Shown piece after piece: positions 1 to 64,000 of a stretch of 64,000 nt of DNA; positions within the stretch are counted from its first letter, which is position 1, and the number at the start of each line of letters is the position of its first letter. Origin of the DNA: a virus. Its lineage: Duplodnaviria; Caudoviricetes. The stretch spans positions 32,001-96,000 of IMG/VR virus record IMGVR_UViG_3300021387_000025; one strand, given 5' to 3'. Below the pieces are notes generated by a model, which saw only the letters and a program-made list of their open reading frames with translations, had not been told where the DNA came from and made no database searches. Position numbers and translations under genes: made by a program.

Positions 1-189
1 AAAAACGGAATTACGTATATAAAATTTTTTGCGAAAGATATTATTAAAGAAATTCAAGATATTGATGCTTTAGATATTAAATGTGAAATTGTGGGTAAAG
101 CTAATTTGAATAAGTGGATGGATAAAATCACACCTCAGATTATCATTGAACATATCAGTATCAAAGAAGATAAACTTTTAGATTTTTAA
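1..189 (+). CDS. 3' end of probable RecJ-like ssDNA exonuclease (partial)
   Basis: Open frame to TAA at 187-189; ...IVGKANLNKWMDKITPQIIIEH... resembles the RecJ C-terminal OB-fold strands; lies just upstream of dnaE. Confidence 0.55.
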   Translation, partial: KNGITYIKFFAKDIIKEIQDIDALDIKCEIVGKANLNKWMDKITPQIIIEHISIKEDKLLDF

Positions 190-263
190 TGTGTCACCAT
201 TTTACTAATAATATTCAATCATTTTTCTACTTTATATTAGAAAATAAAAGGAGAATATTTAAA

Positions 264-1160
264 ATGATAGATATGACTGGATGGAAAATGAGTGAACATG
301 GTGTTCCAGATAGCAAATGGACTGTAATTAAATATGCTGGAAAATCTAAATGGCAATGTTAGTGTATATGTGGAAACTTATCTAATGTTGATGGCAGCAG
401 TCTACGTCATGGAGGCAGTAAAAGTTGCGGAAAATGCGGCAGTAAGAAAACCAAAACAATAGATATGACTGGATGGAAAATGAGCGAACATGGAGTGCCT
501 AATTCAAAAATAATAGTAATTAATTAGGCCCCATCTAAAGGTGGGCATGCTTTATGGGAGTGTAAATGTTCTTGTGGGAATCCAAAACATTTTATTGTCG
601 ATGGTGGGAATTTACGTTCAGGACATACTTTAAGTTGCGGCTGCCTATATAAGGGAATTAATCATATCGACAGAAGTTATTAGTATATAAACAACATCTG
701 GATAGGAAATAAAATTGGGGAAAATTAGCAAGGCAGTTATTTATATGATTGTATTTGTTTTTGTGGTAATCATTTTATTAGTGATGCAACAAGAATAATT
801 AATGGTCATAAATAGTCTTGTGGTTGCTTACGATCTAAAGGAGAAGCTAAAATTAAAAAAATATTAGAAGAATTAAAAATTTCTTATGAACAAGAATATA
901 ACCTCTTAGATTTAGTAGGGCCTCACGGTCAGCCAAGACGAATGGATTTTGCAATTTTTAACGATGATCAAACGATAAAATGTTTTATTGAATATCAAGG
1001 AGAATAGCACTATGATATAAATAACTCTTGGTATAGAGAATCGACAGATGAAGAAAAAAGAGAATATTGCAAATTAAAATCTATTCAATTAATTGAAATT
1101 CCTTACGTGGATTATGACAAACTTGATATTAATTATATAATAAAATTACTTGATTTTTAA
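264..1160 (+). CDS. Free-standing (homing-type) endonuclease: three Cys-rich CxCxCG..SCG repeats plus C-terminal PD-(D/E)xK/Vsr-like domain, 298 aa (TAG=Gln)
   Basis: ATG 264 with AGGAG RBS, TAA 1158-1160; in-frame TAGs give WQC[Q]CICG (360) and RMDF...IEYQGE[Q]HY (1005); absent from the ORF track. Confidence 0.75.
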
Positions 1161-1200
1161 TAAAAATTATGGTATAATATAATTATAAAATGAAAGGAGT

Positions 1201-4200
1201 GTGAAAAAATTGAACTATTGTGGCTCTCTCCATAACCATACGATGTATTCAAATTTACGCATTAGAGATTCAATTAATCGTGTTGATAAAATGATGGAGT
1301 ATGCTGAAAAATTAGGCCATACAGTAATTGGTTTTACGGACCACGAATTTGTCGGGTCTTGGGTGCAAATTGAAAAAGAAGCAAAAAAACATCCAAACTT
1401 AAAAGTTATTAGAGGTAATGAAATTTATTTAGTTAGAAATGGACTAAATAATTCAAATTATGTAGCCGGTGTAGATAAATATTATCACTTCTGTTTATAT
1501 GCTCGTGACCTAGTGGGCGCACATCAAATAATGGAAATTTCAACTCGCGCATGGTTAAGATCTTACATGGCGCGAGGCATGAGAAGAGTCCCAACTTATT
1601 ATCAAGATCTATTTGATATTATTGGTACAAATCCTGGTCATGTTATTGGATCAACAGCTTGTTTAGGTGGCGCGCTCCCTACTCAGATTTTAAGAGGTAC
1701 AGATCGATCTAAATTAGACAGATGGATTAATCAGATGGTAGATATTTTTGGAAAAGATAACTTCTATCTGGAAATGCAGCCAAGTCATAACAAAGATCAA
1801 ATTAAAGTCAATCGTGAATTATTTAAGTTTGCGAATTATCATGGATTAAATTATATTATTACAACTGATAGTCATTATTTAAAGAAAGAGGATCGAGTTA
1901 TTCATAAAGCATATTTAAATGCGCAAGATGGTGATCGTGAAGTTGATGAATTTTATGCAACTACATATATGATGAGTACAGAAGAACTTGAGTCATATAT
2001 GAAAGATTCTTTTGATGATATAGATATAATTCATGCAGCTTATAAGTCAATTCAAGATATAATTGATAAATGTGAAGATTATAGTATTTTAAAGCCTCTT
2101 CGTATCCCGAACTTAAAATGGAAGCCTGCATTAGCATGTTATACAGATTACGAAGAATGGTTTAAGAATATTCCGATGCTTCAAACTTTTTATGATTCAG
2201 AATACGAAGCAGATAGATATTTAGTTAATGCAATTATTGATGGTATTAAACTTCATTCAGATCTTCAGAATCAGCGCGCATATGATGAAATAAATGAAAA
2301 TTTACAGATGACTTGGGTTTCATCAGAAGTTAATAAAGCAAGATGGAGCGCATATTATCTTAATCTTCAACAGATTATTGATCTTTGTTGGGAAGCAGGA
2401 TCGATTGTAGGCCCGGGTCGTGGATCAGGTGTAGGTTTTATTTTGTTATATGTTTTAGGAATTACACAAATTAATCCGTTAAGAGAAACTACTCGTTGTT
2501 TTTCGTGGAGATTTTTGAATCCAGAACGTGTATCGGTTCTTGATGTAGACTTTGACATTGAGGGCGGCCGTCGCGCGCAAGTATTAAATAAGTTTAGAGA
2601 ATTTTACGGACAAGATAGAGTCGCAAACGTAGCAACTTTTAGAACTGAAAAGTCGAAGTCGGCAATTTTAACAGCAGCTCGTGGTTTAGGCATCGATGTT
2701 GATATCGCGCAGTATATTGCAAGTCTCATCCCCGCTGATCGAGGTATGTTAAGAACCTTAGATCAATGTATGTATGGTGATGAAGAAAATGATTGGCCAC
2801 CGATTAAACAGTTTGTAATTGAAATGACACAAAATTATCCAGAACTGTGGGAAGTGGCGCATAGTGTTGAAGGATTGGTTTGTGGTTCTGGCATTCATGC
2901 CGGTGGTGTTATTTTCGTTGACGAGCCTTTCACAAATTCAACAGGTTTGATGCGGGCGCCGGATGGTACAATTTGTACACAGTTTGAACTTCATGATGCA
3001 GAAGACGTAAGTCTTATTAAGTACGATGCTTTGTCAGTTGAAGCAATGGATAAAATTCATAATTGTATTGATCTTTTATGTGATTATGGATATGTCGAAC
3101 GAAAAAATAGCTTAAAAGAAACTTATGAAGATTTGATTGGAATTTATAAACTTGAAAGAGATAATCCTGAAATGTGGAAAATGGTTTGGAACCATGAAAT
3201 TAATTCGTTGTTCCAGATGGAAAAACAGTCAGGTATTAAAGGTATTGCAACGCTGAAGCCGACTTCGGTTGATGATTTAGCGATTTTGAACTCGACAATT
3301 CGTCTTATGGCGCAAGAGAAAGGCGGAGAAATGCCAACAGATAAGCTGGCGCGGTTCAAAACGGATCCGACTGAATGGGATAAGGAATTAGAAAAATATG
3401 GACTTGGCGCGAAAGAGAAGAAAATTTTAGAGCCAGTCTTAGGAATGTCATATGGACTTTGTATTGCTCAGGAACAGTTCATGGAACTTGTACAGTTGCC
3501 GGAATTGGGTGGATTTAGTCTTACATGGGCAGATAAACTTCGTAAGTCAATTGCAAAAAAGAACCCGAAAGAATATGAAGCATTAACCAAAGAATTTTAT
3601 GAGACAACAAAAGAGAAAGGCATTAATCAATTGTTTGCCCATTATGTTTGGGATGTATTGATTGCAATGTCTCGTGGATATGGTTTTAATCAGTCACACA
3701 CTCTTGCATATAGTTTAATTGCTCTTCAGGAAATGAATTTAGCTTATCACTATCCAATCATGTTTTGGAATTGTGCTTGTTTGATTAGCGATGCGGGCGG
3801 CAACGATGATGACGAAGAGGATGAAGAAGCGATCGAAGAACTTAAACATGAAGAAGTTTATTATAATGAAATGGAAGAGTTCAACGATGAAGAAGATGAA
3901 GCTGAAGATTCTTATGAAGAAGAAGATTGTGATGGGTATCCAGCAGAAGTAATCAAAACTTCTGAAGGAAGAAAAAAGAAAAAAGTAAAGTCAACTAATT
4001 ATGGAAAAATCGCGACAGCTATTGGTCGTATTAAAATGACTGGCGTAGAAGTAGCTCCCCCAGATATAAATCAATCAACTTTTACATTTTCTCCAGACAT
4101 TGAACATAATACGATTAGATATGGGTTGTCAGGTATTACGAGAATCGGTAATGATTTAGTAAATGAAATTATTGGCGGGCGGCCGTATAGTGGAATTAAT

Positions 4201-5193
4201 GACTTTTTAAATAGAATTAAAGTTAATAAAACTCAAATGATTAACTTGATTAAGTCAGGCGCATTTGATAGTTTTGGTAATCGAATGACGATTATGCAGA
4301 ATTATGTAAATGAGATTAGTGGCGCGAAGAAGCGTATCACTCTTCAGAATATGAAGATGTTGATTGATTTTGGTCTTATTCCCGATGAGTATGATCTAGA
4401 GCGCCGTGTATATAACTTCAATAAATATTTGAAAAAGATGAAGATGGGAGATTATTATGGACTGGATAATATCGCTTTTAATTTCTATAGTAATCGCTTT
4501 GACATTGATTTGTGTACTCCTTCTGATGATACTGATAGTGGTTTTAAAATCAAGCAAGTAAAGTGGGATGCGATTTATCAAAAATATATGGATCGAATTA
4601 GACCATATGTTCAAAAGCACAATAAAGAATTATTAGATGCAATAAATAAAAAGTTAACTCAAGATACTTGGGATAAATATTGTAAAGGTACAATCTCTCA
4701 TTGGGAAATGGAATCAATTTCTTGTTATCTTCATGAGCATGAATTAGCAAATCTTGATTATAAAAAATATGGATTTACTGAATTTTATGATATTGATGAA
4801 ACACCCGAGATTGAAAGATATATCCCAATAAAAGGAAAGATGATTCCAATTTTTAGACTTTATCGTATAGTAGGAACTGTTCTTGATCGCGATAAAGCAA
4901 AAAAGACAGTAACCTTGCTTACTCGAGATGGAGTTGTAACAGTTAAAATCTATGGAGGCGTTTTTGCTCAATATGATAAGCAGTTAAGTGAAAAAGACGC
5001 GACTGGACATAAACATGTAATTGAAAAAAGTATGTTCAGTAGAGGAAATATCATAATTGTTTGCGGTCTTCGTGATGGAGAAAACGAATTTAGAGCAAAA
5101 AAATATAGTAAAACTCCATATCACACAGTTGAACAAATTGTAAATATTGAAGGAGAACAAATTACGACACATAGTCGTTCTGCAGAAGCATAA
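1201..5193 (+). CDS. dnaE: DNA polymerase III alpha subunit (family C, DnaE-type)
   Basis: PHP motifs HNH, TDH, GNE, TTDSH; GPGRGSG; RFLNPERVSVLDVDFD; GIHAGG; KYDAL; GFNQSH; PPDINQS; no in-frame TAG. Confidence 0.95.
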   Translation: MKKLNYCGSLHNHTMYSNLRIRDSINRVDKMMEYAEKLGHTVIGFTDHEFVGSWVQIEKEAKKHPNLKVIRGNEIYLVRNGLNNSNYVAGVDKYYHFCLYARDLVGAHQIMEISTRAWLRSYMARGMRRVPTYYQDLFDIIGTNPGHVIGSTACLGGALPTQILRGTDRSKLDRWINQMVDIFGKDNFYLEMQPSHNKDQIKVNRELFKFANYHGLNYIITTDSHYLKKEDRVIHKAYLNAQDGDREVDEFYATTYMMSTEELESYMKDSFDDIDIIHAAYKSIQDIIDKCEDYSILKPLRIPNLKWKPALACYTDYEEWFKNIPMLQTFYDSEYEADRYLVNAIIDGIKLHSDLQNQRAYDEINENLQMTWVSSEVNKARWSAYYLNLQQIIDLCWEAGSIVGPGRGSGVGFILLYVLGITQINPLRETTRCFSWRFLNPERVSVLDVDFDIEGGRRAQVLNKFREFYGQDRVANVATFRTEKSKSAILTAARGLGIDVDIAQYIASLIPADRGMLRTLDQCMYGDEENDWPPIKQFVIEMTQNYPELWEVAHSVEGLVCGSGIHAGGVIFVDEPFTNSTGLMRAPDGTICTQFELHDAEDVSLIKYDALSVEAMDKIHNCIDLLCDYGYVERKNSLKETYEDLIGIYKLERDNPEMWKMVWNHEINSLFQMEKQSGIKGIATLKPTSVDDLAILNSTIRLMAQEKGGEMPTDKLARFKTDPTEWDKELEKYGLGAKEKKILEPVLGMSYGLCIAQEQFMELVQLPELGGFSLTWADKLRKSIAKKNPKEYEALTKEFYETTKEKGINQLFAHYVWDVLIAMSRGYGFNQSHTLAYSLIALQEMNLAYHYPIMFWNCACLISDAGGNDDDEEDEEAIEELKHEEVYYNEMEEFNDEEDEAEDSYEEEDCDGYPAEVIKTSEGRKKKKVKSTNYGKIATAIGRIKMTGVEVAPPDINQSTFTFSPDIEHNTIRYGLSGITRIGNDLVNEIIGGRPYSGINDFLNRIKVNKTQMINLIKSGAFDSFGNRMTIMQNYVNEISGAKKRITLQNMKMLIDFGLIPDEYDLERRVYNFNKYLKKMKMGDYYGLDNIAFNFYSNRFDIDLCTPSDDTDSGFKIKQVKWDAIYQKYMDRIRPYVQKHNKELLDAINKKLTQDTWDKYCKGTISHWEMESISCYLHEHELANLDYKKYGFTEFYDIDETPEIERYIPIKGKMIPIFRLYRIVGTVLDRDKAKKTVTLLTRDGVVTVKIYGGVFAQYDKQLSEKDATGHKHVIEKSMFSRGNIIIVCGLRDGENEFRAKKYSKTPYHTVEQIVNIEGEQITTHSRSAEA

Positions 5194-6347
5194 TGCCTGT
5201 ATTTGGAATTCACGATTACGATTTTTTTAATTATGAACACGTAATTCCCAATATAGATTGCGCGAAGTATTTAACTTATTATCGTAATCATTCGACCATC
5301 GCCGCTCTGGTTCCTCGTATGGAACCAGAGCGATATACAACTTTTATCGTCAGAAAAGAATATGATGATGGTTATTATCCTAAAGAGCTATTTTTACCAA
5401 ATGTTGAATTTGGCGGTCGAGTGTTTTCAGTTGAATAGACTAAGCCTCTACCACCAGAAATAGAAGCAACTATACCAAACATGCACGTTTATGATTAGTA
5501 TTATCCCTATTTTGGATAGTTAAAATCAGATAAAACAACTTTTTAGCGAATATTAAATTGCGCGCACATAAGATTAGCTCCAGACGGAGAAAATTTAATG
5601 ACGGTAGAAGAAACTGCACCTTATTTTTATAAAGGAATTACTGGCATATTCGCGCATGATTATGATTTAGCTGGATTAAAAGCATATGATCTAATAAGCG
5701 AAACGCAACGACGGCGCAAATTCATAGACCGAAATGAAATACATCCGTATCCATTTGGAAATAAATACCCTATTTAGCTTTATTCTTCTGATGAATTATA
5801 GAATTGGTTAAAGGTTGTAACCATTCCAAATGGACTTTTGTTAGAATACAATGGGCTTATGACCGATAGGGTCTTATATAATTTATGTCAGCAAAATAAA
5901 CGTATGGCGCGCCAAGTATATTATAATGTAACCCATGGATGTACCGACGAGAACGATTTTTTTATTAATAGAGCAAGAAAAATTTTTATCTAGACTTTAT
6001 TTTTACGAAAAGCTGGCATAAAAATTTTACTTAAATATGAAGATGGTTTTTTCAAAACTCCAGAATTAGAAAAATATATAGAATTATTAAATTGTTGGTT
6101 AAGTTTTTGTTATTTTGATGACTGCGCGCCCAAGTATCAAACATTATACCGCATTTGTAGATTAGACTCTTCTATGAAATACTTTAATTGGGCTTTCCGA
6201 ACTATAACTGTAACAGTAGAAGAAATGCGTTCTATTTTTCAATTCTTCCGAGAAAAAGATTATTCTATCTTTAAAATGTTTTATGAATGGGATTCTGTCA
6301 TTTATGAAGGAGGACGTTTTATTAATGAATGGACTAGAGATTCGTAA
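5193..6347 (+). CDS. Hypothetical protein, 384 aa (TAG=Gln)
   Basis: Only TAGs interrupt the frame from ATG 5193 to TAA 6345-6347; start overlaps the dnaE stop (TAATG). Confidence 0.75.
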
Positions 6348-6516
6348 ACGTATAATTGAAAACAATAAATTAATTGCCGAGTAGCCTCACAACATCTTTG
6401 TGTTAAATCAAAAAATTCAAAAGCTACTTGACGAAAATCGCAGACTACAAGAACTGTGTCCCCACGAGTATGATGAAACTGGATTTTGTATTTATTGTGA
6501 CAAGGAGTATAAGTAA
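6325..6516 (+). CDS. Small protein with C-terminal CPH...CIYC putative Zn site, 63 aa (one TAG)
   Basis: AGGAGG upstream; MNGLEIRKRIIENNKLIAE[Q]PHN...CPHEYDETGFCIYCDKEYK. Confidence 0.6.
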
Positions 6517-6517
6517 A

Positions 6518-6736
6518 ATGGAAATAGTTTTATATTCTACACATTGCCCGAAGTGTAAAGTAATTGAAACAAAACTTAAACAAGCTAACTTGAATTACAC
6601 CGAAGTCGATGATGTAGAAGAGATGATTAAATTAGGTTTTAAAATGGCGCCGATCTTAAAAGTTGATAATGATATTTTAGATTTTGCAGCCGCAAATAAA
6701 TTCTTAAATGAGGTAAGAAAGAATGGCGTCAATTAA
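6518..6736 (+). CDS. Glutaredoxin/NrdH-like redoxin
   Basis: MEIVLYSTHCPKCK (CxxC) and MAPILKVD; AGGAG RBS; adjacent to nrdD. Confidence 0.85.
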   Translation: MEIVLYSTHCPKCKVIETKLKQANLNYTEVDDVEEMIKLGFKMAPILKVDNDILDFAAANKFLNEVRKNGVN

Positions 6737-8645
6737 TGTACGATTAAACAAAAACTTTACAACTCAGTTTAATAAATTACAAGCTGAATACGGGGAAGAA
6801 TTTGCGCGCCTTAACGGTCTTGGAGACGAATAGCTTTCCTACACTGATTTCATTCAAAATTTTATTGACACAGAAACAGTTGCCGATGCTTCAATTGACA
6901 GTAATGCAAATGTCTCTTCCAAAGATATGCGTACGTTAATGAATGAAATGCCTAAGCCGCATCGTAAACTTTTAGCATATAACAAAATCTATTTTGAATT
7001 AAATAAAAAATATGGTTTTAAAACTGCTAATGAATGGCTTCGCGCAGAATGGAGTAAAGCACTTTATATGCACGATGCAGATACAGCCACATTTTTACAT
7101 TATTGTTTTGCATATGACTTAAAAGATTTAGCTGAGAAAGGATTATTCTTTTTAAATGGATTTAACTATGAAGCGCCGCAGCATTTATCGACTTTTGTTG
7201 ATTTTGTAAAAGAATTTATTAGTTTTGCAGCAAACCGCAGCTCCGGCGCGGTAGGTTTGCCTAACTTAATTCCTTATATGTATTACTTCTGGAAGAAAGA
7301 CTGTGAAAATGGATATGCAACAAAAGATGCTGATTACTATGCTCGTCAGCAGATTCAAAGATTCATTTATGCCGTTAACCAGCCTTATGTGCGTGATGGT
7401 ATGCAATCGGCCTTTACGAATGTCAGCGTATTTGACGGACCATATTTGGAAGCTTTGTTTGGCGGATCAGAGTTCCCCGATGGAACTTTTATGATTGATG
7501 AAATAGAAGAAATTAAAGAGTTCCAAAAAGTTTTTATGGAAGTGGTGGCAGATATTCGTCAAAAGAATATGTTTACCTTCCCCGTATTAACAATTTCACT
7601 CCTCAGGCAAAATCACAAATTTATTGATGAAGATTTTGCGCGGTGGGGTGTTGCGCATAATATGAAGTGGAATGATTCTAATCTTTTTATTGATGATAGT
7701 GTCACCTCTCTTTCAAACTGCTGCCGTTTAAAATCTAATATTGATGACTTAGGCTATTTCAATTCCATAGGTGGTACAGCACTCAAAGTTGGTAGTGTAA
7801 AAGTCTCTACCGTGAACCTCGCGCGCCTTGCATTAGAACACGACAATGAACAAGATTATCTTGTCGCACTTCGTGATTTAGTTGAGCTTGATTGTAAAGT
7901 TCTTGATGTTGTAAGACATATTATTGAAAGAAATGTTGAAAAAGGATTGCTTCCAAATTTTTCAAAAGGTTTAGTTGATTTTGAACATCTATATAATACA
8001 GTTGGCATTATTGGTGTTTATGAAACAATGAAAAAATTTGGATATACACGCCAAGACGAATTTGGTAACGTGTATTATACGCCAGCAGCAGACCAATTTG
8101 GAAAGAAGATCTTTGAAGTAATTCATCGTACTAAAGACCAATTTGCGCTTGATAAGAATTATAAAATCAATCTTGAACAAATTCCAGGCGAATCCTGCGC
8201 CGCTAAGTTCCAAAAAGCTGATGAATTATTGTTTGGTGATAAAGTAGTTGATGATCTACCGCTCTACGGAAATCAATTCATCCCGCTTGGCATTAAAACA
8301 ACAATTCAAGAAAGAATTAGAATTGCATCATTATTTGATTCTTATTGTAACGGTGGGTCAATCGCGCACATTAATATTGAAGCTCCATTTAATAATTTTG
8401 AAAAAGCTTGGAAAATGACTGAATATATTGCAGATCAGGGATTGACTTATTTTGCTTTCAATACAAAAATCCAAGCTTGTAAACATAATCACGCCTTCTA
8501 TGGAAAGATTTGTCCGTTATGTGGAGAACCAGTAGCCACTGAATATACTCGTGTAGTAGGATTCTATACTCCAATTCAGTCATGGTCAAAAGAACGCAAA
8601 GCAGAGTATAAAATGCGTGAGTGGGAGAATGTAAATGCTAATTAA
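6723..8645 (+). CDS. nrdD: Anaerobic (class III) ribonucleoside-triphosphate reductase, 640 aa (one TAG at 6831)
   Basis: SNCCRL, FTFP, GGSIAHIN, CxxxH..CPLCG, and glycyl-radical motif RVVGFY; start extended to ATG 6723 by TAG readthrough. Confidence 0.92.
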
Positions 8646-9114
8646 AGGAATAAAAGATGAATGTATTGGTGATTTTAAAGAAATTGGGATGTTGATTGTG
8701 TTTCCAAATTGCAGCTTTAAATGCGATAAGGATTGCGGCCGCCCCATTTGCCAAAATTCTCACTTAGCAAATTCACCAGTAATAGAAGTGCCAATTGACA
8801 ATATAATTGAAAGATATTAGCAAAATCCTATCTCTACTTCATTAATTTGCGGTGGTCTAGAACCTTTTGATTCAATTCAAGATTTATATATGCTAATTGC
8901 AGATTTTCGTAAAGTTTCTAATGATCCAGTTGTAATATATACTGGGTATACTGAGGAAGAAGTAGAAAAAATATTAGGCTGGGCTTTTATAAAATGGTTA
9001 GGAAATCTTTATATTAAATATGGAAGATTTATTCCTGGTCAAGAGCCACATTTTGATGAAGTTTTAGGAATTAATTTAGCCAGTGATAATCAATATGGCA
9101 AATATTATGAATAA
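8635..9114 (+). CDS. nrdG: Anaerobic RNR activating enzyme (radical SAM), 159 aa (one TAG at 8818)
   Basis: CSFKC..C..CQN, GGLEPF, IYTGY, YGRFI, ASDNQ; two track fragments join in frame across a single TAG. Confidence 0.9.
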
Positions 9115-9122
9115 GAGGTAAT

Positions 9123-9818
9123 ATGATTAGGGTTGAAAATATTGAAGTTTGGGGTTTTGAGCATGCCATTCGTGGTATGCGCAACCCCATGAATAGTTGG
9201 GATAAGAGTGACAGCTATATGTGCGATGAGAAACATTGTGGCGGAAAATGTTGTCGTGAGGATATGATTGACGAAAAGGATTGTACTCAGCCTGATGGAT
9301 ATCATGTAGGTAAAAATGATTTGGGCCTAATGAAGAGGCTATATAAAGCTGGAACAGAGCATAGAAAGTATTTACGTCAGATTTTCGTCAGCATGGATAT
9401 AACTGCTCCGTTATATTGGTGGAAAGAATTCGATACTTACAAAGTTGGTACAACAGCTAACTCGTGTTCTACCATGCATAAGATTGCGGCAAAAGAATTT
9501 GAATTAGATGATTTTAGTCATGAACATATAGAAGTTGGAATGTCTTCAGATATTTGGCTTAATTGTTTTTATCAAACTATTGACGTATTAAATATTGCAA
9601 GAGAAGAATATTTAAAAACCAAAAATAAAGATTATTGGTGGCAGATGATTCAGCTACTTCCATCTTCTTATAATCAAAAAAGAACCATAACCATGAATTA
9701 TGAAAATGTAATTTCCATGCTTCATCAGCGCGAAGGTCACAAACTTGATGAATGGAATACTCTTCTCAAAGAATTCAGAGAAAAATTACCATATATAAAA
9801 GAAATCACTGAAATTTGA
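9123..9818 (+). CDS. ThyX-like (flavin-dependent thymidylate synthase-like) protein
   Basis: EHRKYLRQI..DITAPLYWWKEFDTYK..ANSCSTMH..LLPSSYNQKR..HKLDEW, as in phage ThyX-like proteins; canonical RHRx7S motif not present. Confidence 0.6.
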   Translation: MIRVENIEVWGFEHAIRGMRNPMNSWDKSDSYMCDEKHCGGKCCREDMIDEKDCTQPDGYHVGKNDLGLMKRLYKAGTEHRKYLRQIFVSMDITAPLYWWKEFDTYKVGTTANSCSTMHKIAAKEFELDDFSHEHIEVGMSSDIWLNCFYQTIDVLNIAREEYLKTKNKDYWWQMIQLLPSSYNQKRTITMNYENVISMLHQREGHKLDEWNTLLKEFREKLPYIKEITEI

Positions 9819-9872
9819 AAAATTAAAAAATTTTTGATATAATTATAATATAAAATTAAGAGAGGTGCAGAA

Positions 9873-10085
9873 ATGTTACTTGAAACAACTCAGAAATTTG
9901 CAGTAGATACTGAAGTCAAAGCTAAGGACATGATTGAGGCTTTTCGCGCGGAAGCTGAGACAAAAGGATATACAGTTAAGAAGGCTGGATATGAATATAA
10001 AGTAAAAAAGGCAAAGGGTGAAATTATTGGAGAACGTTGGGTAGTAAGTGTAACTCAAGTATTTGGAACTCTTTGGGAGGAATAA
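9873..10085 (+). CDS. Hypothetical protein, 70 aa
   Basis: GAGG RBS; TTGAAA-N17-TATAAT promoter at about 9815-9843. Confidence 0.7.
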   Translation: MLLETTQKFAVDTEVKAKDMIEAFRAEAETKGYTVKKAGYEYKVKKAKGEIIGERWVVSVTQVFGTLWEE

Positions 10086-10978
10086 TGAAAGAAGATAAAA
10101 TTATCAGCTTAGAAGAAGTTAAAGAGCTTAGTAAAGTATTAGATTCTACCTTCCCCACAGAAGAAAATTCAAATGAATCAGATATGAGTACATTGATGAT
10201 AAATCTGCTAAATATGCCTGACGAACAATTTGATCTTATAGCGCCAGGAGTATTGGAAGGTTTTGAGCGTTCAGTCAATAACCCAAATAATAGAATTGCA
10301 TTCGCGCAAGCAATGAATTCTCTTGGATATACTGCAGATGATATGGTAGAAAGTATTGATGAAATTACAAAATCCATTGATGCTGTTGATGTTATACCAG
10401 TCATGAAAAAAGATTTCTTAAAAAAGTTAATTGGTATTTTATTTAATACTATTAATGAAACTGAAGGAATTGCAAAACGATATATTTCCATTCCAATTGA
10501 ATTATGTCACGAAAATGCAAAAGTTCCACAATACGCGCATGTCAGTGATAGTGGAGTCGATGTATATGCTCTTGAAGATATAACAATTCATCCAGGAGAA
10601 ACAGTACTTGTTCCAACGGGTATAAAAGTAGCATTGCCGCCGGGATATGAAATTCAGGTTCGTCCAAAGAGCGGCCGCGCACTTAAAACAAAACTTAGAG
10701 TTGCCAATACGCCTGGTACAATTGATAGTGGATATCGTGACGAAATTAAAGTTATAATTGAAAATATTGAGCCTTCAATTAAAAACATGACAGTTGATGA
10801 TAATGGACGCGTAACTTCTGTTTTATTTGGATCTGATTACTTTATAGGAAAAGGTGAGAAATTTTGTCAGTTGGTACTTTCGGAAGTACCTAAAATGGCG
10901 TTCTATAGAGTTGATTCAATTAAAGAGGTTGATGAAATAGACCGTGGAGGTGGATTTGGTTCTACTGGACTAAAATAA
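10085..10978 (+). CDS. dut: Trimeric dUTPase with about 130-aa N-terminal extension
   Basis: Motifs SGVD, RPKSG, GTIDSGYRDE, CQL, RGGGFGSTG; start at ATG 10085 after GGAGG. Confidence 0.9.
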   Translation: MKEDKIISLEEVKELSKVLDSTFPTEENSNESDMSTLMINLLNMPDEQFDLIAPGVLEGFERSVNNPNNRIAFAQAMNSLGYTADDMVESIDEITKSIDAVDVIPVMKKDFLKKLIGILFNTINETEGIAKRYISIPIELCHENAKVPQYAHVSDSGVDVYALEDITIHPGETVLVPTGIKVALPPGYEIQVRPKSGRALKTKLRVANTPGTIDSGYRDEIKVIIENIEPSIKNMTVDDNGRVTSVLFGSDYFIGKGEKFCQLVLSEVPKMAFYRVDSIKEVDEIDRGGGFGSTGLK

Positions 10979-10990
10979 TCCAAAACGTAA

Positions 10991-11710
10991 ATGGCAAAAA
11001 TTACAATAGAATAGATAGCACAAGAATTAGAATAGGACTCTTGGAAAGTTATATCAACTACTTATACAAATTTAAATGAGTAGATGGAATTTAAATGTTC
11101 TGAAGGTCATTCAGTTTATACTAGCTGGGGCAAATTGCGTGTAAAGCGCGAATGCCCCATTTGTAAAGCCAATAAATTTAAAAATGTAAAACCAATTATT
11201 ATTGAAAAAAATAAAAATGTCAATAGAATTTTAGCACTCGATCAAGCCAGTCATATTTGTGGATATTCAATTTATGACGATGGAAAATTGATCACATATG
11301 GCATTTTTGAAACCAAAACTCAAAATGAAGATACTCGCATTCATGAAGTTAAAGAGTGGTTAATTTCCATGATAGATAATTATTAGCCAGATGTTATTGG
11401 AATTGAAGGCATTTAGTATCAGCAATCATTTGGTGTAACTACTTTTTAGGTGCTGGCGCGATTATAGGGAGTTTTGATTGAGGAGTGTTTAGATTAGAAG
11501 ATTCCTTATGAGATTTGTCCTACAAATACATGGCGCGCCTACTGTGGAGTAAAAGGCCGTACTCGAAGCGATAAGAAAATGTCGATGTAGACTTTGGTTA
11601 AAAAATGGTTTGATATTAGTGTGAGTGATGATTGCGCTGATGCAATTGGAATTGGAAAATATGTTGCTGAAAGGCATTAGAAAAAAACTGAAATTGTCAG
11701 TTGGGAGTGA
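10991..11710 (+). CDS. ruvC: RuvC-like Holliday junction resolvase with N-terminal Zn ribbon, 239 aa (10 TAG)
   Basis: ILALDQ, VIGIEG, TWR, DDCADAIGIG catalytic motifs, contiguous only with TAG=Gln. Confidence 0.85.
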
Positions 11711-11712
11711 AG

Positions 11713-11931
11713 ATGGCAGAGATACAAAAACCTACAACTATGTTGATGGATGAATTTAAAGAGAAATTTGTTGAACTTTTGAATAACTCACAACTTCCTG
11801 CTTGGGTTTTGATTTATTTAATTGAACCTTATGTTTAGGAACTCAAACAGGTTGAACAACGAGTAAAAATTGAAGAACGTGAAGAATACGAAAAAACTTT
11901 GAAAGAAGCAGAAGAAAAGACGGAGAATTAA
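11713..11931 (+). CDS. Hypothetical protein, 72 aa (one TAG)
   Basis: GGGAG RBS; frame open to TAA 11929-11931 with TAG readthrough. Confidence 0.65.
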
Positions 11932-11947
11932 ATTCTCCGTCTTTTTT
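11919..11947. terminator. Intrinsic terminator between the convergent replication and structural operons
   Basis: GACGGAGAAT-TAA-ATTCTCCGTC followed by T-tract; A-rich on the other side. Confidence 0.8.
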
Positions 11948-12089
11948 ATTTAAGTTCATCTTTGATTATAATGGCGCTAAGGATAAGCGGAAGAATTAAT
12001 AAAATTGCTTCATTTGAATATCATTTAACGCAAAGGAATGCATAAGCTAAGAAGCCTAGAATGTAAATTATATAAATTAAAATATTCAT

Positions 12090-12383
12090 TTAAATCTCTA
12101 CGTTGCTATTTTCTTCGGGATAAGAAATATCAATATTTGTTCCAGCCTCTTCGCCATCATATGTCCCTTCATCAATTGCATTGATCATCTATCTTGCGTA
12201 CCGTCTTGCCTCAAGAACTTCTTGATACTGTTCCACATCATCTCCAAGAAGCTGAGCTTCCATTGCTTTAATCACCACATAATCAGTGACTGACAAGAAT
12301 GCTTCGTAATACTCTCGTGTAGAATGTCGGTATTTTGGGAGTGTTCCGAGTGCGTATTTTTCTACTAAAAGTTCAGATATCAT
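12090..12383 (-). CDS. Small tail-associated protein, 97 aa (one TAG)
   Basis: GGAGG RBS; TDYVVIKAME...RRYAR[Q]MIN pattern seen in small proteins downstream of tail fibres. Confidence 0.6.
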
Positions 12384-12392
12384 ATAACCTCC

Positions 12393-15300
12393 TTATGAAT
12401 ATGTTCCAATTGCTATTACATCTATATACACATTACAAGTGGTTGAGTTAGCACCAACTCTTTCGACGCAAGCCGTCCCACCTGACGTGGCACTTGGCGC
12501 TGAGCTTCCAGCTGTCGCCCAACAGGTCTGATTTCCACCAGCTCCGCCAGAAGAACTAACTGTATATGCTCGATATGAAACTGTTGGAATTGCATTAAAT
12601 GCATAATACCAATTTCCAATATCAACCTCTGATTGAGATTCATATATCGGAGTAATCCACAATTTATCTAAAGTCATTGTTTTGGACACCCTTTTCCATG
12701 CTATCTAAATCTTTCTAGTGGAATCCGTAATAGTATTGTTTAAGAATCGTATGCATCCACTCGTAGAGTTTCCATATGCTCTGATAATTCCGGCAGGTGG
12801 ATATTCAGTATTTTGAAACGTTAGACCTAATGTACCATTCAAACTAAACTAATTAGTCCCCGCTGTATGCGCTGAATTCCACGCGGCGCAAGAAAGTCCT
12901 CCGTAAAGAAGCTGTAACTCCAAACCCTGTGAATTTGGTGCATATAACCTAATTCCTCCAGCATTTACGTATGTTTGCCCATTATCATATGAATTAGTAA
13001 TTGTAAGTACCCTTGTAAATAAATTTGTACCGGTTGACATGCCATCGTTCCGAGAAATATTAATAGTTCCACCAGTAATGTTTGCACTATTTGATGAAAG
13101 ACTATTAGCTATTAAATCTCCAGTATTAGTAACCTTAAAAACACCCTTTCCAAGTGCTATTCCATCAGTTCCAACATAAACACCGTTGTGAGTTGTATCC
13201 GACAATGAGGTCATACCATTATACATTGAATTACTTGAAAGGGTTAATCCTCCAATCGTGCCACTAGATGTATATAAAGTCCCCCAAATAATAGCATTGC
13301 TAGCCTAAAGAAGGCCCGCAGATGATACTTTAAAACCAGTAGCTCCACTCGCAGGACTGCTCCCGATTGTTCCATCTTTGGCAACATAAATTCCCATATC
13401 AGGCTTATTATTAAGATCATCAAAGGAGCCACTCGTTGCAACAGCAGATAATCCATTTATACTACTACTGTCAATCTTCACATCTGGCTATAATGTTAAC
13501 GACCTTGCTACAATATCACCAGTAATCTATAAATTACCATCATCAGTTGCTTTAAAAACAGGAACTACTGCATTATCAATATAGCTATTAATCTATAATC
13601 CATATTCATGAGTAGTATTATTTAAATGCCCAAGTCTTATTTTTTCATAAGAAATCGGCGCGCCGCCTTGCGTTGTATAAGTTGTCTATACAATAACACC
13701 TTCTTTATTAAATCTTACATAACGATCTTTATCATACATCTATCCAGCATTTGGATCGATTGAGAACGAATCATAAGCAGTAATGCCATCTTTATCCCAC
13801 TTAAAGGCAATTGCTGATTCGCCTTCTAGATTATTATCCATATCCCCAACAATTGTAATCTTTTTGGTATCAATTGAACCACTTGATAAATACTAAACAC
13901 CAACTCCATCGCCGCGCACTGCATTATTCCAAGTTTCGCCACCATTAGTAGTAATAAAAATACCGCCAGAGGTAATTTTTACTTGTTCACTAGTATTTGC
14001 CATATTTGTAACGGTAATACCCTAATCATCCGTAACGACAGAATTATTAATTGATGATCTATTTAATGCATTGTTATTTGCTTTTACTGATGAAGCTAAA
14101 ATATCAGTTTTAATTGTTCCGTCTGATTCAATTATATTAGAAACCTTATTGTATGCGCCAACCGTATATTGTAACGATTGCGTTTGAGCCGTAATTCTTT
14201 GGAATAAATCTTCAAATTGTGTTCGATAATTCTATACTGTAAAGCTATCCTTAGAAGGTTCATCAAAATTATAATTAATTTCTGTAATTACAACTTTTTC
14301 ACGATAAGGAGTTTTTACAAACTAATCACGATCATAAACCTAAATATATCCAAAGAAATCAGTATCTTCAACATAACTAATGTCACCCAGTCTAAAGTCT
14401 TTAATCTTAAAATCTTCAAGACTTGTTAATCGCATAACTGCAATATTATATGAAACTTTTGGACGCGAAGAAGTATAAGCCACAGAATTAGCATCAAGAT
14501 AATATAAATTATCATCATAATATTTCTAATCGGTCCACGACCCTTCAGAAATAAAATGAGCATATTTTTTATTAAACAAATCTGTTTTTAGTTTAATGTA
14601 TTCTTTATACTAATCCATCTATTGCTAATTAGCTTTGATTGTCTAATCATATGTAGCAATTACAGTATTTAATTTACTAACCTAATCTTGATAATAATTT
14701 ACTAATTGTGTTTGTGATTCAATCGCGGCAACATGACCTTTTAATTCAGGACTACTACCAATATACTACGCAATAAAAGCCTAAGTTCCTGTTGAATTAT
14801 AGGTTTTCATGCCAGCCATATTAGTAATCCAAGCCTGATTGTCTCTAATCTCTACGCCCGCCGCCTCAATCGCAGTCTTATAAACGTTTACTAGTCCTTC
14901 ATCTTTGTTTTTAGCAATTAAATAATTAGCAGTTTCTTCTGCTAGTCGGGCATACTCAGTATTCCAAAAATGTAAATTTGCATAAAAAGCTTGCGTGTCT
15001 TGATAAGTACCATGACGACTATAGAGGTCTTTATTTAATTCCGCGCCATCCATCATTTTATGATTGACATAATAATCAAAATTTAAAACATAATCAATCT
15101 ATGGATAATTAAATTTACTTCGCGAAATGCGGCAAGTACCATTTTCACCAAACTCATTATTATTTTCTAAAACAATTGTTTTAGTTACAATCTAACTAGA
15201 TTCAATAGTTCTTGAAATGGACTATAAATCAATACCATAAACAAAGCCAATTCCACGATCTTCACCTGCTTCGCGCCGAATAGTAATATATTTTTTAGGA

Positions 15301-17285
15301 CGAACCTACACTTTTCCTGGCTCAACTTCTACAATCTCTTGCTCAATCTTACCAGTTTCATCATGCCTAACATCAAATCGAATCCAGCACTCAAAGGTCT
15401 CAGCAATTGTCTGCAATATATTAAAACGATTAGATTGTTTTATATTAATAGATCTCACTTTAGAATAATTGTCATTATACTTCTATACTAAAGTAATTCC
15501 CTACTTGTTCCAATCTTCAAATCCACTATATAAATAATTTATTGTATTATTTTTAACAACAAAATAATTATACACTGTATTGATAATACCAGTCTTATCT
15601 AATTCACCAGGGTATAGCATATTACCCTAATGATCTTTAACAACTTTAAAAAGTTGAATTTCTTCAATATATCGCGCAGAAGTATTTGCTGTTTGAGTAA
15701 TAAATAATCCAATTCCATATCTGTAAATATCAGAACCGGTAAAACCATTTGTACAGGTTAATTTAAATTCCACCCAATTTTCGCTACCGCTGATTGGAGG
15801 AGTCACAGGATCTACTCTAAAAAAAGTAATACCAGTTGGCTATTTACTTCCAATAGTCGAATTAAATTGATACTGTCGTACTAATGGCGCTAAATTTAAA
15901 TTTGATGAATCACAATAACTATAAGCACCATTTATTAACTACTTTGCTTTTATGCGAACGTAGTAAACTTCACCTTGTTTACACTCTTCTTGAAAATGTT
16001 GACTATTAGAGTGAAATGCATCGTTATAATAAAATCTTGTGGAATTCCCAGCTGCGGGAATAGTCAAATACACAATACGAGTTTCTGCTGTGGAAGCTGT
16101 CACTGGATAAACAGTTAAACTAACTGGATACTCAGTAGGTGCTTCCCAGCCGGTAGTTGAAATAAATGCTGTGCCATTGGCGATTAAATTAGTCGCATAA
16201 AGCGCATCACCAAATTCACTACCGATTGATTCATAAACAATATCGCCTACTTCAACCTAGCCAGCATATTGTCCACTAGGATTAACTGCAGTTACTGTAT
16301 GAACATAACAACTTTTACCACTGACTGGCTCAATTGAATTAATCGGTTCAGAAACTAAACGATTAGCGCGGTATTGAGTAGAAATATAATTATATTGAAT
16401 GCTACCAATTGTCTAATTATCAACTACAAAAGTTAATATTTCATTTGTTATAGAGCAATTACAAGAGCTAATTTCATAACAATCTGCCTAAACTAACATC
16501 TCAGTCTAAGCCAATTTTGAATATTTTTGCTCTGGATCATAAGCAAAATATAATGGGCTAATTGTAGTAGATGGCGTTTGGATACTATTATTAATAAAAT
16601 CTGCTAATTGAGGATAATAAATCAAAATTTTTGTTGGCTTATTATCAATGGTAGATGGTATATTAACTGACTAAGAGGTTTGCATATTAGTCGCTGTAAA
16701 ACCTGATGTCAATTCAATTTCAAATACAGCTTCCTCATTAAACTGTTGAATATTATCTGTACTGCCTAAAGTCCATTCAGTTCCTTCAATAGTCCGTTCT
16801 ACCAACTCAGAAACAGTGCCTTGATTGCCACCTGTTACATTATTTAATGTTAAATCATCATCAAATATTAAATTAAAACCAGTTTTTGCCAATTCATTAA
16901 TATTAGCGTCTTCACACTAATAAATTACTGTTTTTCCGTTAGATGATTCTTGAATATTTTTGATAACTAAATCATACCAATTATTCAGCCATAGTACTTT
17001 AATTTTTCGTTCGTTAACTAATAAAGTTATAAATGAATTGTCGTAATCTTCTCCAGTTACTTCGTCATGATAACGATAATACATTTTAAAGGAAAAAGTT
17101 ACTTTTCCATTTACATTACAAATTAACTTTGGCTCAATAGCGCGGCAATCAGCTGTCATGGTATCAGATCCAATCACAGCAATTTTTTCTTCTTCATAAT
17201 GCCCAGGAACTAAATTCCCATTGATTTCTTGTTCAGGAATAAATATATCTTCCCATACAGAAATCTCATATTTATCTTTTGCCAT
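12393..17285 (-). CDS. Large tail/baseplate-spike (Tal/host-recognition) protein, about 1630 aa (TAG=Gln)
   Basis: Track fragments 16917-17285, 16671-16892, 14781-15056, 12849-13226 and 12393-12689 share one frame; stretches checked are interrupted only by TAG; beta-rich C-terminus; follows Dit. Confidence 0.8.
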
Positions 17286-17296
17286 CTAAACCTCCA

Positions 17297-18343
17297 TTAA
17301 TAATACAGATAATCATATTCTATTTTACAATTGTCCACTACTGAAGAGCGAGCAACATTAATTTTTATATAATCACAATAGTCAACTAATTCTTCCGCAG
17401 TAAGTGGGTCTGGATCTTGGGTTATAGGAATTTTAAAAAATGTACCACTTGATATATATTTATTATAAAGTGTGCCAGTTTTATTATTATTCGCATCAAT
17501 ACCATAAACTAAATTAGTTGCTGTATCTACAACAAGCCGAGTATCTCCACTGTCCATAATCAAACCAGTAAAATTTAATTGTGCCAAAGATACATCTCCA
17601 ACAGAAGAGGTGGCTGGTTTATTTTCACCTTTGACACGATGCACCATTTCCAAACTTAAATCTGAAGGAACAACATCATGGTCAATAATAACTTTAAAAT
17701 CTGTTGGAACGTCTCCTGGATTATAGACAAATCGCGCAGCTACATTCCCATTATCTAAACTACTAATATTTTTTAATTCATTCATCTACGCTTGACTAAG
17801 AAGATGAACAGAATCATACCATTCATCAATATTTGGATAATTAATTTCATCTTCTTCAAGCAAATCATAAATTTTAAAGTTATCTCTCGCATAAGGTACA
17901 TAGCTTATAAACTAGAAAGTAATTTCACCTTTATGCACGCGAAGTTTTTCAAAGAAAGTGTCTCCACCTGCCTGAACTGGTTTTTCTCTAAAGGTTAAAT
18001 ATTTAATTTGCGGCGGCGCCTGTAATTTAACCCTATATTTTTTATAAGGGACCTCATCAAGCACAAGCCAATCTTCTGCTTTGCCATTAAAAATCTATCT
18101 AATCTGACGTAACTAAGTTTCACTCAAATCATCAAAAGCACATTGAATAGTAAAAGTTCTCTAACTATAAAAAGAGTCCCAATAATAGGTACCATCACCG
18201 CCAGGTATTTTAGAAGTTGTATCGGTAAAATTAGGGATAGAAACATCATTATATCTATCGCCATCACTTACCCTATACAAACCTAAATCGCGACTATGAT
18301 GTTCCCCAAATTGAAACCCAAGATAATCTCCATAGTATTTCAT
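17297..18343 (-). CDS. Distal tail protein (Dit)-like, 348 aa (TAG=Gln)
   Basis: GFQFGEHHSRDLGL..IPGGDGTYY N-terminus and NPGDVPT; located right after the tape measure gene. Confidence 0.75.
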
Positions 18344-18431
18344 TTTATTTCTCCTTTTAATTCCTAAAATTAAGTAGAAAAAACTAAAAACTTTTTTATG
18401 ATTCTGGGGCCTCATAAGAGGCCCCTTTAAA

Positions 18432-21400
18432 TTATCTCATCAAACTAATTGCGTTAACATTTCGATACTCCGCGGCATCGTAAATTTGTTTTTTAATACG
18501 CTCTGCAAGTTGATCAACATCATAATCAGAATCAATTTCTGCCTGAATATCAATATCAAAATAATTATCTCCACCGGTCTACGCCGCAGTCTTTGTACTA
18601 GAAGTATTCTTTAAGATGGACGCAAGAATGTCTTTTAATGCAATAAAGTTCTATGTGTCAGCCGCATTCAACACCATCTCTGGACGTGATTTTGTACCAT
18701 CTAACCATGCGGGACCAGTAAAGTCTGCTAAACCACCTTGCTTATATGCTTGGAATGAATACAATGGAGTACCGTTTTGATGAACAGCAGTATAACCAAT
18801 TTGTCCATTTGGTAATTTAATTTTATACCAGCCATAATCACCATAACCAATAACATCAAAAGATTGTCCTTTTTCAGTATGACCAATTACGTTATTACCA
18901 TAGGCAACTGAACTTCTGACATTAACCCAACCATAAGTATTAGTAATACGTCCTAATTTAGCAGGTTCACTATTTTTAGGAGTCTACTGTGGAGTTGTAG
19001 CAGCAGGAGTAGAAGTAGTGGCTTTTGCTGGAGTAGTGGCAGAAGTAGTACTTGTTGTCGTCGTTGCAGGACGTGCTGCCTATGTAGTATTGGTAGCTTT
19101 TAACGAATAAGCCTATTTATTATAATCCCAATACAAATCTCCATCAGTATAAGTTTTCTTAGTCTTACTGTCATACCATGTTCCAGTTTTAGCATCATAC
19201 GTCAATGTTGTACCATCGTTTAAAGTCAATTTACCAGAACTAGATTTTGCTTCTGCCAATGTATAGTTTTGTAAGCCTTGAATTGCAATTGCAATTTCCT
19301 TAGTAATATCTTCGGTCCACTAGAAAGACTTTAATTTACTAAGCGCCTGGAAATTAGCATCTTCTTTTAATAACTAATAAAGATCACTTTCAACTTTAAT
19401 CTTTCCATTGGCATCAAATGCGCCCGATAGCTTAGATTCAACATCTGTCCAGAACATACCATAACGCTTTTCATGCTCCAACAAATCTTTTAATAGATCA
19501 ATCTGCGCTTGACGCTATTGTTCCGCGCGAGTTGCTTCCTCTTGCATTTCTTGGATGGTTTGATCAATAATCATATCTTGATAAGATTGCTGGTCATTGC
19601 TAATTTCTTTTTGAAGCTTAAGAATCTCTAAATCATTCGCGCCAGAGGTGTCGCGCTGAAGATATGCAAGCCGCATTTCTTTATCACGAATATCCTGTTC
19701 CTTTTCAGTATTTTCACGAGCTTGACGTTCTTTAGCAACCTCATCTTGAATTGCCGTTATCGTTTTGTTGGCCGCATCAGTAATTGAAGAATTAATATTT
19801 TCCAATGCTTCAATTTCTGCTTCACGGCGCGCTACCAATGCGTCATAAACTTTTTGTTCAAAATTGAGATATTCTTCTTTACCGCGATCTTGAATTTCAA
19901 TTAACTGATCATTAATTTCTTCAATAGCATCTTCTGTATCTACAATTTCTCCTTGAAGTTCTTCAAGACGCGACACATATTGTTCAACTGCTTTGCCAAG
20001 GTTTTCATCTACGATTTGATCAATTGCGTCATAATCAATTTGAACTGTATTAGTGCTTAAATCATAACTTGCATACCGAGTCGCGCCAACTGCGCCGAGA
20101 GTAGTGATGTTACCTTCACTATCTTCATATTTTTCATTTGCGACGTTTTGAACTTGGCGTTGACGACCAGCCAACATTTGTTTTTGAAGAGCAAGTTGCT
20201 GTTTTAAAGATGCTGTCTCGCGAAGAGTATTTTCTACGAGATCGCTAGCTGTCTTGGTATGATCTTTGAGCATATCTTCATAACGATGTTCAAGACGTTC
20301 GCGCTCACGAAGAGCAGTATTGATTTTTTGTTGAAGGTTATAAAGTTCATCATAGGGATTGAGCCATTGATTTGATTTTTCTTCTTTTCCAGAACCTCCC
20401 GAACCAGAACCGGATTTAGAACCACCGGAGCCTCTAGATCCATAATTCTATAATCCAGAAAAATCAGGTTTAGGATAATCTTTAGTAATAGGCTCCCACG
20501 TCATTTCATAAATAGGCACTCCTATTGTTCCACTTGTAATCTATTGATTTATATTATTCCATGCCTCTCCATAATTTAACTAATTAATCTTACTTGCTTT
20601 TGGAACCACAATCTATTGCACACCAGCCTATTTGTATGATTGTTTCAACCCCATATTTGCAGAGATTGCTTTACCCGCTTCACCAGAAGCATTAATCATT
20701 TTATTTAAGCCGTCTCTAAATTGATCAAGTTCCCACATAGCTTCTACAGTCAAATCTGGAAATTCCTCTAAAGTCTGCTAAAACCACTCTCTAAAAGTAA
20801 GGGTTTCTTCAGTAGCATTAGTTGGATCCAAAACAAAATCAATAATTGCCTATTTTCTTGTAATTTCTATCAATTCTGAAATTCTTGAATATGCAGCTTC
20901 TTGTTCTTGTACATTATCACTAACTAACTAAGTTAATAAGCCTTCAATTTCTGTTCCTTGGAAAAATTCATCATTTAGTTCACCAACAACTCCAAAAATT
21001 TCTTGTAAGGTACCTTTAAGATTTTCAAACTATTTAAACTACTCTGAACTTAATTCAAAACTTACCCCTTTTCCAAGCGGACCATTCTCCCCAAATAAAT
21101 TACTCCAATCTTTTGAGGTATCAATAAGTTTTTTCATGTTAGTGTTAACAATGACATATTGTGCAGCAATTTCATGAGCTGAATCAATCTCATTTTCTTG
21201 TACCTTACCAAGTCGAATTAATTCATCAGCATAAGCTTTTACTTCATTTGGGTCTAATCCTTTTTTAGACACCTCAGAATAAACTTTAGTCAATCTGCCA
21301 ACCTAAGAAGCTGCTAAACTATCAAAATCTCCTCCAATGAAATTTTCCAATACATCTTGTGGAATAACACTAGAAGCTTTGGAAAGAATTGCATTTTTGT

Positions 21401-24400
21401 ATTTTTCAGCTCCAGTATTTGCAAAATTGCTTACAAGCTGATCCAGAGTCTATTCTGCTAATAATCCAATTTCATCTAAATCATCGTATTTTTCTAATTC
21501 CTTCAAGTACTAAGGATTTCGCGCTGCCATGTCTTGAATAGCAGTTACCCACTCCTCAGCAGTCGCATCTGATAATTTAGCAATAAATTGAGGTAGCATT
21601 TCATTAGATAGTCCATCTATACCAAGTAAACTTAAATCAATGTCCTAATCAGTAGCTCGCTAAATAATTTCATTTAAATATTCTTTATCAGTTAAAGTGT
21701 CTTGGTAAGTACCCTTTATCTAACCATACTCATCATATATGTTTCTTGTAATGGCCTTACCGTCTAAGCCAGCTGTTAATCCAAAAATCGCAGCCTTAGT
21801 TTCAGACTATTCACGACCCCTACCTAACAAATCATTTGTTTGATTATTAATAGCAGTAACAATATTATCTAATTTATCACCAATATAAAGATATGAACCA
21901 TCTTCACGATATGTAAATTCAGATACATTAACTCCAGCTTCAACTAATTTATCATAATCATCTTTTGAGAAATTACGATTCTATTCACCATTACGAATAT
22001 TATTTGCTAATTTAACTAAATCTGGTAACTATTCAGAAAGTTTTTCAACATCAATTGTTGCTAATGAGTGTGCACGATTTTTAATTAATTCAATAAAGCT
22101 ATCAAAATCTTGTTCTGCTCCCGATAAATCAAAACCTAAACTTATTAATGTTTCTTTAAAACTATCAACATCTTCTTCAGAATTTAAGGCTACAGTAGAA
22201 AATGCTCCTACTACTTTTTCTAATTTTTCAACATCTTCAGTTACATCTGTGCCTATTAAGTTTCCTAACCTTTCAATAATTTCCACGCCAAAGGCACCAT
22301 CATCAGCAGGAACATACTACTGTAATTGTTTAGCAAAAGAATCGATTGTACTTGAAGCAAACTAATCAGTAGCATCTTTAAAATTCTAATTATTTAAACT
22401 ATTATAAGCATTATCAATTGAAGTCTGTGCAACAATAATACTTGTAGCAAATTCTTTTGCCCATTCTCCATATTTTTCTTGCCCACCTAATGCCGCCTAT
22501 TCAGCAGGACTTAAACTATCCCAATATGCCTTAATCGCTCGCGCTAACGGAGAATTTGCATCCTAAAGATCTTGTATATTAGCATCTTTTAAGCCTTGTA
22601 TAATGTTATCCTCAGTAAGGCTATTAAGTTTTTCATAAATGCTATCTAAATCAGACTATTTTAAGTTTTCCCCGGTTTTTCCTTGAAACGCTTTGGCAAC
22701 GGTACCTTCTAATCCAGCTATAGTCTTTGTGTATGACTCCAATTCTTTCGCAGCTTTATTAGCAGTGCGCCACGATGCAAAAGCATTTTTTACATCATCG
22801 TCAGCCAAACCTTTTGTTTTTCCGTTTAAATCAAATTTACCATTATAAGTATTGTAACTAGTAATACCATAAGTCTCTCTTAAAAAATTTTTATAATCTT
22901 CTTCAACGTTAGCGTCTCCACTCTATTTCTATCGCTGCAGGCCATTCTTTAAATTTTCACGTTCTTCCTTGTACATATCAGAAAAACGAGAACCATTGTC
23001 AAGAAAATTCTAAGCATATTCTTGTGCATCCTCGTCTAAGTCAGTTAATGATAATGCTAACCCTCCTAGAGCAGTCCCAAAGCTATCTAATTGAGCGTTA
23101 ATTGAAATTAAACTTTCTCCTTGTTTAGCTATCTCATCAAAATCTAAAATGCCACCATAAAGCTTCTCTTCAATACCAAAATTATCCTTAACATACTGAT
23201 AAAGCTATTCATTATTACGAATTAGACCTTCTGCAACGGCAACAGCAATTGTATCAGTTTGTTCATCAGTTAATGCTGATTCAAGATGTGTAATTCCATC
23301 CTGATCACGAGTTTCTACACTAAGATCCATGACGGATCGAGGCTCTATTAAAAATGCCTATTCTCTTAAATTATTTATATTTGCGCCAATCTAACTAATA
23401 TTTCCTAAATTTTCGCGGGATTGATAATCTGTCATAATAGCATCGTAATTAGTAATTCTTAAAACGCCATTATCATTTTCAATCTATAATTCTTTATATT
23501 GATTTAATAACTCTAATACTTCTTGATTATTAGCACGAACTGCTTCAGTCCATTCTTTAGTACCTTCAATTAATTCATCTATTTTACTTGCAGATTCAGC
23601 TAAATCTTCATAGCTTTCTCTTAAAGTATTGACAGCTTCAGTCGCTTGATTAGCTGCCTCGCTTGCCGATTCTAAAGTGGCTTTAGTTCGTTCTGCGGCC
23701 TCGGTAGGAGTTTCAATTACTTCAGTCAATATCGTAATTAATGCAATTATTGCACTAATAATTGCCGCAATCCAACCAATAATCGGAATATTCCAAATTG
23801 TTTCAGAAACTTCAATTCCAAATATTTTAAATGCATTAGCTACCATCGGTAAAATTGAGCCAACACTCATTAATGCAACACCTATCGTTTTTAAGACTTT
23901 TGTTGTACCGTTAGACTACCCAGAAACTTTTTCAATTATAGTTCCTAAACCTAGTAGTGTCGATCCAATTCCCATCATAGCTGTCTAAGTAATATTTAAA
24001 GCTTGTTGCTAGTTTTTAAATGTCACTCCTAATTTATCAGCCTATTCTCCAGTAATTGACATCTAAATTCCTGCTTCTTTAGCTTCTTGAGTATATTTGG
24101 CTAAACTTTCAGCATCAGTAATAGCTGATTTTTCTAACTTCTTAAAAATTTTTAATTGCTATTCATTTAATATATTTTCATCAACCGACTATAAAGCAGT
24201 ATCAAAAATATTTTGTATGTTGTTTTGATTTAAATTAAAATCTATATCACTTAAATCAACTGTTTTTAATCCAAGCTAGCCAGCACTTAATTTAGATGAA
24301 AATTTCTTTGCTAACCAATCTTTGATATTTCCAAATTTATCTTTAATTCCTTCTGCTAAATTTTCTCCAACGTTTTTACCAATTTTAGTAATAGCAGACT

Positions 24401-26855
24401 TCTCACCTCTAAAAGCCATTCCCAGTTGAGCAATGTAACCTTTAATACCACTTTCTGGATTACCAAAAAAACTATTAAATAATGAACGCCCTAATTTTAA
24501 TCCACCAACAGAAATGCCAATTGCGGCGATCGACTTCAGTAATCCATTACCACCACTAATAGTATCAATAACTTTATTAAGAGCATTAATCAAACCAGTT
24601 AACATATCAACCGCACCCTTAATAATATCACTATTAGTAATAGACATCAAAAATTGATCCCAAGCATTTTTTAACTTAGTCAATTTTGTTTCTAAAGATT
24701 CAAGTGTTTTGTTATATTGCTCAGTAGCCGCACCATTAGCATCTTGCGCAGCAGCAGTCAACTCCTATGTACGTCTATAGTCTGACATAAGAGCAATAAA
24801 ACGAGACTGCTGACGAGAACCGGCCGCCATAGTCGCGATATATCTTTGTTGAACGATATCTAAGTCATCCCACTTAGAAGCCAATTCCATAAAAATTTCG
24901 TCAAGACCTTTTTGCCCAACCAGGAACTCATTCAAATTAATTCCAGCTGTCCTTAAAGCCTTAGAAACTTTATTAACATCGATTTCTTCGCCTTCTTCAT
25001 CAGTTCCAAGTAATTCGCCCTTTGAATATAAGTCTTTAACTTCAGAAAAACGTGCAACAACAGTCTTTAATGCAGTACCAGCAGTTTCTGCAGATTCACG
25101 AGTGGTTTCAATAATTTGTGCCAAAAACGCCGCGGTATTTTCAAATTGCATATTTGCAGAATTAGCAAGAGAAGCAACCTTAGTCATAGCTACTGAAATT
25201 TCATCAACATCAGAAGCAGAAATCGCAGCCAGTTTAGAATAAACATCTGCAATATTGTCAGCATTAGCCTCGTTAATTTCCATGTTGAAACCACGAAGAG
25301 CATTGGTTACACGGTCGGTTGCCTCTGCCGCATCAAGTCCAGCAATACGCGCCATTCTTAATGTAGCATTTGTAACTGCCATAACTTCGTTAGTTTTTAA
25401 ACCTTGCTGATAATAAAGGGTAGACGCTTCATAAACATCGTGGATAGATACACCAAGCTCGTTTGCACGTTTTGTGTACTCAGGTAACTTAGTCCACATG
25501 TCTCCAACGGAAAATTCAGTAACAACAGCGGTTTCAGTCATGACTTTATCAAGATCTTTAACCGTATCCATGGCAGAGCGAATAGCTCGTTTAAATAATC
25601 TTACAGCATTTCCAATAGAAAAGAATTGTAATATATTATTACGCATCTGATCTAATTGTTTAGCCGATTCAGACATTTCATGAATAGAACCGCTAGCTTG
25701 ATCAAATCCCCTAACAGCTTCTTCGCTTGCTGAACGAGAGGCAACCAAAGCTTCATTAATTTTTTCAATTGTTTCTGTGGCTCCGGCGCCGCCCTTAGCT
25801 CTAATCTCTTCTATCTTTTCTTCTAATATTTCAAAAGAAGTTATACTCTCAGGATCAATACCAAATTTATCCCAAGGTACATCAGTCATCTTCAATAATG
25901 AATCTTTGACCTTTTCAAAGGCGTCGCTTTTTACTTGGGCTAAATTATCATTTAATTCTTTAAGTCGAGTTTTTGCAGATTCAGACTACTTTCCTAAATC
26001 TTCAACCGCTCTTGAAGCTTTATCTAAATTTGAGCTATCTGATCTAGCATTAGATAATTCAGTTTTTAATTCTTCCTATTTTTTTCGCGCTTGAGCTAAT
26101 TCTTCATAAGCCTATGTAAGATCCTACACTTCTTTAACTTCTGGCAGTGTCCCATTTCTCTAAGCTTTATCATACGCTGCTTTCCAGCCAGATTTAGTTC
26201 CAGACTTATTTTTATACTCAGCTTTAAATTCTTCTTCAGTCTAAACTCTAGTTTTTACTTCTTTTTCAGCTAATTCAATAATTCTTTCTCTTTCTTGAAC
26301 AAGCTTTTTTGTTTCATTAATTTCCTGTTGAATTTCTTCAACAGCACGATTTTTTGAAACTCGATCATTATATAAGCTCTATAATTCGGTTTGTTTTCTT
26401 AAATCTTTTTCTAATTTCTCTGCCGCCGCAGCCTACTCACGAACAGCTTTTGCAGCTTTACCAATATTACTTTCAGAATTATTTAACTCACGATTATAAT
26501 CTTTAATAATCTTTGTTAATTTATCTAAACTTTTTTGATCTGCATCAAGTAATTTATTCTGAACTTTACTTGACGAAATACGATTGTTTAATTGCTGCCA
26601 CAAACTTCCAATTCGATCAAAACTTTTTGCAACCGACTTTTCATCAACAATACTTAATTCTTTATTTCCTGTTTTATTCTAAATGTTTTTAATCTCTGAT
26701 TCTAAATTTGCAAAAAGATTTTTAAAATCGTCTTTCATGCCATCTGTCAAACTTAGTTTTGACAATTCAATTCTGACTTTATTAATTTCATTCTAAAAGC
26801 CAGTAATATTAGCACCAATATCAATAGTGGCTTTTATCGTAGTGTCCCTTGGCAT
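18432..26855 (-). CDS. Tape measure protein, 2807 aa (TAG=Gln), with C-terminal SH3b-like domain
   Basis: Six track fragments are all in frame with ATG 26855 and TAA 18432; TP901-type core (LDKVMTETAVV..AETAGTALKT..RQQSRFIALM); GGLADFTGPAWLDGTKSRPEMVL near the C-terminus. Confidence 0.9.
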
Positions 26856-26910
26856 TCTTTTCCTCCAATAAAAAAATCGGCATTAACTTTCATTAATGCC
26901 GAAATTCCTA

Positions 26911-27693
26911 TTATAAGTCGCTTTCTATATCATCGCTTAAAAAGTACATTTCACTTACATAAGCATCCGTTCTCGACCCCACTGGCATGCCCACACCTTT
27001 AAACACTCCAACTAATGGAGAAGCTTGTGAACCCAGCTTTATAGATAAATCCGACATCAATTTAAGTTTTGGAATTTTTATAATTCCAGTTACGACCTTA
27101 CCCGTTTCATCATCTTTTATACGGGTGCGGCCCTCTAAACTAACAAATCCATTTAAAAGCCGTTGTCCAATGCGGCATACCTTTGCTCCATTCGTATAAT
27201 TATAAGTATATGTAACAATTAGCTCTTGATAAGGTTTCTATGCAGTAATTATATCCTAATTTATATAATAATAAATTGGTAAGCCAGTTTCTTTATCATA
27301 TACAAATAAGTCACCAGATGGAATATTTTTTAATTTTGCATGTCTATCTTCATCACTTTCTACTTCTTCATAGGCGCTAATCTAAATTGGAGTTTCATCT
27401 TCTTCAATCAGCATTTTTGAATTATACATTAAACTAAATTGATCTTTTGAAAAAACTCCCTATGAAAAAGTAAGATTTAGTTCTCTTGTTGTTTCCCAAA
27501 AAACGTGCGCTCGATTATCAAAACCACCTCGCGCGGCCACATAATCTTTTACTTCATTTAATCCTGCAATTTGAATTTTATCAAATCGCGCCAATACTTC
27601 TCCTTCCTAAATAATCCTCTTAGGGGTCTCTATATCATAAGTAGATTTTATGAACACGTTCTCGAAATCTTTGAAGCTAAACTGTTCACTCAT
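26911..27693 (-). CDS. Hypothetical virion/tail protein, 260 aa (TAG=Gln)
   Basis: GGAGAGG RBS; ATG 27693 in frame with TAA 26911; missing from the track. Confidence 0.65.
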
Positions 27694-27708
27694 TTCCTCT
27701 CCTTAAAC

Positions 27709-27738
27709 AAAAAGCGGAGGAAGCAAGCCTCCTCCGCC
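27709..27738 (-). terminator. Terminator after the major tail gene
   Basis: GCGGAGG..CCTCCGC hairpin followed by T-tract on the minus strand. Confidence 0.7.
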
Positions 27739-27758
27739 TAATATGCAATATTTACTTA

Positions 27759-28658
27759 TTATGCTTCAAGGTCATACTGCACAAGTTTCATCATATCGCC
27801 ATCTTCTGGACGAAGAACTGTAAGGTTCATATTGAATACAGAAGGATCGCCTTCAGCTTCAAGAGTAATTGTCTGTTCAGCAGTCATCTTAGCCTTCGGG
27901 ATGATGAACTGGAAGAACTGATCCTTACCAGTAACATCTGAACGAGCATATGTATCGCCCTGAATATAGTATGTGCCTGGGAACGAATCACCAGAAATGG
28001 TAATTGTCTTTGTAGTAGCCTTTACCCAGTAAGTAAACATAAACTTGTGTCCAGCATAAGCGCCAGTGCCGTCTTGCTGACCTGTGCTATACAGAGCCTT
28101 TAAGTCACTAGCTGTAAAAGCTTCATCGAGCACTGTTCCATCTTCGTCATATAACTTAGATGCCGCGCCAGTAATACTGAAACTAATTTGATTATCAAGC
28201 GCAACCATACCAACAGGAGCGACTGCATCAGGACCAATATAAAGCTTTGCACGCTTACTACCTTCATTAACGTCATAAATATCTGCCGTTACATAACTTA
28301 CTGCAGCTTTGGTGTAGCCTTCAGCGTTCTGGCCCATACGAATTACAGCTGTCTTCATAATATAACCGCCAGCGCCCTGAGCAACAGTGCCATCGCCAAG
28401 CATGATAGACATGGACTTCGGGCTAAACAGCGCATCTTCAATACTAACTGTGATTTCCTTACCGTAATCCCAAGTTACAAGTTTCGGATTACCTTTACCA
28501 CCGCGGGCGTCAACCTGCTCAGCAGTTTGCTCGATGGTAGAAACCTTTAAGGTATCAAGGTAAAGTACGGGTTTGCCAGGAGTACCATCTGGATTGATCT
28601 CATACATGGTTACGTCAGCAACTTCCTTAATACCATAACGATCAAGAATACTAGCCAT
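27759..28658 (-). CDS. Major tail (tube) protein
   Basis: YGIKEVADV..LDTLKVSTIEQ..ARGGKGN..LEAEGDPSVF; position in tail module; TAG-free, highly biased codons. Confidence 0.8.
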   Translation of the reverse strand: MASILDRYGIKEVADVTMYEINPDGTPGKPVLYLDTLKVSTIEQTAEQVDARGGKGNPKLVTWDYGKEITVSIEDALFSPKSMSIMLGDGTVAQGAGGYIMKTAVIRMGQNAEGYTKAAVSYVTADIYDVNEGSKRAKLYIGPDAVAPVGMVALDNQISFSITGAASKLYDEDGTVLDEAFTASDLKALYSTGQQDGTGAYAGHKFMFTYWVKATTKTITISGDSFPGTYYIQGDTYARSDVTGKDQFFQFIIPKAKMTAEQTITLEAEGDPSVFNMNLTVLRPEDGDMMKLVQYDLEA

Positions 28659-28680
28659 TCTTTAAATAGCCTCCTTATTT

Positions 28681-29412
28681 TTAATCATCTAAATTTCTAA
28701 TCCAATATTTTGGTTTTACTTTTTTGCTATCTGCGCCCGCTAACAAACTACGAATATCTATATCGTATTTTTCTTTCTCTTGATATGTGGCCAAAAGAAT
28801 AGGGATCGCTGCATAGCTTAACTCTCCAATATTAAGTGGATTTAATCCATAACCCATACAACAAATTGATGAAATTGTGGATAATAAATTTAACCCCAAA
28901 CCCTTTTTAGCTTTAACACGATCACGATAACGTGCTTTAGCTTTCATAGCCTTAATTCGAGGATTTTCATCTGGATTCGGCGGTTCAATTGGTTTTCCTC
29001 CAATTGATTCTCTTATTAAATTCTAAAAATCAAAATAATCTTCTTCTTTCAAAAGACGAAGACTTTCTATTGACTTCGTTCCAGAAACACTTCCAATTAA
29101 AATCTATTTCTGTTCAAATAAATAAGTTACTTCTTCGTGTAAAAAGAAAAATAAAGCTTTATCTAATAATTCCTTAAACTACTAATTATTATAAGCGTTA
29201 TTTAGCAAATATTCAAAAGGAGTTAATAATTCTTTTAAATCAATTCCTCTTTCAACATATTCATCTTCTATTTCTTCCTAAGAAAAAGTTAATAATTTCA
29301 TGTACAAATAATATTCGTGATTAAGAGCGATGTCGCGAACTTTTGGCGGATAAATATAACAAATATCTTTAAAATTAACTGGCTCACCAAAATAAAAAGC
29401 TAAATTATTCAT
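28681..29412 (-). CDS. Structural-module protein, 243 aa (TAG=Gln)
   Basis: ATG 29412 in frame with fragment 28681-28947. Confidence 0.65.
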
Positions 29413-29893
29413 AATCCTCCATTACAAAAGTCATTTCATAACAAGAAATTTCTTCAGTAATAAAATTTAAATCAAATCCAACATGCTCTAATCTACCAAT
29501 ACCATTTATAACTTTATGATTTAAAGATTTTAAAATTTCTCCCATAATACAAAAAGGTCTTAAATTTGTGTCTTTAATAAACCACTATGTCAAAGGGACA
29601 AATACTTCAATACATAATGTAATATTATTAAATTCATCATTTGACCTATCTGCAGAAGCTCTAACAACTCTAAGAGAAATTAAACTCTAAGCTGTTTCTT
29701 TTGGGCCAACACGAGGAACTACTTTAATTAATTTTTCAAAGATTTCATCTTCAATCTGTGTCTGAGTTAAATCTTCTTTTGATAAAGGATCTTTATCAGA
29801 ATAATATAATAATTTTAATAATTGCTAGTTAGCCTATAATCTATTTACAATCTTCTAAAGATTAATACCTAATTCACCTAAATTACGAACCAT
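29405..29893 (-). CDS. Probable tail-completion/neck protein, 162 aa (TAG=Gln)
   Basis: GGAGG RBS; LLKLLYYSDKDPL..IEVFVP..LRPF; missing from the track. Confidence 0.6.
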
Positions 29894-30623
29894 CGCGCGC
29901 CTCCTACACTCCATACTTCAACCAATAAAAATCTTTTGGATCATCGCTTTCTGTTTCTTCTGGCGGAGGGGTTAAATCATATTCATAAATAGGATCGATA
30001 GTTACATATTCAACTCCTTTAGAAGATTGAATATCATAACCTGTAACGCGATAATATTCTTGTAAAGGTTTCTCACCTACGATTAAATAATCATCTTTTC
30101 GAAGATAAGGAGTAGTTGGTAAAATAAAAAAGCTCGATTTTAAATTTTCCGTATAAAGTGTGTCCATACGGCTTCGAGATTTTAATTCATCTTTTAGCAT
30201 ATTGTCTTCTTGACCATACAAATAAGCCCAAGACTTATGTTCTTTTTTATCCCGTCCGGTCCACTTCAAAAAATGGGTCATATGTAACATAATATAACGA
30301 TTATATCCACTAGCTTTTATTTTTTCTAAATAATAAACCATCCAAGGTTCTTCAATATCATCTTTATCTGGAAGCCATAAAACAGTTCCAGATGGAATAT
30401 TTACATTTACACGGGTTAATAAATAATGTAAAGTTTTTGTATCATCCTATTTATACTTTTCAAAACTACCAATTTGAGTTTCACCTTCCCAATCAAACTC
30501 TATTAAATATACACTTTTAGATAAATAATACTCAAAGCCTATTTCTCTTTTTTTCTAAATGCGAGACTAATAATCATTTCCATATCGAGAAAGTCGATGC
30601 GAGTAAATATCCAAGTATTTCAT
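29883..30623 (-). CDS. Probable head-closure/neck protein, about 246 aa (TAG=Gln)
   Basis: ATG 30623 in frame with fragment 29904-30341; may end at TAG 29904 or TAA 29883. Confidence 0.6.
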
Positions 30624-30625
30624 TA

Positions 30626-30910
30626 TTACACCTCGCTATTAAGAAGATCCACTAAATCAGAGCTGCCAAGAAGATTCATACAATCAAAAATAGTTTTTCG
30701 AAAGTATTTATAATTTAAATACCTAAGAGAATGAATCTTATGCATTAGTGTTAAATAATTAATTGTCCATTCTTCTTCTGGTACATTAAATAATTCGGTG
30801 ACAATGCTATCTAAAAAAGATTCCCATTGTCCTTTATTTTCAAACTCACAAAGCAAACCAAATAATTTATTTTTTAATCGGTTAATATAACCTTCTTCGA
30901 TAGGAGTCAT
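30626..30910 (-). CDS. Hypothetical protein, 94 aa
   Basis: Start overlaps the upstream gene's stop; within the structural operon. Confidence 0.65.
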   Translation of the reverse strand: MTPIEEGYINRLKNKLFGLLCEFENKGQWESFLDSIVTELFNVPEEEWTINYLTLMHKIHSLRYLNYKYFRKTIFDCMNLLGSSDLVDLLNSEV

Positions 30911-31335
30911 TCTTGATCTGCCAAATGTCGATATTCAAACGGTTTCTTATTTACTGACCGATAATAAATAGCTTCTAAGCGTCTCGCATTGGCTTGTTCG
31001 GCGGCCAGCATCTGATTAAATTTATCAATTAAGTTTGCTTGTGAAAAATCACGTTCTACATATAATGGTTTCACATTTTCCCATGTTAAAATGGTACGAT
31101 TTAACCATTCACATTTCATATAAGCTGCCAATATTTGAATTTCATCATTTGTTAAATCATCTTCAAAACCGCAACTTGTATACTCTAAAGAGACTCTAGG
31201 AAATTTAAAGCGCATAATTGCAGCTTGCAATAAAGAAAAAAGATCCTATCTTAATTCTCCTTCATCCCAGTCTTCCCATTCATCTTCTAAAATTTTGCTT
31301 AAAAAAGCATCATAAACCACATCAAAAGAAGTCAT
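30907..31335 (-). CDS. Probable head-tail adaptor, 142 aa (one TAG)
   Basis: MTSFDVVYDAFLSKI..EIQILAAYMKCEWL..DFSQAN; follows the capsid genes. Confidence 0.65.
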
Positions 31336-31336
31336 A

Positions 31337-31810
31337 TTATGCCTCCTTATTCTGCGCGCTTAAACGGATGGCCTGAATAATATCACGACCACAAAGCTCC
31401 TTTAAGAATTCTGCTTTATCAAAATCAGCAAGCCTATTAGCAACTGCATAATCTGCTAATTGCACAATCTGCTCATAACTTAATTTTTTAACTTTCTCTT
31501 TAAACTCTTTCAAAGAAAGATTTACCATATAACGTCTACGCTCTTTATCATTCAGCACGATAATGTTCACTGGCTCTGCCGCATCTTCAGGCTCAAGTCC
31601 AAGCTCCTGCTTTTCTTTCATGTCCTCAATATACAACATACCAGTATCAATCATATATTTAAAACCGCGGTCATACATTAACTGCTCTAAAATTTCTGAG
31701 TCAACGGCATAGGTAGCGCCCTGTGCAATCCATTCATGCCGGAAAGGAATTTCACGAACTTCTACTAAAATAGAACCACGGATAGTACTCACAATATTAA
31801 TTTTACTCAT
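31337..31810 (-). CDS. Hypothetical protein downstream of capsid, 157 aa
   Basis: AGGAG RBS, intact ORF. Confidence 0.75.
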   Translation of the reverse strand: MSKINIVSTIRGSILVEVREIPFRHEWIAQGATYAVDSEILEQLMYDRGFKYMIDTGMLYIEDMKEKQELGLEPEDAAEPVNIIVLNDKERRRYMVNLSLKEFKEKVKKLSYEQIVQLADYAVANRLADFDKAEFLKELCGRDIIQAIRLSAQNKEA

Positions 31811-31840
31811 TAAAAAATTCTCCTTTTACTCCTTTTAATT

Positions 31841-31872
31841 AAAAATGGGAGAGGGAGTTAGTCCCTCTCCCT
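31841..31872 (-). terminator. Terminator after the major capsid gene
   Basis: GGGAGAGGGA-GTTAG-TCCCTCTCCC hairpin with T-tract on the minus strand. Confidence 0.75.
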
Positions 31873-31883
31873 TATGATTATCC

Positions 31884-32954
31884 TCAGATATTTTCGTAAG
31901 GATTATAATATGTCTGGTCAACGCCAGTGTTCTTGTAAACACCCCAGTTATAGTGTGTAAGAATTGCGCAACCCATTTTCTTGTAAGCATAAACTTCAAG
32001 AGAGTTGTCACGGTTCTTAAAGTCATTAATCTGCGTAGCGCCTTCAAGCACAACTTTGACAACCTTCTCACCAGTAGAAGGAAGCACGTAAGCAAGCTGC
32101 GGATCAACATAAGTCCTATTATTCTTCTCATCAACAAAAGACTGCGGGATCTGAACGATCGGAGCGCCACGGAAGATATTGACATAACCAGTTCTATGAA
32201 TCTGCTCAATATCATCAGGCGAGTACACGCCAGCAACACCGCCGTAGTTTGTACTATTACCAACAGTCACAGGGACGATAGCATCCGCGCCCATGTCAGC
32301 GATGAATTCCGGAGGAGCGAAGATAACAGGATTACCATACGCACGGACAACACTCATCAGCTTGACCATCTTATCTGTATTGAAGTGGTTGGAAGTTGCC
32401 TTATTAGCATCCGGACGATCAGCAGCGTCATATGCAGCACGCAGAGCTTTCTGGACTTCTACGAACACAGCATCTGTAAGACCCTGAGTCATAATGTCCA
32501 TAACTTCTGCAAGGGATTCAGCACCATCGAGCATTCTTTCGAAGTCGATTGTCGCACCGCCACCAACTGCATGAGCAGAAAGTTCAAATGTGCGGCTATC
32601 AAGTCTAAATGTCTCATAAACACCAGACAGACCAACCTGAGTAAGGAACTTCTTCGCACGAGCCTTACCAGTCTTAACTTTGAACAGTGCTTTTTGGCCT
32701 TGGCCAACAACCTGAACTTCCGCAAACGGAGACAGCGCCGCAATAACGTTCTTCGGCATAACCTGATCAATTGTCTCGATCATAATTTCATAAATATCAT
32801 AACGGTTCTTCATGAACTGATTCACAGAACCAGCAAGTTCACGGAGACCATCAACAAAAGCAGCATTAACATCAACATCCTGATTTGCAAAGCAAGCAGG
32901 AACTGTGCCCTTAGCAGCATGAAGGGCGATCTCTTTTAATTCACTAATAGTCAT
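31884..32954 (-). CDS. Major capsid protein, 356 aa
   Basis: Size, position after protease/scaffold, strong RBS, strong codon bias, TAG-free. Confidence 0.8.
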   Translation of the reverse strand: MTISELKEIALHAAKGTVPACFANQDVDVNAAFVDGLRELAGSVNQFMKNRYDIYEIMIETIDQVMPKNVIAALSPFAEVQVVGQGQKALFKVKTGKARAKKFLTQVGLSGVYETFRLDSRTFELSAHAVGGGATIDFERMLDGAESLAEVMDIMTQGLTDAVFVEVQKALRAAYDAADRPDANKATSNHFNTDKMVKLMSVVRAYGNPVIFAPPEFIADMGADAIVPVTVGNSTNYGGVAGVYSPDDIEQIHRTGYVNIFRGAPIVQIPQSFVDEKNNRTYVDPQLAYVLPSTGEKVVKVVLEGATQINDFKNRDNSLEVYAYKKMGCAILTHYNWGVYKNTGVDQTYYNPYENI

Positions 32955-32971
32955 TATAATTCACCCTCCTA

Positions 32972-33517
32972 TTATTCAGCGATACAACGGAACTTAATAC
33001 CAAAAGTACCATCAGGCATTGTTGTACTTTCAATAACCTCAAGAACAGGACCATAAGAAGGCTTGCTGGTGCCGACAAGGATTGTACCGTCAGAAGTAGC
33101 GCCGCCATATAACTTAGTAGTTTTATAGCTTGCAACCGCTGTCTTGAAAGCTGCATCACTATCATAAGCAGTACCATAACTTACACAGTTAGTAGTAAAT
33201 TTATCACCAACAGACAGATAGCCAAGTCTTGGGAAGAAGTCGTCCTTACCATTTAAAGAGAAATTCTTTAAACCAGGAGTACGTTCATCATACATATGTT
33301 CTGCACTATAATTTAAAGCAATCGGCAGAGAACTATCAGTTGCAAATTTTACTGTCCGATTTGCGGCATCAACAGCGAGTAACATACCATTTTCAAGTTT
33401 TGCTGTAGCAAAAGCTGTTGTATCAGGAGCGCATTGAGCTTCGATACGACCATCACGACGGAAAGCACAGTTATTAATTTCAATCTGGCCATATCCATCA
33501 ATACTCAGTCTTGCCAT
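32972..33517 (-). CDS. Capsid decoration/structural protein, 181 aa
   Basis: Between scaffold and capsid; ENGMLL..GDKFTTN..TMPDG; TAG-free. Confidence 0.65.
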   Translation of the reverse strand: MARLSIDGYGQIEINNCAFRRDGRIEAQCAPDTTAFATAKLENGMLLAVDAANRTVKFATDSSLPIALNYSAEHMYDERTPGLKNFSLNGKDDFFPRLGYLSVGDKFTTNCVSYGTAYDSDAAFKTAVASYKTTKLYGGATSDGTILVGTSKPSYGPVLEVIESTTMPDGTFGIKFRCIAE

Positions 33518-33533
33518 TAATATTCATCCTCCA

Positions 33534-34898
33534 TTATCGTTTATAACGAGATAAAATTTGTTCAATACCAGTTTTTGGAGTATCTTTTAAAACATACTCC
33601 GCTTCTGGCTTAAATGCCAAGCCACTCTTTTTTAACTCATAAGCAAGATGCATATCAAGATCTTCAACGGTATACTCACCAAGCTTCGCTTTATAAGTGT
33701 CGATTACTTCTTCAGGGAGCTTTTCAACATACTCTGCCATAACAGCTTCCTTGCGCTGTGTCTCTACAGCTTGCTTATAATCTTTTAAAACAGTGTTTTC
33801 TTCGACAAGAGCGGAATACTGAGAATTCAGTTCATTATATTGTCCTTCAAGAGCAGTATATTTAGCTGTTTCAGATTCTGCTTCTGTATTTAAAGTAGCA
33901 ATAGTTTGTGTCATTTCGTCAATTTTGGAACCTTGTTCCTCACAAACTCTGGCATTATTTTCTGCATTAGTTAAATTTTCACTAACTAATTCATATGTAT
34001 CACCATTTAACTAACGTAAAGTTTCAATGGTATCTTTTTCTTTTTCTGTTACATCAATGATGTAAACAATAGTACGTTCACCAAGAACAACACTATCATC
34101 TTCATCATTCTTTGTATAATTGACTCTTTCATATTGACCATTTTCAAGGCACACCACAAGTGCATATTCGTCGTAAATCGCGCAGATCGAATATTCACAA
34201 GTCCAACCACCTTCTTCTGTAAAATTCGGATTTAATAAACTCCAAATTGCACTATATTTTTGATCATCAGAAAGCTTAAAATTAATTTTTGACATCTCCG
34301 ATTCCTCACTTACAATAGTAAACTCTTTAATTTTCTAAATGGTATCACGGATAGATTCCTGTAAGGAGAAGAAAGACGCACCTTCAAAACATGGCTCTAC
34401 ATTATCACCAAGAACTTGTAATCCCAAGAAACTTCCATGCTCAAAAACAATTTGTTTTTGACCTTGAAGAATGGCGGTATGATACATTAATGATGGTTCG
34501 TACAATTCCATCGACTATCCTTTACCTATAATTTCAGAAGCTTCTGGATATAAAGCTGTAAATAATAAAACATCGGTGCAAGCATAAGTACGCTCAACGC
34601 CATCTTCATCAAGATGCTGTTCCCAAGCAAAATTATTGTTTTCTGGTACAATACCATAAATCTATCCCTCTTCACGAGAATGACCATGGTCACTAAAATC
34701 ATCCAATAAATAAATACCTTTTACTGGGACATAGTGTAAAGTAGAAATTAATTCATTCGCAAAGTCATCTGTTATAAATGTACCATTACGATTCGCGCCT
34801 TTATAGAAAATGCGACAACGTGCTTTAGAAAGTACATCATTAAAAGGTTCAATCTAACCATAAATACTAATCGGAAACTCAAATTCAGGTTTACTCAT
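33534..34898 (-). CDS. Prohead protease fused to scaffold, 454 aa (TAG=Gln)
   Basis: GANRNG, GKG[Q]SME (TAG at 34515-34517), LGDNVEPCFEGA; coiled-coil C-terminus; fragments are in frame. Confidence 0.8.
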
Positions 34899-36363
34899 CA
34901 GAGCCTCCCTAATGATCTAAAGATTCCTCATTCTAAATAGTCTTTACTGATTTATCCTCTAAATCTAATGCTGGTCTGCCAACCTCACCAGACTATGTAT
35001 AAGCAGAAGATAATGGTAAAAGTTTAGTATGAAGCTCTAATAAATCATTTTCCAATGTTTTAATATTTGAAAGTTCCCTTTGATTAATTCCACTTGCTAA
35101 AGCAGGTAACAAGAAACTATATCCACTTTGTGCAAGTTTAAATGAATCCGCGATATAATCACTTTGATTGTAATAAGTAATAGGAAGTAAAGTATATTTA
35201 AAGTCAATATTTGAATTTGCATATAAACAATTAAGTATATATGAAATAAATCTTGAATATTTATTTCCTAAAATCATCATAAGTGCTGTATCATTGCGAA
35301 TTGATGTAGGTAAAGCCTAACTTCCAGTAGGTGAAAAGATCTAAGCACTTACACCGCCTTCACTATAGACATTTTGCAACATCTTATCTAATGAAGTGGT
35401 TGCATTTTCAGCAGCTGTCTTAGATATAATTGCGTCAACGTCCGCATAAGTTGTTAAAATGGACAAGTTTTTATTACCACGCATCATATTGACCGCGCCA
35501 CGATGCATTTCCATCGCTTCTTCTGGCTCAAATAACAACTATCCATCTGGTAAATGCGGAATTTTTTGAACAATAATCTTTCTAATTTCTTCTAGATTAC
35601 GCTCTTGCTCATTGTCAACAGCATCTTCATATTGAAGCGTGGCAGGAATTACATCTAAAAATAATGGCAAACCATCTTCAAAAAAAGAAAAACAAATTCC
35701 TATCTCAGCGGGTAATTTAACCCAGGGATTAATTTCTTTATTCCTTGAGTATTTACGATAATGTTTCTAAACAATATCTGGATACACATTCAATGCTGTC
35801 TACCGATCATCTTCATCAAATATTGTATTAAAATAAGTTATATTAAATTCTACAATATCATTTCCATGAAAATCTTTATAACGGGAACGGCAGTAAGCAC
35901 TTGGTAAATCAAATAATACAAAATCATCTTTACTTAATACTTTAATTACGCCGTAATAACTTCCATCAATTAATACTTTCAAAGAAATATGCGTAAGTGT
36001 TTCTTGTAAATTTAACTTATCAAGATAATCTAAACAACTATAATATCTTTTGGCTATATGTGGAGTGGAGAGTTTCTTGCCAAAACTTGGATTAGGTATT
36101 AATAAACCCTAATATGTTAATAAAGTCGCATAGTAGTAAAGAATTCTCTTGTATAAGCTTTTACATTCAAAAAAATTACGTGATAAAGCTTGCTGAGCGG
36201 CGACATCACCGGAATTAATAATTTGTTCAATCTCTTCGGGTTTATAATTGCGTATAGAATGAATATGCTTGTAACCATAATTATTCCAAGCCTTTTCATT
36301 CGAAGCAACTATTTCATCTTGTATTTTCTTGAAGACGGTCAAATCAACTGGTTGTTCTTTCAT
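34891..36363 (-). CDS. Portal protein, 490 aa (TAG=Gln)
   Basis: Four fragments in frame; between terminase and protease; PLSSAYT[Q]SGEVGRP C-terminus. Confidence 0.8.
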
Positions 36364-36368
36364 TTAGT

Positions 36369-38174
36369 TTATGTTCCTCCAGTGAAAAATACCAAGCTTC
36401 TTGACTCAAAAGCCGCTTTGCGTTTATTCTTCTTAAACATTTCTTCTTCAAGTTCTTTAATTCGCCATTGTCCATAGGCAAAAGCCGAATATTTATCTTT
36501 CGGGAACCGAGAATTAATTTGTTCAAGTACGATATCTAAACCAGTTCTTTTAAGTCTAAGATTAGCCATCTCTTCAAAAAGTTTAGTAGTCAACTCATGC
36601 GGCATAAGGCGCCGTACACGCTTTTCAAAACTCATATGCTATCCTGTTTTTGTCGCCATTAATGCTGTTCTAGCTTCTTGTTCTGTAATTAAAAATCTCA
36701 CAAGACCGCTATTTAAACGAGTATAAGCATTACTATGAATTTTTGAATTTAAAGGACCATTAGCTTTTAATGAGTATAAGATGTTTGAGATATCTTTCGG
36801 TTGAATTTTTTTATAATCATCATTATTAAAAAATCCATATGCGGGCCATTCAATACCAGTTTCATCTATTTGCGGCCGAATCATTTCATCTGCTAAACCA
36901 ACACCCAAACCATTACAATCAATTACAACTTCACGAGGATTGTAAAGCTAAATAAGACGCTTTAAATCAATTGCTTGCTGACTAAACTACTTTGTTTCTG
37001 CTTGGCGGCCTAATACTTCAATATATACTAATGTAGAAAACATTTTGTTATCTCTTATATTAACGCGCCATACACAAGCAACAGTTTGGTCAGAAAGTCG
37101 ACCTACGTCCACTGATATTAAGTAGAATACATTATGATCTTCTCTAAATTTTTGCTTCCATTCTGGATTTTTTAATTTTCTATAACGAGAAAGTTTTTCA
37201 AAATCAAACCAACTTTCTTCACTCCCGCCAAGCCACGTGCCCATATATTCGGCCGCGAATGTCTATTCATTATAAGAAGGAGAGAGTTTAAGACTGCGTA
37301 CATAATTATTATCAATAAGCCCATGCATAGCAGGAATACGATAGTCAAGACCAATGCAAAAATTTCGAGAGGGATCAATTATAGCCTTTTCAAAAGTGTC
37401 AAGCAACGCTTCGTATGCAAACGAAGATTTAGTTCCCGCACTCGTCGCGTAGATGACCTAGGTATTTATCTTTTCATAAGGATTAACAAGTCCATTTGCC
37501 ATACGACGAGAAACATTCATCTAAGGCAATATGATCTCTGCGATTGCATCGCCATCCTGGTCACGTGTTTCGTCTATGAGTGTCGCGTGCGTACGAATAC
37601 CACGATCTGAATCAAGCGCGCCAACGATGGATAGGCGAGCGCCATTTTTAAAATAAAGGTCGCAATAATCCTTACCAAAATTAGCACGAACACCATCAGC
37701 ATTGGCCGCCGAGTATTCTAATTCATTTTTTAGTAAAGGCCAAATTTTCCAAATCTCTTTTATTTTTTGTTGTGAAATTTTTGCCGCCTGAGATTTATTT
37801 GGCGCCACTATTGATCCAACATGGCCAGGAATAAACATACACTAAAGATATTTAGCAAGAATAGATAAAAAAGTTTTTGAAGTAGCACGGGCCGCAGTAA
37901 TATACAAAGTAGTATATCTCATGCACGCGCGCAAGAAAATTCTCTAATAAGGAAATAAATCAAAATTAGAATCAATTGGTTTAATCATATCCAAATATAT
38001 ATCTGGATATGCCGCAAACAGACACCAACAATCATACAAAAGTTCTTCATTTTTTTCAAGCCAAGGCTCACTAATAACTACACCTTTCTCTAGTTCAATC
38101 CCGTCTCGATATATTTTTTCTTGCTTATTAAAACGTGTTTTGACCGGGTCGCGCAATGTAATTATTTCTTCCAT
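36369..38174 (-). CDS. terL: Terminase large subunit, 601 aa (TAG=Gln)
   Basis: LFPY[Q] Q-motif, AARATSKTF Walker A, TLIDE Walker B, ISVDVGR and KDKYSA nuclease motifs; five fragments in frame. Confidence 0.9.
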
Positions 38175-39169
38175 TAAACACCCATGCCTCCGCTGGGATC
38201 AAAATCTTCTTCTTCATATTTAGCGTAAACTTCATTTTCATACTCATCCAAATCAAATTCAGGCTAAATGTCATATTGATTTGATCCTTCTTCCAATTTA
38301 CTAACACTTTTTAAAGCTTCAATACGTTTTGTAATCTCGTCACCAATACCTCCTTCATTAATATAAAGCCTCTAATTGTAAGCTTCAATATTCTTAATGG
38401 ATTCATCAATTATGTCACGAGTCGCGCCATCATAGAATTTATTTTGACGACCTCTTTTTTCAAGCCACATACCAACTTCTGCAAAAGAATCAAAGTCTGA
38501 TGCATTTTTTGTGTTCTTTGGGGTAAATTCCGCAGCTTTTATAAGTTTGTCATATGAAGCTAAAAACTTATCAACTTCTTTGTCTCCCGCACGAATACGA
38601 CTATCAATTTCAAGTGATAACTTGCAAATCTTGCGCGCCTGGTCTTCCTAAAGTGTACCCGCTACATTTTGAGTAGCTAGCATTCCTTTATATAGGTCTT
38701 CTAAATATTCTAACTCTGACTTTTCGTAGTTCGCGCCCCATATGCTCTAAAGATCTTTTACTCGCTGATCATTAACAAGTGGAATTTCATCTTCAATTAG
38801 TCCAGCCTCTCTCAAAGCAATATACTGTTTATTGTAATCGGCCCAGCCAAGATTTCGATAACTTTCAGATGCAAAAACTCTAGCATAAACGGGCCAAATA
38901 TCTTTTGTCTCGTTTAGGTCCTGAATACGAACCCACTCTTTAACTATAAAAGGAATATCTGCCCATTGGCAAAGTTTATCAATTGAATCCCAAGAATATT
39001 CATGTTCGCGCAAATACGCATTAATGCAGCTATTACAAATCGGAAGCAAATGATCTTCATAGAAAATTGAATGAGTGTGCGCAAAGTCGTCAGTGGATGT
39101 ACTTAGGTGACAACGGGCGCAAACTTTCGTGAGATTAGGACGTTTTTGAATCCGAGGTTCAATTCCCAT
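38174..39169 (-). CDS. Zn-finger protein upstream of terminase (possible small subunit), 331 aa (TAG=Gln)
   Basis: CARC..PICNSC; frame continues past TAG 38747 to TAA 38174. Confidence 0.6.
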
Positions 39170-39403
39170 TTATCGCGCCCCTCCCGCATTATTGGCTTCG
39201 CGCAAAATTTTTAAAAGCTCTCGTTTACGTTTGCGCCCAGATTGTTCAAAAGAATCGATGACGTCCGCGCAAAGTTCACCAAAGTCTCTTGGATTCTCTC
39301 CCTCGATTAGTTGAACTTTTAAAATTCTGGCTACACCTAAAAAAATTTCTGGGCTTTTAATTCTTCCCAACTCTAATATAAATCTTTCGTTTAATCCATT
39401 CAT
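39170..39403 (-). CDS. Hypothetical protein, 77 aa
   Basis: GGAGG RBS; coupled to both neighbours. Confidence 0.65.
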   Translation of the reverse strand: MNGLNERFILELGRIKSPEIFLGVARILKVQLIEGENPRDFGELCADVIDSFEQSGRKRKRELLKILREANNAGGAR

Positions 39404-40692
39404 TCTCGACCTCCATTGCGTTTTTTCTTCTCACATAATTTACAACGAGGAGAAAAACCGTCATTTGATCTCTATCTTCTTACGAAATTAGTCTCATTTA
39501 AAAGTAACGTATGGCCGCAATCTTTACAAACTTTGAAGTTTTCTGGAAAGAAAATATTCTTTACAATCTCTGCGTGCATGGCGGCGGCATCACAAATTCC
39601 TTGAAGACATTTCTACACATATAAAGTAGAAATATAGTTTGGAGAGTATTTGCGTTTAAATTCCTAATTAATTTTATCCGCAACTAACTAATTTGACATC
39701 TTCTAAGTTTTTAATTCCAAAATCCTTCTATGAATCGGTTCAAGGCGCGCCAACGACACATACGACTCCAAAATACGTTTAAAAACTTCAAAGTTTGATC
39801 CTTCATCGCTTGCCTCTTCTAGCTCATCTCTCAAACTAAAAAAAGTATATAAGTGATCCCTATTACAAAAATCAAAGAAAAGTTTTGAGTTGTTTTGATT
39901 TTGTGCCCATAAAAACTTTGAAATTTTTTCGAGTTCTTCTTGTTCGAAATCGTTTGGCTCTGGGAAACGATCATTGCGCCAAATCTTTTTAAAGAGGTCT
40001 TTGTCCCAGATCAAATCTAATGGTTTGAGTTGGACCTCATCGCCAAAACACAAAGGTTCTTGAATTTGAAAATTTGGGGTTGGGTTTAGTAGGATTTGTG
40101 AAGAATATGAATCTTTCAATATATATTGTTGGGTTCTGAGGTCAACGAGTTCACGTTTGAGTTTTAGGAAATGATATGAGCTTAGTTGGCGCGCCTTCGA
40201 CTCCAAAAGGGATTTTTCTGATGGCGTGAAACGGCTTAGAAGCTCGGAGCGAATGGGAGTTTTTCTTTTGCCTTGTTGGAGTTCGTAGGTTTGAACGAGG
40301 AATTCTGTTTCGTCGATTTGGCGCCAAAGGGCTTCGAAGTCAGGGAGTAGGTGAGCTGGCGCATTTTTTCGCGTCGAAGAGCGTGAGAAAACTTCGCGCT
40401 AAACTTTCATGGGAGGATCAGTGGGTCGGCGCAGCATTGATTCGTTGAATGTGGGGGATTCTACGAGAGCGTCGAGGGATTCGACTTTTGAATCGGATTG
40501 GTTCCATTTTGAGTTGAGATCTAGGCCTTCTTGGAGGCCATTTAGGCCGCTTTGGCGGTCACGTCCCCAAAGTATATAATCTGAAATCGTCGCTAACTCA
40601 GATGGGGAAAATATATCTTCGTCTTTGATGTGATCGGCGATAAATTTAGCGCGCTCATCTCGCCATTCGAGCGAAAAATCTAATTTAAGCAT
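39400..40692 (-). CDS. HTH plus C-terminal Zn-ribbon protein, 430 aa (TAG=Gln)
   Basis: Fragments 40399-40692 and 39703-40206 in frame; continues to TGA 39400; LEPIHRRILELK..VADKIN..SPNYIS HTH; CKDC..RCKLC. Confidence 0.7.
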
Positions 40693-40738
40693 TGTCTAAG
40701 CCGGCTTGGGTGCCAGCGTCTCCTTCTAATCTATTAAA

Positions 40739-40767
40739 AGTATACACAAATTTGGAGGAAAAGTCAA
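40739..40767 (-). promoter_or_regulatory. Leftward sigmaA-type promoter at the head of the packaging/structural operon
   Basis: TTGACT-N17-TATACT on the minus strand. Confidence 0.65.
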
Positions 40768-40784
40768 ATTTCGACAAGCTTTTA

Positions 40785-40843
40785 TAAGGAAATGAAATTT
40801 TAATTTTGTAAGGAAAATGAAATTTTAATTTCGTAAAGAAAAT
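40785..40843. repeat. Short tandem repeat at the left edge of the cassette array
   Basis: About 2.5 copies of TAAGGAAA(A)TGAAATTTTAATTT. Confidence 0.7.
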
Positions 40844-41014
40844 GTACCAGGGGCGCCCGTTCGAACGGGCGTTCGATCCGAAAATCCCAAATACACCCGC
40901 CGGGTATTGTGCAATTTGCACAAAAAAGAAATTGAAAGTTTGTGCATTCTGCCTATTGCAATCCGGTGCTGATAGTGGTATACTTGACCCATCAAAAGAG
41001 AGGAGACCACCACA

Positions 41015-41473
41015 ATGACAAACCCCACCATTTTCGAACACATGATCGACGGATACAACACTCACGCGTACACGCACGAGTACATTTTTGGTTTTGAGTA
41101 CAAGGGCGTTGTCTATATGTCAAAAGCTACAAGCTCGGTTCTGCCCTTTGTCCTTTGCCTTGACCGCGCAAGCCGTGGCGCTGGATACGCGCTTCGCTTT
41201 AAGCCCAACAACGGGCAGAAGCTGGTCCTGATGGCTGGCGCTGAGGTCCTTTGCTCAAAGGAATATTTCGAATCGCTGGTTCAGTCCTCTATCTACAACG
41301 CGGGCGAGATCTTTGAGAAGCTGGTCACTGAAAAGTTCGGACAGACCTGGATCAAGGACAACGTACCGTTCACCCAGGACGGAGACCTCACGGTTGACGG
41401 GATCGCCTACCAGATCAAGTTCAACAAAGCTACCTTCATCAACGAAAAGCAGCTTGCAAGGCTCGAGGGCTGA
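41015..41473 (+). CDS. PD-(D/E)xK (QxK variant) nuclease-fold protein, paralog A1
   Basis: GEIFEKLV..DGDL..YQIK; near-collinear with 44301-44759. Confidence 0.7.
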   Translation: MTNPTIFEHMIDGYNTHAYTHEYIFGFEYKGVVYMSKATSSVLPFVLCLDRASRGAGYALRFKPNNGQKLVLMAGAEVLCSKEYFESLVQSSIYNAGEIFEKLVTEKFGQTWIKDNVPFTQDGDLTVDGIAYQIKFNKATFINEKQLARLEG

Positions 41474-41565
41474 GCCTTGCACCCGCTGCCCGGGCCGATA
41501 AAAAAGGCTTGACAAACACAAGCTGGTATGATATAATAAAGCTATAAAGAAAAGGAGATAAAACA

Positions 41566-41742
41566 ATGAAGTTTTTATTTGTCGGTTATATAGCTCTGAT
41601 TCTGGTGGTTTTCTTCTTCAGTATTATTCATCAGGATGATGTAAATAAGAATGGATCTCGTAAATTCAACTGGCGCTTTGTAATTGTCCTGATTATGTTC
41701 ATTGTTTCGCCAGTAGTTGCCAAGCTTTGCGGTCTGATGTGA
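41566..41742 (+). CDS. Small two-TM membrane protein, 58 aa
   Basis: Own promoter and AAGGAG RBS; MKFLFVGYIALILVVFFF..WRFVIVLIMFIV. Confidence 0.7.
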   Translation: MKFLFVGYIALILVVFFFSIIHQDDVNKNGSRKFNWRFVIVLIMFIVSPVVAKLCGLM

Positions 41743-41853
41743 TCGCAAAGTTGGCCGGGCGGCCGCTGCCGGAGAAAAAAAGATTAAAAAGCACTTGACA
41801 AACCGGAGAACATCTGTTATAATAGACTTATCAAAAGAGAGGAGAACACAACA

Positions 41854-42018
41854 ATGACAAAGGAAGAAATGCTTACACTGGTAATTAGAAGATTCGGATT
41901 TGAACATCAGTATACAATCGACTTTGCAGAGTCAATCGAATGGTTAGGACTGGAAGAGTCCAGAACGCTTCTCGAAGCGGTTCTGACACTCCCACTGGAA
42001 GAGGACGAAGAGGACTGA
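41854..42018 (+). CDS. Small acidic protein, 54 aa
   Basis: Own promoter, GAGGAG RBS, terminator hairpin over the stop codon. Confidence 0.7.
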   Translation: MTKEEMLTLVIRRFGFEHQYTIDFAESIEWLGLEESRTLLEAVLTLPLEEDEED

Positions 42019-42196
42019 AGTCCTCTTCTCTTTGGGCGCGGAGTTAGTCATGACTAACCACTGCCCGGGCGATGGCGGAGTTAGTCATGACTAACTACGC
42101 AGAGTCCCGCTGCCGGTATAAAAGATTAAAAAGGGACTTGACAAACGCGCGATAGTATGATATAATAAGACTATCAAAAGAAAGGAAGAATTAAAG

Positions 42197-42415
42197 ATGT
42201 ATAATGTAGATCTGGCTATGTGCAATGGTATGGATACAGTTATAACTCATGTAGAACATATTCCGTTCTATTCGAGATGGGCGGCGCGCAAATATTCGCG
42301 CGAAGTTATCAAATGCATTGATGTCTATCATATAACAATTATGGACATGGAAACTGGTGAAATCGTTTTGGAATTAAATAATGACGGTTCGATTGAATGG
42401 GACTCGGAGGGTTAA
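42197..42415 (+). CDS. Hypothetical protein, 72 aa
   Basis: Cassette promoter, RBS and hairpin. Confidence 0.75.
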   Translation: MYNVDLAMCNGMDTVITHVEHIPFYSRWAARKYSREVIKCIDVYHITIMDMETGEIVLELNNDGSIEWDSEG

Positions 42416-42542
42416 ACCCTCCGATTCTTTGCCCGGGCGTTGAGTTAGTCACGACTAATTCAAAACTTTTCCGAAAAAACTATTGACAAAATTCTATTCT
42501 TATGTTATACTAAAGTCAGAAAAAGAGAAAGGAATCCGAAAA

Positions 42543-42980
42543 ATGAGAATTTGTTTTGATATGGATGGAACGATCGCCGATCTTTACGGAGTTGAAGGAT
42601 GGTTGGAAAATCTCATTGAAGAAAATACAAGGCCTTACGAAGAAGCAAAAGTTTTACTAAATATGCAGGCACTTGCAAGAGTTCTGAATAATCTCCAGAA
42701 AAAGGGATATGAAATCGGAATTATCTCGTGGCTTTCCAAAAATGGTTCTGAAAAATATAACGAAAAAGTAAAACTTGCAAAAATCGAATGGTTGAAAAAT
42801 CACTTAAAAAGTGTTAGATTCGACTTTCTGGAAATTGTCAAATATGGAACAGATAAAAATCTGGTTTGTACTGGAAAATCTGATATTTTATTTGATGATG
42901 AAATCGGAAACCGTGAAAACTGGAAAGGCATTTCCTATAATGTAGAAAATATCATTGAAGTTTTAAGAAGATTGAAATAA
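42543..42980 (+). CDS. HAD-family 5'(3')-nucleotidase-like phosphatase, paralog B1
   Basis: FDMDGT, IISW, K..WL, LFDD; start moved to ATG 42543 after the RBS. Confidence 0.8.
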   Translation: MRICFDMDGTIADLYGVEGWLENLIEENTRPYEEAKVLLNMQALARVLNNLQKKGYEIGIISWLSKNGSEKYNEKVKLAKIEWLKNHLKSVRFDFLEIVKYGTDKNLVCTGKSDILFDDEIGNRENWKGISYNVENIIEVLRRLK

Positions 42981-43115
42981 TCCTCTTTTTTCTCGCGAAA
43001 ACGGCGCCCGGGCGCAATCGAACACACGTACGAACAAAATTTTTTTTAAAAATACTTGACAAACCGGAAAATGTATGCTATAATTAAACCATCAAAAGAA
43101 AGGAAGATAACAAAC

Positions 43116-43274
43116 ATGAAGACATGGGAAGAAATGAATAAAATGGAAAGACTCGCTGAAATTATGTTTCAAGAGGATGAAGAAAGGTATAATAATAATC
43201 AACCTTTGATGTATTACACTAAAGAAGATTTTGAAGCAGAAAAAAAAGAAAGAGAAAATGAAAAAAATACTTGA
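43116..43274 (+). CDS. Small protein, 52 aa
   Basis: Cassette promoter and RBS. Confidence 0.65.
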   Translation: MKTWEEMNKMERLAEIMFQEDEERYNNNQPLMYYTKEDFEAEKKERENEKNT

Positions 43275-43329
43275 CAAATTCCGGATTCTATGATATACTT
43301 ATACCATCAAAAGAAAGGAAGAAACGAAA

Positions 43330-43611
43330 ATGAGCGGATTTTATGAATTAAAATGTATGGATGGAATGGGATTTTATACTTATTATTATTTTTATAGTCC
43401 TCGTGCAATTCGCAACCCCAAGATGGCATTAAATCGTGGTTACGCTTCTGACGCCATGAGATTAGTGGTTGATGATAGAGAAGAAGACCCCGTTGCAATT
43501 AAATTCATGCACAATATTTTTGAATACATTTACAAAAAGTATTTCAAAAAGGCGGGGACTTTTAGATTGGGTTATCGTGTAGACTGGGAAAAAGAAAGTA
43601 AAAGAATCTAA
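43330..43611 (+). CDS. Hypothetical protein, 93 aa
   Basis: Cassette promoter and RBS. Confidence 0.7.
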   Translation: MSGFYELKCMDGMGFYTYYYFYSPRAIRNPKMALNRGYASDAMRLVVDDREEDPVAIKFMHNIFEYIYKKYFKKAGTFRLGYRVDWEKESKRI

Positions 43612-43766
43612 AAAAATTGGCAAAAATCGAAATATCTGTTACAATTTAAACATCGAAAAAGAGGACCAAAAATCCTCTTTTTTTCGCGCCCGGACGAAAA
43701 TTTTTACTTGACAAATTCTACTTTTTATGATATAATAAGTTTATCAAAAGAAAGGAATCTCCAAAA

Positions 43767-44018
43767 ATGAAGAAGTTTTTCGGTATTGAACACGGTTATA
43801 AATTCGAATGGAATGATCTTCGTTGTTTTGCAACGGTTATAAATGTCATCCTTATAATGGTTTTTGGACTTTCTATTTCATGGTTCGGTCTTGGAATTGC
43901 AATAGTTGGTCTTGTTAAAGATTTAACAAGTGATCGGCATATTAACGGAATTGTAATGCATTTATCAGGTATTGCATTAAATGTTTATTTCCTTTTTCTT
44001 TTGTACGGCGGAGTGTAA
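43767..44018 (+). CDS. Small membrane protein, 83 aa
   Basis: Hydrophobic segments; cassette signals. Confidence 0.7.
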   Translation: MKKFFGIEHGYKFEWNDLRCFATVINVILIMVFGLSISWFGLGIAIVGLVKDLTSDRHINGIVMHLSGIALNVYFLFLLYGGV

Positions 44019-44300
44019 AAACTCCGCTTTTTTCGCGCCGAAAACAAAAAAATTTTTTAAAAAGGTATTGACAAATCCCTTTTCTCATGATATAATAGTA
44101 TCATAGAAAAGGGAAGTGGAGTGGACACCGAGGACGCAAACATCCAACCAACAATCGAGTTAGTCATGACTAACTATTGCCCGGGCGCCAGTTAGTTGCG
44201 ACTAACCGCGCGAAAAAATTTTTAAAAAATTGAAAAAAGGGGTTGACAAATACCGGTTCATCTGCTATAATAGACTTATCAAAAGAAAGGAAACACCGAC

Positions 44301-44759
44301 ATGAATACCTCGATTTTCAACTACCTCATCGACAACTACAACAAACTCTCCTACACACACAACTACATTTTCGGTTTCGAATTCAATCATACAATCTATA
44401 TGGCACACGCTGACGCCGAAGTTCTCCCCTACGTGCTGACGCTGGACAAGGCAAGCCGTGGCGCTGGTTACAGCATCCGCTTCAAGCCCAACAAAAATCA
44501 GAAAATGGTTCTGATCACGAAAGCTGAGGTTCTCTGCTCCGCTGAATATTTCGAAAGTGAAGTAGCCGAAAGCAAGTACAACGCTGGTGAGATTTTCGAA
44601 AAGATGGTAACCGAAAGATTCGGTCAGACTTGGGAAAAAGACAATGTTCCCTTTACCGAAGACGGAGACCTCACAGTTGACGGAATCGCTTATCAGATCA
44701 AATTCAATAAAGCAACTTTCATCAATGAAAAGTCCCTCGCAAGGTTCCTCGCAATGTGA
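44301..44759 (+). CDS. PD-(D/E)xK (QxK variant) nuclease-fold protein, paralog A2
   Basis: Same motifs and length as 41015-41473. Confidence 0.7.
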   Translation: MNTSIFNYLIDNYNKLSYTHNYIFGFEFNHTIYMAHADAEVLPYVLTLDKASRGAGYSIRFKPNKNQKMVLITKAEVLCSAEYFESEVAESKYNAGEIFEKMVTERFGQTWEKDNVPFTEDGDLTVDGIAYQIKFNKATFINEKSLARFLAM

Positions 44760-44862
44760 ACCTTGCGACTTTTCTTTTGCCCGGGCGCGCCGAACAGAAG
44801 TTCGAGAAAAAATTTTTGAAAAAGCACTTGACATTTTCGACAAGGTATGCTATAATACATAA

Positions 44863-44937
44863 TGTCAGGAGGAGAGAAAGGTAAACCTCGGCAAGCCATA
44901 TAGGGAACGGGTTCAAATCCCGCGGAGTCGCTCTCCA
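44863..44937 (+). ncRNA. Candidate small tRNA-like structured RNA
   Basis: Own promoter, no ORF; GGAGAG/CTCTCC closing stem and CGGG-TTCAAAT-CCCG T-arm. Confidence 0.45.
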
Positions 44938-45007
44938 AACCACGAAACTTTTAAAAAGTTGTGAAAAACCTCTTGACAAATCAAATCAAATGTGCTATAA
45001 TAAAGGC

Positions 45008-45222
45008 ACAGTAAGGGAAGGAAAACCCAAACAAACCCCTCGATCAAGCCAGCGTTCAGCCCTCTGTGAAAACAGAGAAACCGCAACCGACAGGACGGAA
45101 GGCGCAAGGTGCCTATGTAAGACGGACAACGAGGTTAAAGAGCGGTTAGCAAACAACTCGCAAGGGTACGAACCCCTAACGCCGTGGGGTGCGTGAGTCT
45201 GAAGGAACTAAAATCCCTTTCA
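45008..45222 (+). ncRNA. Candidate about 210-nt structured ncRNA
   Basis: Own promoter, no RBS-led ORF, GC-rich, several nested helices including CTCTGT-GAAA-ACAGAG. Confidence 0.55.
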
Positions 45223-45442
45223 AAAACAAATGCGACTCTATGGCACCGCCATAGGTCGCGCCCGGGCCAAATTTTTTAAAATTATACTTGACAAATTAAA
45301 AAATCTATGCTATAATACATATAGAAAAAGAAAAGAAAAACAAAGGGCTTGCGGTAGTTGAATAAGATAGTTTGCAGAGACTTGCTCCTTTGAATTATTT
45401 GAAAGACTACTAACCCACCATTAAAAAGGAGGAAAACTTATA

Positions 45443-45721
45443 ATGATGATTAATCCCGAATATGCAAAACCTATTCTTAAACTTTCTAACTTGCTCAATG
45501 AGCGCAACATTCCCCACACAGTAAATGTGATTTGGGACGGTTTACAGATTCGCTTCCCTTGGAATGGTGGAGATATTATTTGCCATTCAGGTTCTTACTG
45601 GCATGAATATGGACATGTGGAATCAATGGGATGTCCTTGGGACAAGGACGATGTGACTTGTCTTCGTGTTGACGAGGCAGGCGAACTTGTTGCTGATTGG
45701 TGGGCAGAGGTTGGGGATTGA
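45443..45721 (+). CDS. Hypothetical protein, 92 aa
   Basis: AGGAGG RBS; about 120-nt leader after promoter 45288. Confidence 0.75.
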   Translation: MMINPEYAKPILKLSNLLNERNIPHTVNVIWDGLQIRFPWNGGDIICHSGSYWHEYGHVESMGCPWDKDDVTCLRVDEAGELVADWWAEVGD

Positions 45722-45822
45722 CCCAACCGTGCCCGGGCCGCCAAAAATTTTTGAAAACTACTTGACAAATCTACTTTTATATGGTATAATGTATTCAGAA
45801 AAAGAGAAAGGAACACTTAAAC

Positions 45823-46260
45823 ATGACAACTATTTTCTTTGATATGGACGGAACAATTGCTGATCTGTACGGCGTAGAAAATTGGTTAGAATATCTTCAG
45901 AATGAAGATGCTTTCCCTTATGTAAATGCAAAAGCACTCCTAAATTTACAAGCACTCGCGCGCAGACTCAATAATTTACAGAGAAAAGGATATAGAGTTG
46001 AGATTATTTCGTGGCTTTCTCGTACTTCTTCCGAAAATTATGATAGACTGGTTACAACTGCAAAAATTGAATGGTTAGAAACTCATTTACACTCGGTTCA
46101 TTTTAATAAAATTAATATCGTTCGTTATGGTACTAATAAAGACAACTTCCGCCATTCAGATTTTGATATTTTATTTGATGACGAAGAAAAGAACCGCGAA
46201 AACTGGGGTGGAATTTCATACAATGTTGATAATATTCTTGAGGTGTTGAGGAGGTTATAA
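45823..46260 (+). CDS. HAD-family 5'(3')-nucleotidase-like phosphatase, paralog B2
   Basis: FDMDGTIADLYGVE..LFDDE; collinear with 42543-42980. Confidence 0.8.
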   Translation: MTTIFFDMDGTIADLYGVENWLEYLQNEDAFPYVNAKALLNLQALARRLNNLQRKGYRVEIISWLSRTSSENYDRLVTTAKIEWLETHLHSVHFNKINIVRYGTNKDNFRHSDFDILFDDEEKNRENWGGISYNVDNILEVLRRL

Positions 46261-46394
46261 TGAGCAAAAAGAAAAAGAAAACTACGGACCGTGGGCCAAC
46301 TTTCGTTGGATTATCTCCTATTTATGAGAAAACAAAGAAAGAAAGAATTGAAAGTAAATATAGAAAGCATAAAGGGCGCCAACTCGATGAGTAG
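46260..46394 (+). CDS. Small basic protein, 44 aa, apparently ending at TAG
   Basis: GGAGG RBS and TAATG coupling; the TAG lies in the loop of the terminator hairpin. Confidence 0.55.
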   Translation: MSKKKKKTTDRGPTFVGLSPIYEKTKKERIESKYRKHKGRQLDE

Positions 46395-46521
46395 AGGGCG
46401 CCTTTTCTGTGGCCCGGGCGCCGAGTTAACATAGACTAACTAAAAATTTTTTGAAAAAATACTTGACTTTTTGAAAAAGATATGATATAATTGATTTATC
46501 AAAAGAAAGGAAACAAATCAA

Positions 46522-46677
46522 ATGTTCGGTGATCTTGTAAATCTCTATTGTTCCTATTGTGATCTTGCGGACTACTACTTCTGGGCTTCTCGTGATTGGG
46601 ATCGTAAAGAAAAATTCCAGGAGTATAAGAAACTGGCAAAGAATATCGAAGAAATTTTGAAAGGAATGTGTGAATAA
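46522..46677 (+). CDS. Small protein, 51 aa
   Basis: Cassette promoter and RBS. Confidence 0.65.
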   Translation: MFGDLVNLYCSYCDLADYYFWASRDWDRKEKFQEYKKLAKNIEEILKGMCE

Positions 46678-46678
46678 A

Positions 46679-46870
46679 ATGAATGAAGTTTGGTATAAGA
46701 TTGTAACTCCTCAGACAACCGTTGAAATTCAGGACTATGCAACCGCAAAGCGTTTGGAAAGAAACGGCGCGCAGGTTGAAAGAATTTATAAATATAAAAA
46801 TCTTTCGTGCATCACGGATGAAAAGAGAAGAGAAAAAATTCTCAGAAAGTACGGACTGTCGATGGTGTAA
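46679..46870 (+). CDS. Small protein, 63 aa
   Basis: AAGGA RBS; hairpin over the stop codon. Confidence 0.65.
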   Translation: MNEVWYKIVTPQTTVEIQDYATAKRLERNGAQVERIYKYKNLSCITDEKRREKILRKYGLSMV

Positions 46871-46958
46871 ACCATCGATGGCCCGGGCCAAAAATTTTGC
46901 TTGACATTTTCTAAAAAGTATGCTATAATAGATTTATCAAAGAAAAGGAGATTTTCAA

Positions 46959-47132
46959 ATGACTCACATCGAATTAGTTGAAAAGATTATTGAAGGTTTT
47001 CAGAAGCAATTTAAAGAATATCCAGTAGAAAGTGAAAACGAAGAAACCTTCCGTCAGGGCATGATTTTTGCTTACAAATACTTAATTGAAGTTTTAAAGA
47101 ACAATGGATATCCCTATATAGAAGAAGATTAA
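46959..47132 (+). CDS. Small protein, 57 aa
   Basis: Cassette promoter and AAGGAG RBS. Confidence 0.65.
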   Translation: MTHIELVEKIIEGFQKQFKEYPVESENEETFRQGMIFAYKYLIEVLKNNGYPYIEED

Positions 47133-47207
47133 AATTTTTCAAAAAGCACTTGACAAAATAAACTTTATAGTGTATAATAGTCTTATCAAAAGAAAGGAAA
47201 TATAAAA

Positions 47208-47339
47208 ATGTTTTACTTTTTAATGAGTCTTTTAAGTGAAAATCCCGCGGGTGGTCCACAGATGTTTGGAGCTTTGTGTGACGGTTTTTATTTTGGAATT
47301 TTGCTTTGTCAGATAGTCAAGGCAATTAGAAGGAAATGA
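47208..47339 (+). CDS. Small hydrophobic protein, 43 aa
   Basis: Cassette promoter and RBS. Confidence 0.6.
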   Translation: MFYFLMSLLSENPAGGPQMFGALCDGFYFGILLCQIVKAIRRK

Positions 47340-47447
47340 GCGAACACTTGTTCGCTCTTGCCCGGGCCGCCAATTTTTGAAAAAGTTCTTGACAAAATAA
47401 AAAAAGTATGCTATAATGAATCTATCAAAAGAAAGGAAATAATAAAA

Positions 47448-47645
47448 ATGGCAACATTAAGTTTGAAAACTGCTATGAACATGATGGATATTGTTAGTTA
47501 TACTCTTTGCCGCACTGTTTGTCAGGATGAGACTTTTAAGACTATGTCTCATGAAGAATTGACCGAATACATAACTAACACTACAGAAGAAATTTTCGTT
47601 GCTTTTTGTGATGAAGTAGGAATTGATGAAATAACAGAATGGTGA
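47448..47645 (+). CDS. Small acidic protein, 65 aa
   Basis: Cassette promoter and RBS; start moved to ATG 47448. Confidence 0.65.
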   Translation: MATLSLKTAMNMMDIVSYTLCRTVCQDETFKTMSHEELTEYITNTTEEIFVAFCDEVGIDEITEW

Positions 47646-48024
47646 TCCCTTCTTTCGTGCCCGGGCGCGGTTAGCATAGACTAACTTGAAAATTTTTTAA
47701 AAAGTGCTTGACATTTTCGGGTGTTTGTGATATACTATATATTGTCAAGGGGAGATAGAAAGCCACGGCAGACAGCGGTACCGCAAGGTATAAAAACAGT
47801 AAGAAAATTTTCAAAAACCCCTTGACAAACTCCACAAAATGTGGTATAATAAAGGTACAAAATCAAGAGGGCGTGAGAAAATGGAAGCGCTTAAAAAAAT
47901 AAAAAAAAGTTGAAAAACCTCTTGACAAACTCAAAAAAATGTGCTATAATAAACACATAAGAAATGGAGATGAACTCCAAAAAAACTTGAGGGTCGCAAC
48001 CTAATAGCGAGAAAGAGGTCTGAT

Positions 48025-48405
48025 ATGACGAATCGTGAATTTCTGAACACCATTATCAATGCAAACATCTCTGATGAGATCACCGCGCAGGCACAGGACA
48101 TGCTTGCAAAGCTGGACGCTCGCAACGCAAAGCGCGCCAGCACTCCGTCAAAGACGGCTGTAGCGAATGAGCCGATCAAGGCAAAGATCCTTGAGCTTCT
48201 CGGCAACGCGACTGAACTGATGACTGCTCCGCAGGTCGGTGAGGCAGTCGGCGTCAGCACTCAGAAGGCTTCCGCACTTCTCCGCCAGATGGTAGAGGTC
48301 GGCACTCTTACCTCGGAAGAGGTCAAGATTCCGAAGAAGGGCAAGATGAAGGGTTACACCCTCGCAGAGGGCGCGCAGTATCTCGATAACGAGATCGCGC
48401 AGTAA
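48025..48405 (+). CDS. Coiled-coil plus winged-HTH DNA-binding protein, paralog C1
   Basis: MTNREF..MTAPQVGEAVGVSTQKASALLRQMV..KGYTL. Confidence 0.75.
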   Translation: MTNREFLNTIINANISDEITAQAQDMLAKLDARNAKRASTPSKTAVANEPIKAKILELLGNATELMTAPQVGEAVGVSTQKASALLRQMVEVGTLTSEEVKIPKKGKMKGYTLAEGAQYLDNEIAQ

Positions 48406-48574
48406 CCCATAGTTAAAACCACAAGGGAGAGAGAAATCTCTCCCATTTTTTCGGTTTCGAGTTAGTCACGACTAACCGTGCCCGGGCCGCCATCCCGAAA
48501 TTTTTTAAAAAGTAGTTGACAAATTAAAAATTTTATGATATAATAAATCTATCAAAAGAAAGGAAGTACCCAAA

Positions 48575-48892
48575 ATGAGAAATTTTGATTGGTTTGATGA
48601 ACTTTATTGTGTTGTTAAAGAAGATGGAACTTTCGCAGGCGTTCCTTGTCAGTCGATTGAAGAAGCAATTGAACTTGCCGCGCAACATGATGGAAGTAAA
48701 ATCTTTGATATGAGACTTGATAATGAATCCCTTTGGGAATATAATGATTATGATCCATATGAAAATATTCGATCTTGGGAAAGAAAATGCGAACAAGATA
48801 TTGAATACATGATGCGGGAAAACGAGGATTATAATTGTGATGATGATACGGGTTATGATCCTTATATGGGTTGTTATACCGATGAGTGTTAA
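48575..48892 (+). CDS. Highly acidic protein, 105 aa
   Basis: Cassette signals; D/E/Y-rich. Confidence 0.7.
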   Translation: MRNFDWFDELYCVVKEDGTFAGVPCQSIEEAIELAAQHDGSKIFDMRLDNESLWEYNDYDPYENIRSWERKCEQDIEYMMRENEDYNCDDDTGYDPYMGCYTDEC

Positions 48893-49183
48893 CCATCGGT
48901 TTGCCCGGGCGCGAACACATGTTCGGTAAAAACTTTTTGAAAAAAGTACTTGACTTTTCGGCGAAAGTATGGTATTATATATATTGTCAAGGGGAGAGAT
49001 AAGCGAGTGAGCGCTCCTCGGTTCAAAAGTCCTGCCGAGTGGCAGATAACAAGTAGATGAAAAAATCTTGAGAAACCCCTTGACAAACTTCAAAAAGTAT
49101 GCTATAATAAGCATGTAAAACAAAAGGAGATGAACTCCAAAACTTAAGGGTCGCCACCATACAGCGAGAAAGGATTTTATACC

Positions 49184-49531
49184 ATGACAAACCGTGAATT
49201 CTACAATGCAATCGTTGACGCTAACCTCTCTGATGAGATCACCGAAAAGGCGCAGGCGCTTCTGGCGCAGATCGACGCGAGAAACGAGAAGCGTGCTTCC
49301 ACTCCGTCGAAGAAGTCGGTCGAGAACGCACCTCTCAAGGATGCAATCGTAGCCCTCTTCAATGACGAGGTTAAGGTTCTCACCGCCGCCGAGGTCGGTG
49401 TTCGTCTTGAGATCACGACTCAGAAAGCGTCTGCTCTTCTGCGTCAGATGGTCGAGGGCGGTGTCCTCACCGCCGAGGAAGTAAAGGTTCCCAAGAAAGG
49501 AAAGGTCAAGGCTTACTCCCTTGTGGGGTAA
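49184..49531 (+). CDS. Coiled-coil plus winged-HTH protein, paralog C2
   Basis: Collinear with 48025-48405. Confidence 0.75.
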   Translation: MTNREFYNAIVDANLSDEITEKAQALLAQIDARNEKRASTPSKKSVENAPLKDAIVALFNDEVKVLTAAEVGVRLEITTQKASALLRQMVEGGVLTAEEVKVPKKGKVKAYSLVG

Positions 49532-49745
49532 CCGCAACACCGAGGGGAGAATTTTCTCCCCTCTTTTTTAGCAAAAAGTTAGTCTTGACTAACTCGCCCG
49601 GGCCGCCATCACAATAAAATTTGAAAAAATTATAATTTTTTTGTATAATATATTTAGAAAAAATAAAAAAGTTTTGAAAAAAACACTTGACAAATCCCAT
49701 TTTATATGATATAATCTACTTGTAAAAAGAAAGGAGATAAACAAT

Positions 49746-50114
49746 ATGGCAACTTCCAAGAAATCCCTTAATGACAAACTTCGTTATCGTTATCTGAACC
49801 TTATTAGTGACTATCTTCATTCACAGGACGAAGAGGTTCTCGTAACTGGTTCGAATGAAATCTGTATCCCTTGTCTTGACGAAGAGGGAAACGATGAATT
49901 TATGGTTATCACTTTCAAGGTTCCCACTGGTTCGCGCGATGGTGACGCATACGACGGTTATGCACTCGCCGAAGAGTACGAAATGAAGTGCAAGGAAAAG
50001 ATGGAAAAGGCGAAAGAGTCCGCAAAAAAGAAAGCGGAAAAGATCGCGCGAGATAAGGCAAACCGCGAAGCACGCGCGAAAGCAAAAGCGGAACATCAGG
50101 CAAAGGAGGCGTAA
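49746..50114 (+). CDS. Hypothetical protein with K/A-rich helical tail, paralog D1
   Basis: TGSNEI..PC.D.EGNDEF..KVPTG..YDGY shared with 51693-52064. Confidence 0.75.
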   Translation: MATSKKSLNDKLRYRYLNLISDYLHSQDEEVLVTGSNEICIPCLDEEGNDEFMVITFKVPTGSRDGDAYDGYALAEEYEMKCKEKMEKAKESAKKKAEKIARDKANREARAKAKAEHQAKEA

Positions 50115-50215
50115 GCCTCCGTTTGTCTGGCCCGGGCAAAAATTTTAAAAAACTGCTTGACAAGTTTAAAAAAGTATGGTATAATAACTATAGAAAACAG
50201 AAAAGGAGAATAAAA

Positions 50216-50422
50216 ATGAGTGATAAAAATAACAACAGTGTAAAATCTGGTATCGGTTTCAGCGGTTTGCTTACAATTGCTTTTGTTGTATTAAAACTAT
50301 GTGGTGTAATCACTTGGTCTTGGTTGTGGGTACTTTCCCCGTTGTGGATTTCAACGGCGATTGTTCTACTGATTGTGATTATGATTTTGATTATTGTCGC
50401 TGTGAATTCAGAAAGTACTTGA
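50216..50422 (+). CDS. Small membrane protein, 68 aa
   Basis: GIGFSGLLTIAFVVLKLCGVITWSWLWVLSPLW, a motif common in phage membrane proteins. Confidence 0.75.
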   Translation: MSDKNNNSVKSGIGFSGLLTIAFVVLKLCGVITWSWLWVLSPLWISTAIVLLIVIMILIIVAVNSEST

Positions 50423-50474
50423 CAAATCAGACTTAATGTGCTATAATAAAACTATCAGAAGAAATGAAAATGAC

Positions 50475-50609
50475 ATGGACGAACACGATAAAAAAGAAAT
50501 AGAAAAACTTAAAAGTTTTAAAAAATGGTATCTTTGGTTTTTGTCAGCTTCAGAAGAAGAAAAAAAAGAATATTTAAGAAACAGATGGAAAGCAGAAGAA
50601 AGGAAATAA
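50475..50609 (+). CDS. Small charged protein, 44 aa
   Basis: Follows promoter 50419; weak RBS. Confidence 0.4.
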   Translation: MDEHDKKEIEKLKSFKKWYLWFLSASEEEKKEYLRNRWKAEERK

Positions 50610-50769
50610 AAATTATAATGATGAAAAAGAGGAGTAATCCTCTTTTTGCCCGGGCCGCGGTTAGTGGAGACTAACTAAAAAAATAAAAAATTTTTTTCAA
50701 AACCACTTGACAAATCGGTTCTTTTATGGTATAATCTCTATTGTAAGTTAAAGAAAGGAACACACTACC

Positions 50770-51411
50770 ATGAATCATCTGATTGTACTTGACACTGAAA
50801 CCACAAACTCCATCGAAGAACCCCTTGCATATGACATTGGTTGGGCCGTCGTAACCGAAGAGGGTAAAGTTCTCAAAACTGAAAGCTACGCTGTGGCTGA
50901 AATTTTCCTTGACAAGGAGCTGATGCAGGTAGCATATTTTGCGGAGAAGATCCCGCAATATTGGGAAGAGATCAAAAACGGTAACCGCAAGCTGGCGCGT
51001 CTGTCAACGATTTTCAAATCTCTTTACGCTGATACTCGCGCCTATGATGTGAAAGAAATCTATGCACACAACGCGCGTTTTGATGACCTCAGCCTCAAGC
51101 TTACTCAGCGCTTTATTAGCGGTTCGAAATATCGTTACTTCCTCCCCTATGGCGTGAAGATGTGCGACACCTTGAAAATGTCAAGAGAAGCCTTCGGCAA
51201 AGACCCTGAATATAAAGCCTTCTGTGATGAAAACAATTACAAGACGCCGAGAGGTCAGCGCAAAATGACCGCAGAAGTTCTATATAGGTTCATCAGTGGA
51301 CAGAATGACTTTGAAGAGGTTCACAAGGGGCTTGATGATGTATTGATCGAAAAAGAAATTTTAATCGAGTGCAGACGGCGCGGTGTGGTTGATGGGTCAC
51401 TCTTCGAGTGA
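50770..51411 (+). CDS. DEDDh-family 3'-5' exonuclease
   Basis: LDTETT, AHNARFD, H.GLDDV motifs. Confidence 0.85.
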   Translation: MNHLIVLDTETTNSIEEPLAYDIGWAVVTEEGKVLKTESYAVAEIFLDKELMQVAYFAEKIPQYWEEIKNGNRKLARLSTIFKSLYADTRAYDVKEIYAHNARFDDLSLKLTQRFISGSKYRYFLPYGVKMCDTLKMSREAFGKDPEYKAFCDENNYKTPRGQRKMTAEVLYRFISGQNDFEEVHKGLDDVLIEKEILIECRRRGVVDGSLFE

Positions 51412-51692
51412 CCCGAAAAACGGCGCCCGGGCGCCCATAAGAAAATCTTATAGAAAAAGTGCTTGACTTTTTCAAGATTCTGTGGTATTATATATATTGT
51501 CAAGAGGAGAGACGACCATCGCAAGAAATCTTGTCGGGAACCCTAACACGGCACGTCCTATGACCGCCGCAGAAGGTGAGGCGTAGGGAGAGAGGACTCA
51601 AAAAATTTTTTCAAAAACTTTTGAAAAACCCCTTGACAAACCTCTGAAAATGTGATATAATAGACCTATCAAAAGAAAGGAAGGTACATAAA

Positions 51693-52064
51693 ATGGCAGT
51701 ATCTCGTAAAACTCTTCGTGACAATCTCCGCACCGCTTATCTCGATCGTGTGATCGCACTCTTCACCGCTGACGGTGAGGAAATCCTGCGGACGGGTTCC
51801 AATGAAATCGCCCTCCCCTGCGTGGACGCTGAGGGCAATGATGAGTTCGTAGTCGTAACGCTCAAGGTGCCGACTGGCGAGCGTGGCGGAGATCCGTATG
51901 ACGGCTACGGCGAGGCCGAGGCCTACGCTATGAAGGTAGCAGAAAAGGCCGAGAAGGCCAAGGAAGCGGCGGCGAAGAAGGCCGCCAAGATTGCCAAGGA
52001 CGAGGCTGACCGCAAGGCAAAGGCCGAAGCCAAGGCGAGAGCCAAGACGGAAAAGGGAGAGTGA
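51693..52064 (+). CDS. Hypothetical protein, paralog D2
   Basis: Collinear with 49746-50114. Confidence 0.75.
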   Translation: MAVSRKTLRDNLRTAYLDRVIALFTADGEEILRTGSNEIALPCVDAEGNDEFVVVTLKVPTGERGGDPYDGYGEAEAYAMKVAEKAEKAKEAAAKKAAKIAKDEADRKAKAEAKARAKTEKGE

Positions 52065-52175
52065 AAACTCTCCTGCGTCTGAAAGGGGTTAATACCCCTT
52101 TCTTTTTCTTCTACAGTTAGTTGTGACTAACTTTGCCCGGGCATCGTCTACCCGGGCGCGCATCCCTAACCTTCC

Positions 52176-52204
52176 ATTATAACACAACTTTGAATTTTTG
52201 TCAA
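52176..52204 (-). promoter_or_regulatory. Leftward consensus promoter firing antisense into the array end
   Basis: TTGACA-N17-TATAAT on the minus strand, no ORF downstream. Confidence 0.7.
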
Positions 52205-52282
52205 GTCTTTTTTCAAAAAAAATTTTCCCTTCTATCTCCCAGCTCACAGCGTCATCCTTGCACACCCATTATCGACCGGGCC

Positions 52283-52401
52283 GTGTCAAATTTTCCCAGG
52301 TGTCAAATTTCCAGGCAGCTGCAAAGCTGCATCAGCTGAGCTGCATTTTCAAATTTTCAGGCAGCTGCAAATTTCAAAAATAAAAAATAGCTGCGGCTGC
52401 A
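52283..52401. repeat. Clustered (C)AGCTGC and TCAAATTT(T)CCAGG repeats
   Basis: About 7 AGCTG/GCTGC units and 3 TCAAATTT..CAGG units in about 120 bp. Confidence 0.7.
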
Positions 52402-52565
52402 ACTTGAAAAATTTTCAATTTTATTTTATAATAAAAGGGGAATAATAATATAAAAATTTAGAGTTTTTTTAAAATTATATCACAAATTTTGAGATTTGTC
52501 AAATTTTCAGCGCGCATTAAAAAAGAGGGAGCATTTCTGCTCCCTCAATTTCATTTATAAAATTT

Positions 52566-52931
52566 TTACTCTTCGGTTGCAAGGACGTAGCCGCGCTGCG
52601 TACCCTTTCCCTTAATCTTTACGTCGACCTTCACGATCTGGCCAGCTTCAACGAGCGGCTTCAGAAGAGACGGTACAGACTGAGGCTTCAGCTCAAGGCC
52701 AGCCTCGTCAATAAGCATCGTCGCCGTCTTCGGCTCATCAGTCACACAAGCGAAAATCGCCTGGCGCAGCGGCTCCTTCTCAGCTGCCTTTTCAGCTGCC
52801 TTCTCGGCAACCTTGGCGCGCCGCTTTTCATTGGTCGCATCCAGCTGCGCAACAGCATCGCGCGCAAACTCGATCATCTCATCAGTTACAGTTCCTTCAA
52901 TTACAGCATTGTAAAATTCACGATTCGTCAT
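52566..52931 (-). CDS. Coiled-coil plus winged-HTH protein, paralog C3
   Basis: MTNREFYNA..QSVPSLLKPLV..VKIKGKG..GY; terminator at 52525-52546. Confidence 0.75.
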   Translation of the reverse strand: MTNREFYNAVIEGTVTDEMIEFARDAVAQLDATNEKRRAKVAEKAAEKAAEKEPLRQAIFACVTDEPKTATMLIDEAGLELKPQSVPSLLKPLVEAGQIVKVDVKIKGKGTQRGYVLATEE

Positions 52932-53066
52932 TTTCTTTAATTCCTTTCATTTTTTTAATATTTTTTTATTATTTTAGGAGAGATAATTGGGTTTATTTTA
53001 TTTCCCTCTCTCATTTTCTATAAATAGTATATCAGATTTTTTAGATTTTTTCAAGTTTTTTCAGCT

Positions 53067-53552
53067 TTAATTTTCTTTTTCTTCGTTTTCGTCCTGATCA
53101 TTTGGATCCATTTCATAAGCAAGATAAAGATTCGCAATTGATTTTGGGCGCCAACCATTACCTATATTTGCCGCAATTGAACAATAAGTTTCCAACTGAG
53201 AGATCGCATCTTCAATCTCTTCAATTTCAGAATTAAATTCCTCAATGGAATTTTTATAATTTTCGCGCTGCTCGATTAACTCGCGCAATGCTTCAGCTGT
53301 CGTAACAGAAATCGAACTACAAAAATTCATAGCTTCGACCTGTCTATCGCGCGCTTCCACACATCTAGCCTTGTCGCCTTTTGCGACTTCTATTGCTACA
53401 TCTAATGTGTCTGCATTTACCTCCCGACAGCTTTCATAAGATACTAAATCTGAAAGGTAACTAAACATTTTAGAACTGCGCGACCAAGTATCCAGCTCGA
53501 TGTAGTAGTTATCTTCGGTTCGTTTGATATAAAGAGTGATGTACGCTGACAT
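53067..53552 (-). CDS. Hypothetical coiled-coil protein, 161 aa
   Basis: Intact ORF; TTGAAA-N17-TATAAT promoter at 53633-53661. Confidence 0.65.
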   Translation of the reverse strand: MSAYITLYIKRTEDNYYIELDTWSRSSKMFSYLSDLVSYESCREVNADTLDVAIEVAKGDKARCVEARDRQVEAMNFCSSISVTTAEALRELIEQRENYKNSIEEFNSEIEEIEDAISQLETYCSIAANIGNGWRPKSIANLYLAYEMDPNDQDENEEKEN

Positions 53553-53563
53553 TTTTAAGCCCT

Positions 53564-54205
53564 ATTATAAGCTGGCTTCGAAGCCGGCTTCGAAGCTCTA
53601 CTTATTTATTCCTTTCTTCATTTTCTATATATATTATAATATATATTTATATATTTTTCAAATTTTTTTCTCCGTATTTTTTGGAAATTTTTCCAAAATT
53701 TGCGTTTTCAGAAAATTTTTCCGAAAATTTTTCGAAAATTTTTTTATAAAAATTTGAAAAAGCTGAAAAGTTGAGGCCAGGTCCCCTTTTAAACCCTTTT
53801 TCAACCTTTCTAACCTTTTCCTATTCCCCGGAATTCGACCTCCCTATGTCATTACACAAACGACCTCCGTGTCACCGGACAAGGCGTCCCCTCGTTTTTG
53901 GACCACGTAACTAAGCTCTAAAGCGTCGCTCTAAAGCGTCTCCGTTCTCCTCACAAGAAAGACCCAAAAGACGCCAATAGCTTATAAGCCAGGCGTCAAA
54001 GCCGGCATCGAGGCTAAACTTTCGCCCCTTTCGGACTCCCTTTTTGGCCCCTTTTACTTATAAGCCGGCATCGCCCTAAAGCTTATAAGCCGGCGTCGAC
54101 GCTTTGCGTCTACGTCACCGCTGGGAAGTTCGGGTTCGCGCCTTCGGCGCTTGCTCCGAATTCCCAGCTCGGCACCTTCAAGTTTTTTCGATAAAGCCAG
54201 CGTAT
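53564..54205. repeat. Non-coding region with AAGCCGGC-type repeats, AT-rich tracts and a long hairpin
   Basis: 22-bp palindrome 53575-53596; TTATAAGCC(G)GC copies near 53983, 54058, 54083; hairpin 54120-54168. Confidence 0.7.
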
Positions 54206-54302
54206 ATATTAAAATTAAATATTTCCTTATACGATTATAAGTAAATTTTTTCAGAAGTTTCTCGAAAATTTTGGAAAATTTCAGATCGTGAAATTTTCTG
54301 GC

Positions 54303-54491
54303 TTAGATAGCGGCCGAGGCATTTCCCTCTATAAACATCGACAAGCAAACTCCCAAATCGAACTCCGCGCGATTATAAGAAGAAGACAGAAACGCAGTAT
54401 ACGCCAAGTATAATTCCGAAGGACTTAGCTTGCGCGGATAGTGTTCGTAAAGATAAATAATTGCATATACATCATCTTTAGTAAATCTCAT
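54303..54491 (-). CDS. Hypothetical protein, 62 aa
   Basis: GAGGAGG RBS before ATG 54491. Confidence 0.55.
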   Translation of the reverse strand: MRFTKDDVYAIIYLYEHYPRKLSPSELYLAYTAFLSSSYNRAEFDLGVCLSMFIEGNASAAI

Positions 54492-54627
54492 AAGCCAGTT
54501 CCTCCTCTCCAAAATCAACGAAATCTTCTTCATTTATCGCGCGAACGCCTTGAAGTTCAATAAAATCGAGAAAGTTATCATAGACTTCTTCACACTGGAC
54601 CTGAGTATCAAAATCATCAAACCGCAT
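54478..54627 (-). CDS. Small very acidic protein, 49 aa
   Basis: AAGGAG RBS; MRFDDFDTQVQCEEVYD.. Confidence 0.55.
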   Translation of the reverse strand: MRFDDFDTQVQCEEVYDNFLDFIELQGVRAINEEDFVDFGEEELAYEIY

Positions 54628-54642
54628 TAAAGTTATCTCCTT

Positions 54643-55281
54643 TCATTCAAAATCTTTTACTTTCACCTTAACTACAACACGCTTACCCATTCGATTCCTA
54701 ATTTCAATAACAGGTTTACATACAAGTCCCTCCATTGGCGCCGTACCAATCGTAGACATTGGTTTTGATTTTACATAAGTGATTGCTTCATCTAAAGTAG
54801 AAACCATAATTTCTGGTACTACCTGAATTTTAAAGGCCCGCACAATATCTTCAAGCGATTCGCGCCGAAGCCAAAGATCCTTTTTAGGCATATAAACATC
54901 AAACAGAATGAAATCTACGCCATCTGACTTATAAAGTCCACCTTTTTGAATTTTCGCGCCGTAACCTTCTCCAAAAAGAATTACTTCTTCTTCTCCAAAA
55001 AGCTGTTCAAATAATTCTTCATTTGCTTCGCCGCCAAACAATTCATTTAATCTATTCACCAAAATAGAAGGAATCTGCGCCCGCTCTGTACGTCCCTGAA
55101 ATGAAACTCTATGTCCGTCCCAGACAATACCAGTATTTGTTCCATCAATCTTTTCAGTACAAGACCATTTACAGTCTTTGAGATATTCAACTAAAGGATC
55201 ACGATATACACCCTCTAACAATTTCTTACTTCCATTCATATCTCGAGCAAAAGGCGTGTCGATTTTTGTATATTCAACCAT
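54643..55281 (-). CDS. RNA ligase (Rnl2-like nucleotidyltransferase domain)
   Basis: Motif I TEKIDGTN, FGEGYG, FILFDV, MEGLVCKP, VKVK. Confidence 0.8.
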   Translation of the reverse strand: MVEYTKIDTPFARDMNGSKKLLEGVYRDPLVEYLKDCKWSCTEKIDGTNTGIVWDGHRVSFQGRTERAQIPSILVNRLNELFGGEANEELFEQLFGEEEVILFGEGYGAKIQKGGLYKSDGVDFILFDVYMPKKDLWLRRESLEDIVRAFKIQVVPEIMVSTLDEAITYVKSKPMSTIGTAPMEGLVCKPVIEIRNRMGKRVVVKVKVKDFE

Positions 55282-58200
55282 TTTTTATACCTCTTCTTTC
55301 ATTTTCTATAAATAGTATAACAGAATTTTTAGAAAATTTCAAGTTATATTTCTTAGCGTAGAGGGCGCGGGCGCCATCAATTCTCTAAATTATAAAAAGC
55401 ATTCAAATCCATTGAGTAGTTATATCCTGTCCAACCACATTCGCACCAATAGCAACATTGTGGCGGAAAAGAAGTCAGTATAGCTGTATTATCCATAAAA
55501 ATATTCTTACCACACTTTGGACATACAATTAAAGTTGGGATTTTATGTTGATCCAGCGAATTAAATTCATCCCATTTCATTTTTATATCCCTCATTTATT
55601 TGTTTTAAAGTACCCCATCCTGCTTCAGAAAGAGTATGAATAACTCTGATTTCGGGTGGCTTTGGCGGCGGACACTTAAAAGCCCACCATTCCGCGCCAT
55701 CATACTCATGACGTTCAAGCCAAAAATCTTTCCCAACTAAAATTAAGTCATTTGCAATTTCCTGGCGACCATATCCAGGATCATATTCAATATTTGCTAA
55801 CTCTATAAACTGTTCACGACTGATCTGAAAATCTTCTCCACCAAACCAATCAATATCGTCTAAAGTTTTTCCATGCTTTTCTAAAATTTCTATAGTCTCT
55901 GCTAACAAATTTCTGAGTCTTTCCATTCAAACTCCTTAAAATTTCTTAATTATATGCCAGCTCAATATCCGCTGGATAGATACTGTACAAAAAACCTTCT
56001 TCATCGGGACAATAGCCAGTGTTCATAATTTTTGAATGGAATTTAGACTTGTTATCATGGATAAATTTCCAATATTCATAAGAAGATTTGGTTTGCGGCA
56101 ATGGAATAGAAAGTGTCTTTGCGATTTTCTCTGCGTACTCAATCTGTTTTGCGGACGCAGGTTTCATTAATTGAATTTTTTCATCTTCTTTTATAAGATT
56201 ATCCATCGTCATACTCCTTTTCCATTCTATTCTACCTTTTTATCCATTCCGTAACAGATTTCATAAACAAAAAAAGTGCTGCGTCACCAGTTCTATAGAT
56301 GGAAAACTTCTTTAATTCGTCGAGATCGACGTATATTGGACACGGCAAATCAAACATTTCACCATTCCATTTTATTTTTTTAATCTCTTTTTCCATTACA
56401 CTTCTCCAACAATATAACCAATGAAATTATAATACTCACAACATTTCATCATTCTCGCCTTTCTGCATCTTTGATAAACTCAATTCCATTTTCATTTATT
56501 TTCACAGATTTGATCTTTACGCCTTTCCCCATTTCACTGATCAAATCCATACACATATCACGGTAATAATTAGCACGTTTTTGCCAGAACTCTGAGGTGT
56601 TGCTTTGCTCTGGCTGTACGGATGGCAAGTCTACAACAGCTTGTACGGCACTTTTAAGTCCAGCATTGTAATTAAAGACATTATCTTCATACTCGGAAAT
56701 TGATTTATCTGGATCTACTATATAATCCTTAATTGCCTCAATCGCCGCCTGACGCGAAATCAAGTCCCCGACATTTGTGTCAGGAACATTAGAAGTAAGC
56801 CAATCAAGCATTTTTTCTTCAGGGTATGCCCAAAACTCCTCAGCATATATCCCGAAAACCTTTTTGAACAGTTCGGCATTACTCATCTTCTTCTCCTCTC
56901 ATGTCCGCCCCGCAATTCGGACAGAACTTCCATTCATAATTAAAGCGCCCTTGACATTCAGAGCAAGTCCACCAATACTTATGTTTTGGCTCATTTTTTC
57001 GACTTATCCACTTCCCTCTTTTTCGTTCTGGCTGTACGGGCGGCAAATCTCTTAATATTTTCAAGAAATGTCTATGCTCATATTCATGTGCGCAAGCTTC
57101 TTTTCCGTTTTGGTGATGATTTAAACGTCTGCTTTCTTCAACAGCATCCAATGCCGCCTGTCTGCTGATTAAGTCATCCATTAAAAGAATCCTCCCACTC
57201 TAAATAAGCAAATCCAAGCCAACAAATAAAACATAGCTCATTTTTACAATCCTCATAATTATGCTCGTTTCCGTTCCATTTTCCGCACCTTGCACACATT
57301 GATTGAAGTTTTTCATCTTCATTCGCATAATCAATGTTGTGTTCATATGACTCTTTCAATTTTCTCTCAAGACTTTGTGTCATCACCTGCCCTCCCCATT
57401 TGCGCCAACAATAGTTTTACAAGCGGAAAATGTCTTCCTGTTTTCGTCCACTTTTGCGGATTCTTTGACGCATAAAGCGTACCTTTTGCATCCATCCCAT
57501 CGATAAATCCATCCTGCCCGATATGAGTAATCACAACCACGGTGTCAGGTCTTCCATCATTCCAATGGAATGCCACTTCATCACCTATCTTCATCAAATC
57601 TGCCATTGTTGCTCCTTTCCTTTCTCCACTCTCTCAATTCATCTGTGAGATTGTCAATCGACTTGTGAATATCCATGATCGAAAGCCACGGTGCAAGGAC
57701 AACGTAAAGAATCACCAAAGTAACAATTGAAATTGCAATTTTAGTCAAAATATTCATTCCTCATCACCTTCCTTCCCATGCCAGTAGGGGCAAGTATCAT
57801 CTTCAGATACCACCGTCCCGCTGTCAGCGCAACGATAATTATTCCCGAACCAATGCCCATAGTTTTTGCAATTCTTGCACTTTATAACGTTTTCCTTTTT
57901 CTTTCCATCTGCACAGTAATAGCTTTCAAGATGACACATATGATGAATCCAACAGTACCGCATGTCTGAAAATTTCCCTGTCACGATATCAATACGTGTT
58001 GGTATTCCGTTCTTACAATCTTTGCAACGCACCACATACTCAAGGTCTTCGTTACACTTCATAAACTGATCATATCCAAGCTTTACAATCTCATTCCATG
58101 TCATCTTCGCTCCTTTCTCCGTATTTAACCCCAAGTGCAAAACCGCTCATAAATATGAGCGATATAAATAAAAAAATACCGAACCAATCAGACATCTTCG

Positions 58201-60334
58201 CATTCCTTTTCTTCTACGGCATCAGTCACTAACATTAAAAGTTCAGACACCGCATGATCTCGCAAAAATTCTTTAAGCTCATAGATCATATTGTCATAGT
58301 CATAATTGTCATATCTGCTCATCTTCGCTCCTTTTTATCCCAACTTTACCCTCTTTTTCCGCTCAACCAATCGCCAACAGCACTGTAATATGTTAACTTT
58401 TTTTTCGTTTTCTTTTCCCTAAAGGTAATAACGATAAGCCCAATTATGCAAGCAACTGCCGCAGCCCCCAATATACAAAGGGTAATTATGATTTCACTCA
58501 TTCCTCTACCTCTTCACTATATGGTTTTTCCGGCGCGGCGTGTACAGCTGTCATTATGTCTCCAAAAGTATCTGAAGACTGAGGAATTAAACTAATGAGC
58601 TTTTCCAACTCTTTTATTTTTTCTTCAAGACTATCCATTTTCTCCTGTAAGGAAGCGGTAGCTTGCGCGTCAGAAAGGCTCTTATTCAATTCCTTCGCCA
58701 TTTCGTCAAAACATCTTCTGTGAACATACCAATCCTGTTTATCATACTTTGACCGGATCTTGATGTGCCTCACGTGTCCGTTAGTGAAATCATAATCGCT
58801 AAACGGCTCTTTGCAGAGATTGCACATGTATATTTTGCTCACTCTTCTTCTACCTCTTTTTCTTCATTTTCTAACCATTTCATCAAGCTCTTTTCACACT
58901 TTGGACACAAATCAACAGATTCCCATCCACTCATAAAGCCTTTTACCATAGTGATAGAAAACATTGGTAGTATTGAATTTACCATAGGATCTGTATTTAT
59001 TCTTGTTCCACACCTATCACACGTTTTTGTAATCATTCTTCACTCCTTTCTGTATATATCCATCCGAGAAGTACTTTTGCTACCCATCTATGAAATCGAT
59101 TCGGCAATTTCGTATAAATTGAAATAGTAAACCCTTCATGTATCGTCAACGTTCCGACTGGCTTTGGGAAATCAATCGAAATATGTTCAAGTTCGCTCAT
59201 CTTTTACCCCTTCCTTTGAAGAATGTTTAGAACAACAATATCGTGGATCAACTTCGCATTTCCACACATCGCAATAATCGTAGTACCAATTATAATGTTC
59301 ACAGTTATCACAAAATTTACCTTCTGGCGATAACCATCTAATACAAATATTATTCATTTTTTACCTCTTTCACTTCTGAAAAAGAAGAATCAATATCAGA
59401 AGGAACATAATAACTGTGAGACAAAATTGAATGTAACCCATTTTCGCTCCTTTCAAATCCTCACCTGAACATACGCTCCAGCTTGCTCACCGTCCCGTCT
59501 TCGTTTACAACGATTGCGACATTGGTTGGAATGTCGATGGTCGGCACGATGTCTGCGGAATAGTTTTCCAGAAAATCAATGATACGCATAGGCTTTGTCG
59601 AATATTCCTCATACTCTTCATCATAAAACTGGAAGTTTATCACTTTTTCTCCGTCAATCAACATCTTCGTTCCTTTCCGTCATGTATTCCTTTCTTCAAA
59701 CGTAGAATGCTATTTATTGCGTGCCATACAGCAACGGTTTTCCATCACTATCAAGGAGAGGTGTAATTGCACAATGATAACAATCATATATGACAAGATA
59801 CAAGACGCCGGTTTCTTTATCCGTAATCACTGTTTCATAATATGGTGCATTACAATTATCACCGGATACAATAATGAATCTATCTGATTTTGTGAAATAT
59901 TCACCTACGTTTCTTCCGCAACCACATAGCACCACTGCAAAAATAACCATGAGCATTACACATATTGCTTTTTTCATTCTTCGCTCCTTTCGTAAACTTC
60001 TCCCCAAACAAGTATTGCTTCAATCGCAACAGCCACAATAAGCACCAGCCGAAAGAAGGTGTACCACTCAAGTACAAACGATAAACAAGTCAATACTGGC
60101 AATCCCAAGATGGCAAGGGTCACGACTATCGTACCAATGGCTTTTACGATATAATTCATTTTTCACTCCTTTCTCCTTTTCGTCTCCCCAATGCATATCC
60201 CAAGAAGAAAACAGCAAGCAACAGTGAGGTTATACCAATCCAGTCATACATCTTCGTTTATTTCATCCTTCCGGCTCTTCCATGCACATCCCAAAAAGAA
60301 AACAGAAATCAACAGTCGGATTATACACTCCAAA

Positions 60335-60661
60335 TCAGACATCTTCGCTCCTTTCGTACGGTTTCGGTAAAGGCATCCATGCAGTCGGCATTACATACCA
60401 ATCATTCCATTCGCCATCGGCCACTATACCAATATCTACACATATACGCCCGTCATTTTCGTAAGTGCATAAATAACGTCCATCTTCTGGCAGTCTCTCC
60501 TCAACCGACACCCACCTCGGCTCTGACTGTTCAGTCAATTCGTATGCCTCTTCGAGAGCTTTATAAAGTCGATTACATTCCATTGCGTTTCCAAGATGGA
60601 AATACTTACAAACAGCACCAAATGCCTTTGACATATCAATCATTTTATTCATTTTATCCAT
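60335..60661 (-). CDS. DUF551-like protein
   Basis: RWVSVEERLPE..AWMPLPKPY. Confidence 0.65.
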   Translation of the reverse strand: MDKMNKMIDMSKAFGAVCKYFHLGNAMECNRLYKALEEAYELTEQSEPRWVSVEERLPEDGRYLCTYENDGRICVDIGIVADGEWNDWYVMPTAWMPLPKPYERSEDV

Positions 60662-61394
60662 TTTTACTCCTTCCTGAGCGCGCTTCCGCAATACCAATCT
60701 CCATCTGTTAACCAGTTTTTACACGGCAAGCTTGCAATATTTAGCGTATGCATGTTATTATTACCAATGTATTCTTCTGATCGCCAGTGCTTACAGTCTC
60801 GGCAATGGATGACTTCTGACTGCGCTGGCGGCAAATCTTCAAGTCTTCGTATTAGTCCACATGATCTGTTCTGTCTCGGAATATTAAAACAATCCAAAAG
60901 CCAATCATTAGCGGCATCAATCGCTGCCTGTCTACTGATTAAATCATCCATTCTGTTCACCTTTCATAAATAATCTCAAGCGGTTCTATTACATTCGGCA
61001 AAGTCATCCCCATGTGTTCTCCATACAGTTCTATAAAATTCCACAACTGGAATTCCGTATATCCATTTTCATCTTCTTCCGGAAACTTCGGTTTGCATAC
61101 CTCTCTTCCCGCAGTCTGATTTATCCTATCGTATTGATGATAATATATTTCTTTGCCCCAGTCGGTCAGTTTTACCTTGATCAGTTCATTAAGATTAATT
61201 CTCATTCTTTGCTTTTTCCGTCTCCTCTTCCATCATGTCAGCTATCTCCGCGAGAAGCACCAAGCATCGAAGCGCTATATCGGTAATGGCTGTGGTATTG
61301 ACCTTTATGATAAGGTCAGTGTTTCCTGTCCATCCAGCTAACGCGACCGCATCCTCACATGCTTTCTTGAACTTTTCCACTTCACTTAATCTGC

Positions 61395-61787
61395 TCATTC
61401 TTCTCTCCTTTTATATGGTTCTGGCAAAGGCATGTAAGCAATAACCTTTGTATACTGCGGAATATCAAAAATCGACCAACCCCAGTCACCTGAAATTCCT
61501 AAACTGAAAATGTCCCTTGTCCATCTACATTCACATTGATAGCCTGTGTCGGTGCAGACCCAATAACGATTGAACTTCTCCGGCGGCTTAACCTCGACAG
61601 GAATCCATCTTGGCTCTGACACTTTAGTTACAACAACCCTGTTCTCTGAGATCGAAATATCATATAAACCGCTATTGTGAAAAATGATTCCAGCGCCAAC
61701 TTCAAAATTAGAATCAGTTTTATTTTCAAAAACAATTTGATTATTAACGTCAATTATTTTTTCTTCGCCACCAACAAACCAGCTCAT
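61395..61787 (-). CDS. DUF551-like protein
   Basis: RWIPVEVKPPE..VIAYMPLPEPY. Confidence 0.65.
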   Translation of the reverse strand: MSWFVGGEEKIIDVNNQIVFENKTDSNFEVGAGIIFHNSGLYDISISENRVVVTKVSEPRWIPVEVKPPEKFNRYWVCTDTGYQCECRWTRDIFSLGISGDWGWSIFDIPQYTKVIAYMPLPEPYKRREE

Positions 61788-63689
61788 TTATTCATTCTCT
61801 CCTCTCATATCCGCGCCACAGTTCGGGCAGAAGTCCGAATCCGCTTCACTATGTTCTCCGCACTGATCGCATTTATAAGGGTGATGGACAAGTCCCCACG
61901 GTTTAAATGTTTCATCTATCCACTTTCCCTTCTTTCGCTCTACTGCATCGGCGGTCGGCACTTTGTCGATTGCCTCCCTAAGTGCTTTGTGCTGAATATC
62001 TGTACGCTGATGGTATACTTCCGTTAGAACGGTATACACATCTTCATCGGTTAGATATCTCATTGCTTTTCTCCTCTCTCATATCTGCCCCACACGTTCC
62101 ACAAAACGCATGGAATTTTTCCATCTGATCAACACTCGTGACGCTGATAACTCGATGACAGTTTGAGCAGTAATAGTACCACGGCATATCACTCCTCTGA
62201 ATCCACTTCCCTCTCTTACGTTCTGGCTCTGCATCGCTTACAGGGAAGAAATTTATCAAAGCTACATTTTGCTCCCCCTCATACCAGTCAGATTTCCATG
62301 CAAAATATCCATCTTCTTGCAGGTCAACCATAAATAATTCGTTTGTCCTGACACCATCAATCTCAATCGTAACAATTATATCTTCAATAACCGTTACGTG
62401 ATTCTGTATGTATTGTCCAATTACATTATAAGGGTCTTCTCCATTAGGCACTTTTAGCATCACTTCCTCAGCGTGTCTGCCTTCTTTAGTCATCGGTTCC
62501 TCCTTTCCACGGCGTTAATATTATACCAGCCCTCTGCATCACTAATTTGGCTACGGCGGGCTTATATTTTCTGATGATTATGCCGCATTTTGACTCTTGT
62601 CTGTAATACTTCGGCTTCTCATCTGTCCGTTCCGCTTCTTCCCATTCCGGGTCATAAAACGGCTCTTTTTGTCTGTCATGATACATTCGATTTCATACTT
62701 TTCCTTTCCCACAAATCGTGCGCCGCACACATAGCAATAATTAATATTTTCAAGAATCAACTCATATCTGCTCCGCAATTAGGGCAGAAGTTTGTCTTCT
62801 CAATTCTTTCCAATCGAGGAAATAAGTAGAATCGCGAATCAAAGCGTGACACCCCCGGAATATCTTCTCCGCATTCGCTACAAGTCCAATAAATACCATC
62901 CGCATCCGACATCTTAATCCACTTTCCCTTCTTCCGCTCTACTACATTTGGATTTATGGCAGTACTAATATCAACTTCGTTTACCCATTTCAAAACTGAC
63001 CAATCTAAACTTATTGCATGTTTCATCAACTTATCCACGTCAGCATATTTAGTTACTGCCATCCCTTTTTCTCCTCTTCTTCTCCCACAAACTGCAATAA
63101 TCATTATCTTTGACACATATGTTAAAGTTCCAACAGAAATCTTCACCATACTCATCATGCCAACCACAATTCTTGCACTGCACCACTTCTTTCGGCGCCT
63201 GTTTCGAAATCAATTCGTCCATAATTCTTTCTTTACCTTTCTTGTGATTTCATGGCAAGTTCTGACAAGACTATCCTCGGACTGTTCTTCTGTCATTTCC
63301 GCATCAATCTCTTTACAAATCTTTTCCTCTCTGCTCATCGCCGCAAGGAAAATTCTCTGTTCCTTGTCGGTCAACCGTTCTGGAAATGCGGATGGGATAT
63401 TCCCAATAGCCTTAATAACCCCTTCTCTTGCATATTTCAATTCAAGATTTTTTAATACCACGTCTCTTTCAATCCAATCTGTCATTGCCGCTCTCCTCTC
63501 TCATGTCCGCTCCACAGTTCCATTTTCCGTACAAGGCGGCCGCCTCTATTTCTTCACGATACCATTTACATTCTTCTTCAAGTTCGTTCATATCATCTAT
63601 AGTTGATATGCCTTCACTAATACATCCCATTTCAGAGTCTTCATATTTATCCAAAAGCTCTAAAGCAATCTCTTTTAAACTTCTCATAA

Positions 63690-64000
63690 TTAATACCCCG
63701 AATAATCAATCAATACCGGCTGTTCGTCTCTATATCCCCAATTTGCACTATGAAGATCATTGATCTCAAAAGCGTTAATAAAACTAACTAAATCATCAAC
63801 TCTCTTTTGATCTCCAAGCATGGCGTAAACACGATCTTCATTATCTAATGAATATGAATCTTCCCATGCTTCTTCTTGAATTTTATCATCATCTAAATCT
63901 TTACAGCTATAAAAGTTATCAATAGTGTAATTATAAAAAGAATCAGAAACAGCATCGTCATCAACCCATACATGTTCCTGCACATAAACATCGACACCGC
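63690..64000 (-). CDS. Protein-kinase-like protein, C-terminal part (start outside window)
   Basis: INDLHSANWG..PVLIDYSG matches the catalytic loop DxxxxN and the metal-binding D; frame is open to the window edge. Confidence 0.6.
   Translation of the reverse strand, partial: GVDVYVQEHVWVDDDAVSDSFYNYTIDNFYSCKDLDDDKIQEEAWEDSYSLDNEDRVYAMLGDQKRVDDLVSFINAFEINDLHSANWGYRDEQPVLIDYSGY

Follow-up and report, generated by a model that had tools for sequence, protein, structure and literature searches.

A phage array of small-gene cassettes with a conserved GC-rich palindrome at its terminated junctions

The array, its promoters and its boxes

The DNA analysed here, a window of 64,000 nt, is part of a TAG-recoded phage genome of 119,955 bp; the terminases closest to that of this phage are found in large phages of Bacillus, Geobacillus, Enterococcus and Lactococcus. 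It contains an array (Table 1) with about 31 co-oriented promoters of the sigma-A consensus type and a common leader, followed by a small gene or no open reading frame (ORF), and with hairpin terminators. Twenty-three of the promoters are perfect plus-strand TTGACA-17-TATAAT sites, nearly all TG-extended, about eight more are near-perfect, and A/T tracts lie upstream of them. The leader, ATCAAAAGA[AG]AGGA, occurs 12 times, in the array only. Promoter-like sites (61, against 25.5 in shuffled sequence) and terminator-like sites (35, against 10.7) are both in excess, and ARAGORN found no tRNA in the window.

The octamer GCCCGGGC (the 'box', which is the SrfI site) is present in 19 exact copies, all within positions 41488-52142, where shuffles would give 0.13. 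All are intergenic, typically 9-25 nt past a stop codon and always in AT-rich surroundings, and the rest of the complete genome has none. In these respects the original prediction, which had been made from the window alone, was accurate: its exact copies and its three variants are where it had placed them (a fourth one-mismatch copy inside the array is GACCGGGC), every exact copy is indeed intergenic, the absence of the octamer elsewhere extends to the whole genome, and its 'about 30 units' agrees with our count of promoters. It had also put a box in each unit, which is true of terminated junctions but not of the others. Of the 21 junctions that have a terminator hairpin, 20 carry the box or a one-mismatch variant, 0-6 nt 3' of the hairpin, as against none of the 10 terminator-less junctions (Fisher P ~2.5e-7, computed by hand on junctions classed by reading of the sequence). 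The box thus tracks terminated junctions, not every promoter, and the repeating unit runs from box to box; there are about 20 such cassettes, with 1-3 promoters in each. Box and -35 may be as little as 12 nt or as much as 70 nt or more apart, and no box overlaps a promoter within the window.

Two further palindromes occur in the array and nowhere else in the genome: GTTAG-N6-CTAAC, found beside boxes, and a LexA-type box of the Firmicutes kind. At the right edge, iteron-like repeats (52230-52470) lie between two perfect leftward promoters; the transcript of the promoter nearer the array is predicted to start at about 52170 and to cross both right-end boxes as it enters the array in the antisense direction.

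Table 1. Features of the array and its right flank (window coordinates)
Feature	Position	Strand	Remarks
Whole array	40854..52157	+	~31 co-oriented promoter units in ~20 box-to-box cassettes
Box 1	41488..41495	.	after terminator of family A copy 1
Box 2	42063..42070	.	GTTAGTCATGACTAAC on both flanks
Box 3	42431..42438	.	
Box 4	43006..43013	.	
Box 5	44179..44186	.	between two GTTAG boxes; junction paralogous to box 2
Box 6	44779..44786	.	then LexA-type box at 44791
Box 7	45260..45267	.	directly 3' of terminal hairpin of ~250-nt ORF-less transcript
Box 8	45731..45738	.	exact start of homology with G006
Box 9	46412..46419	.	
Box 10	46881..46888	.	shortest junction, 12 nt to -35
Box 11	47360..47367	.	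one whole cassette absent here relative to G006
Box 12	47659..47666	.	G006 synteny breaks across box
Box 13	48480..48487	.	
Box 14	48903..48910	.	then LexA-type box at 48912
Box 15	49596..49603	.	
Box 16	50130..50137	.	
Box 17	50648..50655	.	
Box 18	51425..51432	.	core of 14-bp palindrome GGCGCCCGGGCGCC
Box 19	52135..52142	.	array right end; end structure kept in G006, L183/L184, G010
One-mismatch variant GGCCGGGC	41754..41761	.	at junction
One-mismatch variant GCCCGGAC	43688..43695	.	at junction
One-mismatch variant ACCCGGGC	52150..52157	.	second site of right end
Ten GTTAG-N6-CTAAC palindromes	42043..52131	.	starts 42043, 42080, 44159, 44191, 46425, 47670, 48461, 49578, 50660, 52116
Four CGAAC-N4-GTTCG (LexA-type) boxes	40862..48925	.	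starts 40862, 44791, 47341, 48912
Family A gene copy 1	41015..41473	+	152 aa, no known family
Family A gene copy 2	44301..44759	+	
NT5C/HAD-type deoxyribonucleotidase copy 1	42543..42980	+	
Deoxyribonucleotidase copy 2	45823..46260	+	
Winged-helix protein, family C copy 1	48025..48405	+	
Winged-helix protein, family C copy 2	49184..49531	+	
Winged-helix protein, family C copy 3	52566..52931	-	just beyond right edge; position kept in G006, L183/L184
Family D copy 1	49746..50114	+	122 aa, lysine/alanine-rich tail, no family
Family D copy 2	51693..52064	+	
DEDD-type exonuclease-like protein, phrog_20187	50770..51411	+	weak match to DNA polymerase exonuclease subunit
ORF-less cassette	44863..44945	+	5' handle TGTCAGGAGGAGA, T-arm-like GGGTTCAAATCCC inside
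ORF-less cassette	47743..47808	+	handle TGTCAAGGGGAGA
ORF-less cassette	48985..49062	+	handle TGTCAAGGGGAGA
ORF-less cassette	51498..51602	+	handle TGTCAAGAGGAGA
Perfect leftward promoter	52176..52204	-	right edge of array; same layout in relatives
Second perfect leftward promoter	52474..52502	-	

Most cassette products belong to no family, those recognised being the deoxyribonucleotidase, the winged-helix proteins and the DEDD-type exonuclease. Searches of cultured phages gave no match at the DNA level and no protein homologous to family A or family C, and family A was not found in bacterial genomes; among the lineages compared, family C is present in every one once the search is iterated. 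The ORF-less cassettes match no Rfam family (gathering-threshold and E-value searches) and fold no better than shuffles.

The box and the turnover of cassettes in related phages

The same box is found in at least 20 related gut phage contigs (8-51 copies each) and in 12 further metagenome loci (3-15 each). In every relative counted as a whole record it is confined to one array, relatives of 181, 128 and 240 kb having 18, 15 and 51 boxes, respectively, in a single cluster. With its flanks the box forms a 10-bp palindrome, YGCCCGGGCR, the flank preference being symmetric (A at -1 and T at +1 are each rare, 3%). The arrays of five complete genomes hold 114 exact and 20 one-mismatch copies, whereas base composition predicts that the latter should be 32 times the more numerous; selection keeps this palindrome exact. 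A hairpin lies within 50 nt upstream of the box at 105 of 108 junctions (mean dG -15, against -7.5 for shuffled sequence), and ends 0-6 nt from it at about 97. In three relatives (G010, G001 and G006) boxes also occur inside promoter spacers, about 30 nt from the terminator, with a fixed spacing of 1, 3 or 4 nt from the -35 to the box that follows it. Together with the symmetric flanks, these spacer copies suggest that a dimeric protein may read the box. Symmetry and spacer copies alike agree with the proposal that the junctions are protein-binding sites, but profiling across genomes, the distribution of family A and fold searches identified no protein that binds or cuts the box, and no endonuclease or methyltransferase matching GCCCGGGC was recognised among the proteins scanned. 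The only gene to follow the phylogenetic profile of box-positive genomes encodes a UvrD-like helicase (5 genomes against 3).

The position of the box relative to the -35 shows a periodicity of about 10 bp, which is suggestive only. In a first set R was 0.36 (P ~1e-6, or ~0.01 without similar junctions), against 0.16 for the hairpin end as a control, and the G004 lineage has the same helical phase; in an independent set of 79 junctions R was ~0.23 at 9.5-10 bp, with nothing at 10.5 bp. In other lineages this slot is occupied by different palindromes, one of them (in G011) a classic 9-3-9 operator, and the junction motifs of different lineages (GCCCGGGC, GCCGGC, GGCCGGCC and GCGCCGGCGC) share a CCGG core.

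Cassette content and order differ among related phages. In two close pairs, cassette gains, losses and replacements begin and end at the box, 8 of 23 ends of homology blocks falling within 2 nt of one (3.8% expected). The phages L253 and L254 differ by two clean box-to-box indels (744 and 730 nt), and one terminator is joined through the box to a different promoter module in each. A GIY-YIG cassette of L184 has GCCCGGGC and ACCCGGGC as its boundaries, and in this phage the 3' end of a replaced gene stops at the box. The phage studied here is without one G006 cassette bounded by GCCCGGGC and GCCCGGAC, and its own paralogues correspond to box-to-box units. Phages with only 30-40% identity in their core proteins have cassette proteins that are 50-80% identical; at that distance, G001 has a deoxyribonucleotidase with 71% identity to copy 2 of the present phage. 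With these clean indels, and with an octamer that is not genome-wide, a cassette order that is not conserved and breakpoints that do cluster, the predicted role of the junctions as places where cassettes are gained, lost and reordered holds. Between phages at 70-80% identity, block ends near boxes are enriched only about twofold, and some exchange boundaries lie in a promoter, a leader or a gene, not at the box; moreover, a breakpoint can appear at the box because the box is the first sequence common to all junctions. Metagenome contigs from bovine and goat gut runs contain near-identical pieces of the array with many alternative joints, which were not counted because their short sides consist of promoter or leader sequence of a generic kind.

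At the two empty sites of L254 one and the same variant, GCCCGGCC, is present, an outcome not predicted if two exact boxes had simply recombined to delete what lay between them.

Likeness to known systems, and what may act at the box

The closest known kind of system is the promoter-early stem-loop (PeSL) cassette of T4-type phages, from which mini-circles arise by exchange between neighbouring motifs (Arbiol 2010, PMC2839356; Comeau 2014, PMC4122927). The array shares with PeSLs a consensus host promoter with an AT-rich upstream part, a stem-loop terminator, a GC-rich element that may precede the promoter or stand between its -35 and -10, a location between small genes of unknown function in hyperplastic variable regions, and indels or replacements between close phages that end at the motif. 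It differs in phage group and host phylum (here a Firmicutes phage), in that the hairpin of its terminator spans the stop codon and is distinct from the GC box, in that the box is an invariant perfect palindrome of 8-10 bp that can form no stem-loop on its own, and in that indels end on an 8-bp core rather than in 50-70 bp of homology.

The original prediction had likened the array to an integron, and tandem small-gene cassettes gained and lost at a repeated boundary site are indeed common to both. However, integrons have the integrase IntI, imperfect attC sites of 57-141 nt and a single Pc promoter, whereas the boundary here is a short perfect palindrome, nothing like attC is present, and promoter and terminator are supplied by each cassette itself. 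No integrase had been visible in the window, and the complete genome, with stops read through, likewise gave no match to PF00589 (tyrosine recombinase) or PF00239 (serine recombinase), the controls being positive. The array is therefore not an integron. The SPO1 host-takeover module and the T5 pre-early region have dense, strong, host-type early promoters and many small genes, and so resemble the array as early-promoter batteries driving small genes; we know of no invariant junction palindrome in either, nor of documented cassette exchange at one. The REP/BIME elements of enterobacteria are also GC-rich palindromes just past stop codons, between transcription units, but they are imperfect hairpins of 35-40 nt spread over a whole bacterial genome, whereas the exact site of 8-10 bp described here is confined to one phage region.

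The reading that we prefer, with a probability of about 0.6, is that the array is the hyperplastic early-gene region of a ~120-kb phage of ruminant-gut Firmicutes, composed of PeSL-type cassettes bounded by YGCCCGGGCR, and that box-box recombination moves whole expression units. Host sigma-A RNA polymerase would read the terminator-promoter cassettes; the box, in the untranscribed gap of each terminated junction, would be the cassette boundary; and recombination between any two boxes would delete, duplicate or swap a whole unit, leaving it unbroken. As no integrase would be involved, exchange would probably proceed by short-homology recombination or through a putative box-specific protein. A dimeric protein, whose most probable role is to regulate or insulate early transcription, may read the box in every infection, which would account for its exactness.

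It is rather unlikely, though it must be weighed, that the box is purely an operator, at which a phage or host repressor shuts off or insulates early promoters, with breakpoints there only as the first shared sequence. The palindromic core and flanks, the fixed offsets of the spacer boxes, the palindromes in the same slot of other lineages (in G011 a classic operator), the weak periodicity and the placing of two boxes just downstream of the start of the conserved antisense boundary promoter would all suit an operator, and there is a precedent in phi29 p4, which, in the account given in PMC11806353 (citing Monsalve 1996), represses a strong promoter from an upstream site, acting through the alpha subunit. 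Against this, the distance to the -35 is very variable, no copy in the window overlaps a promoter, the box follows terminators and not promoters (10 promoters have none), the phasing was not clearly replicated in the independent set, and 8-10 bp is too short for the usual helix-turn-helix dimer.

A dedicated site-specific exchange system, in which a box-specific nuclease or unconventional recombinase cuts the palindrome and cassettes are excised and rejoined, seems distinctly improbable; its candidate agents would be family A, or the phage GIY-YIG or PD-(D/E)XK-like nucleases with the phage ligase. Much the same low expectation attaches to a recombinase-free machine, in which a small dimeric protein (perhaps family A) would cut or pair CCGG-core palindromes, with lineage-specific boxes and with units moving within and between co-infecting phages. 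Indels that are box-to-box to the nucleotide, with dissimilar promoter modules on the two sides, would suit dedicated exchange, as would the CCGG core shared by the junction motifs of different lineages; and family A has a nuclease-like motif of invariant E, D and Q-x-K residues, falls into two clades that follow motif class, and is missing from the three complete genomes without GC junction palindromes. However, G010 has its 51 boxes without a family A gene, Foldseek and VIA-align searches with a confident family A model gave no structural neighbour (best Z 3.0), recombinases of the tyrosine and serine kinds are absent from the genome, and a palindromic cut site should permit inversion, yet the arrays are strictly co-oriented and no inverted cassette between boxes turned up in a search. 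An atlas lead from family A to a restriction-enzyme cluster scored 0.88, below the trusted level, and was set aside.

Very improbable, finally, is an element that needs no protein, whether a GC clamp after the U-tract that aids termination or a structural break beside the AT-rich UP element. Intrinsic termination is influenced by the sequence of the duplex downstream, and d(GCCCGGGC) takes the A-form in crystals; the closeness of most boxes to a terminator hairpin and their AT-rich setting would agree with either function. A clamp would, however, accept any GC-rich octamer, yet exact copies make up 114 of 134, the same octamer recurs across distant lineages, and the spacer copies are some 30 nt away from the terminator.

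PeSL-like modular shuffling has so far been described for T4-type phages of Gram-negative hosts. The present finding points to such shuffling in a large clade of uncultured gut phages, the closest cultured relatives of which infect Firmicutes. Because the boundary mark is short, exact and easy to search for, cassette gain and loss can be counted in metagenomes, and the box could serve as a defined DNA bait with which to find its reader protein. The early genes that it sets apart, about 20 self-expressing ones in each phage, form a pool that is likely to serve in host takeover or counter-defence.

Anatomy of the array and constraint on its junctions

The palindromic GC octamer GCCCGGGC (the box) occurs 19 times in the window, where shuffled sequences give 0.13, and all 19 copies are intergenic; there are no others in the 119,955-bp record, of which the window covers bases 32001-96000 and the two ends of which overlap. 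The original prediction had described an early-gene array of units with a promoter, an A/T tract, a leader, a small gene or no ORF, and a hairpin over the stop codon, and sequence reading with a consensus scan confirmed this anatomy. On the plus strand, 23 promoters match TTGACA-17-TATAAT perfectly, nearly all of them carrying the TG extension, and about eight more come close to it; an UP-element-type A/T tract precedes each promoter, and the leader ATCAAAAGA[AG]AGGA has 12 copies, confined in this genome to the array. The predicted layout stood as to the intergenic, terminator-linked position of the box, but not as to its presence in every unit: by our reading, a box or one-mismatch variant is found at 20 of the 21 junctions that have a terminator hairpin, whereas the 10 promoters preceded by a terminator-less unit all lack one. 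The box is associated with terminators, not promoters, and the repeat unit therefore runs from box to box, with one to three promoters in each; the paralogous pairs of families A, B, C and D inside it correspond to units of this kind.

A scan of viral contigs revealed the same arrays in many of them, as a single cluster per record wherever all copies were listed. Complete related genomes have 18 copies (G001, 181 kb), 15 (G006, 128 kb), 51 (G010, 240 kb, within 38 kb) and 11 (G015, 116 kb), several partial records of various sizes have 8-10 each, and 12 further metagenome loci have 3-15 each. Among 144 junction copies, the preceding base is T or C in 88% (A in 3%) and the following base G or A in 80% (T in 3%), so that the site, with its symmetric flanks, is a 10-bp palindrome, YGCCCGGGCR. 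The arrays of five complete genomes together hold 114 exact and 20 one-mismatch copies, whereas base composition predicts 32 times as many one-mismatch as exact copies; selection therefore acts on the exact sequence. Of 108 junctions, 105 have a hairpin in the 50 nt preceding the box, and in about 97 it ends 0-6 nt away; the mean dG is -15 kcal/mol (-7.5 for shuffled sequences).

Other palindromes occupy the junction slot in related lineages: GCCGGC (also in spacers), GGCCGGCC, CCGGCCCG or GCGCCGGCGC, and, in the related genome G011, ATTTAGGTGT-N3-ACACCTAAAT. Another relative, G005, has a GGGG...CCCC stem over the -35 element. Both this stem and the variable position of a GC element agree with the description by Arbiol et al. 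(PMC2839356) of the promoter/stem-loop (PeSL) cassettes of T4-type phages. The four LexA-type boxes in the Table are the only ones in the 120-kb genome, and in the relatives G001 and G003 several such boxes occupy the corresponding slot.

Features of the array and related loci (window positions unless a contig is named)
Feature	Location	Remarks
Late genes	12393-40824	minus strand
Boxes	41488-52142	all 19 copies
LexA-type boxes	40862, 44791, 47341, 48912	CGAAC-N4-GTTCG; in or at edge of array
Family A genes	41015-41473, 44301-44759	152 aa, two copies
ORF-less cassettes	44863, 47743, 48985, 51498	shared 5' handle TGTCA(A/G)G(A/G)GGAGA
Leaders of the two winged-helix genes in the array	47950-48024, 49108-49183	about 70 nt, conserved; GGAGATGAACTCC ... 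AGGGTCGC ... GCGAGAAAGG
Non-coding repeat stretch	52230-52470	a perfect leftward promoter on either side; GTGTCAAATTT and GGCAGCTGCAAA repeats
RNA ligase family protein	54643-55281	minus strand; PF09414, E 1e-18; just right of array
Locus of the TAG-recoding observation	L246:3240-3327	considered with the late genes and tRNA set
ORF-less bodies	L183:7780-7870, L184:7030-7215	
Free-standing GIY-YIG gene	L184:9160-9896	fills one cassette slot; small ORF-less unit there in L183
Empty junctions	L254:8165, L254:10258	same variant GCCCGGCC, then GC
UvrD-like helicase	G000:C1:6969-7979	outside window; 336 aa; adjoins membrane-anchored GIY-YIG protein

Exchange of cassettes at the box

The box is a cassette boundary and a point of exchange. 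The original prediction named three refuting outcomes (relatives that keep cassette order and content, breakpoints that do not cluster at junctions, an octamer equally common genome-wide), and none of them appeared; all copies are confined to the array. The flanks of G006, the nearest relative, show about 75% nucleotide identity to those of our phage; inside the array the two differ in order and copy number, and a G006 cassette bounded by GCCCGGGC and GCCCGGAC is missing from our phage; at this level of identity, block ends near boxes are only about twofold enriched. Better resolution came from two close pairs of related contigs, L183/L184 (95% identical) and L253/L254 (88-90% identical), in which 8 of 23 block ends are no more than 2 nt from a box where 3.8% would be expected (P about 1e-6, with non-independence between paired ends of a single event).

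In the first pair, a GIY-YIG homing-endonuclease cassette lies between GCCCGGGC and ACCCGGGC, and in a gene with a replaced 3' end the replaced part stops at the box. ORF-less transcripts have been exchanged after their shared 5' handle, with boundaries that are not at the box and bodies that are unrelated between the two contigs; the handle resembles the mRNA leader plus Shine-Dalgarno sequence. Rfam has no family that matches the ORF-less cassettes, and their folds are not better than those of shuffled sequences. In the second pair, L253 has cassettes of 744 and 730 nt, each between two boxes, and L254 lacks both, with one box variant at each empty site; that the sites share a variant is not predicted by deletion between two exact boxes. 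The pair also shows the same terminator joined through the box to different promoter modules. Cassette proteins are 50-80% identical between distant phages, compared with 30-40% for core proteins.

The phage and its genetic code

Large phages of Geobacillus, Enterococcus, Bacillus and Lactococcus have large terminases with 34-42% identity to that of our phage, an affinity that fits its sigma-A promoters and its LexA boxes of the Firmicutes type. Bovine and goat gut runs, from separate studies, include contigs with near-identical stretches of the array. The late genes have open reading frames only when TAG encodes an amino acid, and one of the 28 tRNA genes has the anticodon CTA; G015, a related phage with the same box array, appears to use the standard code, so that the array is independent of recoding. 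The RNA ligase and the large tRNA set hint at tRNA repair.

Candidate readers and the nature of the exchange

Which protein might read the box? Family C, a winged-helix protein with SmtB/MarR-like neighbours (predicted pLDDT 82; three copies here), was found by iterated profile search in all eight genomes compared; as modelled, its fold would better suit the 16-bp GTTAG-N6-CTAAC palindromes beside the boxes than a site of 8-10 bp. Its leader could be an autoregulatory element. Family A (invariant E100, D123 and Q132-x-K134) falls into two clades that track the class of junction motif and is absent from three complete genomes without GC palindromes, yet G010, for all its boxes, has no family A gene; the model is very confident (pLDDT 95, pTM 0.88), and no solved structure is a neighbour of it (best Z 3.0). 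The UvrD-like helicase is the sole protein found in 5/5 box-bearing and 0/3 box-less complete genomes, a small sample. Helical phasing of the box relative to the -35 element, strong at first and weak on replication, is suggestive only and is not relied on here.

The integron-like platform originally proposed holds in so far as cassettes are gained and lost at a repeated boundary, but no tyrosine or serine recombinase was found in the complete genome, the box is nothing like attC, and each cassette, unlike those of integrons, has its own promoter, so that integron membership fails on three defining features. Cassette loss between exact direct repeats of 8-10 bp would require no special enzyme, and gain could follow the PeSL route. 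No inversions were found at the box palindrome and co-orientation is strict in all arrays; both findings agree more closely with exchange guided by homology than with free cutting and rejoining.

Conservation this exact is poorly explained by selection for evolvability alone. Boxes also lie in promoter spacers of G010, G001 and G006 (1, 3 or 4 nt after the -35 element), and the right edge of the array, conserved in G006, L183/L184 and G010, has a perfect leftward promoter with a predicted transcript that crosses one or two boxes in antisense. (The repeat stretch at this side could be a replication origin or regulatory region.) The palindromic core, the symmetric flanks and the copies in spacers and downstream of the antisense boundary promoter suggest that a dimeric protein may read the box whenever the phage infects. 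Array and box alike are real, and they are conserved and subject to selection. They are best classed with PeSL-type modular shuffling, as a variant that occurs in another phage group and whose boundary mark is unusual in being so short and exact.

Follow-up and report, generated by a model that had tools for sequence, protein, structure and literature searches.

Which protein, if any, recognizes the short palindromes that recur in the early region of this ~120-kb rumen phage, and what might the phage gain by carrying them? In the window, that is, the whole stretch of 64,000 nucleotides that was analysed, GTTAG-N6-CTAAC occurs nine times exactly (starting at 42043, 42080, 44159, 44191, 47670, 48461, 49578, 50660 and 52116) against 0.03 expected, and none of 100 shuffles reached that number. 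Two boxes with a single mismatch, at 42444 and 46425, bring the total to eleven; a third one-mismatch match, at 7250, was judged unrelated to them. No further exact copy was found outside the array in the whole 119,955-bp genome. All boxes lie in an early cassette array on the plus strand (41488..52142, ~10.6 kb) that holds about 30 consensus sigma-A promoters, small ORFs, terminators, several paralogous cassettes and 19 copies of the junction octamer GCCCGGGC, which is expected 0.13 times and has no other copies in the genome. The eleven palindromes that an earlier note had placed beside this octamer were all recovered at 2–9 bp from a copy, the gap being 2–4 bp where the palindrome is upstream and 3–9 bp where it is downstream. 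As that note had also seen, octamers 42063 and 44179 are flanked on both sides, the paired boxes standing 32–37 bp apart; 10 of the 19 octamers have no box.

The pair around octamer 42063 consists of a perfect GTTAGTCATGACTAAC 4 bp upstream (42043..42058) and a perfect 16-mer 9 bp downstream (42080..42095), the latter 42 bp upstream of the −35 element at 42138. The first variant box (42444..42459) follows octamer 42431 by 5 bp and precedes the −35 element at 42483 by 23 bp. Around octamer 44179, a perfect 16-mer (44159..44174) lies 4 bp upstream and GTTAGTTGCGACTAAC (44191..44206) 4 bp downstream, an identical copy of the latter 16-mer being present in the rumen Lachnospiraceae MAG G005. The second variant box, which begins with GTTAA (46425..46440), is 5 bp downstream of octamer 46412, and the box at 47670..47685 follows octamer 47659 after 3 bp, with a further 22 bp separating it from the −35 element at 47708. 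Two boxes come after the terminators of wHTH paralogs 1 and 2, at 48461..48476 (3 bp upstream of octamer 48480) and 49578..49593 (2 bp upstream of octamer 49596), respectively. The box at 50660..50675 follows octamer 50648 after 4 bp and precedes the −35 element of an exonuclease cassette by 31 bp, and the last one (52116..52131), which octamer 52135 follows after 3 bp, marks the end of the array. At the orthologous site in the relative L058, the arms of this last box are kept and its centre has changed.

Since seven of the eleven boxes are preceded by a terminator-like hairpin and followed by the next promoter, the boxes are mostly untranscribed. Those at 44159 and 44191 are transcribed from a promoter at 44068, and that at 52116 from a minus-strand promoter at 52204; all boxes can form a stem of 5–7 bp with a loop of 4–6 nt, as would be expected if they were RNA or single-stranded DNA hairpins serving as processing, stability or terminator elements. 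We consider this highly improbable, given the mostly untranscribed positions, the low stability of the hairpins (−2.1 to −7.0 kcal/mol), the lack of a T-tract after them and the idiosyncratic stems of the true terminators at the same junctions. Moreover, the arms are invariant in more than 200 copies across many phages and the loop is variable, which argues for readout by a protein rather than for covarying stems. An intrinsic terminator or structured RNA was rejected on these grounds, and no Rfam or tRNA matches were found in the array.

The fuller consensus of the box is R-GTTAG-T-N4-A-CTAAC-Y, beyond which the flanks of the phage boxes are unconserved. The boxes of this phage have an invariant right arm, GACTAAC (variant 42444 ends in CTAAT), and a looser left arm, with G at position 10 in 11/11 boxes and C at position 7 in 6/11; because this asymmetry is not general in other phages, it was dropped as a general feature of the box and treated as shared descent. 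TTAGG-N4-CCTAA accommodates a single IdeR dimer, with each subunit on one CCTAA pentamer, and binding requires the T at pentamer position 3 (PMC8464063). MntR sites are 18 bp long with a key T at −7 (PMC11882963), and the pentamer T (position 3, or −7 in MntR) is contacted by a Ser/Pro of the recognition helix (PMC8464063, PMC11882963). Written as TTAGT-N4-ACTAA, the phage site carries T-T-A-G at −7 to −4, in the same register as the IdeR site for one dimer cited above. All eleven boxes show the TTAGN-N4-NCTAA register, with one base altered in each of the two variants, and thereby present two inverted NCTAA pentamers four bases apart in a 14-bp core, with the T at pentamer position 3 in every half-site. 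The claim that the boxes share the spacing of DtxR sites was right when judged by the single-dimer IdeR operator (PMC8464063). The canonical 19-bp iron box (TTAGGTTAGSCTAACCTAA), in which two dimers occupy four pentamers with a 5-bp stagger, was rejected as a match, each phage box having only two pentamers.

The bacterial neighbours of the motif point in the same direction as its geometry, and together they support the DtxR/MntR-type reading of the earlier note, in the absence of binding data. A bacterial scan for the perfect 16-mer gave at least 120 loci, at which 167 nearest ORFs were tallied. Among the matches listed, the copies are mostly intergenic and the Pfam families at the nearest ORFs include Fe_dep_repress (11), FeoA (11), Fe_dep_repr_C (10) and FeoB_N (5), with ZIP, ZnuA and FecCD also among the top families. 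Across 151 genomes from the family to which one rumen Lachnospiraceae MAG belongs, the variable-centre motif was counted 801 times and its control 291 times (2.75-fold, p = 8e-16), and the neighbours at 30 arbitrary sites include FeoA (5), the DtxR family (3), FeoB (1), FUR (1) and flavodoxin (1). One bacterial site lies upstream of mntP, and the regulator adjacent to the motif is of the MntR type; rumen and gut Clostridia thus offer candidate regulators. The motif, with the same tolerated variation, thus marks a feoAB/DtxR-MntR regulon in Clostridia, including those of rumen and gut, and in other phyla, preceding metal-homeostasis genes and the gene of the regulator itself. The search for the motif at metal-uptake genes that the earlier note had proposed was therefore positive (DtxR-family genes, feoA/feoB, ZIP, ZnuA and mntP), as far as this can be said without a known host. 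A comparison of 161 phage sites with 63 bacterial ones also showed agreement at positions that were not part of the search, with a purine before GTTAG and position 6 mostly T and rarely G. The bacterial copies are ordinary operators that overlap promoters and have no core alongside; clusters of several boxes within 5–20 kb of bacterial DNA were rejected as prophage arrays for their resemblance to such operators. As a by-product, these data outline a Lachnospiraceae-type regulon with GTTAG-N6-CTAAC before feoAB, flavodoxin, mntP and DUF3793 genes and with an MntR-type regulator, of which literature searches found no description; a full-text search found no mention of the 16-mer.

Other rumen-type phages, both related and unrelated, also carry the box in many copies, with 34 to at least 52 boxes per phage. 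A CCGG core is centred 13–17 bp away from 46% of 236 phage boxes, compared with 11% of random positions. The core differs by lineage (GCCCGGGC, GCCGGC or ACCGGT) but always takes the form N-CCGG-N', and its centre-to-centre spacing from the box can be exact: L028 has 17 bp in 24/24 cases, and L042 has 16 bp. This tight coupling is not explained by a simple decoy and hints at a phage-specific nucleoprotein complex. It would also suit a recombination or mobility module at cassette boundaries, in which the CCGG core is cut or synapsed and the palindromes serve as site arms, as would the shared form of the lineage-specific cores, the paralogous cassettes in the array and the differing box occupancy at homologous junctions of close relatives. 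Such a module nevertheless seems to us improbable. The octamer is separable from the box (10–11 octamers and no box are present in L059 and L060, and octamers without a box occur here too), the bacterial copies lack a core, and no recombinase or C5-methylase was detected in the phage. An NgoMIV-type nuclease model had no match in the phage either, a negative that carries no weight because the model was also empty in 14 control genomes. Furthermore, the same slot is used by other operators: a perfect Cheo (LexA-type) box, CGAAC-N4-GTTCG, stands at 44791..44804 downstream of octamer 44779, and further perfect Cheo boxes are located at 40862–40875, 47341–47354 and 48912–48925. Perfect LexA boxes occupy the octamer-side slot both here and in relatives, as do other discrete palindrome classes, so the slot accepts host-repressor operators. 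A recombination module would be compatible with the explanation that we prefer for the box itself.

The sequence of the 16-mer alone is not diagnostic, since unrelated regulators use it exactly. In E. coli lambdoid prophages it lies between cI and cro (XRE HTH). ArsR-type genes of Actinobacteria and Sphingomonads have a 12-2-12 palindrome across their start with the 16-mer as its core, which in the actinobacterial copies extends to CTTGCGTTAGTC-AT-GACTAACGCAAG. An ArsR/SmtB operator with 12-bp arms and a 2-bp centre, beside an autoregulated ArsR-type gene, was rejected for the phage boxes, whose centres are variable and outer flanks unconserved, and so was a lambdoid CI/Cro operator between divergent repressor and cro genes, as no HTH_3 was detected in the phage at E ≤ 0.1. 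This use by XRE and ArsR regulators leaves room for a dimeric binder encoded by the phage, be it the wHTH paralogs or a protein that escaped recognition, whose sites resemble host operators by convergence or mimicry; it would shut off or insulate early cassettes, or assemble with a core-binding factor. The earlier note had offered the three wHTH paralogs as the alternative to a host repressor. They lie in or beside the array, at 48025..48405 (plus strand, 126 aa), 49184–49531 (plus strand) and 52566..52931 (minus strand, 121 aa), two of them directly followed by a box, and wHTH paralogs are located inside the arrays of the three complete palindrome-bearing genomes, and homologues inside those of G007 and G009. 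The exact box-core spacing in L028 and L042 could also reflect a phage protein, and a 775-bp non-coding block in G007 with ~20 copies of the box could equally load one. This candidate is, however, weakened by relatives in which a nearly unchanged recognition helix comes without the palindrome. In G011, a complete relative, two wHTH orthologs keep the STQKASAL helix core and differ only after it, and there is no box; in a wHTH-seeded IMG/VR scan, with loci located by the recognition-helix peptide QKASAL[LS]RQ, 20 of 49 had no box within 10 kb. Conversely, no wHTH homologue accompanies the 52 boxes that G006 carries within 29 kb, although this record is a fragment. The wHTH proteins have a generic ArsR/MarR-like fold in which the DtxR contact residues are not conserved, no DtxR N-domain (PF01325) or XRE HTH_3 was found in the phage, and the LexA boxes in the adjoining slot are bound by a host protein. 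We therefore regard a phage-encoded binder as unlikely, though not negligible. A specific link of the wHTH proteins to the ArsR cluster was rejected as generic winged-helix similarity, and their shared 'MTN' N-terminus as a coincidence arising from ATG-ACT-AAC in the palindrome.

Accordingly, the palindromes are probably single-dimer operators of the DtxR/IdeR/MntR family, for which the most likely ligand is the Fe/Mn-sensing repressor of the host, as the phage encodes none; binding data are lacking and the host is unidentified. Boxes end 22–93 bp upstream of the next −35 element, mostly past terminators, and none overlaps a promoter, which counts against simple repression. With sites that are also nearer to the ideal palindrome than host operators, a classical promoter-blocking role appears unlikely. 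Although their function in the phage is not settled, we favour titration of the repressor, or sensing of the host state, with titration as the preferred mechanism; the phage probably binds or soaks up the metal sensor of its host early in infection. By inference, holo-repressor would occupy the boxes on entering and replicating phage DNA, and 11 sites per phage genome, multiplied by replication, could out-compete the few host sites (~3 per genome above the control). Iron uptake would then be derepressed for the iron-dependent enzymes of the phage. The earlier note had named an activase of class III ribonucleotide reductase as such an enzyme: the reductase itself, NrdD, was confirmed (6723..8645, plus strand, with one in-frame TAG read as Gln), and the activase is represented by no more than a weakly NrdG-like ORF downstream (8635–9114), which a PF13353 search did not recover. 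Occupancy beside the CCGG core may, in addition, let the metal and SOS status of the host gate whatever acts at the core.

A bolder version of titration, offered only tentatively, is that, in the early region of this phage group, the near-ideal LexA and DtxR/MntR operator arrays beside the CCGG cores form a sponge for at least these two host repressors, stripping them from the host chromosome once phage replication has multiplied the sites. SOS and iron-uptake genes would be switched on to the benefit of the phage, and the junction core might be accessible only in a damaged or iron-starved host. Searches for phage decoys or titration found nothing relevant in the literature, and a megablast of the array against INPHARED phages gave no match. 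If the boxes are indeed operators for host repressors, a widespread group of stop-codon-recoded rumen phages would read or manipulate the iron-status and DNA-damage circuits of their hosts through cis sites alone, with no need for a regulator of their own, and the retuning of metal uptake by lytic phages through repressor titration would be directly testable.

Among known systems, the IdeR/DtxR half operator (Marcos-Torres et al. 2021, PMC8464063) resembles the phage box in its pentamers, spacing, essential T and free centre. The phage-type box differs in the fifth pentamer base, where T, A or C is used and G only rarely (TTAGT/ACTAA), in an additional conserved flanking G...C pair and, in the phage, in its location away from promoters; an operator of this family is expected to lie over the promoter or transcription start of its gene, and the bacterial copies do overlap promoters. 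The regulators adjacent to the box in Clostridia are two-domain MntR-type proteins in which the residue at the position of IdeR Gln43 differs, although IdeR itself was not aligned.

In corynephage beta, the tox operator is repressed by the DtxR of the host (see PMC13001254). It shares with the phage boxes the presence, in phage DNA, of an operator for a DtxR-family metal sensor of the host, binding being inferred in our case. The tox operator is, however, just one iron box, 19 bp long and occupied by two dimers, at the promoter of a single conversion gene in a temperate phage, whereas the present phage is large and apparently lytic and carries 11 boxes of the single-dimer type at cassette junctions (up to at least 52 elsewhere), none of them over a promoter. 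The cooperative MntR arrays of B. subtilis mneP and mneS also place several DtxR-family dimer sites upstream of a promoter and agree with the phage boxes in the 18-bp length and the T at −7 (PMC11882963). At mneP, weak sites that abut with a spacing of 19 bp extend as far as the −35 element and activate transcription (PMC11882963), while those of the phage are strong palindromes, single or paired around an octamer, and the promoters beside them are already of consensus type.

Lytic phages of Alphaproteobacteria carry clusters of CtrA sites, for which 'lytic deferment' has been proposed (Mascolo et al. 2022, PMC9437464). Like the present phage, they concentrate sites for a host transcription factor in one intergenic-rich region of a lytic genome, the sites score above what is typical in the host, and several lineages of phages have evolved this arrangement. 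CtrA is a cell-cycle regulator, in contrast to the metal sensor and LexA inferred here, and its sites lie in promoters and have been shown to regulate transcription, whereas the boxes described here are upstream of promoters and coupled to a CCGG core. If host repressors do bind them, this precedent would be extended to metal sensing in anaerobic Firmicutes.

Exact copies of the palindrome GTTAG-N6-CTAAC occur nine times in the window against 0.03 expected, a count never reached in shuffled sequences. Allowing one mismatch adds the variants at 42444 and 46425, which completes the list of the earlier note, and no further exact copy was found in the whole 119,955-bp genome, a complete IMG/VR record with direct terminal repeats in which the window spans positions 32001-96000. 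The octamer GCCCGGGC is present 19 times (0.13 expected), always within the early array at 41488-52142. An octamer is found 2-9 bp from every palindrome, and those at 42063 and 44179 are flanked by palindromes on both sides, which confirms the proposed association of the two motifs.

In the 10.6-kb array, some 30 sigma-A promoters match TTGACA, 17 bp, TGnTATAAT perfectly or nearly so; all read along the + strand, and each leads into a small ORF or a non-coding stretch that is followed by a hairpin, the octamer, an A/T-rich tract and the next -35. A terminator-like hairpin precedes 7 of the 11 palindromes, and the distance from the end of each palindrome to the next -35 downstream is 22-93 bp; from this placement we infer that most stay untranscribed. 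This does not hold for the pair at 44159 and 44191, downstream of the promoter at 44068, or for the box at 52116, read through from a minus-strand promoter at 52204. As RNA hairpins the palindromes are weak (-2.1 to -7.0 kcal/mol), and T-tracts are absent. The minus-strand promoter matches the consensus (window 52204-52085; TTGACA at 52204, TATAAT ending at 52176) and points into two CCCGGG cores, the last palindrome and a bidirectional terminator; it would yield an RNA of about 90 nt carrying the junction motifs. This layout is kept in a close relative (G009; L058, about 8190-8290).

Other features of the array were also observed. Consensus promoters drive ORF-less stretches at 44857-45260, 47737-47800, 48979-49050 and 51492-51600, of which three share the leader ATTGTCAAGRGGAGA and one has a tRNA-like T-arm and then CCA at its end; neither ARAGORN nor Rfam gave a match on these stretches. 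There are also paralogous pairs, namely two 152-aa proteins (41015-41473 and 44301-44759), two HAD/NT5C-like nucleotidases (42543-42980 and 45823-46260) and two lysine/alanine-rich proteins of 122-123 aa (49746-50114 and 51693-52064), consistent with duplication or exchange of cassettes between junctions.

In IdeR-DNA structures, there is one CCTAA pentamer per subunit, and the dimers occupy pentamers 1+3 and 2+4; a half site is bound by a single dimer, the minimal consensus has been redefined as TTAGG-N4-CCTAA, and the T at position 3 of the pentamer is indispensable (PMC8464063). In MntR sites, which span 18 bp, Pro36 contacts a thymine at -7 (PMC11882963). Read as TTAGT-N4-ACTAA, the phage box has the same register as the minimal IdeR site (PMC8464063) and also carries the MntR thymine at -7. 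The DtxR/IdeR geometry attributed to the palindromes in the earlier note is therefore correct, and the box, which differs from the 19-bp iron box, corresponds to a single-dimer site.

Searching one genome per GTDB species with the perfect 16-mer, that is, one exact box sequence including its centre, yielded at least 120 loci. Among those listed, the 16-mer was mostly intergenic, including in Streptomyces at 70% G+C. Flanking ORFs of the listed loci were clustered and recurrent neighbours named by Pfam; the commonest families among the 167 nearest ORFs of the matches listed were Fe_dep_repress (11), FeoA (11), Fe_dep_repr_C (10) and FeoB_N (5), with ZIP, ZnuA, FecCD, a TonB receptor and a NEAT protein as further neighbours. 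The listed matches at DtxR/Feo loci came from Clostridiales, Clostridium, Eubacteriales and Bacilli MAGs, and also from Bacteroidota, Verrucomicrobiota and Actinomycetota. When five Clostridia were scanned genome-wide, each had 2-7 sites, whose centres vary; among them are pairs at 25-bp spacing ahead of feoA, one site preceding mntP and one 16-mer identical to the phage box at 44191. The motif, which was expected upstream of feoAB/mnt genes of the host, was thus found there in Clostridia, the host of this phage being unidentified. In 151 genomes from the family of a rumen Lachnospiraceae MAG, it was counted 801 times versus 291 for the reversed control (Wilcoxon p = 8e-16), and the nearest ORFs at 30 arbitrarily chosen sites encoded FeoA (5), the DtxR family (3), DUF3793 (2), FeoB, a FUR-family gene and a flavodoxin. 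Since by our estimate the families just named make up well under 1% of genes, this amounts to a roughly hundred-fold enrichment.

In Clostridia, the regulator encoded beside the box has two domains, is of the MntR type and carries a DtxR-like S-x-P-S-V-S recognition helix. Positions not used in the search also agree between 161 phage and 63 bacterial sites: both sets have a purine ahead of GTTAG and, at position 6, most often T and rarely G; the phage sites match the perfect palindrome more closely than the bacterial ones. The identity of the motif, its distribution and its metal-regulon context in bacteria are established by these data; occupancy of the boxes on phage DNA by a host DtxR/MntR-family repressor is inferred, and we regard it as reasonably likely, though well short of certain.

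Two further bacterial contexts were noted. DUF3793 genes repeatedly adjoin the box (in L196 and the L2xx loci, all from Lachnospiraceae-family genomes), suggesting an uncharacterised member of the iron/manganese regulon. In a separate set of at least 18 actinobacterial and sphingomonad loci (including L076, L099 and L140), the palindrome forms the core of a 12-2-12 repeat covering the start codon of ArsR-type genes (about 103 aa). Their ATG falls within the palindrome (M-T-N...), which suggests that the genes are leaderless and autoregulated.

Binding by a protein of the phage itself was the alternative. Searches of the phage found neither a DtxR N-domain nor an XRE HTH. It encodes three wHTH paralogs, generic winged helices of the ArsR/MarR-like kind that belong to a large metagenomic family. 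An IMG/VR scan seeded with their recognition-helix peptide returned 49 loci (785 kb in total) holding 75 palindromes versus 0 control matches, yet 20 of the 49 lack the palindrome altogether. It is also missing from a complete relative (G011) with two wHTH orthologs, in which the STQKASAL helix core is kept and changes occur only after it. This dissociation, an observation in itself, makes the wHTH proteins unlikely as dedicated binders.

An exact IMG/VR scan with the perfect 16-mer returned two kinds of match. The first comprises many metagenomic phage contigs with multiple copies of a degenerate palindrome, in which the arms are invariant and the centres vary: 52 copies in a 29-kb fragment (G006), with pairs exactly 34 bp apart and GCCGGC between; 34 in a complete 181-kb genome (G007), about 20 of them within a 775-bp non-coding block; 10 in a 43-kb fragment (G008), with pairs 32 bp apart and CCGGT between; and 6 in the complete 128-kb relative G009, where the orthologue of the 52116 site keeps its arms around a different centre. 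In G006 (L028), the composite box-N6-GCCGGC-N6-box stands at nearly every gene junction, with a 34-bp box spacing in 13/13 intervals and an unconserved spacer sequence; G008 (L042) has the same layout at 32 bp around CCGGT. In G007, about 24 boxes lie in non-coding blocks flanking one small gene (L052:4100-5700, about 108.6-110.2 kb), some of the 20 in the dense 775 bp at 19-bp spacing, together with Cheo-like half sites and many AATTGTC-N-GACAATT palindromes. Two other relatives (L059, L060) have 10-11 octamers and no palindrome, so the two motifs are separable. The second kind of match comes from lambdoid prophages of E. coli (PhiR42_1 type; L011:5152-5167 and some 20 further prophage loci in IMG/VR), where the identical 16-mer occurs once, between the gene for a 135-aa CI-like repressor and cro, a position indicating that an XRE-type repressor uses the same palindrome.

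The palindromes adjoining the octamer fall into a few discrete sequence classes, whereas the terminator stems all differ. Another class consists of perfect LexA (Cheo) boxes of the Firmicute type, CGAAC-N4-GTTCG, whose only four copies in the genome lie in or at the early array (40862-40875, 44791-44804, 47341-47354 and 48912-48925). The G007 array has 5-6 such boxes, and in relatives (L251, L257, L272, L273) their number reaches 14 per 17-20 kb, usually with a gap of 4-9 bp between the box and an octamer downstream of it. In L257, the Cheo box stands where this phage has its GTTAG box. LexA being a host protein, the slot evidently accepts operators of host repressors. Further classes at junctions of L012, L020, L059 and L060, with unknown binders, are AATTGTC-N-GACAATT, ACTTTAGCGC...AAAGT and ACAAAC-N6-GTTTGT.

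A CCGG-centred core lies 13-17 bp from the box centre at 46% of 236 phage boxes versus 11% of random positions, at a distance constant within a phage (17 bp in 24/24 for L028, 16 bp in 8/8 for L042) across a spacer of unconserved sequence; bacterial operators lack a comparable partner. Across all phage loci, the junction cores vary by lineage and are always N-CCGG-N' (GCCCGGGC, GGCCGGCC/GCCGGC, ACCGGT); these are recognition sites of CCGG-family type II nucleases, whose cuts produce compatible 5'-CCGG ends. A search of the phage for a C5-methylase found none, and an NgoMIV-type nuclease model, itself uninformative, gave no match. Because a decoy would not need a fixed box-core geometry, it is probable that the box also works jointly with the factor recognising the core.

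For the consequence of binding we favour titration of the host repressor, perhaps together with gating of the core. Each copy of the phage genome adds 11 near-ideal sites, against a mean of 5.3 motif matches per host-side genome (1.9 of these expected from the control); the phage sites keep clear of promoters, and dense non-coding arrays are present in other phages. That the boxes would titrate the repressor, and that the phage may benefit, remain inferences. As to the class III RNR activase and its suggested need for Fe-S, NrdD is present and the ORF after it resembles NrdG only weakly, so an iron demand of the phage is plausible but not shown.

Literature searches brought up no description of DtxR/MntR-type single-dimer boxes arrayed alongside LexA boxes at CCGG-core cassette junctions. 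A host-repressor operator on phage DNA is known from the tox operator of corynephage beta, a precedent for the boxes described here. Likewise, CtrA offers a known case of host transcription-factor sites clustered in lytic phages (PMC9437464), a precedent for the array.

Follow-up and report, generated by a model that had tools for sequence, protein, structure and literature searches.

Promoter-framed, closed RNA units in the early region of a rumen-type phage

Four ORF-less units, designated A–D, each start behind a consensus sigma-A promoter and are closed by pairing between the 5′ end of the RNA and the −35 region of the next promoter. Comparison with relatives leads us to conclude that these units are very probably structured RNAs under selection. 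Our best overall reading, which we hold with middling confidence, is that they are stable non-coding RNAs made early, with host factors as their probable targets in trans. Literature searches turned up no description of these units, and promoter-framed closed RNAs are apparently a large, undescribed class of phage RNAs.

Layout and closing stem of the units

The units were analyzed in a 64-kb stretch of DNA, referred to here as the window; all coordinates are those of the window and the features are on the plus strand. The genome that carries the units is that of a ∼120-kb (119,955 bp) rumen-type phage, and units A–D are located in its early region. The promoters ahead of the four units have −35 starts at 44828, 47708, 48950 and 51463. 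In all four units, the motif GTCA(A/G)G(G/A)GGAGA begins 36 nt from the −35 start (at 44864, 47744, 48986 and 51499, respectively), in agreement with the identical offset claimed in an earlier note on this DNA. As also claimed there, the motif is followed by a GC-rich stretch without ORF and then by another promoter. The stretches are 83–139 nt in length and their cores are 53–57% GC, compared to 36% genome-wide; the next promoters (44973, 47822, 49080 and 51633) are all of consensus type. The longest ATG/GTG/TTG frames begun within units A–D are 15, 11, 17 and 23 codons; with longest frames of 11–23 codons, the units do not qualify as small-protein genes.

With two or fewer mismatches, TTGTCARGRGGAGA occurs five times in the window, whereas 1.22 copies are expected; none of 100 shuffles reached five. 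Four copies are the units (44862, 47742, 48984 and 51497) and one is within a gene; no additional copy exists elsewhere in the 119,955-bp genome. Around the GUCAAG start, the sequence is a variant form of AUCAAAAGAAAGGAA, the leader that the phage's mRNAs normally carry with the Shine-Dalgarno sequence in it, but no start codon follows. Neighboring genes do have canonical terminators, but no intrinsic terminator was found in or after units A–D. Therefore, the primary transcripts would run on, and three of the four units would at least initially be the 5′ part of an mRNA.

The first nine bases of each unit RNA form one strand of the closing helix. This 5′ GUCAAGGGG is the reverse complement of CC(C/U)CUUGAC at the −35 region of the next promoter, by which each unit is closed into one domain; the minimum-free-energy folds of all four units contain the stem. 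Of the early promoters, exactly five have CCYC ahead of TTGACA, those after ORF-less units; the remaining 23 lack it. When each sequence was folded singly, the z-scores were modest (A, −1.7; B, −3.9; C, −3.5; D, −1.5) and alike on both strands, so the case for structure is built on the comparison with relatives. The A/U hairpin beside the closing 3′ strand may be no RNA structure but a palindrome of the UP element at the DNA level.

Unit B RNA (47744–47826) is 83 nt in length and follows promoter P1-B (47708–47736); it contains one internal GCGGUACCGC hairpin, and its closing stem is formed by 47744–47752 and 47818–47826. Promoter P2-B (CCCC-TTGACA, 47822–47850) is followed by the short ORF-less transcript B2 (47851–47926), in which UCAAGAGG (47863–47870) pairs with CCUCUUGA (47919–47926) of promoter P3-B (CCTC-TTGACA, 47922–47950); P3-B drives a leader and a winged-helix gene (48025–48405). 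Unit C RNA (99 nt, 48986–49084) lies behind P1-C (48950–48978) and is closed by 48986–48994 and 49076–49084, with one CUGCC-GAGU-GGCAG hairpin inside. Its next promoter, P2-C (CCCC-TTGACA, 49080–49108), drives a leader and a winged-helix paralogue (49184–49531). No homologue of unit B was found, and unit C has only one, in contig L100 (minus strand, position 10675 of the reverse-complemented locus). The gene-less unit noted earlier behind promoter 44068–44096 is real (unit E, 44068–44200; about 100 nt without ORF, ending at the GCCCGGGC junction); it has neither the GUCAAG start nor the closing stem and is thus outside the class of A–D. B2 and unit F, described below, had been overlooked.

Units A and D and their relatives

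Unit A RNA (44864–44977), delimited by its fold and by family alignment A3, is 114 nt in length. Its promoter P1-A (44828–44856; TTGACA-17-TATAAT) is TG-extended, with one UP-like A/T tract upstream. Enclosed by the closing stem (44864–44872 and 44969–44977) are one hairpin with a CAAG loop (about 44889–44900), the T-arm CGGG-TTCAAAT-CCCG, which is present at 44908–44922 as described earlier, the hairpin GGAG-UCGCU-CUCC (44924–44936) and the A/U hairpin (44940–44965). The CCTC and TTGAC of promoter P2-A (44973–45001) constitute the 3′ strand of the closing stem. P2-A is followed by unit F (45002–45262), a 260-nt ORF-less transcript of 52% GC that ends with one hairpin (45230–45257) plus GCCCGGGC; units A and F together form a wholly non-coding cassette. 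Neither a homologue nor an Rfam match was found for unit F.

The unit A family has 10 copies in nine contigs, with compensatory changes in the internal hairpins. Alignment A3 is 90.7% paired versus 81.2% after shuffling (0 of 500 as high); double changes occur at 13 pairs, and slid controls are 31–51% paired. The T-arm stem covaries in the 10 homologues. Both words of the GGAGAG/CTCTCC closing stem proposed earlier are present, but their pairing is not kept in the homologues, which retain the local hairpin GGAG-UCGCU-CUCC and the outer stem GUCAGGAGG/CCUCUUGAC; that closure was rejected. The search pattern GGCAAGCC..GGTTCRAATCC returned mostly ordinary type-II tRNAs of other phages, and the only new A-type members were in contigs L191, L192 and L237.

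Unit D RNA (51499–51637), defined by model R2 and alignment A5, is 139 nt in length and follows P1-D (51463–51491). Its closing stem (51499–51507 and 51629–51637) has one A·C mismatch. It contains the conserved GACGACCAU (51511–51519), hairpin HP1 with loop AAAU (51521–51534), HP3 (about 51556–51588), the conserved GAGAGGAC (51590–51597) and one A/U hairpin (51607–51627); P2-D (CCCC-TTGACA, 51633–51661) drives a 123-aa gene (51693–52064). Since MAFFT and RNAalifold misaligned the hairpins, anchor-based counts and the covariance model were used instead. The family comprises nine phages and, like the unit A family, shows compensatory changes in the internal hairpins; covarying helices lie on either side of the invariant unpaired motifs. 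Alignment A5 is 87% paired versus 78.4% after shuffling (0 of 500), and five positions of HP1 are paired in all nine members, with up to four pair types.

In contigs L016, L042 and L053, unit D versions have frames of 34–41 codons that open with MTTI. A small-protein gene was rejected: the start varies (ATG/GTG/CTG/GAG), frame and stop are not conserved, and one 1-nt indel breaks the common frame, shifting three of the nine members. Across the hairpin, changes at third positions are matched by changes at middle positions and fit base pairs, and the Shine-Dalgarno-like run abuts the ATG.

We defined the class as one sigma-A promoter, the predicted start GUCARGRGG, a complementary CCYCUUGAC 55–175 nt downstream and no ORF; all four units of the window have these features. 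The pattern GTCAAGRGG-N55-85-CCYCTTGACA occurs in more than 116 IMG/VR contigs, where the unit bodies fall into about 97 unrelated clusters. The four units had been taken for one family; only the promoter, the 5′ leader and the closing stem are common, and the bodies are unrelated. At stem position 7 (R7/Y) of promoter-preceded units, A-T, G-C, A-C and G-T occur 36, 32, 5 and 2 times (Fisher p = 1.3e-13). Closing-stem length varies on both strands jointly in relatives, resulting in stems of 13–14 bp. In at least five cases (L016 at 2665 and 4311, L027 at 4178, L012 at 1069 and L042 at 381), the closing 3′ strand is no promoter. Tandem arrays of two to four units occur, each unit with its own promoter; a winged-helix gene is often downstream, and families A and D lie upstream of differing genes or units in different phages. 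L036 carries another wholly non-coding cassette, in which a promoter and a 135-nt closed domain are followed by a canonical terminator. In the closest relative, whose flanking exonuclease-like protein is 84% identical, the unit D slot holds a body unrelated to that of unit D.

Taken together, the structured, promoter-driven ORF-less units of the earlier note are neither genes nor chance; the comparison across relatives that it had proposed showed compensatory changes in families A and D, and the class is widespread. In GenBank phages, blastn gave promoter-sized matches only (Staphylococcus, Lactococcus and other phages) and no relative. A scan of genome contigs gave seven strict promoter-plus-unit matches, all in gut or rumen MAG contigs; other matches were rejected as chance or as a different IS/MITE-like repeat. 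Model R1 had no match in 151 genomes of the order of one Butyrivibrio record, which is a weak negative.

Alternative explanations

At gathering score, no Rfam 15 family (including pRNA, YrlA, 6S, ribozymes and riboswitches) matched in the window, and nothing overlapped units A–D at E ≤ 10; the Rfam search suggested earlier thus assigned the units to no family. Over 12 related loci, Rfam found two ordinary tRNAs, both outside units. No tRNA or tmRNA gene was found in units of the window or of 26 related loci. Antitoxin mimicry had also been suggested. Type III antitoxin RNAs (ToxI-like) are tandem direct repeats of ∼34–36 nt beside a toxin gene; the unit bodies are unrelated rather than repeated, and their neighbors are winged-helix and small proteins without assigned role. 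None of the specific roles suggested earlier, as anticodon-nuclease decoy, antitoxin mimic or RNA anti-CRISPR (a solitary unit imitating the host CRISPR repeat in sequence and structure), gained support. The units do not qualify as riboswitches or attenuators either, as there is no terminator in or after them and the downstream gene's promoter lies within the unit's 3′ end.

The most serious rival takes the units for structured leaders, transcribed as part of read-through mRNAs from the upstream promoter; it needs no free small RNA, and we regard it as possible but rather doubtful. The helix from nucleotide +1 would then stabilize the 5′ end against decay of the RNase J1/RNase Y type; alternatively, the expression of the downstream gene would be tuned by the domain. 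Consistent with this, no terminator separates units B, C and D from the downstream genes, the 5′ motif is derived from the normal leader/Shine-Dalgarno module (GTCAAGAGGAAAGGAG-N-ATG is a true coding leader in relatives), and units are often ahead of the winged-helix gene. One polypurine 5′ stabilizer reportedly comes from a phage, SP82. Stabilization of Bacillus RNAs by 5′ stem-loops, polypurine 5′ stabilizers and 5′-proximal ribosome binding is established (review PMC3997798, refs 109 and 179). However, the downstream gene has its own consensus promoter in the unit's 3′ end, tandem arrays with own promoters are needless for stabilization, and wholly non-coding cassettes exist. Moreover, families A and D are conserved whatever the downstream gene, and multi-hairpin bodies with invariant loops far exceed what a stabilizer needs. 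The long regulatory leaders suggested earlier agree with the lack of terminators after A–D, but no expression platform is present. Counted against our preferred reading are the same lack of terminators, which makes three of four units at least initially mRNA 5′ parts, the fast turnover of bodies (as in the unit D slot of the closest relative), the lack of any homologue for B and of more than one for C, the possible DNA-level nature of the A/U hairpin, the absence of a shared body motif or a complementary target in the phage genome, and covariation without strand signal.

In another reading, GACGACCAU and GGAGAGGACA of unit D would base-pair with mRNAs or stable RNAs of the host and thereby shut off or redirect its functions; this would fit the invariant unpaired motifs between covarying helices and early expression from the host-takeover region. 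It is improbable, as the phage genome contains no site complementary to these motifs and no motif is common to the bodies of all units, which also leaves no candidate for a shared protein site. A search of the phage genome for antisense targets gave none beyond tRNA T-arms. We consider it similarly unlikely that unit A is a decayed or remodeled tRNA gene, or a tRNA mimic diverting anticodon nucleases or other tRNA-directed defenses. Its covarying T-arm has the 5-bp stem and UUCRAAU loop of the tRNA type and shares 16/16 nt with the T-arm of tRNA-Ser(GCU) from this phage; the 5′ end of that tRNA is similar to the GAAAGGUA upstream of the arm. In these respects, the earlier description of one unit as tRNA-like stands. 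Different from a full tRNA (cloverleaf, D-arm, 7-nt anticodon loop and a T-arm abutting the acceptor 3′ strand), however, unit A has neither cloverleaf nor anticodon arm, and one extra hairpin plus the A/U hairpin lie between T-arm and closing 3′ strand. ARAGORN found no tRNA gene in the 64-kb window, and unit A did not match Rfam tRNA (RF00005) at gathering score or even at E ≤ 10. The non-tRNA architecture is kept in nine contigs, so unit A is not simple decay.

A DNA-level or neutral origin, in which the units are protein-binding or MITE-like repeats, or spacers or lost-gene remnants between tandem promoters that soak up RNA polymerase, seems very improbable. Read as DNA, the closing repeat is just as much a palindrome, and neither G-U over A-C in alignment A3 (11 versus 6) nor A-C over G-T at closing position 7 (5 versus 2) tells the strands apart; the direction of transcription is read from the promoters alone. 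The bodies are hypervariable, and bacterial MAGs contain IS/MITE-like elements with TGTCAAGGGGAC inverted repeats. However, variants of the closing-stem repeat are matched unit by unit, even in a single genome; the hairpins within the units covary in two families, the cores are richer in GC than the genome, and the bodies, unlike MITEs, are not repeated copies.

Proposed mechanism and known systems

In our preferred reading, each unit would be a gene module for one small structured non-coding RNA, made at once on infection by the host sigma-A RNA polymerase. Transcription is predicted to start about 7 nt past the −10 box, at the G of GUCAAG. The first nine nucleotides would pair with CC(C/U)CUUGAC at the far end, which in this phage is also the next promoter's −35 box, giving a closed domain whose terminal helix begins at nucleotide +1 and encloses family-specific hairpins: the T-arm and two covarying hairpins in unit A, and four to five hairpins with two invariant single-stranded motifs in unit D. 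The paired 5′ end and the 3′-border helix may shield the domain from 5′-end-dependent decay and 3′ exonucleases, so that it would accumulate as stable RNA although the primary transcript runs into the next unit or gene. Whether the unit is such a discrete RNA acting in trans we judge to be evenly balanced. Most likely, the variable bodies would then bind host factors or serve as decoys for them while the host is taken over, a mode that we advance tentatively; the T-arm type would bind a protein that recognizes the tRNA elbow.

The pRNA of the phi29 family, which is in Rfam, is an early, sigma-A-promoter-driven structured RNA of 120–170 nt encoded by Bacillota phages; its fold, in which the 5′ and 3′ ends pair as a terminal helix, is conserved despite rapid sequence divergence. 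The units share the terminal helix, the early sigma-A drive and the fast divergence; different from pRNA, they have no Rfam match, occur as several unrelated RNAs per genome and lie in the host-takeover region. Like YrlA (bacterial Y-RNA-like) and the T4 stable RNAs, unit A joins an end-to-end terminal helix with a tRNA-type T-arm, but it has no Rfam match and no D-arm/acceptor module, and no tRNA feature is seen in the other units. HK022 put RNAs and T7 RNase III sites are ORF-less structured elements right after strong early promoters or between early genes, where the units are also found; however, the units have no common fold able to bind RNA polymerase, and a classical RNase III site would need longer closing helices than theirs (9–14 bp). 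Adenovirus VA RNA and herpesvirus small RNAs are abundant, have paired termini, and bind and neutralize host proteins; the paired termini are alike, but with eukaryotic viruses this is analogy only, without homology. Like the Bacillus 5′ stabilizers (aprE 5′ stem-loop, SP82 polypurine element, STAB-SD), the units pair from their first nucleotide (+1) and open an early phage transcript with polypurine, Shine-Dalgarno-like sequence (PMC3997798); they differ as multi-hairpin domains of 83–139 nt with family-specific conserved loops, found in tandem as well as in gene-less cassettes.

To our knowledge, few phage non-coding RNAs have been characterized so far. The present analysis adds two covariation-supported families and one scaffold common to more than 116 uncultivated phage contigs, without Rfam 15 match. 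The design is unusual in that a single DNA word is a −35 box and at the same time supplies the 3′ strand for the terminal helix in the RNA before it; promoter evolution is thereby tied to RNA structure, and the units are portable cassettes. More speculatively, gut and rumen Bacillota phages may share a universal RNA frame, its terminal helix written into one promoter's transcription start and the next promoter's −35 box, which displays fast-evolving, unrelated aptamer-like bodies; with several in each genome, these would be an RNA-based arsenal directed at host factors or defenses. Such an arsenal would be to bacterial viruses what small decoy RNAs are to animal viruses, and co-encoding of promoter and RNA structure would allow units to be shuffled as cassettes. 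The frame could double as a natural scaffold to express stable RNAs. Even as 5′ stabilizer domains only, the units would be a clear natural case of modular mRNA-stability design; if stable and trans-acting, they would suggest an RNA-based layer of host takeover or counter-defense in Bacillota phages.

Gene-less units behind the early promoters

The source record is 119,955 bp in length, carries direct terminal repeats and has a GC content of 36%. Between 41.5 and 51.7 kb of the window, ∼28 consensus sigma-A-type promoters are located on the + strand. They are of TTGACA-17-TATAAT form, TG-extended in most cases, with A/T-tract upstream elements; they lead small gene cassettes that end with canonical hairpin-plus-U terminators. 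Among GenBank phages, the nearest matches to this stretch were merely promoter-sized. In many early promoters, inverted repeats that are specific to the individual promoter lie within the spacer or on both sides of the −10 box (44075–44115, 47832–47844, 47941–47960 and 49099–49114), as exemplified by the 16-bp arms around the −10 box of promoter 44068.

The motif TTGTCARGRGGAGA is over-represented, with 5 matches versus 1.2 expected. As described in the earlier note, the promoter-to-motif offset is identical in four of the five matches, which lie 36 nt from the first −35 base of the promoters at 44828, 47708, 48950 and 51463. The corresponding units, A (44864–44977), B (47744–47826), C (48986–49084) and D (51499–51637), are all on the + strand; their longest internal frame is ≤23 codons, their cores are 53–57% GC and each is followed by another consensus promoter, all in agreement with that note. 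The gene-less stretch behind promoter 44068 (unit E, which lacks the GUCAAG start) is also real, and two additional gene-less transcripts, B2 (47851–47926) and F (45002–45262), were found. Unit F, driven by promoter 44973, is a 260-nt ORF-less transcript of 52% GC with one hairpin plus GCCCGGGC at its end; it matches no Rfam family, and none of the retrieved loci contains a homologue. The units are a real finding, wider than first described. They do not form one sequence family, their bodies being unrelated.

Just upstream of the unit A and unit C promoters (44788–44801 and 48912–48925), we observed CGAACA-N4-(T)GTTCG palindromes resembling the Bacillota LexA box. At other junctions, the same slot is occupied by GTTAGTC-N-GACTAAC palindromes beside an invariant GCCCGGGC.

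The closing helix and its covariation

The ordinary mRNA leader of the phage is (−10)-N6-7-ATCAAAAGAAAGGAA-N7-ATG, and the units begin with GTCAAGGGGAGAG where the ordinary leader begins. Owing to this shared position and to the presence of GTCAAGAGGAAAGGAG-N-ATG before real genes in relatives, the 5′ motif of the units is a variant of the common start-site/leader/Shine-Dalgarno module, in a version without start codon. GUCAAGGGG is exactly complementary to CCCCUUGAC, which lies in the −35 region of the following promoter; the closing helix, in which the first nine nucleotides of the unit pair with CC(C/U)CUUGAC of that region, is present in the minimum-free-energy fold of all four units. The closing stem of unit A (GUCAGGAGG/CCUCUUGAC) is compensated, with one G-U pair, and that of unit D has a single A.C mismatch. 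The GGAGAG/CTCTCC pairing previously suggested to close unit A is not retained in its homologues. In this genome, CCYC precedes TTGACA in 5/5 promoters behind gene-less units, versus 0/23 of the remaining early promoters.

We scanned IMG/VR with the pattern GTCAAGRGG-N55-85-CCYCTTGACA, leaving stem position 7 (R) and its partner (Y) free. At least 116 contigs of 7–200 kb match. Among the matches listed, the R-Y combinations of promoter-preceded units are A-T 36, G-C 32, A-C 5 and G-T 2 (Fisher p = 1.3e-13); this covariation does not separate the strands, and the strand of the units was assigned from their promoters. The bodies of ∼135 units among these matches, a set including a few reverse-strand readings, fall into ∼97 clusters, so that descent from a few shared copies does not account for the R-Y matching. 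The 3′ strand also serves as −35 box in 116/133 units among the matches listed, whereas in at least five units the helix is retained although the 3′ strand is no −35 box; there are also 13–14 bp stems in which both strands lengthen jointly.

In the closest relative, whose flanking exonuclease-like protein is 84% identical, the unit in the slot of unit D belongs to the same class, but its body is unrelated; more distant relatives have a gene-less unit there that is of a different kind again. Seven units, arranged as two tandem arrays, are present in one relative. In bacterial MAG contigs, we noticed inverted repeats TGTCAAGGGGAC(G/A)G... that are longer and in some cases accompanied by tandem 14-mers (L251 4560–4720; L264 5441–5516; L283 5395–5476; L304 600–1127; L256 3018–3092). 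These have the GTCAAGGGG word in common with the units, lack a promoter and look like an IS/MITE-like element.

Families of unit bodies

Judged from their alignments, unit D and unit A are each a conserved family. Scanning with GTCAAGRGG-N-GACGACCAT identified eight homologues of unit D, in phages of 19–180 kb. All nine sequences share one fold, which starts with the terminal helix and a small hairpin whose ACGAC loop is invariant, followed by hairpin HP1, the variable HP2, HP3, the invariant GAGAGGAC and an A/U hairpin. Five positions of HP1 are paired in 9/9 sequences, with up to 4 pair types. In the covariance-model alignment, 87% of cells are paired versus 78% after shuffling (0/500), and slid controls gave 39–52%. 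A coding reading of unit D was rejected, since neither the start nor the frame is conserved and the sequences differ by a 1-nt indel.

Unit A occurs as ten copies in nine contigs; no member of the family was found in 151 genomes sampled from the order of a Butyrivibrio hungatei record. Paired cells amount to 90.7% versus 81.2% shuffled (0/500), slid controls to 31–51%, and 13 pairs show two-sided changes, with strong covariation in the T-arm and the next hairpin (loop GACG or UCGCU). Of the tRNA likeness claimed for unit A, the T-arm stands, being that of the phage tRNA-Ser(GCU) over 16 nt; all other tRNA tests were negative, unit A was discarded as a tRNA candidate, and the units are not tRNAs. 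Unit C has a single homologue, in which the closing stem and a hairpin each show one compensated change; no homologue of unit B was found.

The tRNA genes of the phage, 29 according to ARAGORN, are on the minus strand at 104415–119327 of the whole genome, outside the window. They include one with a CUA anticodon (ARAGORN label tRNA-Pyl) and one whose anticodon loop is odd. Many 30–60 kb IMG/VR phages (L176, L177, L180 and ∼40 other loci) share a near-identical type-II tRNA, whose variable arm is GGCAAGCC...GGCUUC and whose anticodon region contains CGCUAAC; this tRNA may be an amber suppressor.

The leaders of both winged-helix paralogues (47951–48024 and 49109–49183) have in common one GGAGAUGAACUCC hairpin, with a mini-ORF of 3–8 codons inside, and one GGGUCGC...GCGA hairpin. 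Their conservation in many relatives suggests a site of autoregulation or of control at the RNA level.

Transcription and function of the units

No terminator-like site was found in or behind units A–D, whereas canonical terminators follow the neighbouring genes (44749, 48425, 49542 and 52081), so that any primary transcript started at an upstream promoter must continue into the next unit or gene. The main alternative to a free RNA is that the units act purely in cis, as the 5′ domain of such read-through mRNAs. The genes or further units 3′ of unit D differ between phages, and some cassettes contain no gene at all, so that RNA must be the product there. Units A and F make up one cassette of two promoters and zero genes. 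In relative L036, a stand-alone cassette (7446–7690 of the reverse-complemented locus, minus strand) consists of promoter, 135-nt closed RNA with a 13-bp stem (GUCAAGAGGAAAG/CUUUCCUCUUGAC), further hairpin and canonical terminator.

For the units, we found no Rfam match, no motif common to all their bodies and no target within the phage genome, and no published description of such units was found in the literature searched. It is established that Bacillus RNAs can be protected by 5′ stem-loops and by 5′-proximal ribosome-binding sequences (PMC3997798, refs 109 and 179). Taken together, our analyses showed that the units are structured RNA modules that are non-coding, driven by promoters and under selection; their terminal helix is conserved, and their bodies are specific to the family. 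After trimming, the domain would be stabilized as an RNA by the helices at both borders, and the bodies may act in trans on host factors.

Follow-up and report, generated by a model that had tools for sequence, protein, structure and literature searches.

Phage phi29 encodes a structured RNA of 120–174 nt, the pRNA, which is transcribed from a strong early host-type promoter and acts in trans. Candidate structured RNAs have been collected from IMG/VR as a set of 8495 csRNAs, with motifs of 29–151 nt and a requirement for at least three unique IMG/VR regions (PMC10690425). In Bacillus, RNAs are stabilised by Shine-Dalgarno (SD)-like 5′ sequences that lack a start codon, examples being STAB-SD and the polypurine stabiliser of phage SP82 (Agaisse and Lereclus 1996; Hue et al. 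1995, both as cited in the review PMC3997798).

This work concerns a unit without an open reading frame (ORF), at 45008–45262 in a stretch of 64,000 nt from a rumen phage, referred to here as the window, to which all coordinates without a contig name apply. On comparative evidence, the RNA predicted from this unit is a member of an uncatalogued family of structured phage RNAs, new in the sense that the family has no curated match. We judge the odds to be even that the unit is an RNA gene, whose product of about 250 nt would be stable, would appear early and would act in trans by binding a factor of the host or the phage.

The RNA unit within an early promoter array

The IMG/VR virus record is 119,955 bp long, with direct terminal repeats and a completeness rating of 100%, and the window corresponds to its bases 32001–96000. 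It represents a tailed rumen phage of approximately 120 kb, whose genes include those for a tape-measure protein and an anaerobic ribonucleotide reductase, and whose DNA polymerase is of the Pol III-alpha type, with SPbeta-like Bacillus phages as the nearest cultured relatives at 36% identity. ARAGORN places all 29 tRNA genes of the phage outside the window, and detects neither a tRNA nor a tmRNA within it.

Between 41.5 and 52 kb of the window lies an early array with about 28 co-oriented TTGACA-17-TGnTATAAT promoters, perfect or nearly so, spaced every 100–700 nt. A typical cassette consists of a hairpin, the octamer GCCCGGGC, an A/T-rich tract, a promoter, a purine-rich leader and, in most cases, a small gene; further stacked promoters without genes are also present, and the array is rich in DNA palindromes, both GCCCGGGC and GTTAG-type. 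The promoter proposed for the RNA unit at 44973 was borne out by a promoter scan, matching the consensus at 12 of 12 positions with an extended −10 and a spacer of 17 nt, and from this spacing transcription is likely to start at approximately 45008. The next promoter downstream is at 45288, every cassette beyond the RNA unit has a promoter of its own, and the downstream neighbour is a 92-aa gene (45443–45721). Several neighbouring early genes have a GC content of 45–59%, hence the 51% of the RNA unit is not special. Together with the RNA unit, a neighbouring ORF-less unit at 44828–44945 forms a single junction-to-junction block (Table 1); its minimum free energy (MFE) corresponds to a z of +0.67, and ARAGORN identifies no tRNA or tmRNA in it.

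Table 1. Coordinates of the RNA unit and its elements in the window, and of the homologous copies on their own contigs
Feature	Position	Strand	Remarks
Neighbouring ORF-less unit	44828–44945	+	promoter 44828–56; RNA of ~85 nt, tRNA T-arm-like element
Sigma-A-type promoter of RNA unit	44973–45001	+	−35 TTGACA 44973–78; TG 44993–94; −10 TATAAT 44996–45001
5′ leader module	45013–45031	+	3-bp hairpin 45015–17/45026–28; SD-like loop AAGGAAAA
Core domain closed by P1	45038–45134	+	P1 = 45038–42 with 45130–34
Pa, 6-bp hairpin with GAAA tetraloop	45062–45077	+	comparison with L075, L094
Candidate long-range helix P2	45080–45146	+	45080–84 with 45142–46; crosses P1; by eye
Pb hairpin	45087–45098	+	45087–89/45096–98, extended to 45087–90/45095–98 by RNAalifold; covariation
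Pc hairpin	45101–45113	+	45101–04 with 45110–13, including one G.U pair
Unpaired junction AUGUAAGAC	45115–45123	+	invariant in four family A copies
3′ domain, window/L075 subtype	45157–45219	+	includes 44-nt block 45173–45216, identical in both phages
3′ hairpin	45233–45259	+	12 bp, one bulge, −19.3 kcal/mol; followed by junction octamer
Junction motif of cassette array, GCCCGGGC	45260–45267	.	recurs between hairpin and promoter in most cassettes
Family A copy, L075	1493–1725		promoter 1462–90; terminator 1703–17 (scan-flagged, canonical)
Family A copy, L051	1362–1562		promoter 1325–53; terminator 1531–54 (scan-flagged, canonical)
Family A copy, L094	1305–1560		promoter 1273–1301; weak scan hit 1544–56, stronger hairpin by eye
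Family B copies	L049:3611–3822; L020:5518–5815; L051:3355–3585; L072:2017–2262

Homologues and the conserved fold

A scan of JGI metagenomes with the upstream 152-aa protein returned 57 loci, among which blastn with 44760–45442 as the query gave a match at L075:1442–1695 (76% over 270 nt, E 2e-42), and shorter matches in L051 and L094. These three homologues constitute, with the window copy, family A, and each sits behind its own TTGACA-17-TATAMT promoter. Four more distant copies form family B, in which the leader is as in family A, the core is related, and the 3′ domain is different. All seven homologues are in other rumen-phage contigs, each with its own promoter, and the comparison set therefore comprises eight sequences with the window copy included. 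The phage of IMG/VR record G001, which is the same as L051, holds both types 2 kb apart. Family B also has counterparts of the unit 44828–44945: in L049 one lies ahead of the RNA, and in L072 the two are fused. A separate protein search with the 152-aa sequence indicated that closer relatives exist in metagenomes, with neighbour proteins P0002 and P0003 at 95% and 93% identity; L046, a 92% relative, stops 65 nt past the gene.

The helices read from the window sequence alone are no more than chance level. The body of the unit (45008–45232) has an MFE of −57.1 kcal/mol, whereas dinucleotide shuffles average −54.0 ± 4.6 kcal/mol (z −0.67) and 48 of 200 of them are at least as stable; the reverse strand of the body gives a z of −0.91. 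The whole unit (45008–45275) reaches a z of −2.06 because of its terminal hairpin. Hence the window sequence by itself does not justify the description "highly structured" that the first-pass annotation had given to this non-coding RNA: the helices it listed are all present, to within 1 nt, and it is the homologues that lend support to the core fold.

This support comes from several alignments. Applied to the window, L075 and L051a sequences as aligned by plain MAFFT, RNAalifold predicts P1, Pb and Pc, with 5 of the 15 predicted pairs changing on both sides. In a MAFFT alignment of seven core sequences, Pc is 93% paired, and one of its positions is occupied by G-C, C-G, A-U and U-A pairs. A covariance model (R2), built from only the three closest family A sequences and searched in 267 kb, matched L049 (E 1.4e-7), L051b (3.8e-7), L020 (1e-4) and L094 (1.8e-3). 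In the resulting model-fitted alignment of seven rows, of which that of L094 is partly misplaced in P1, 89.9% of cells are paired, compared with 66.0 ± 3.6 in shuffles (0/500); both-side changes occur in 9 of 13 pairs (2/500 shuffles); and the covariation score is 0.542, compared with 0.205 when shuffled (0/500), and at most 0.150 when the 3′ partners were slid by 1–3 columns. In this fitted alignment, P1 changes on both sides at four of its five pairs with 91% of cells paired, and Pb at three of four with 81%, while 93–96% of Pc cells are paired across alignments. Comparison of the sequences thereby shows that the stem of the leader covaries, as do P1, Pb and Pc. The search for homologues recommended in the first-pass annotation has yielded seven relatives with covarying core helices.

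P1 and Pb had not been among the helices listed at first, whereas the listed helix GGCGC/GUGCC is Pc, and gains the covariation support described above. The GNRA hairpin CTCTGT-GAAA-ACAGAG, here Pa, was upheld in another manner: its stem is rewritten with the GAAA loop kept, L075 and L094 having a different 3-bp stem, and the hairpin is missing in L051. The unpaired junction following Pc has the family B counterpart GUWAGAC, or GUAAGUC in L072, and GU-AGAC is invariant across the seven-sequence alignment; the other strongly conserved unpaired bases are GCAA before Pb, and AA between Pb and Pc. G.U pairs are found on the + strand only, which therefore points to an RNA made from the + strand, rather than to a DNA element. 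The proposed pairing AACCGC/GCGGUU (P2) fared less clearly, with one C-G to G-C swap in L051, and complementary strands in a shifted register in L094, both read by eye; it crosses the covarying P1, and given this crossing is a candidate pseudoknot or alternative fold.

The outermost helix proposed in the first-pass annotation, a closing stem AAGGGA/UCCCUU, did not survive the comparison. In L075, the G-to-A change is compensated within a local leader hairpin, not in the distal UCC-A-CU, hence 45013–31 is better read, from these sequences, as a leader module common to many phage early mRNAs. The stem of this leader changes from G-C to A-U in L075 and, as read by eye, also in L051:3359–72. The leader 19-mer occurs in 13 other IMG/VR stretches, belonging to quite different phages, always 4–6 nt past a −10 box and mostly ahead of a true ribosome-binding site (RBS) and ORF. 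In the RNA unit, the loop with AAGGA starts approximately 10 nt from the inferred start, without a following start codon, and the leader therefore shows the arrangement by which STAB-SD is defined, with an SD-like sequence close to the 5′ end and no start codon attached to it.

The 3′ domain is common to the window and L075 only. Its 44-nt block is the longest identical run between the two, and such a run at 79% overall identity implies constraint at the level of sequence. The changes elsewhere in the domain are one-sided, and preserve pairs in either of two rival folds, namely the helix of the first-pass annotation and a long hairpin predicted by RNAalifold around 45170–45191; for the former, ACUCGCA/UGCGUGAGU, the block occurs in just two sequences, between which it hardly varies. 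At the 3′ end, a GCGAC..GTCGC hairpin had been described as abutting the octamer. The hairpin is present, but GCCCGGGC is an array-wide junction motif outside the RNA fold. A terminator scan did not flag 45233–45259 on the + strand, and the T-run begins 12 nt past the stem. The hairpin thus falls short of a canonical terminator, and transcription may continue into the 45288 cassette. Across the family, every copy has its own promoter, and a terminator is present in L075, L051 and probably L094, with the hairpin of the window lacking an adjacent U-run.

Distribution and possible functions

The window phage has one copy of the RNA. Among 26 IMG/VR records searched with both models, copies were found in G001 (two) and G005 (one), such that 3 of 27 virus records have a copy when the window phage is counted, as do five contigs among the 57 metagenome loci. 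The closest relative, L058, is 89% identical in the 152-aa gene and has no RNA cassette, with a 72-aa gene replacing both ORF-less units and the 92-aa gene. Hence, judged by this comparison, the RNA is an accessory cassette, subject to high turnover like the small early genes that surround it. The 92-aa neighbour gene is present in one other RNA-bearing contig only, and no co-occurring partner gene was found among the RNA-bearing contigs.

There was no blastn match to 44800–45330 in 50,697 records of cultured phages, and only the promoter and leader were matched when blastn and nhmmer were applied to 18 loci of close IMG/VR relatives, and when five whole relatives were searched at the DNA level. 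A pattern combining the leader and GNRA hairpin had no match in metagenomes, nor did a pattern of the 3′ block in IMG/VR, where that of Pc and the junction identified one other phage only, and the family B motif two already known contigs only. The core pattern matched seven times in 185,579 species genomes, which was rated as chance; three of these matches lie in a protein-coding-like region conserved between Bacteroidales MAGs, and none scores like a family member.

In the reading that we favour, host sigma-A RNA polymerase would transcribe the unit from 44973–45001 into an RNA of approximately 250 nt, as one accessory cassette of an array for early host takeover. From 5′ to 3′, this RNA would comprise the SD-like hairpin leader, the P1/Pa/Pb/Pc junction, a subtype-specific 3′ domain and the 3′ hairpin. 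The STAB-SD/SP82-like leader would block 5′–3′ decay and the 3′ hairpin would guard the other end, and with its ends so protected the RNA would accumulate early in infection, and act in trans through the binding of a protein or small ligand by the conserved junction and invariant 3′ block. We infer the transcription, stability, trans action and binding partner of the RNA. Weighing against this reading are the chance-level folding energy, the small set of eight sequences, the non-canonical 3′ hairpin in this copy, the family B copy in L072 that leads into an ORF, and the failure to find a co-occurring partner gene or an antisense target. Early takeover regions of phages tend to be interpreted as series of genes for small proteins, whereas here at least one cassette, and probably several, would be an RNA gene. 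An RNA of this sort that bound a host factor would represent a novel means of takeover or anti-defence, and would offer structural biology a compact natural RNA fold.

The alternative that survives best, which we nevertheless regard as unlikely, is that the unit is a cis-acting leader, the junction being an aptamer or a polymerase-modifying element by which the passage of transcription from 44973 into the cassette of the 92-aa gene is regulated, in the manner of a riboswitch or a put/EAR-like processive antiterminator. The unflagged 3′ hairpin, with no adjacent U-run, would allow for this, and the invariant unpaired junction bases and GNRA loop are aptamer-like. The family B copy in L072 also runs directly into an RBS and ORF, a fusion which suggests a cis role for some members. 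Yet several features of the locus and its homologues are at odds with such a role. Firstly, in L075 and L051 the RNA is directly followed by a strong terminator, and then by a fresh consensus promoter before the next gene, with a weaker terminator hit in L094. Secondly, the downstream genes vary between copies. Thirdly, antitermination would gain little, since each downstream cassette has its own promoter. Fourthly, known riboswitch and antiterminator families have no match. The conserved aptamer fold and invariant junction bases expected of a riboswitch are found in this family, but an expression platform with a downstream ORF is not, the only ORF-fused copy being that in L072.

A free-standing aptamer or decoy that soaks up a component of host defence is a more doubtful proposition. 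The RNA, produced in large amounts from its consensus early promoter and capturing its target with the conserved junction and invariant 3′ block, would then be a swappable cassette, serving as an anti-defence sponge composed of RNA only, with families A and B as two specificities, and its target would be either a signalling nucleotide or an RNA-binding protein of defence or decay.

We give little credence to the unit being a non-functional relic, whether a cassette whose gene was lost or filler separating promoters with some other role, such as polymerase capture or genome entry, with its likeness to other contigs the result of recent cassette exchange. The folding energy at chance, the other stacked gene-less promoters of the array, and the absence of the cassette from L058 would all be expected of such a remnant. 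However, between copies that can otherwise scarcely be aligned, stems differ in sequence and still pair, and the window and L075 retain their 44-nt identical run at 79% nucleotide identity, at least the level of conservation of the neighbouring protein gene (74%). Furthermore, tblastx found no protein-level remnant when run against all loci and the remainder of the phage genome.

Action at the level of DNA, for instance through protein-binding palindromes or an origin-like structure, is highly improbable. The array is rich in palindromes, and the covariation of hairpins alone would be compatible with cruciforms too, but on the opposite strand the G.U pairs of Pc and the 3′ domain would turn into A.C mismatches, the copies are framed by a promoter and a terminator (scan-flagged in L075 and L051, weak in L094), and the long-range P1, spanning approximately 90 nt, is not a DNA-type element.

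Least credible of all is a small protein encoded by the 44990–45196 frame or another short ORF, since the long open frames of the window copy (62 codons) and L075 (77 codons), which coincide over part of their length and have two short peptide stretches in common, are set against the lack of any start codon with an SD and the stops in other copies. Specifically, the 68-codon frame at 44990–45196 opens within the −10 box and has no internal start, and no ATG, GTG or TTG downstream of approximately 45008 is accompanied by an SD under either table 11 or TAG=Q, consistent with the initial observation that no RBS-led ORF follows the promoter at 44973; a start with an SD is absent from every copy examined. 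The RNA unit is 13% T, a composition at which an open frame of such length is expected. The conserved coding signature that the first-pass annotation had named as contrary evidence was looked for, and the frame is not conserved with respect to L075: a 1-nt indel splits the two frames, such that the identical 44-nt block is read differently in each, and L051 and L094 have stops in all frames. A mini-ORF, AUG-UAA at 45115–20, was dropped, its AUG being missing in family B and its SD not conserved. On this evidence from sequence, the RNA unit is non-coding.

Relation to known RNA classes

The suggestion that this RNA belongs to no known class was upheld by the covariance-model search proposed alongside it and by ARAGORN, neither of which gave a relevant match. 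With the 4227 models of Rfam 15, the window had no match at the gathering score, and nothing relevant at E ≤ 10 over 44500–45500. The loci of five of the seven homologues, a scan that left out L072 and the IMG/VR twin L103, had nothing relevant at E ≤ 1, and in two cases also at E ≤ 10. Particular classes were considered individually. For a ToxI-like antitoxin, the only tandem repeat in 44800–45320 is a 5-nt CAAAT triplet in the promoter spacer; for a retron, no RVT_1 match exists anywhere in the phage; and for a Y RNA or YrlA, the phage has neither a TROVE (Ro60) nor an RtcB gene, and Rfam no match. A search of the phage genome for antisense targets gave nothing but A-rich matches at chance level. 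Two further candidates were rejected. A permuted tmRNA, formed from the T-arm unit and the RNA, would depend on a 7-nt complementarity (44926–32/45233–39) that is at chance level, and ARAGORN was silent; a CsrA sponge would rest on six GGA motifs, where 5.4 are expected from base composition.

The nearest resemblances are therefore partial. The RNA shares with riboswitch aptamers a junction of short helices, invariant unpaired bases and a conserved GNRA loop, but in none of the four family A copies is there an expression platform or a regulated ORF next to the RNA, and no riboswitch model of Rfam gives a match. Like the phi29 pRNA, it is a phage RNA behind a strong early host-type promoter, although Rfam again offers no match, and its phage is no phi29-like podovirus: it is tailed, has a genome of 120 kb, and encodes tRNAs and a Pol III-type polymerase. 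The closest relative, moreover, does without the cassette, whereas a packaging RNA is an essential part.

With ROOL, Drum and GOLLD (PMC12286853), it has in common an origin in rumen or phage DNA, multiple helices supported by covariation, and the lack of an adjacent regulated gene. Yet the models of these RNAs have no match even at E 10, the RNA unit is much smaller than ROOL or GOLLD, and its setting is an early promoter array and not the vicinity of tRNAs, with an SD-like leader at its 5′ end. The csRNA set of PMC10690425 is similar in its IMG/VR source, and in covariation within phage intergenic DNA, but the present family has at most three IMG/VR records; compared by description rather than by alignment, overlap with that set is unlikely.

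For the leader at 45013–31, the likeness to STAB-SD and SP82 is closer. It too is a purine-rich SD-like tract, a few nucleotides from the 5′ end and without a start codon, and it heads early transcripts of a Firmicute-type phage; by analogy, it may act as an RNA stabiliser. It differs from these elements in that the tract forms the loop of a covarying 3-bp hairpin, and in that it heads both non-coding RNAs and mRNAs. This SD-like hairpin leader is perhaps a portable stabiliser for the early RNAs of phages that infect anaerobic Firmicutes.

The leader and family B RNAs

Two groups of RNAs can be told apart in these loci: family A, comprising the main RNA (the candidate structured ncRNA of the window) and its homologues, and the more distant family B. 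Both families have the leader and core in common, whereas their 3' domains differ. A long-range 6-bp helix in family B has changed its sequence twice without loss of pairing (CCGAGG/CCUCGG, CCAAGG/CCUUGG and CCGCGG/CCGCGG), and family B, like the main RNA, has no match in Rfam in the loci scanned.

The stem of the leader covaries, and its loop is SD-like. In 13 IMG/VR stretches (L025-L037), which come from diverse phages, the leader lies directly 3' of an early promoter and is mostly followed by an RBS and ORF. It is probably a portable module that acts either as a 5' stabiliser or in ribosome binding.

Coordinates of the leader, family B copies and ORF-less units
Feature	Location	Description
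5' leader	window 45013-45031	19 nt; 3-bp hairpin with loop AAGGAAAA
Family B copies	L049:3611-3822; L020:5518-5815; L051:3355-3585; L072:2017-2262	
ORF-less unit upstream of main RNA	window 44828-44945	own consensus promoter
Third ORF-less unit	L075:1165-1440	promoter to terminator; immediately 5' of the L075 homologue

Further ORF-less units in the early arrays

The third ORF-less unit is 80% identical over 83 nt to stretches of four other loci (L017, L018, L019 and L098), so more than one family of RNA genes, perhaps several, may be present in early arrays of this kind. The unit upstream of the main RNA contains a tRNA T-arm-like element, and its complementary ends (GGAGAG/CUCUCC) are followed by A, which together suggest a tRNA top-half mimic; ARAGORN made no call for this unit, and its MFE is at chance level. 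A similar unit lies 5' of the family B RNA in L049, and in L072 such a unit is joined directly to it.

Elsewhere in the window, at 47708-47950, three consensus promoters are stacked with ORF-less stretches of 60-85 nt between them; the first begins like the 44863 unit. In the cassette following the main RNA (45288-45442), an unusually long leader of ~125 nt precedes the 92-aa gene, compared with ~30 nt in most cassettes.

tRNA genes and cassette junctions

The minus strand carries 29 tRNA genes in a region beyond the window (G000:C1:104415-119327 of the whole phage record). One of them has a CUA anticodon, a possible hint that TAG is read through or recoded in some part of the phage.

At most cassette junctions within window 40850-52200, GCCCGGGC lies between hairpin and promoter, often adjoined by GTTAG-N6-CTAAC-type palindromes. 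Of the hairpins that end a cassette, about half lack a T-run next to them. In the closest relative, L058 (region 330-1741), whose 152-aa gene is 89% identical, a different cassette with a 72-aa gene resembling window 42197-42415 takes the place of the two ORF-less units and the 92-aa gene of this phage. Compared at this site, the two sequences look like the products of cassette shuffling at the junction motif.
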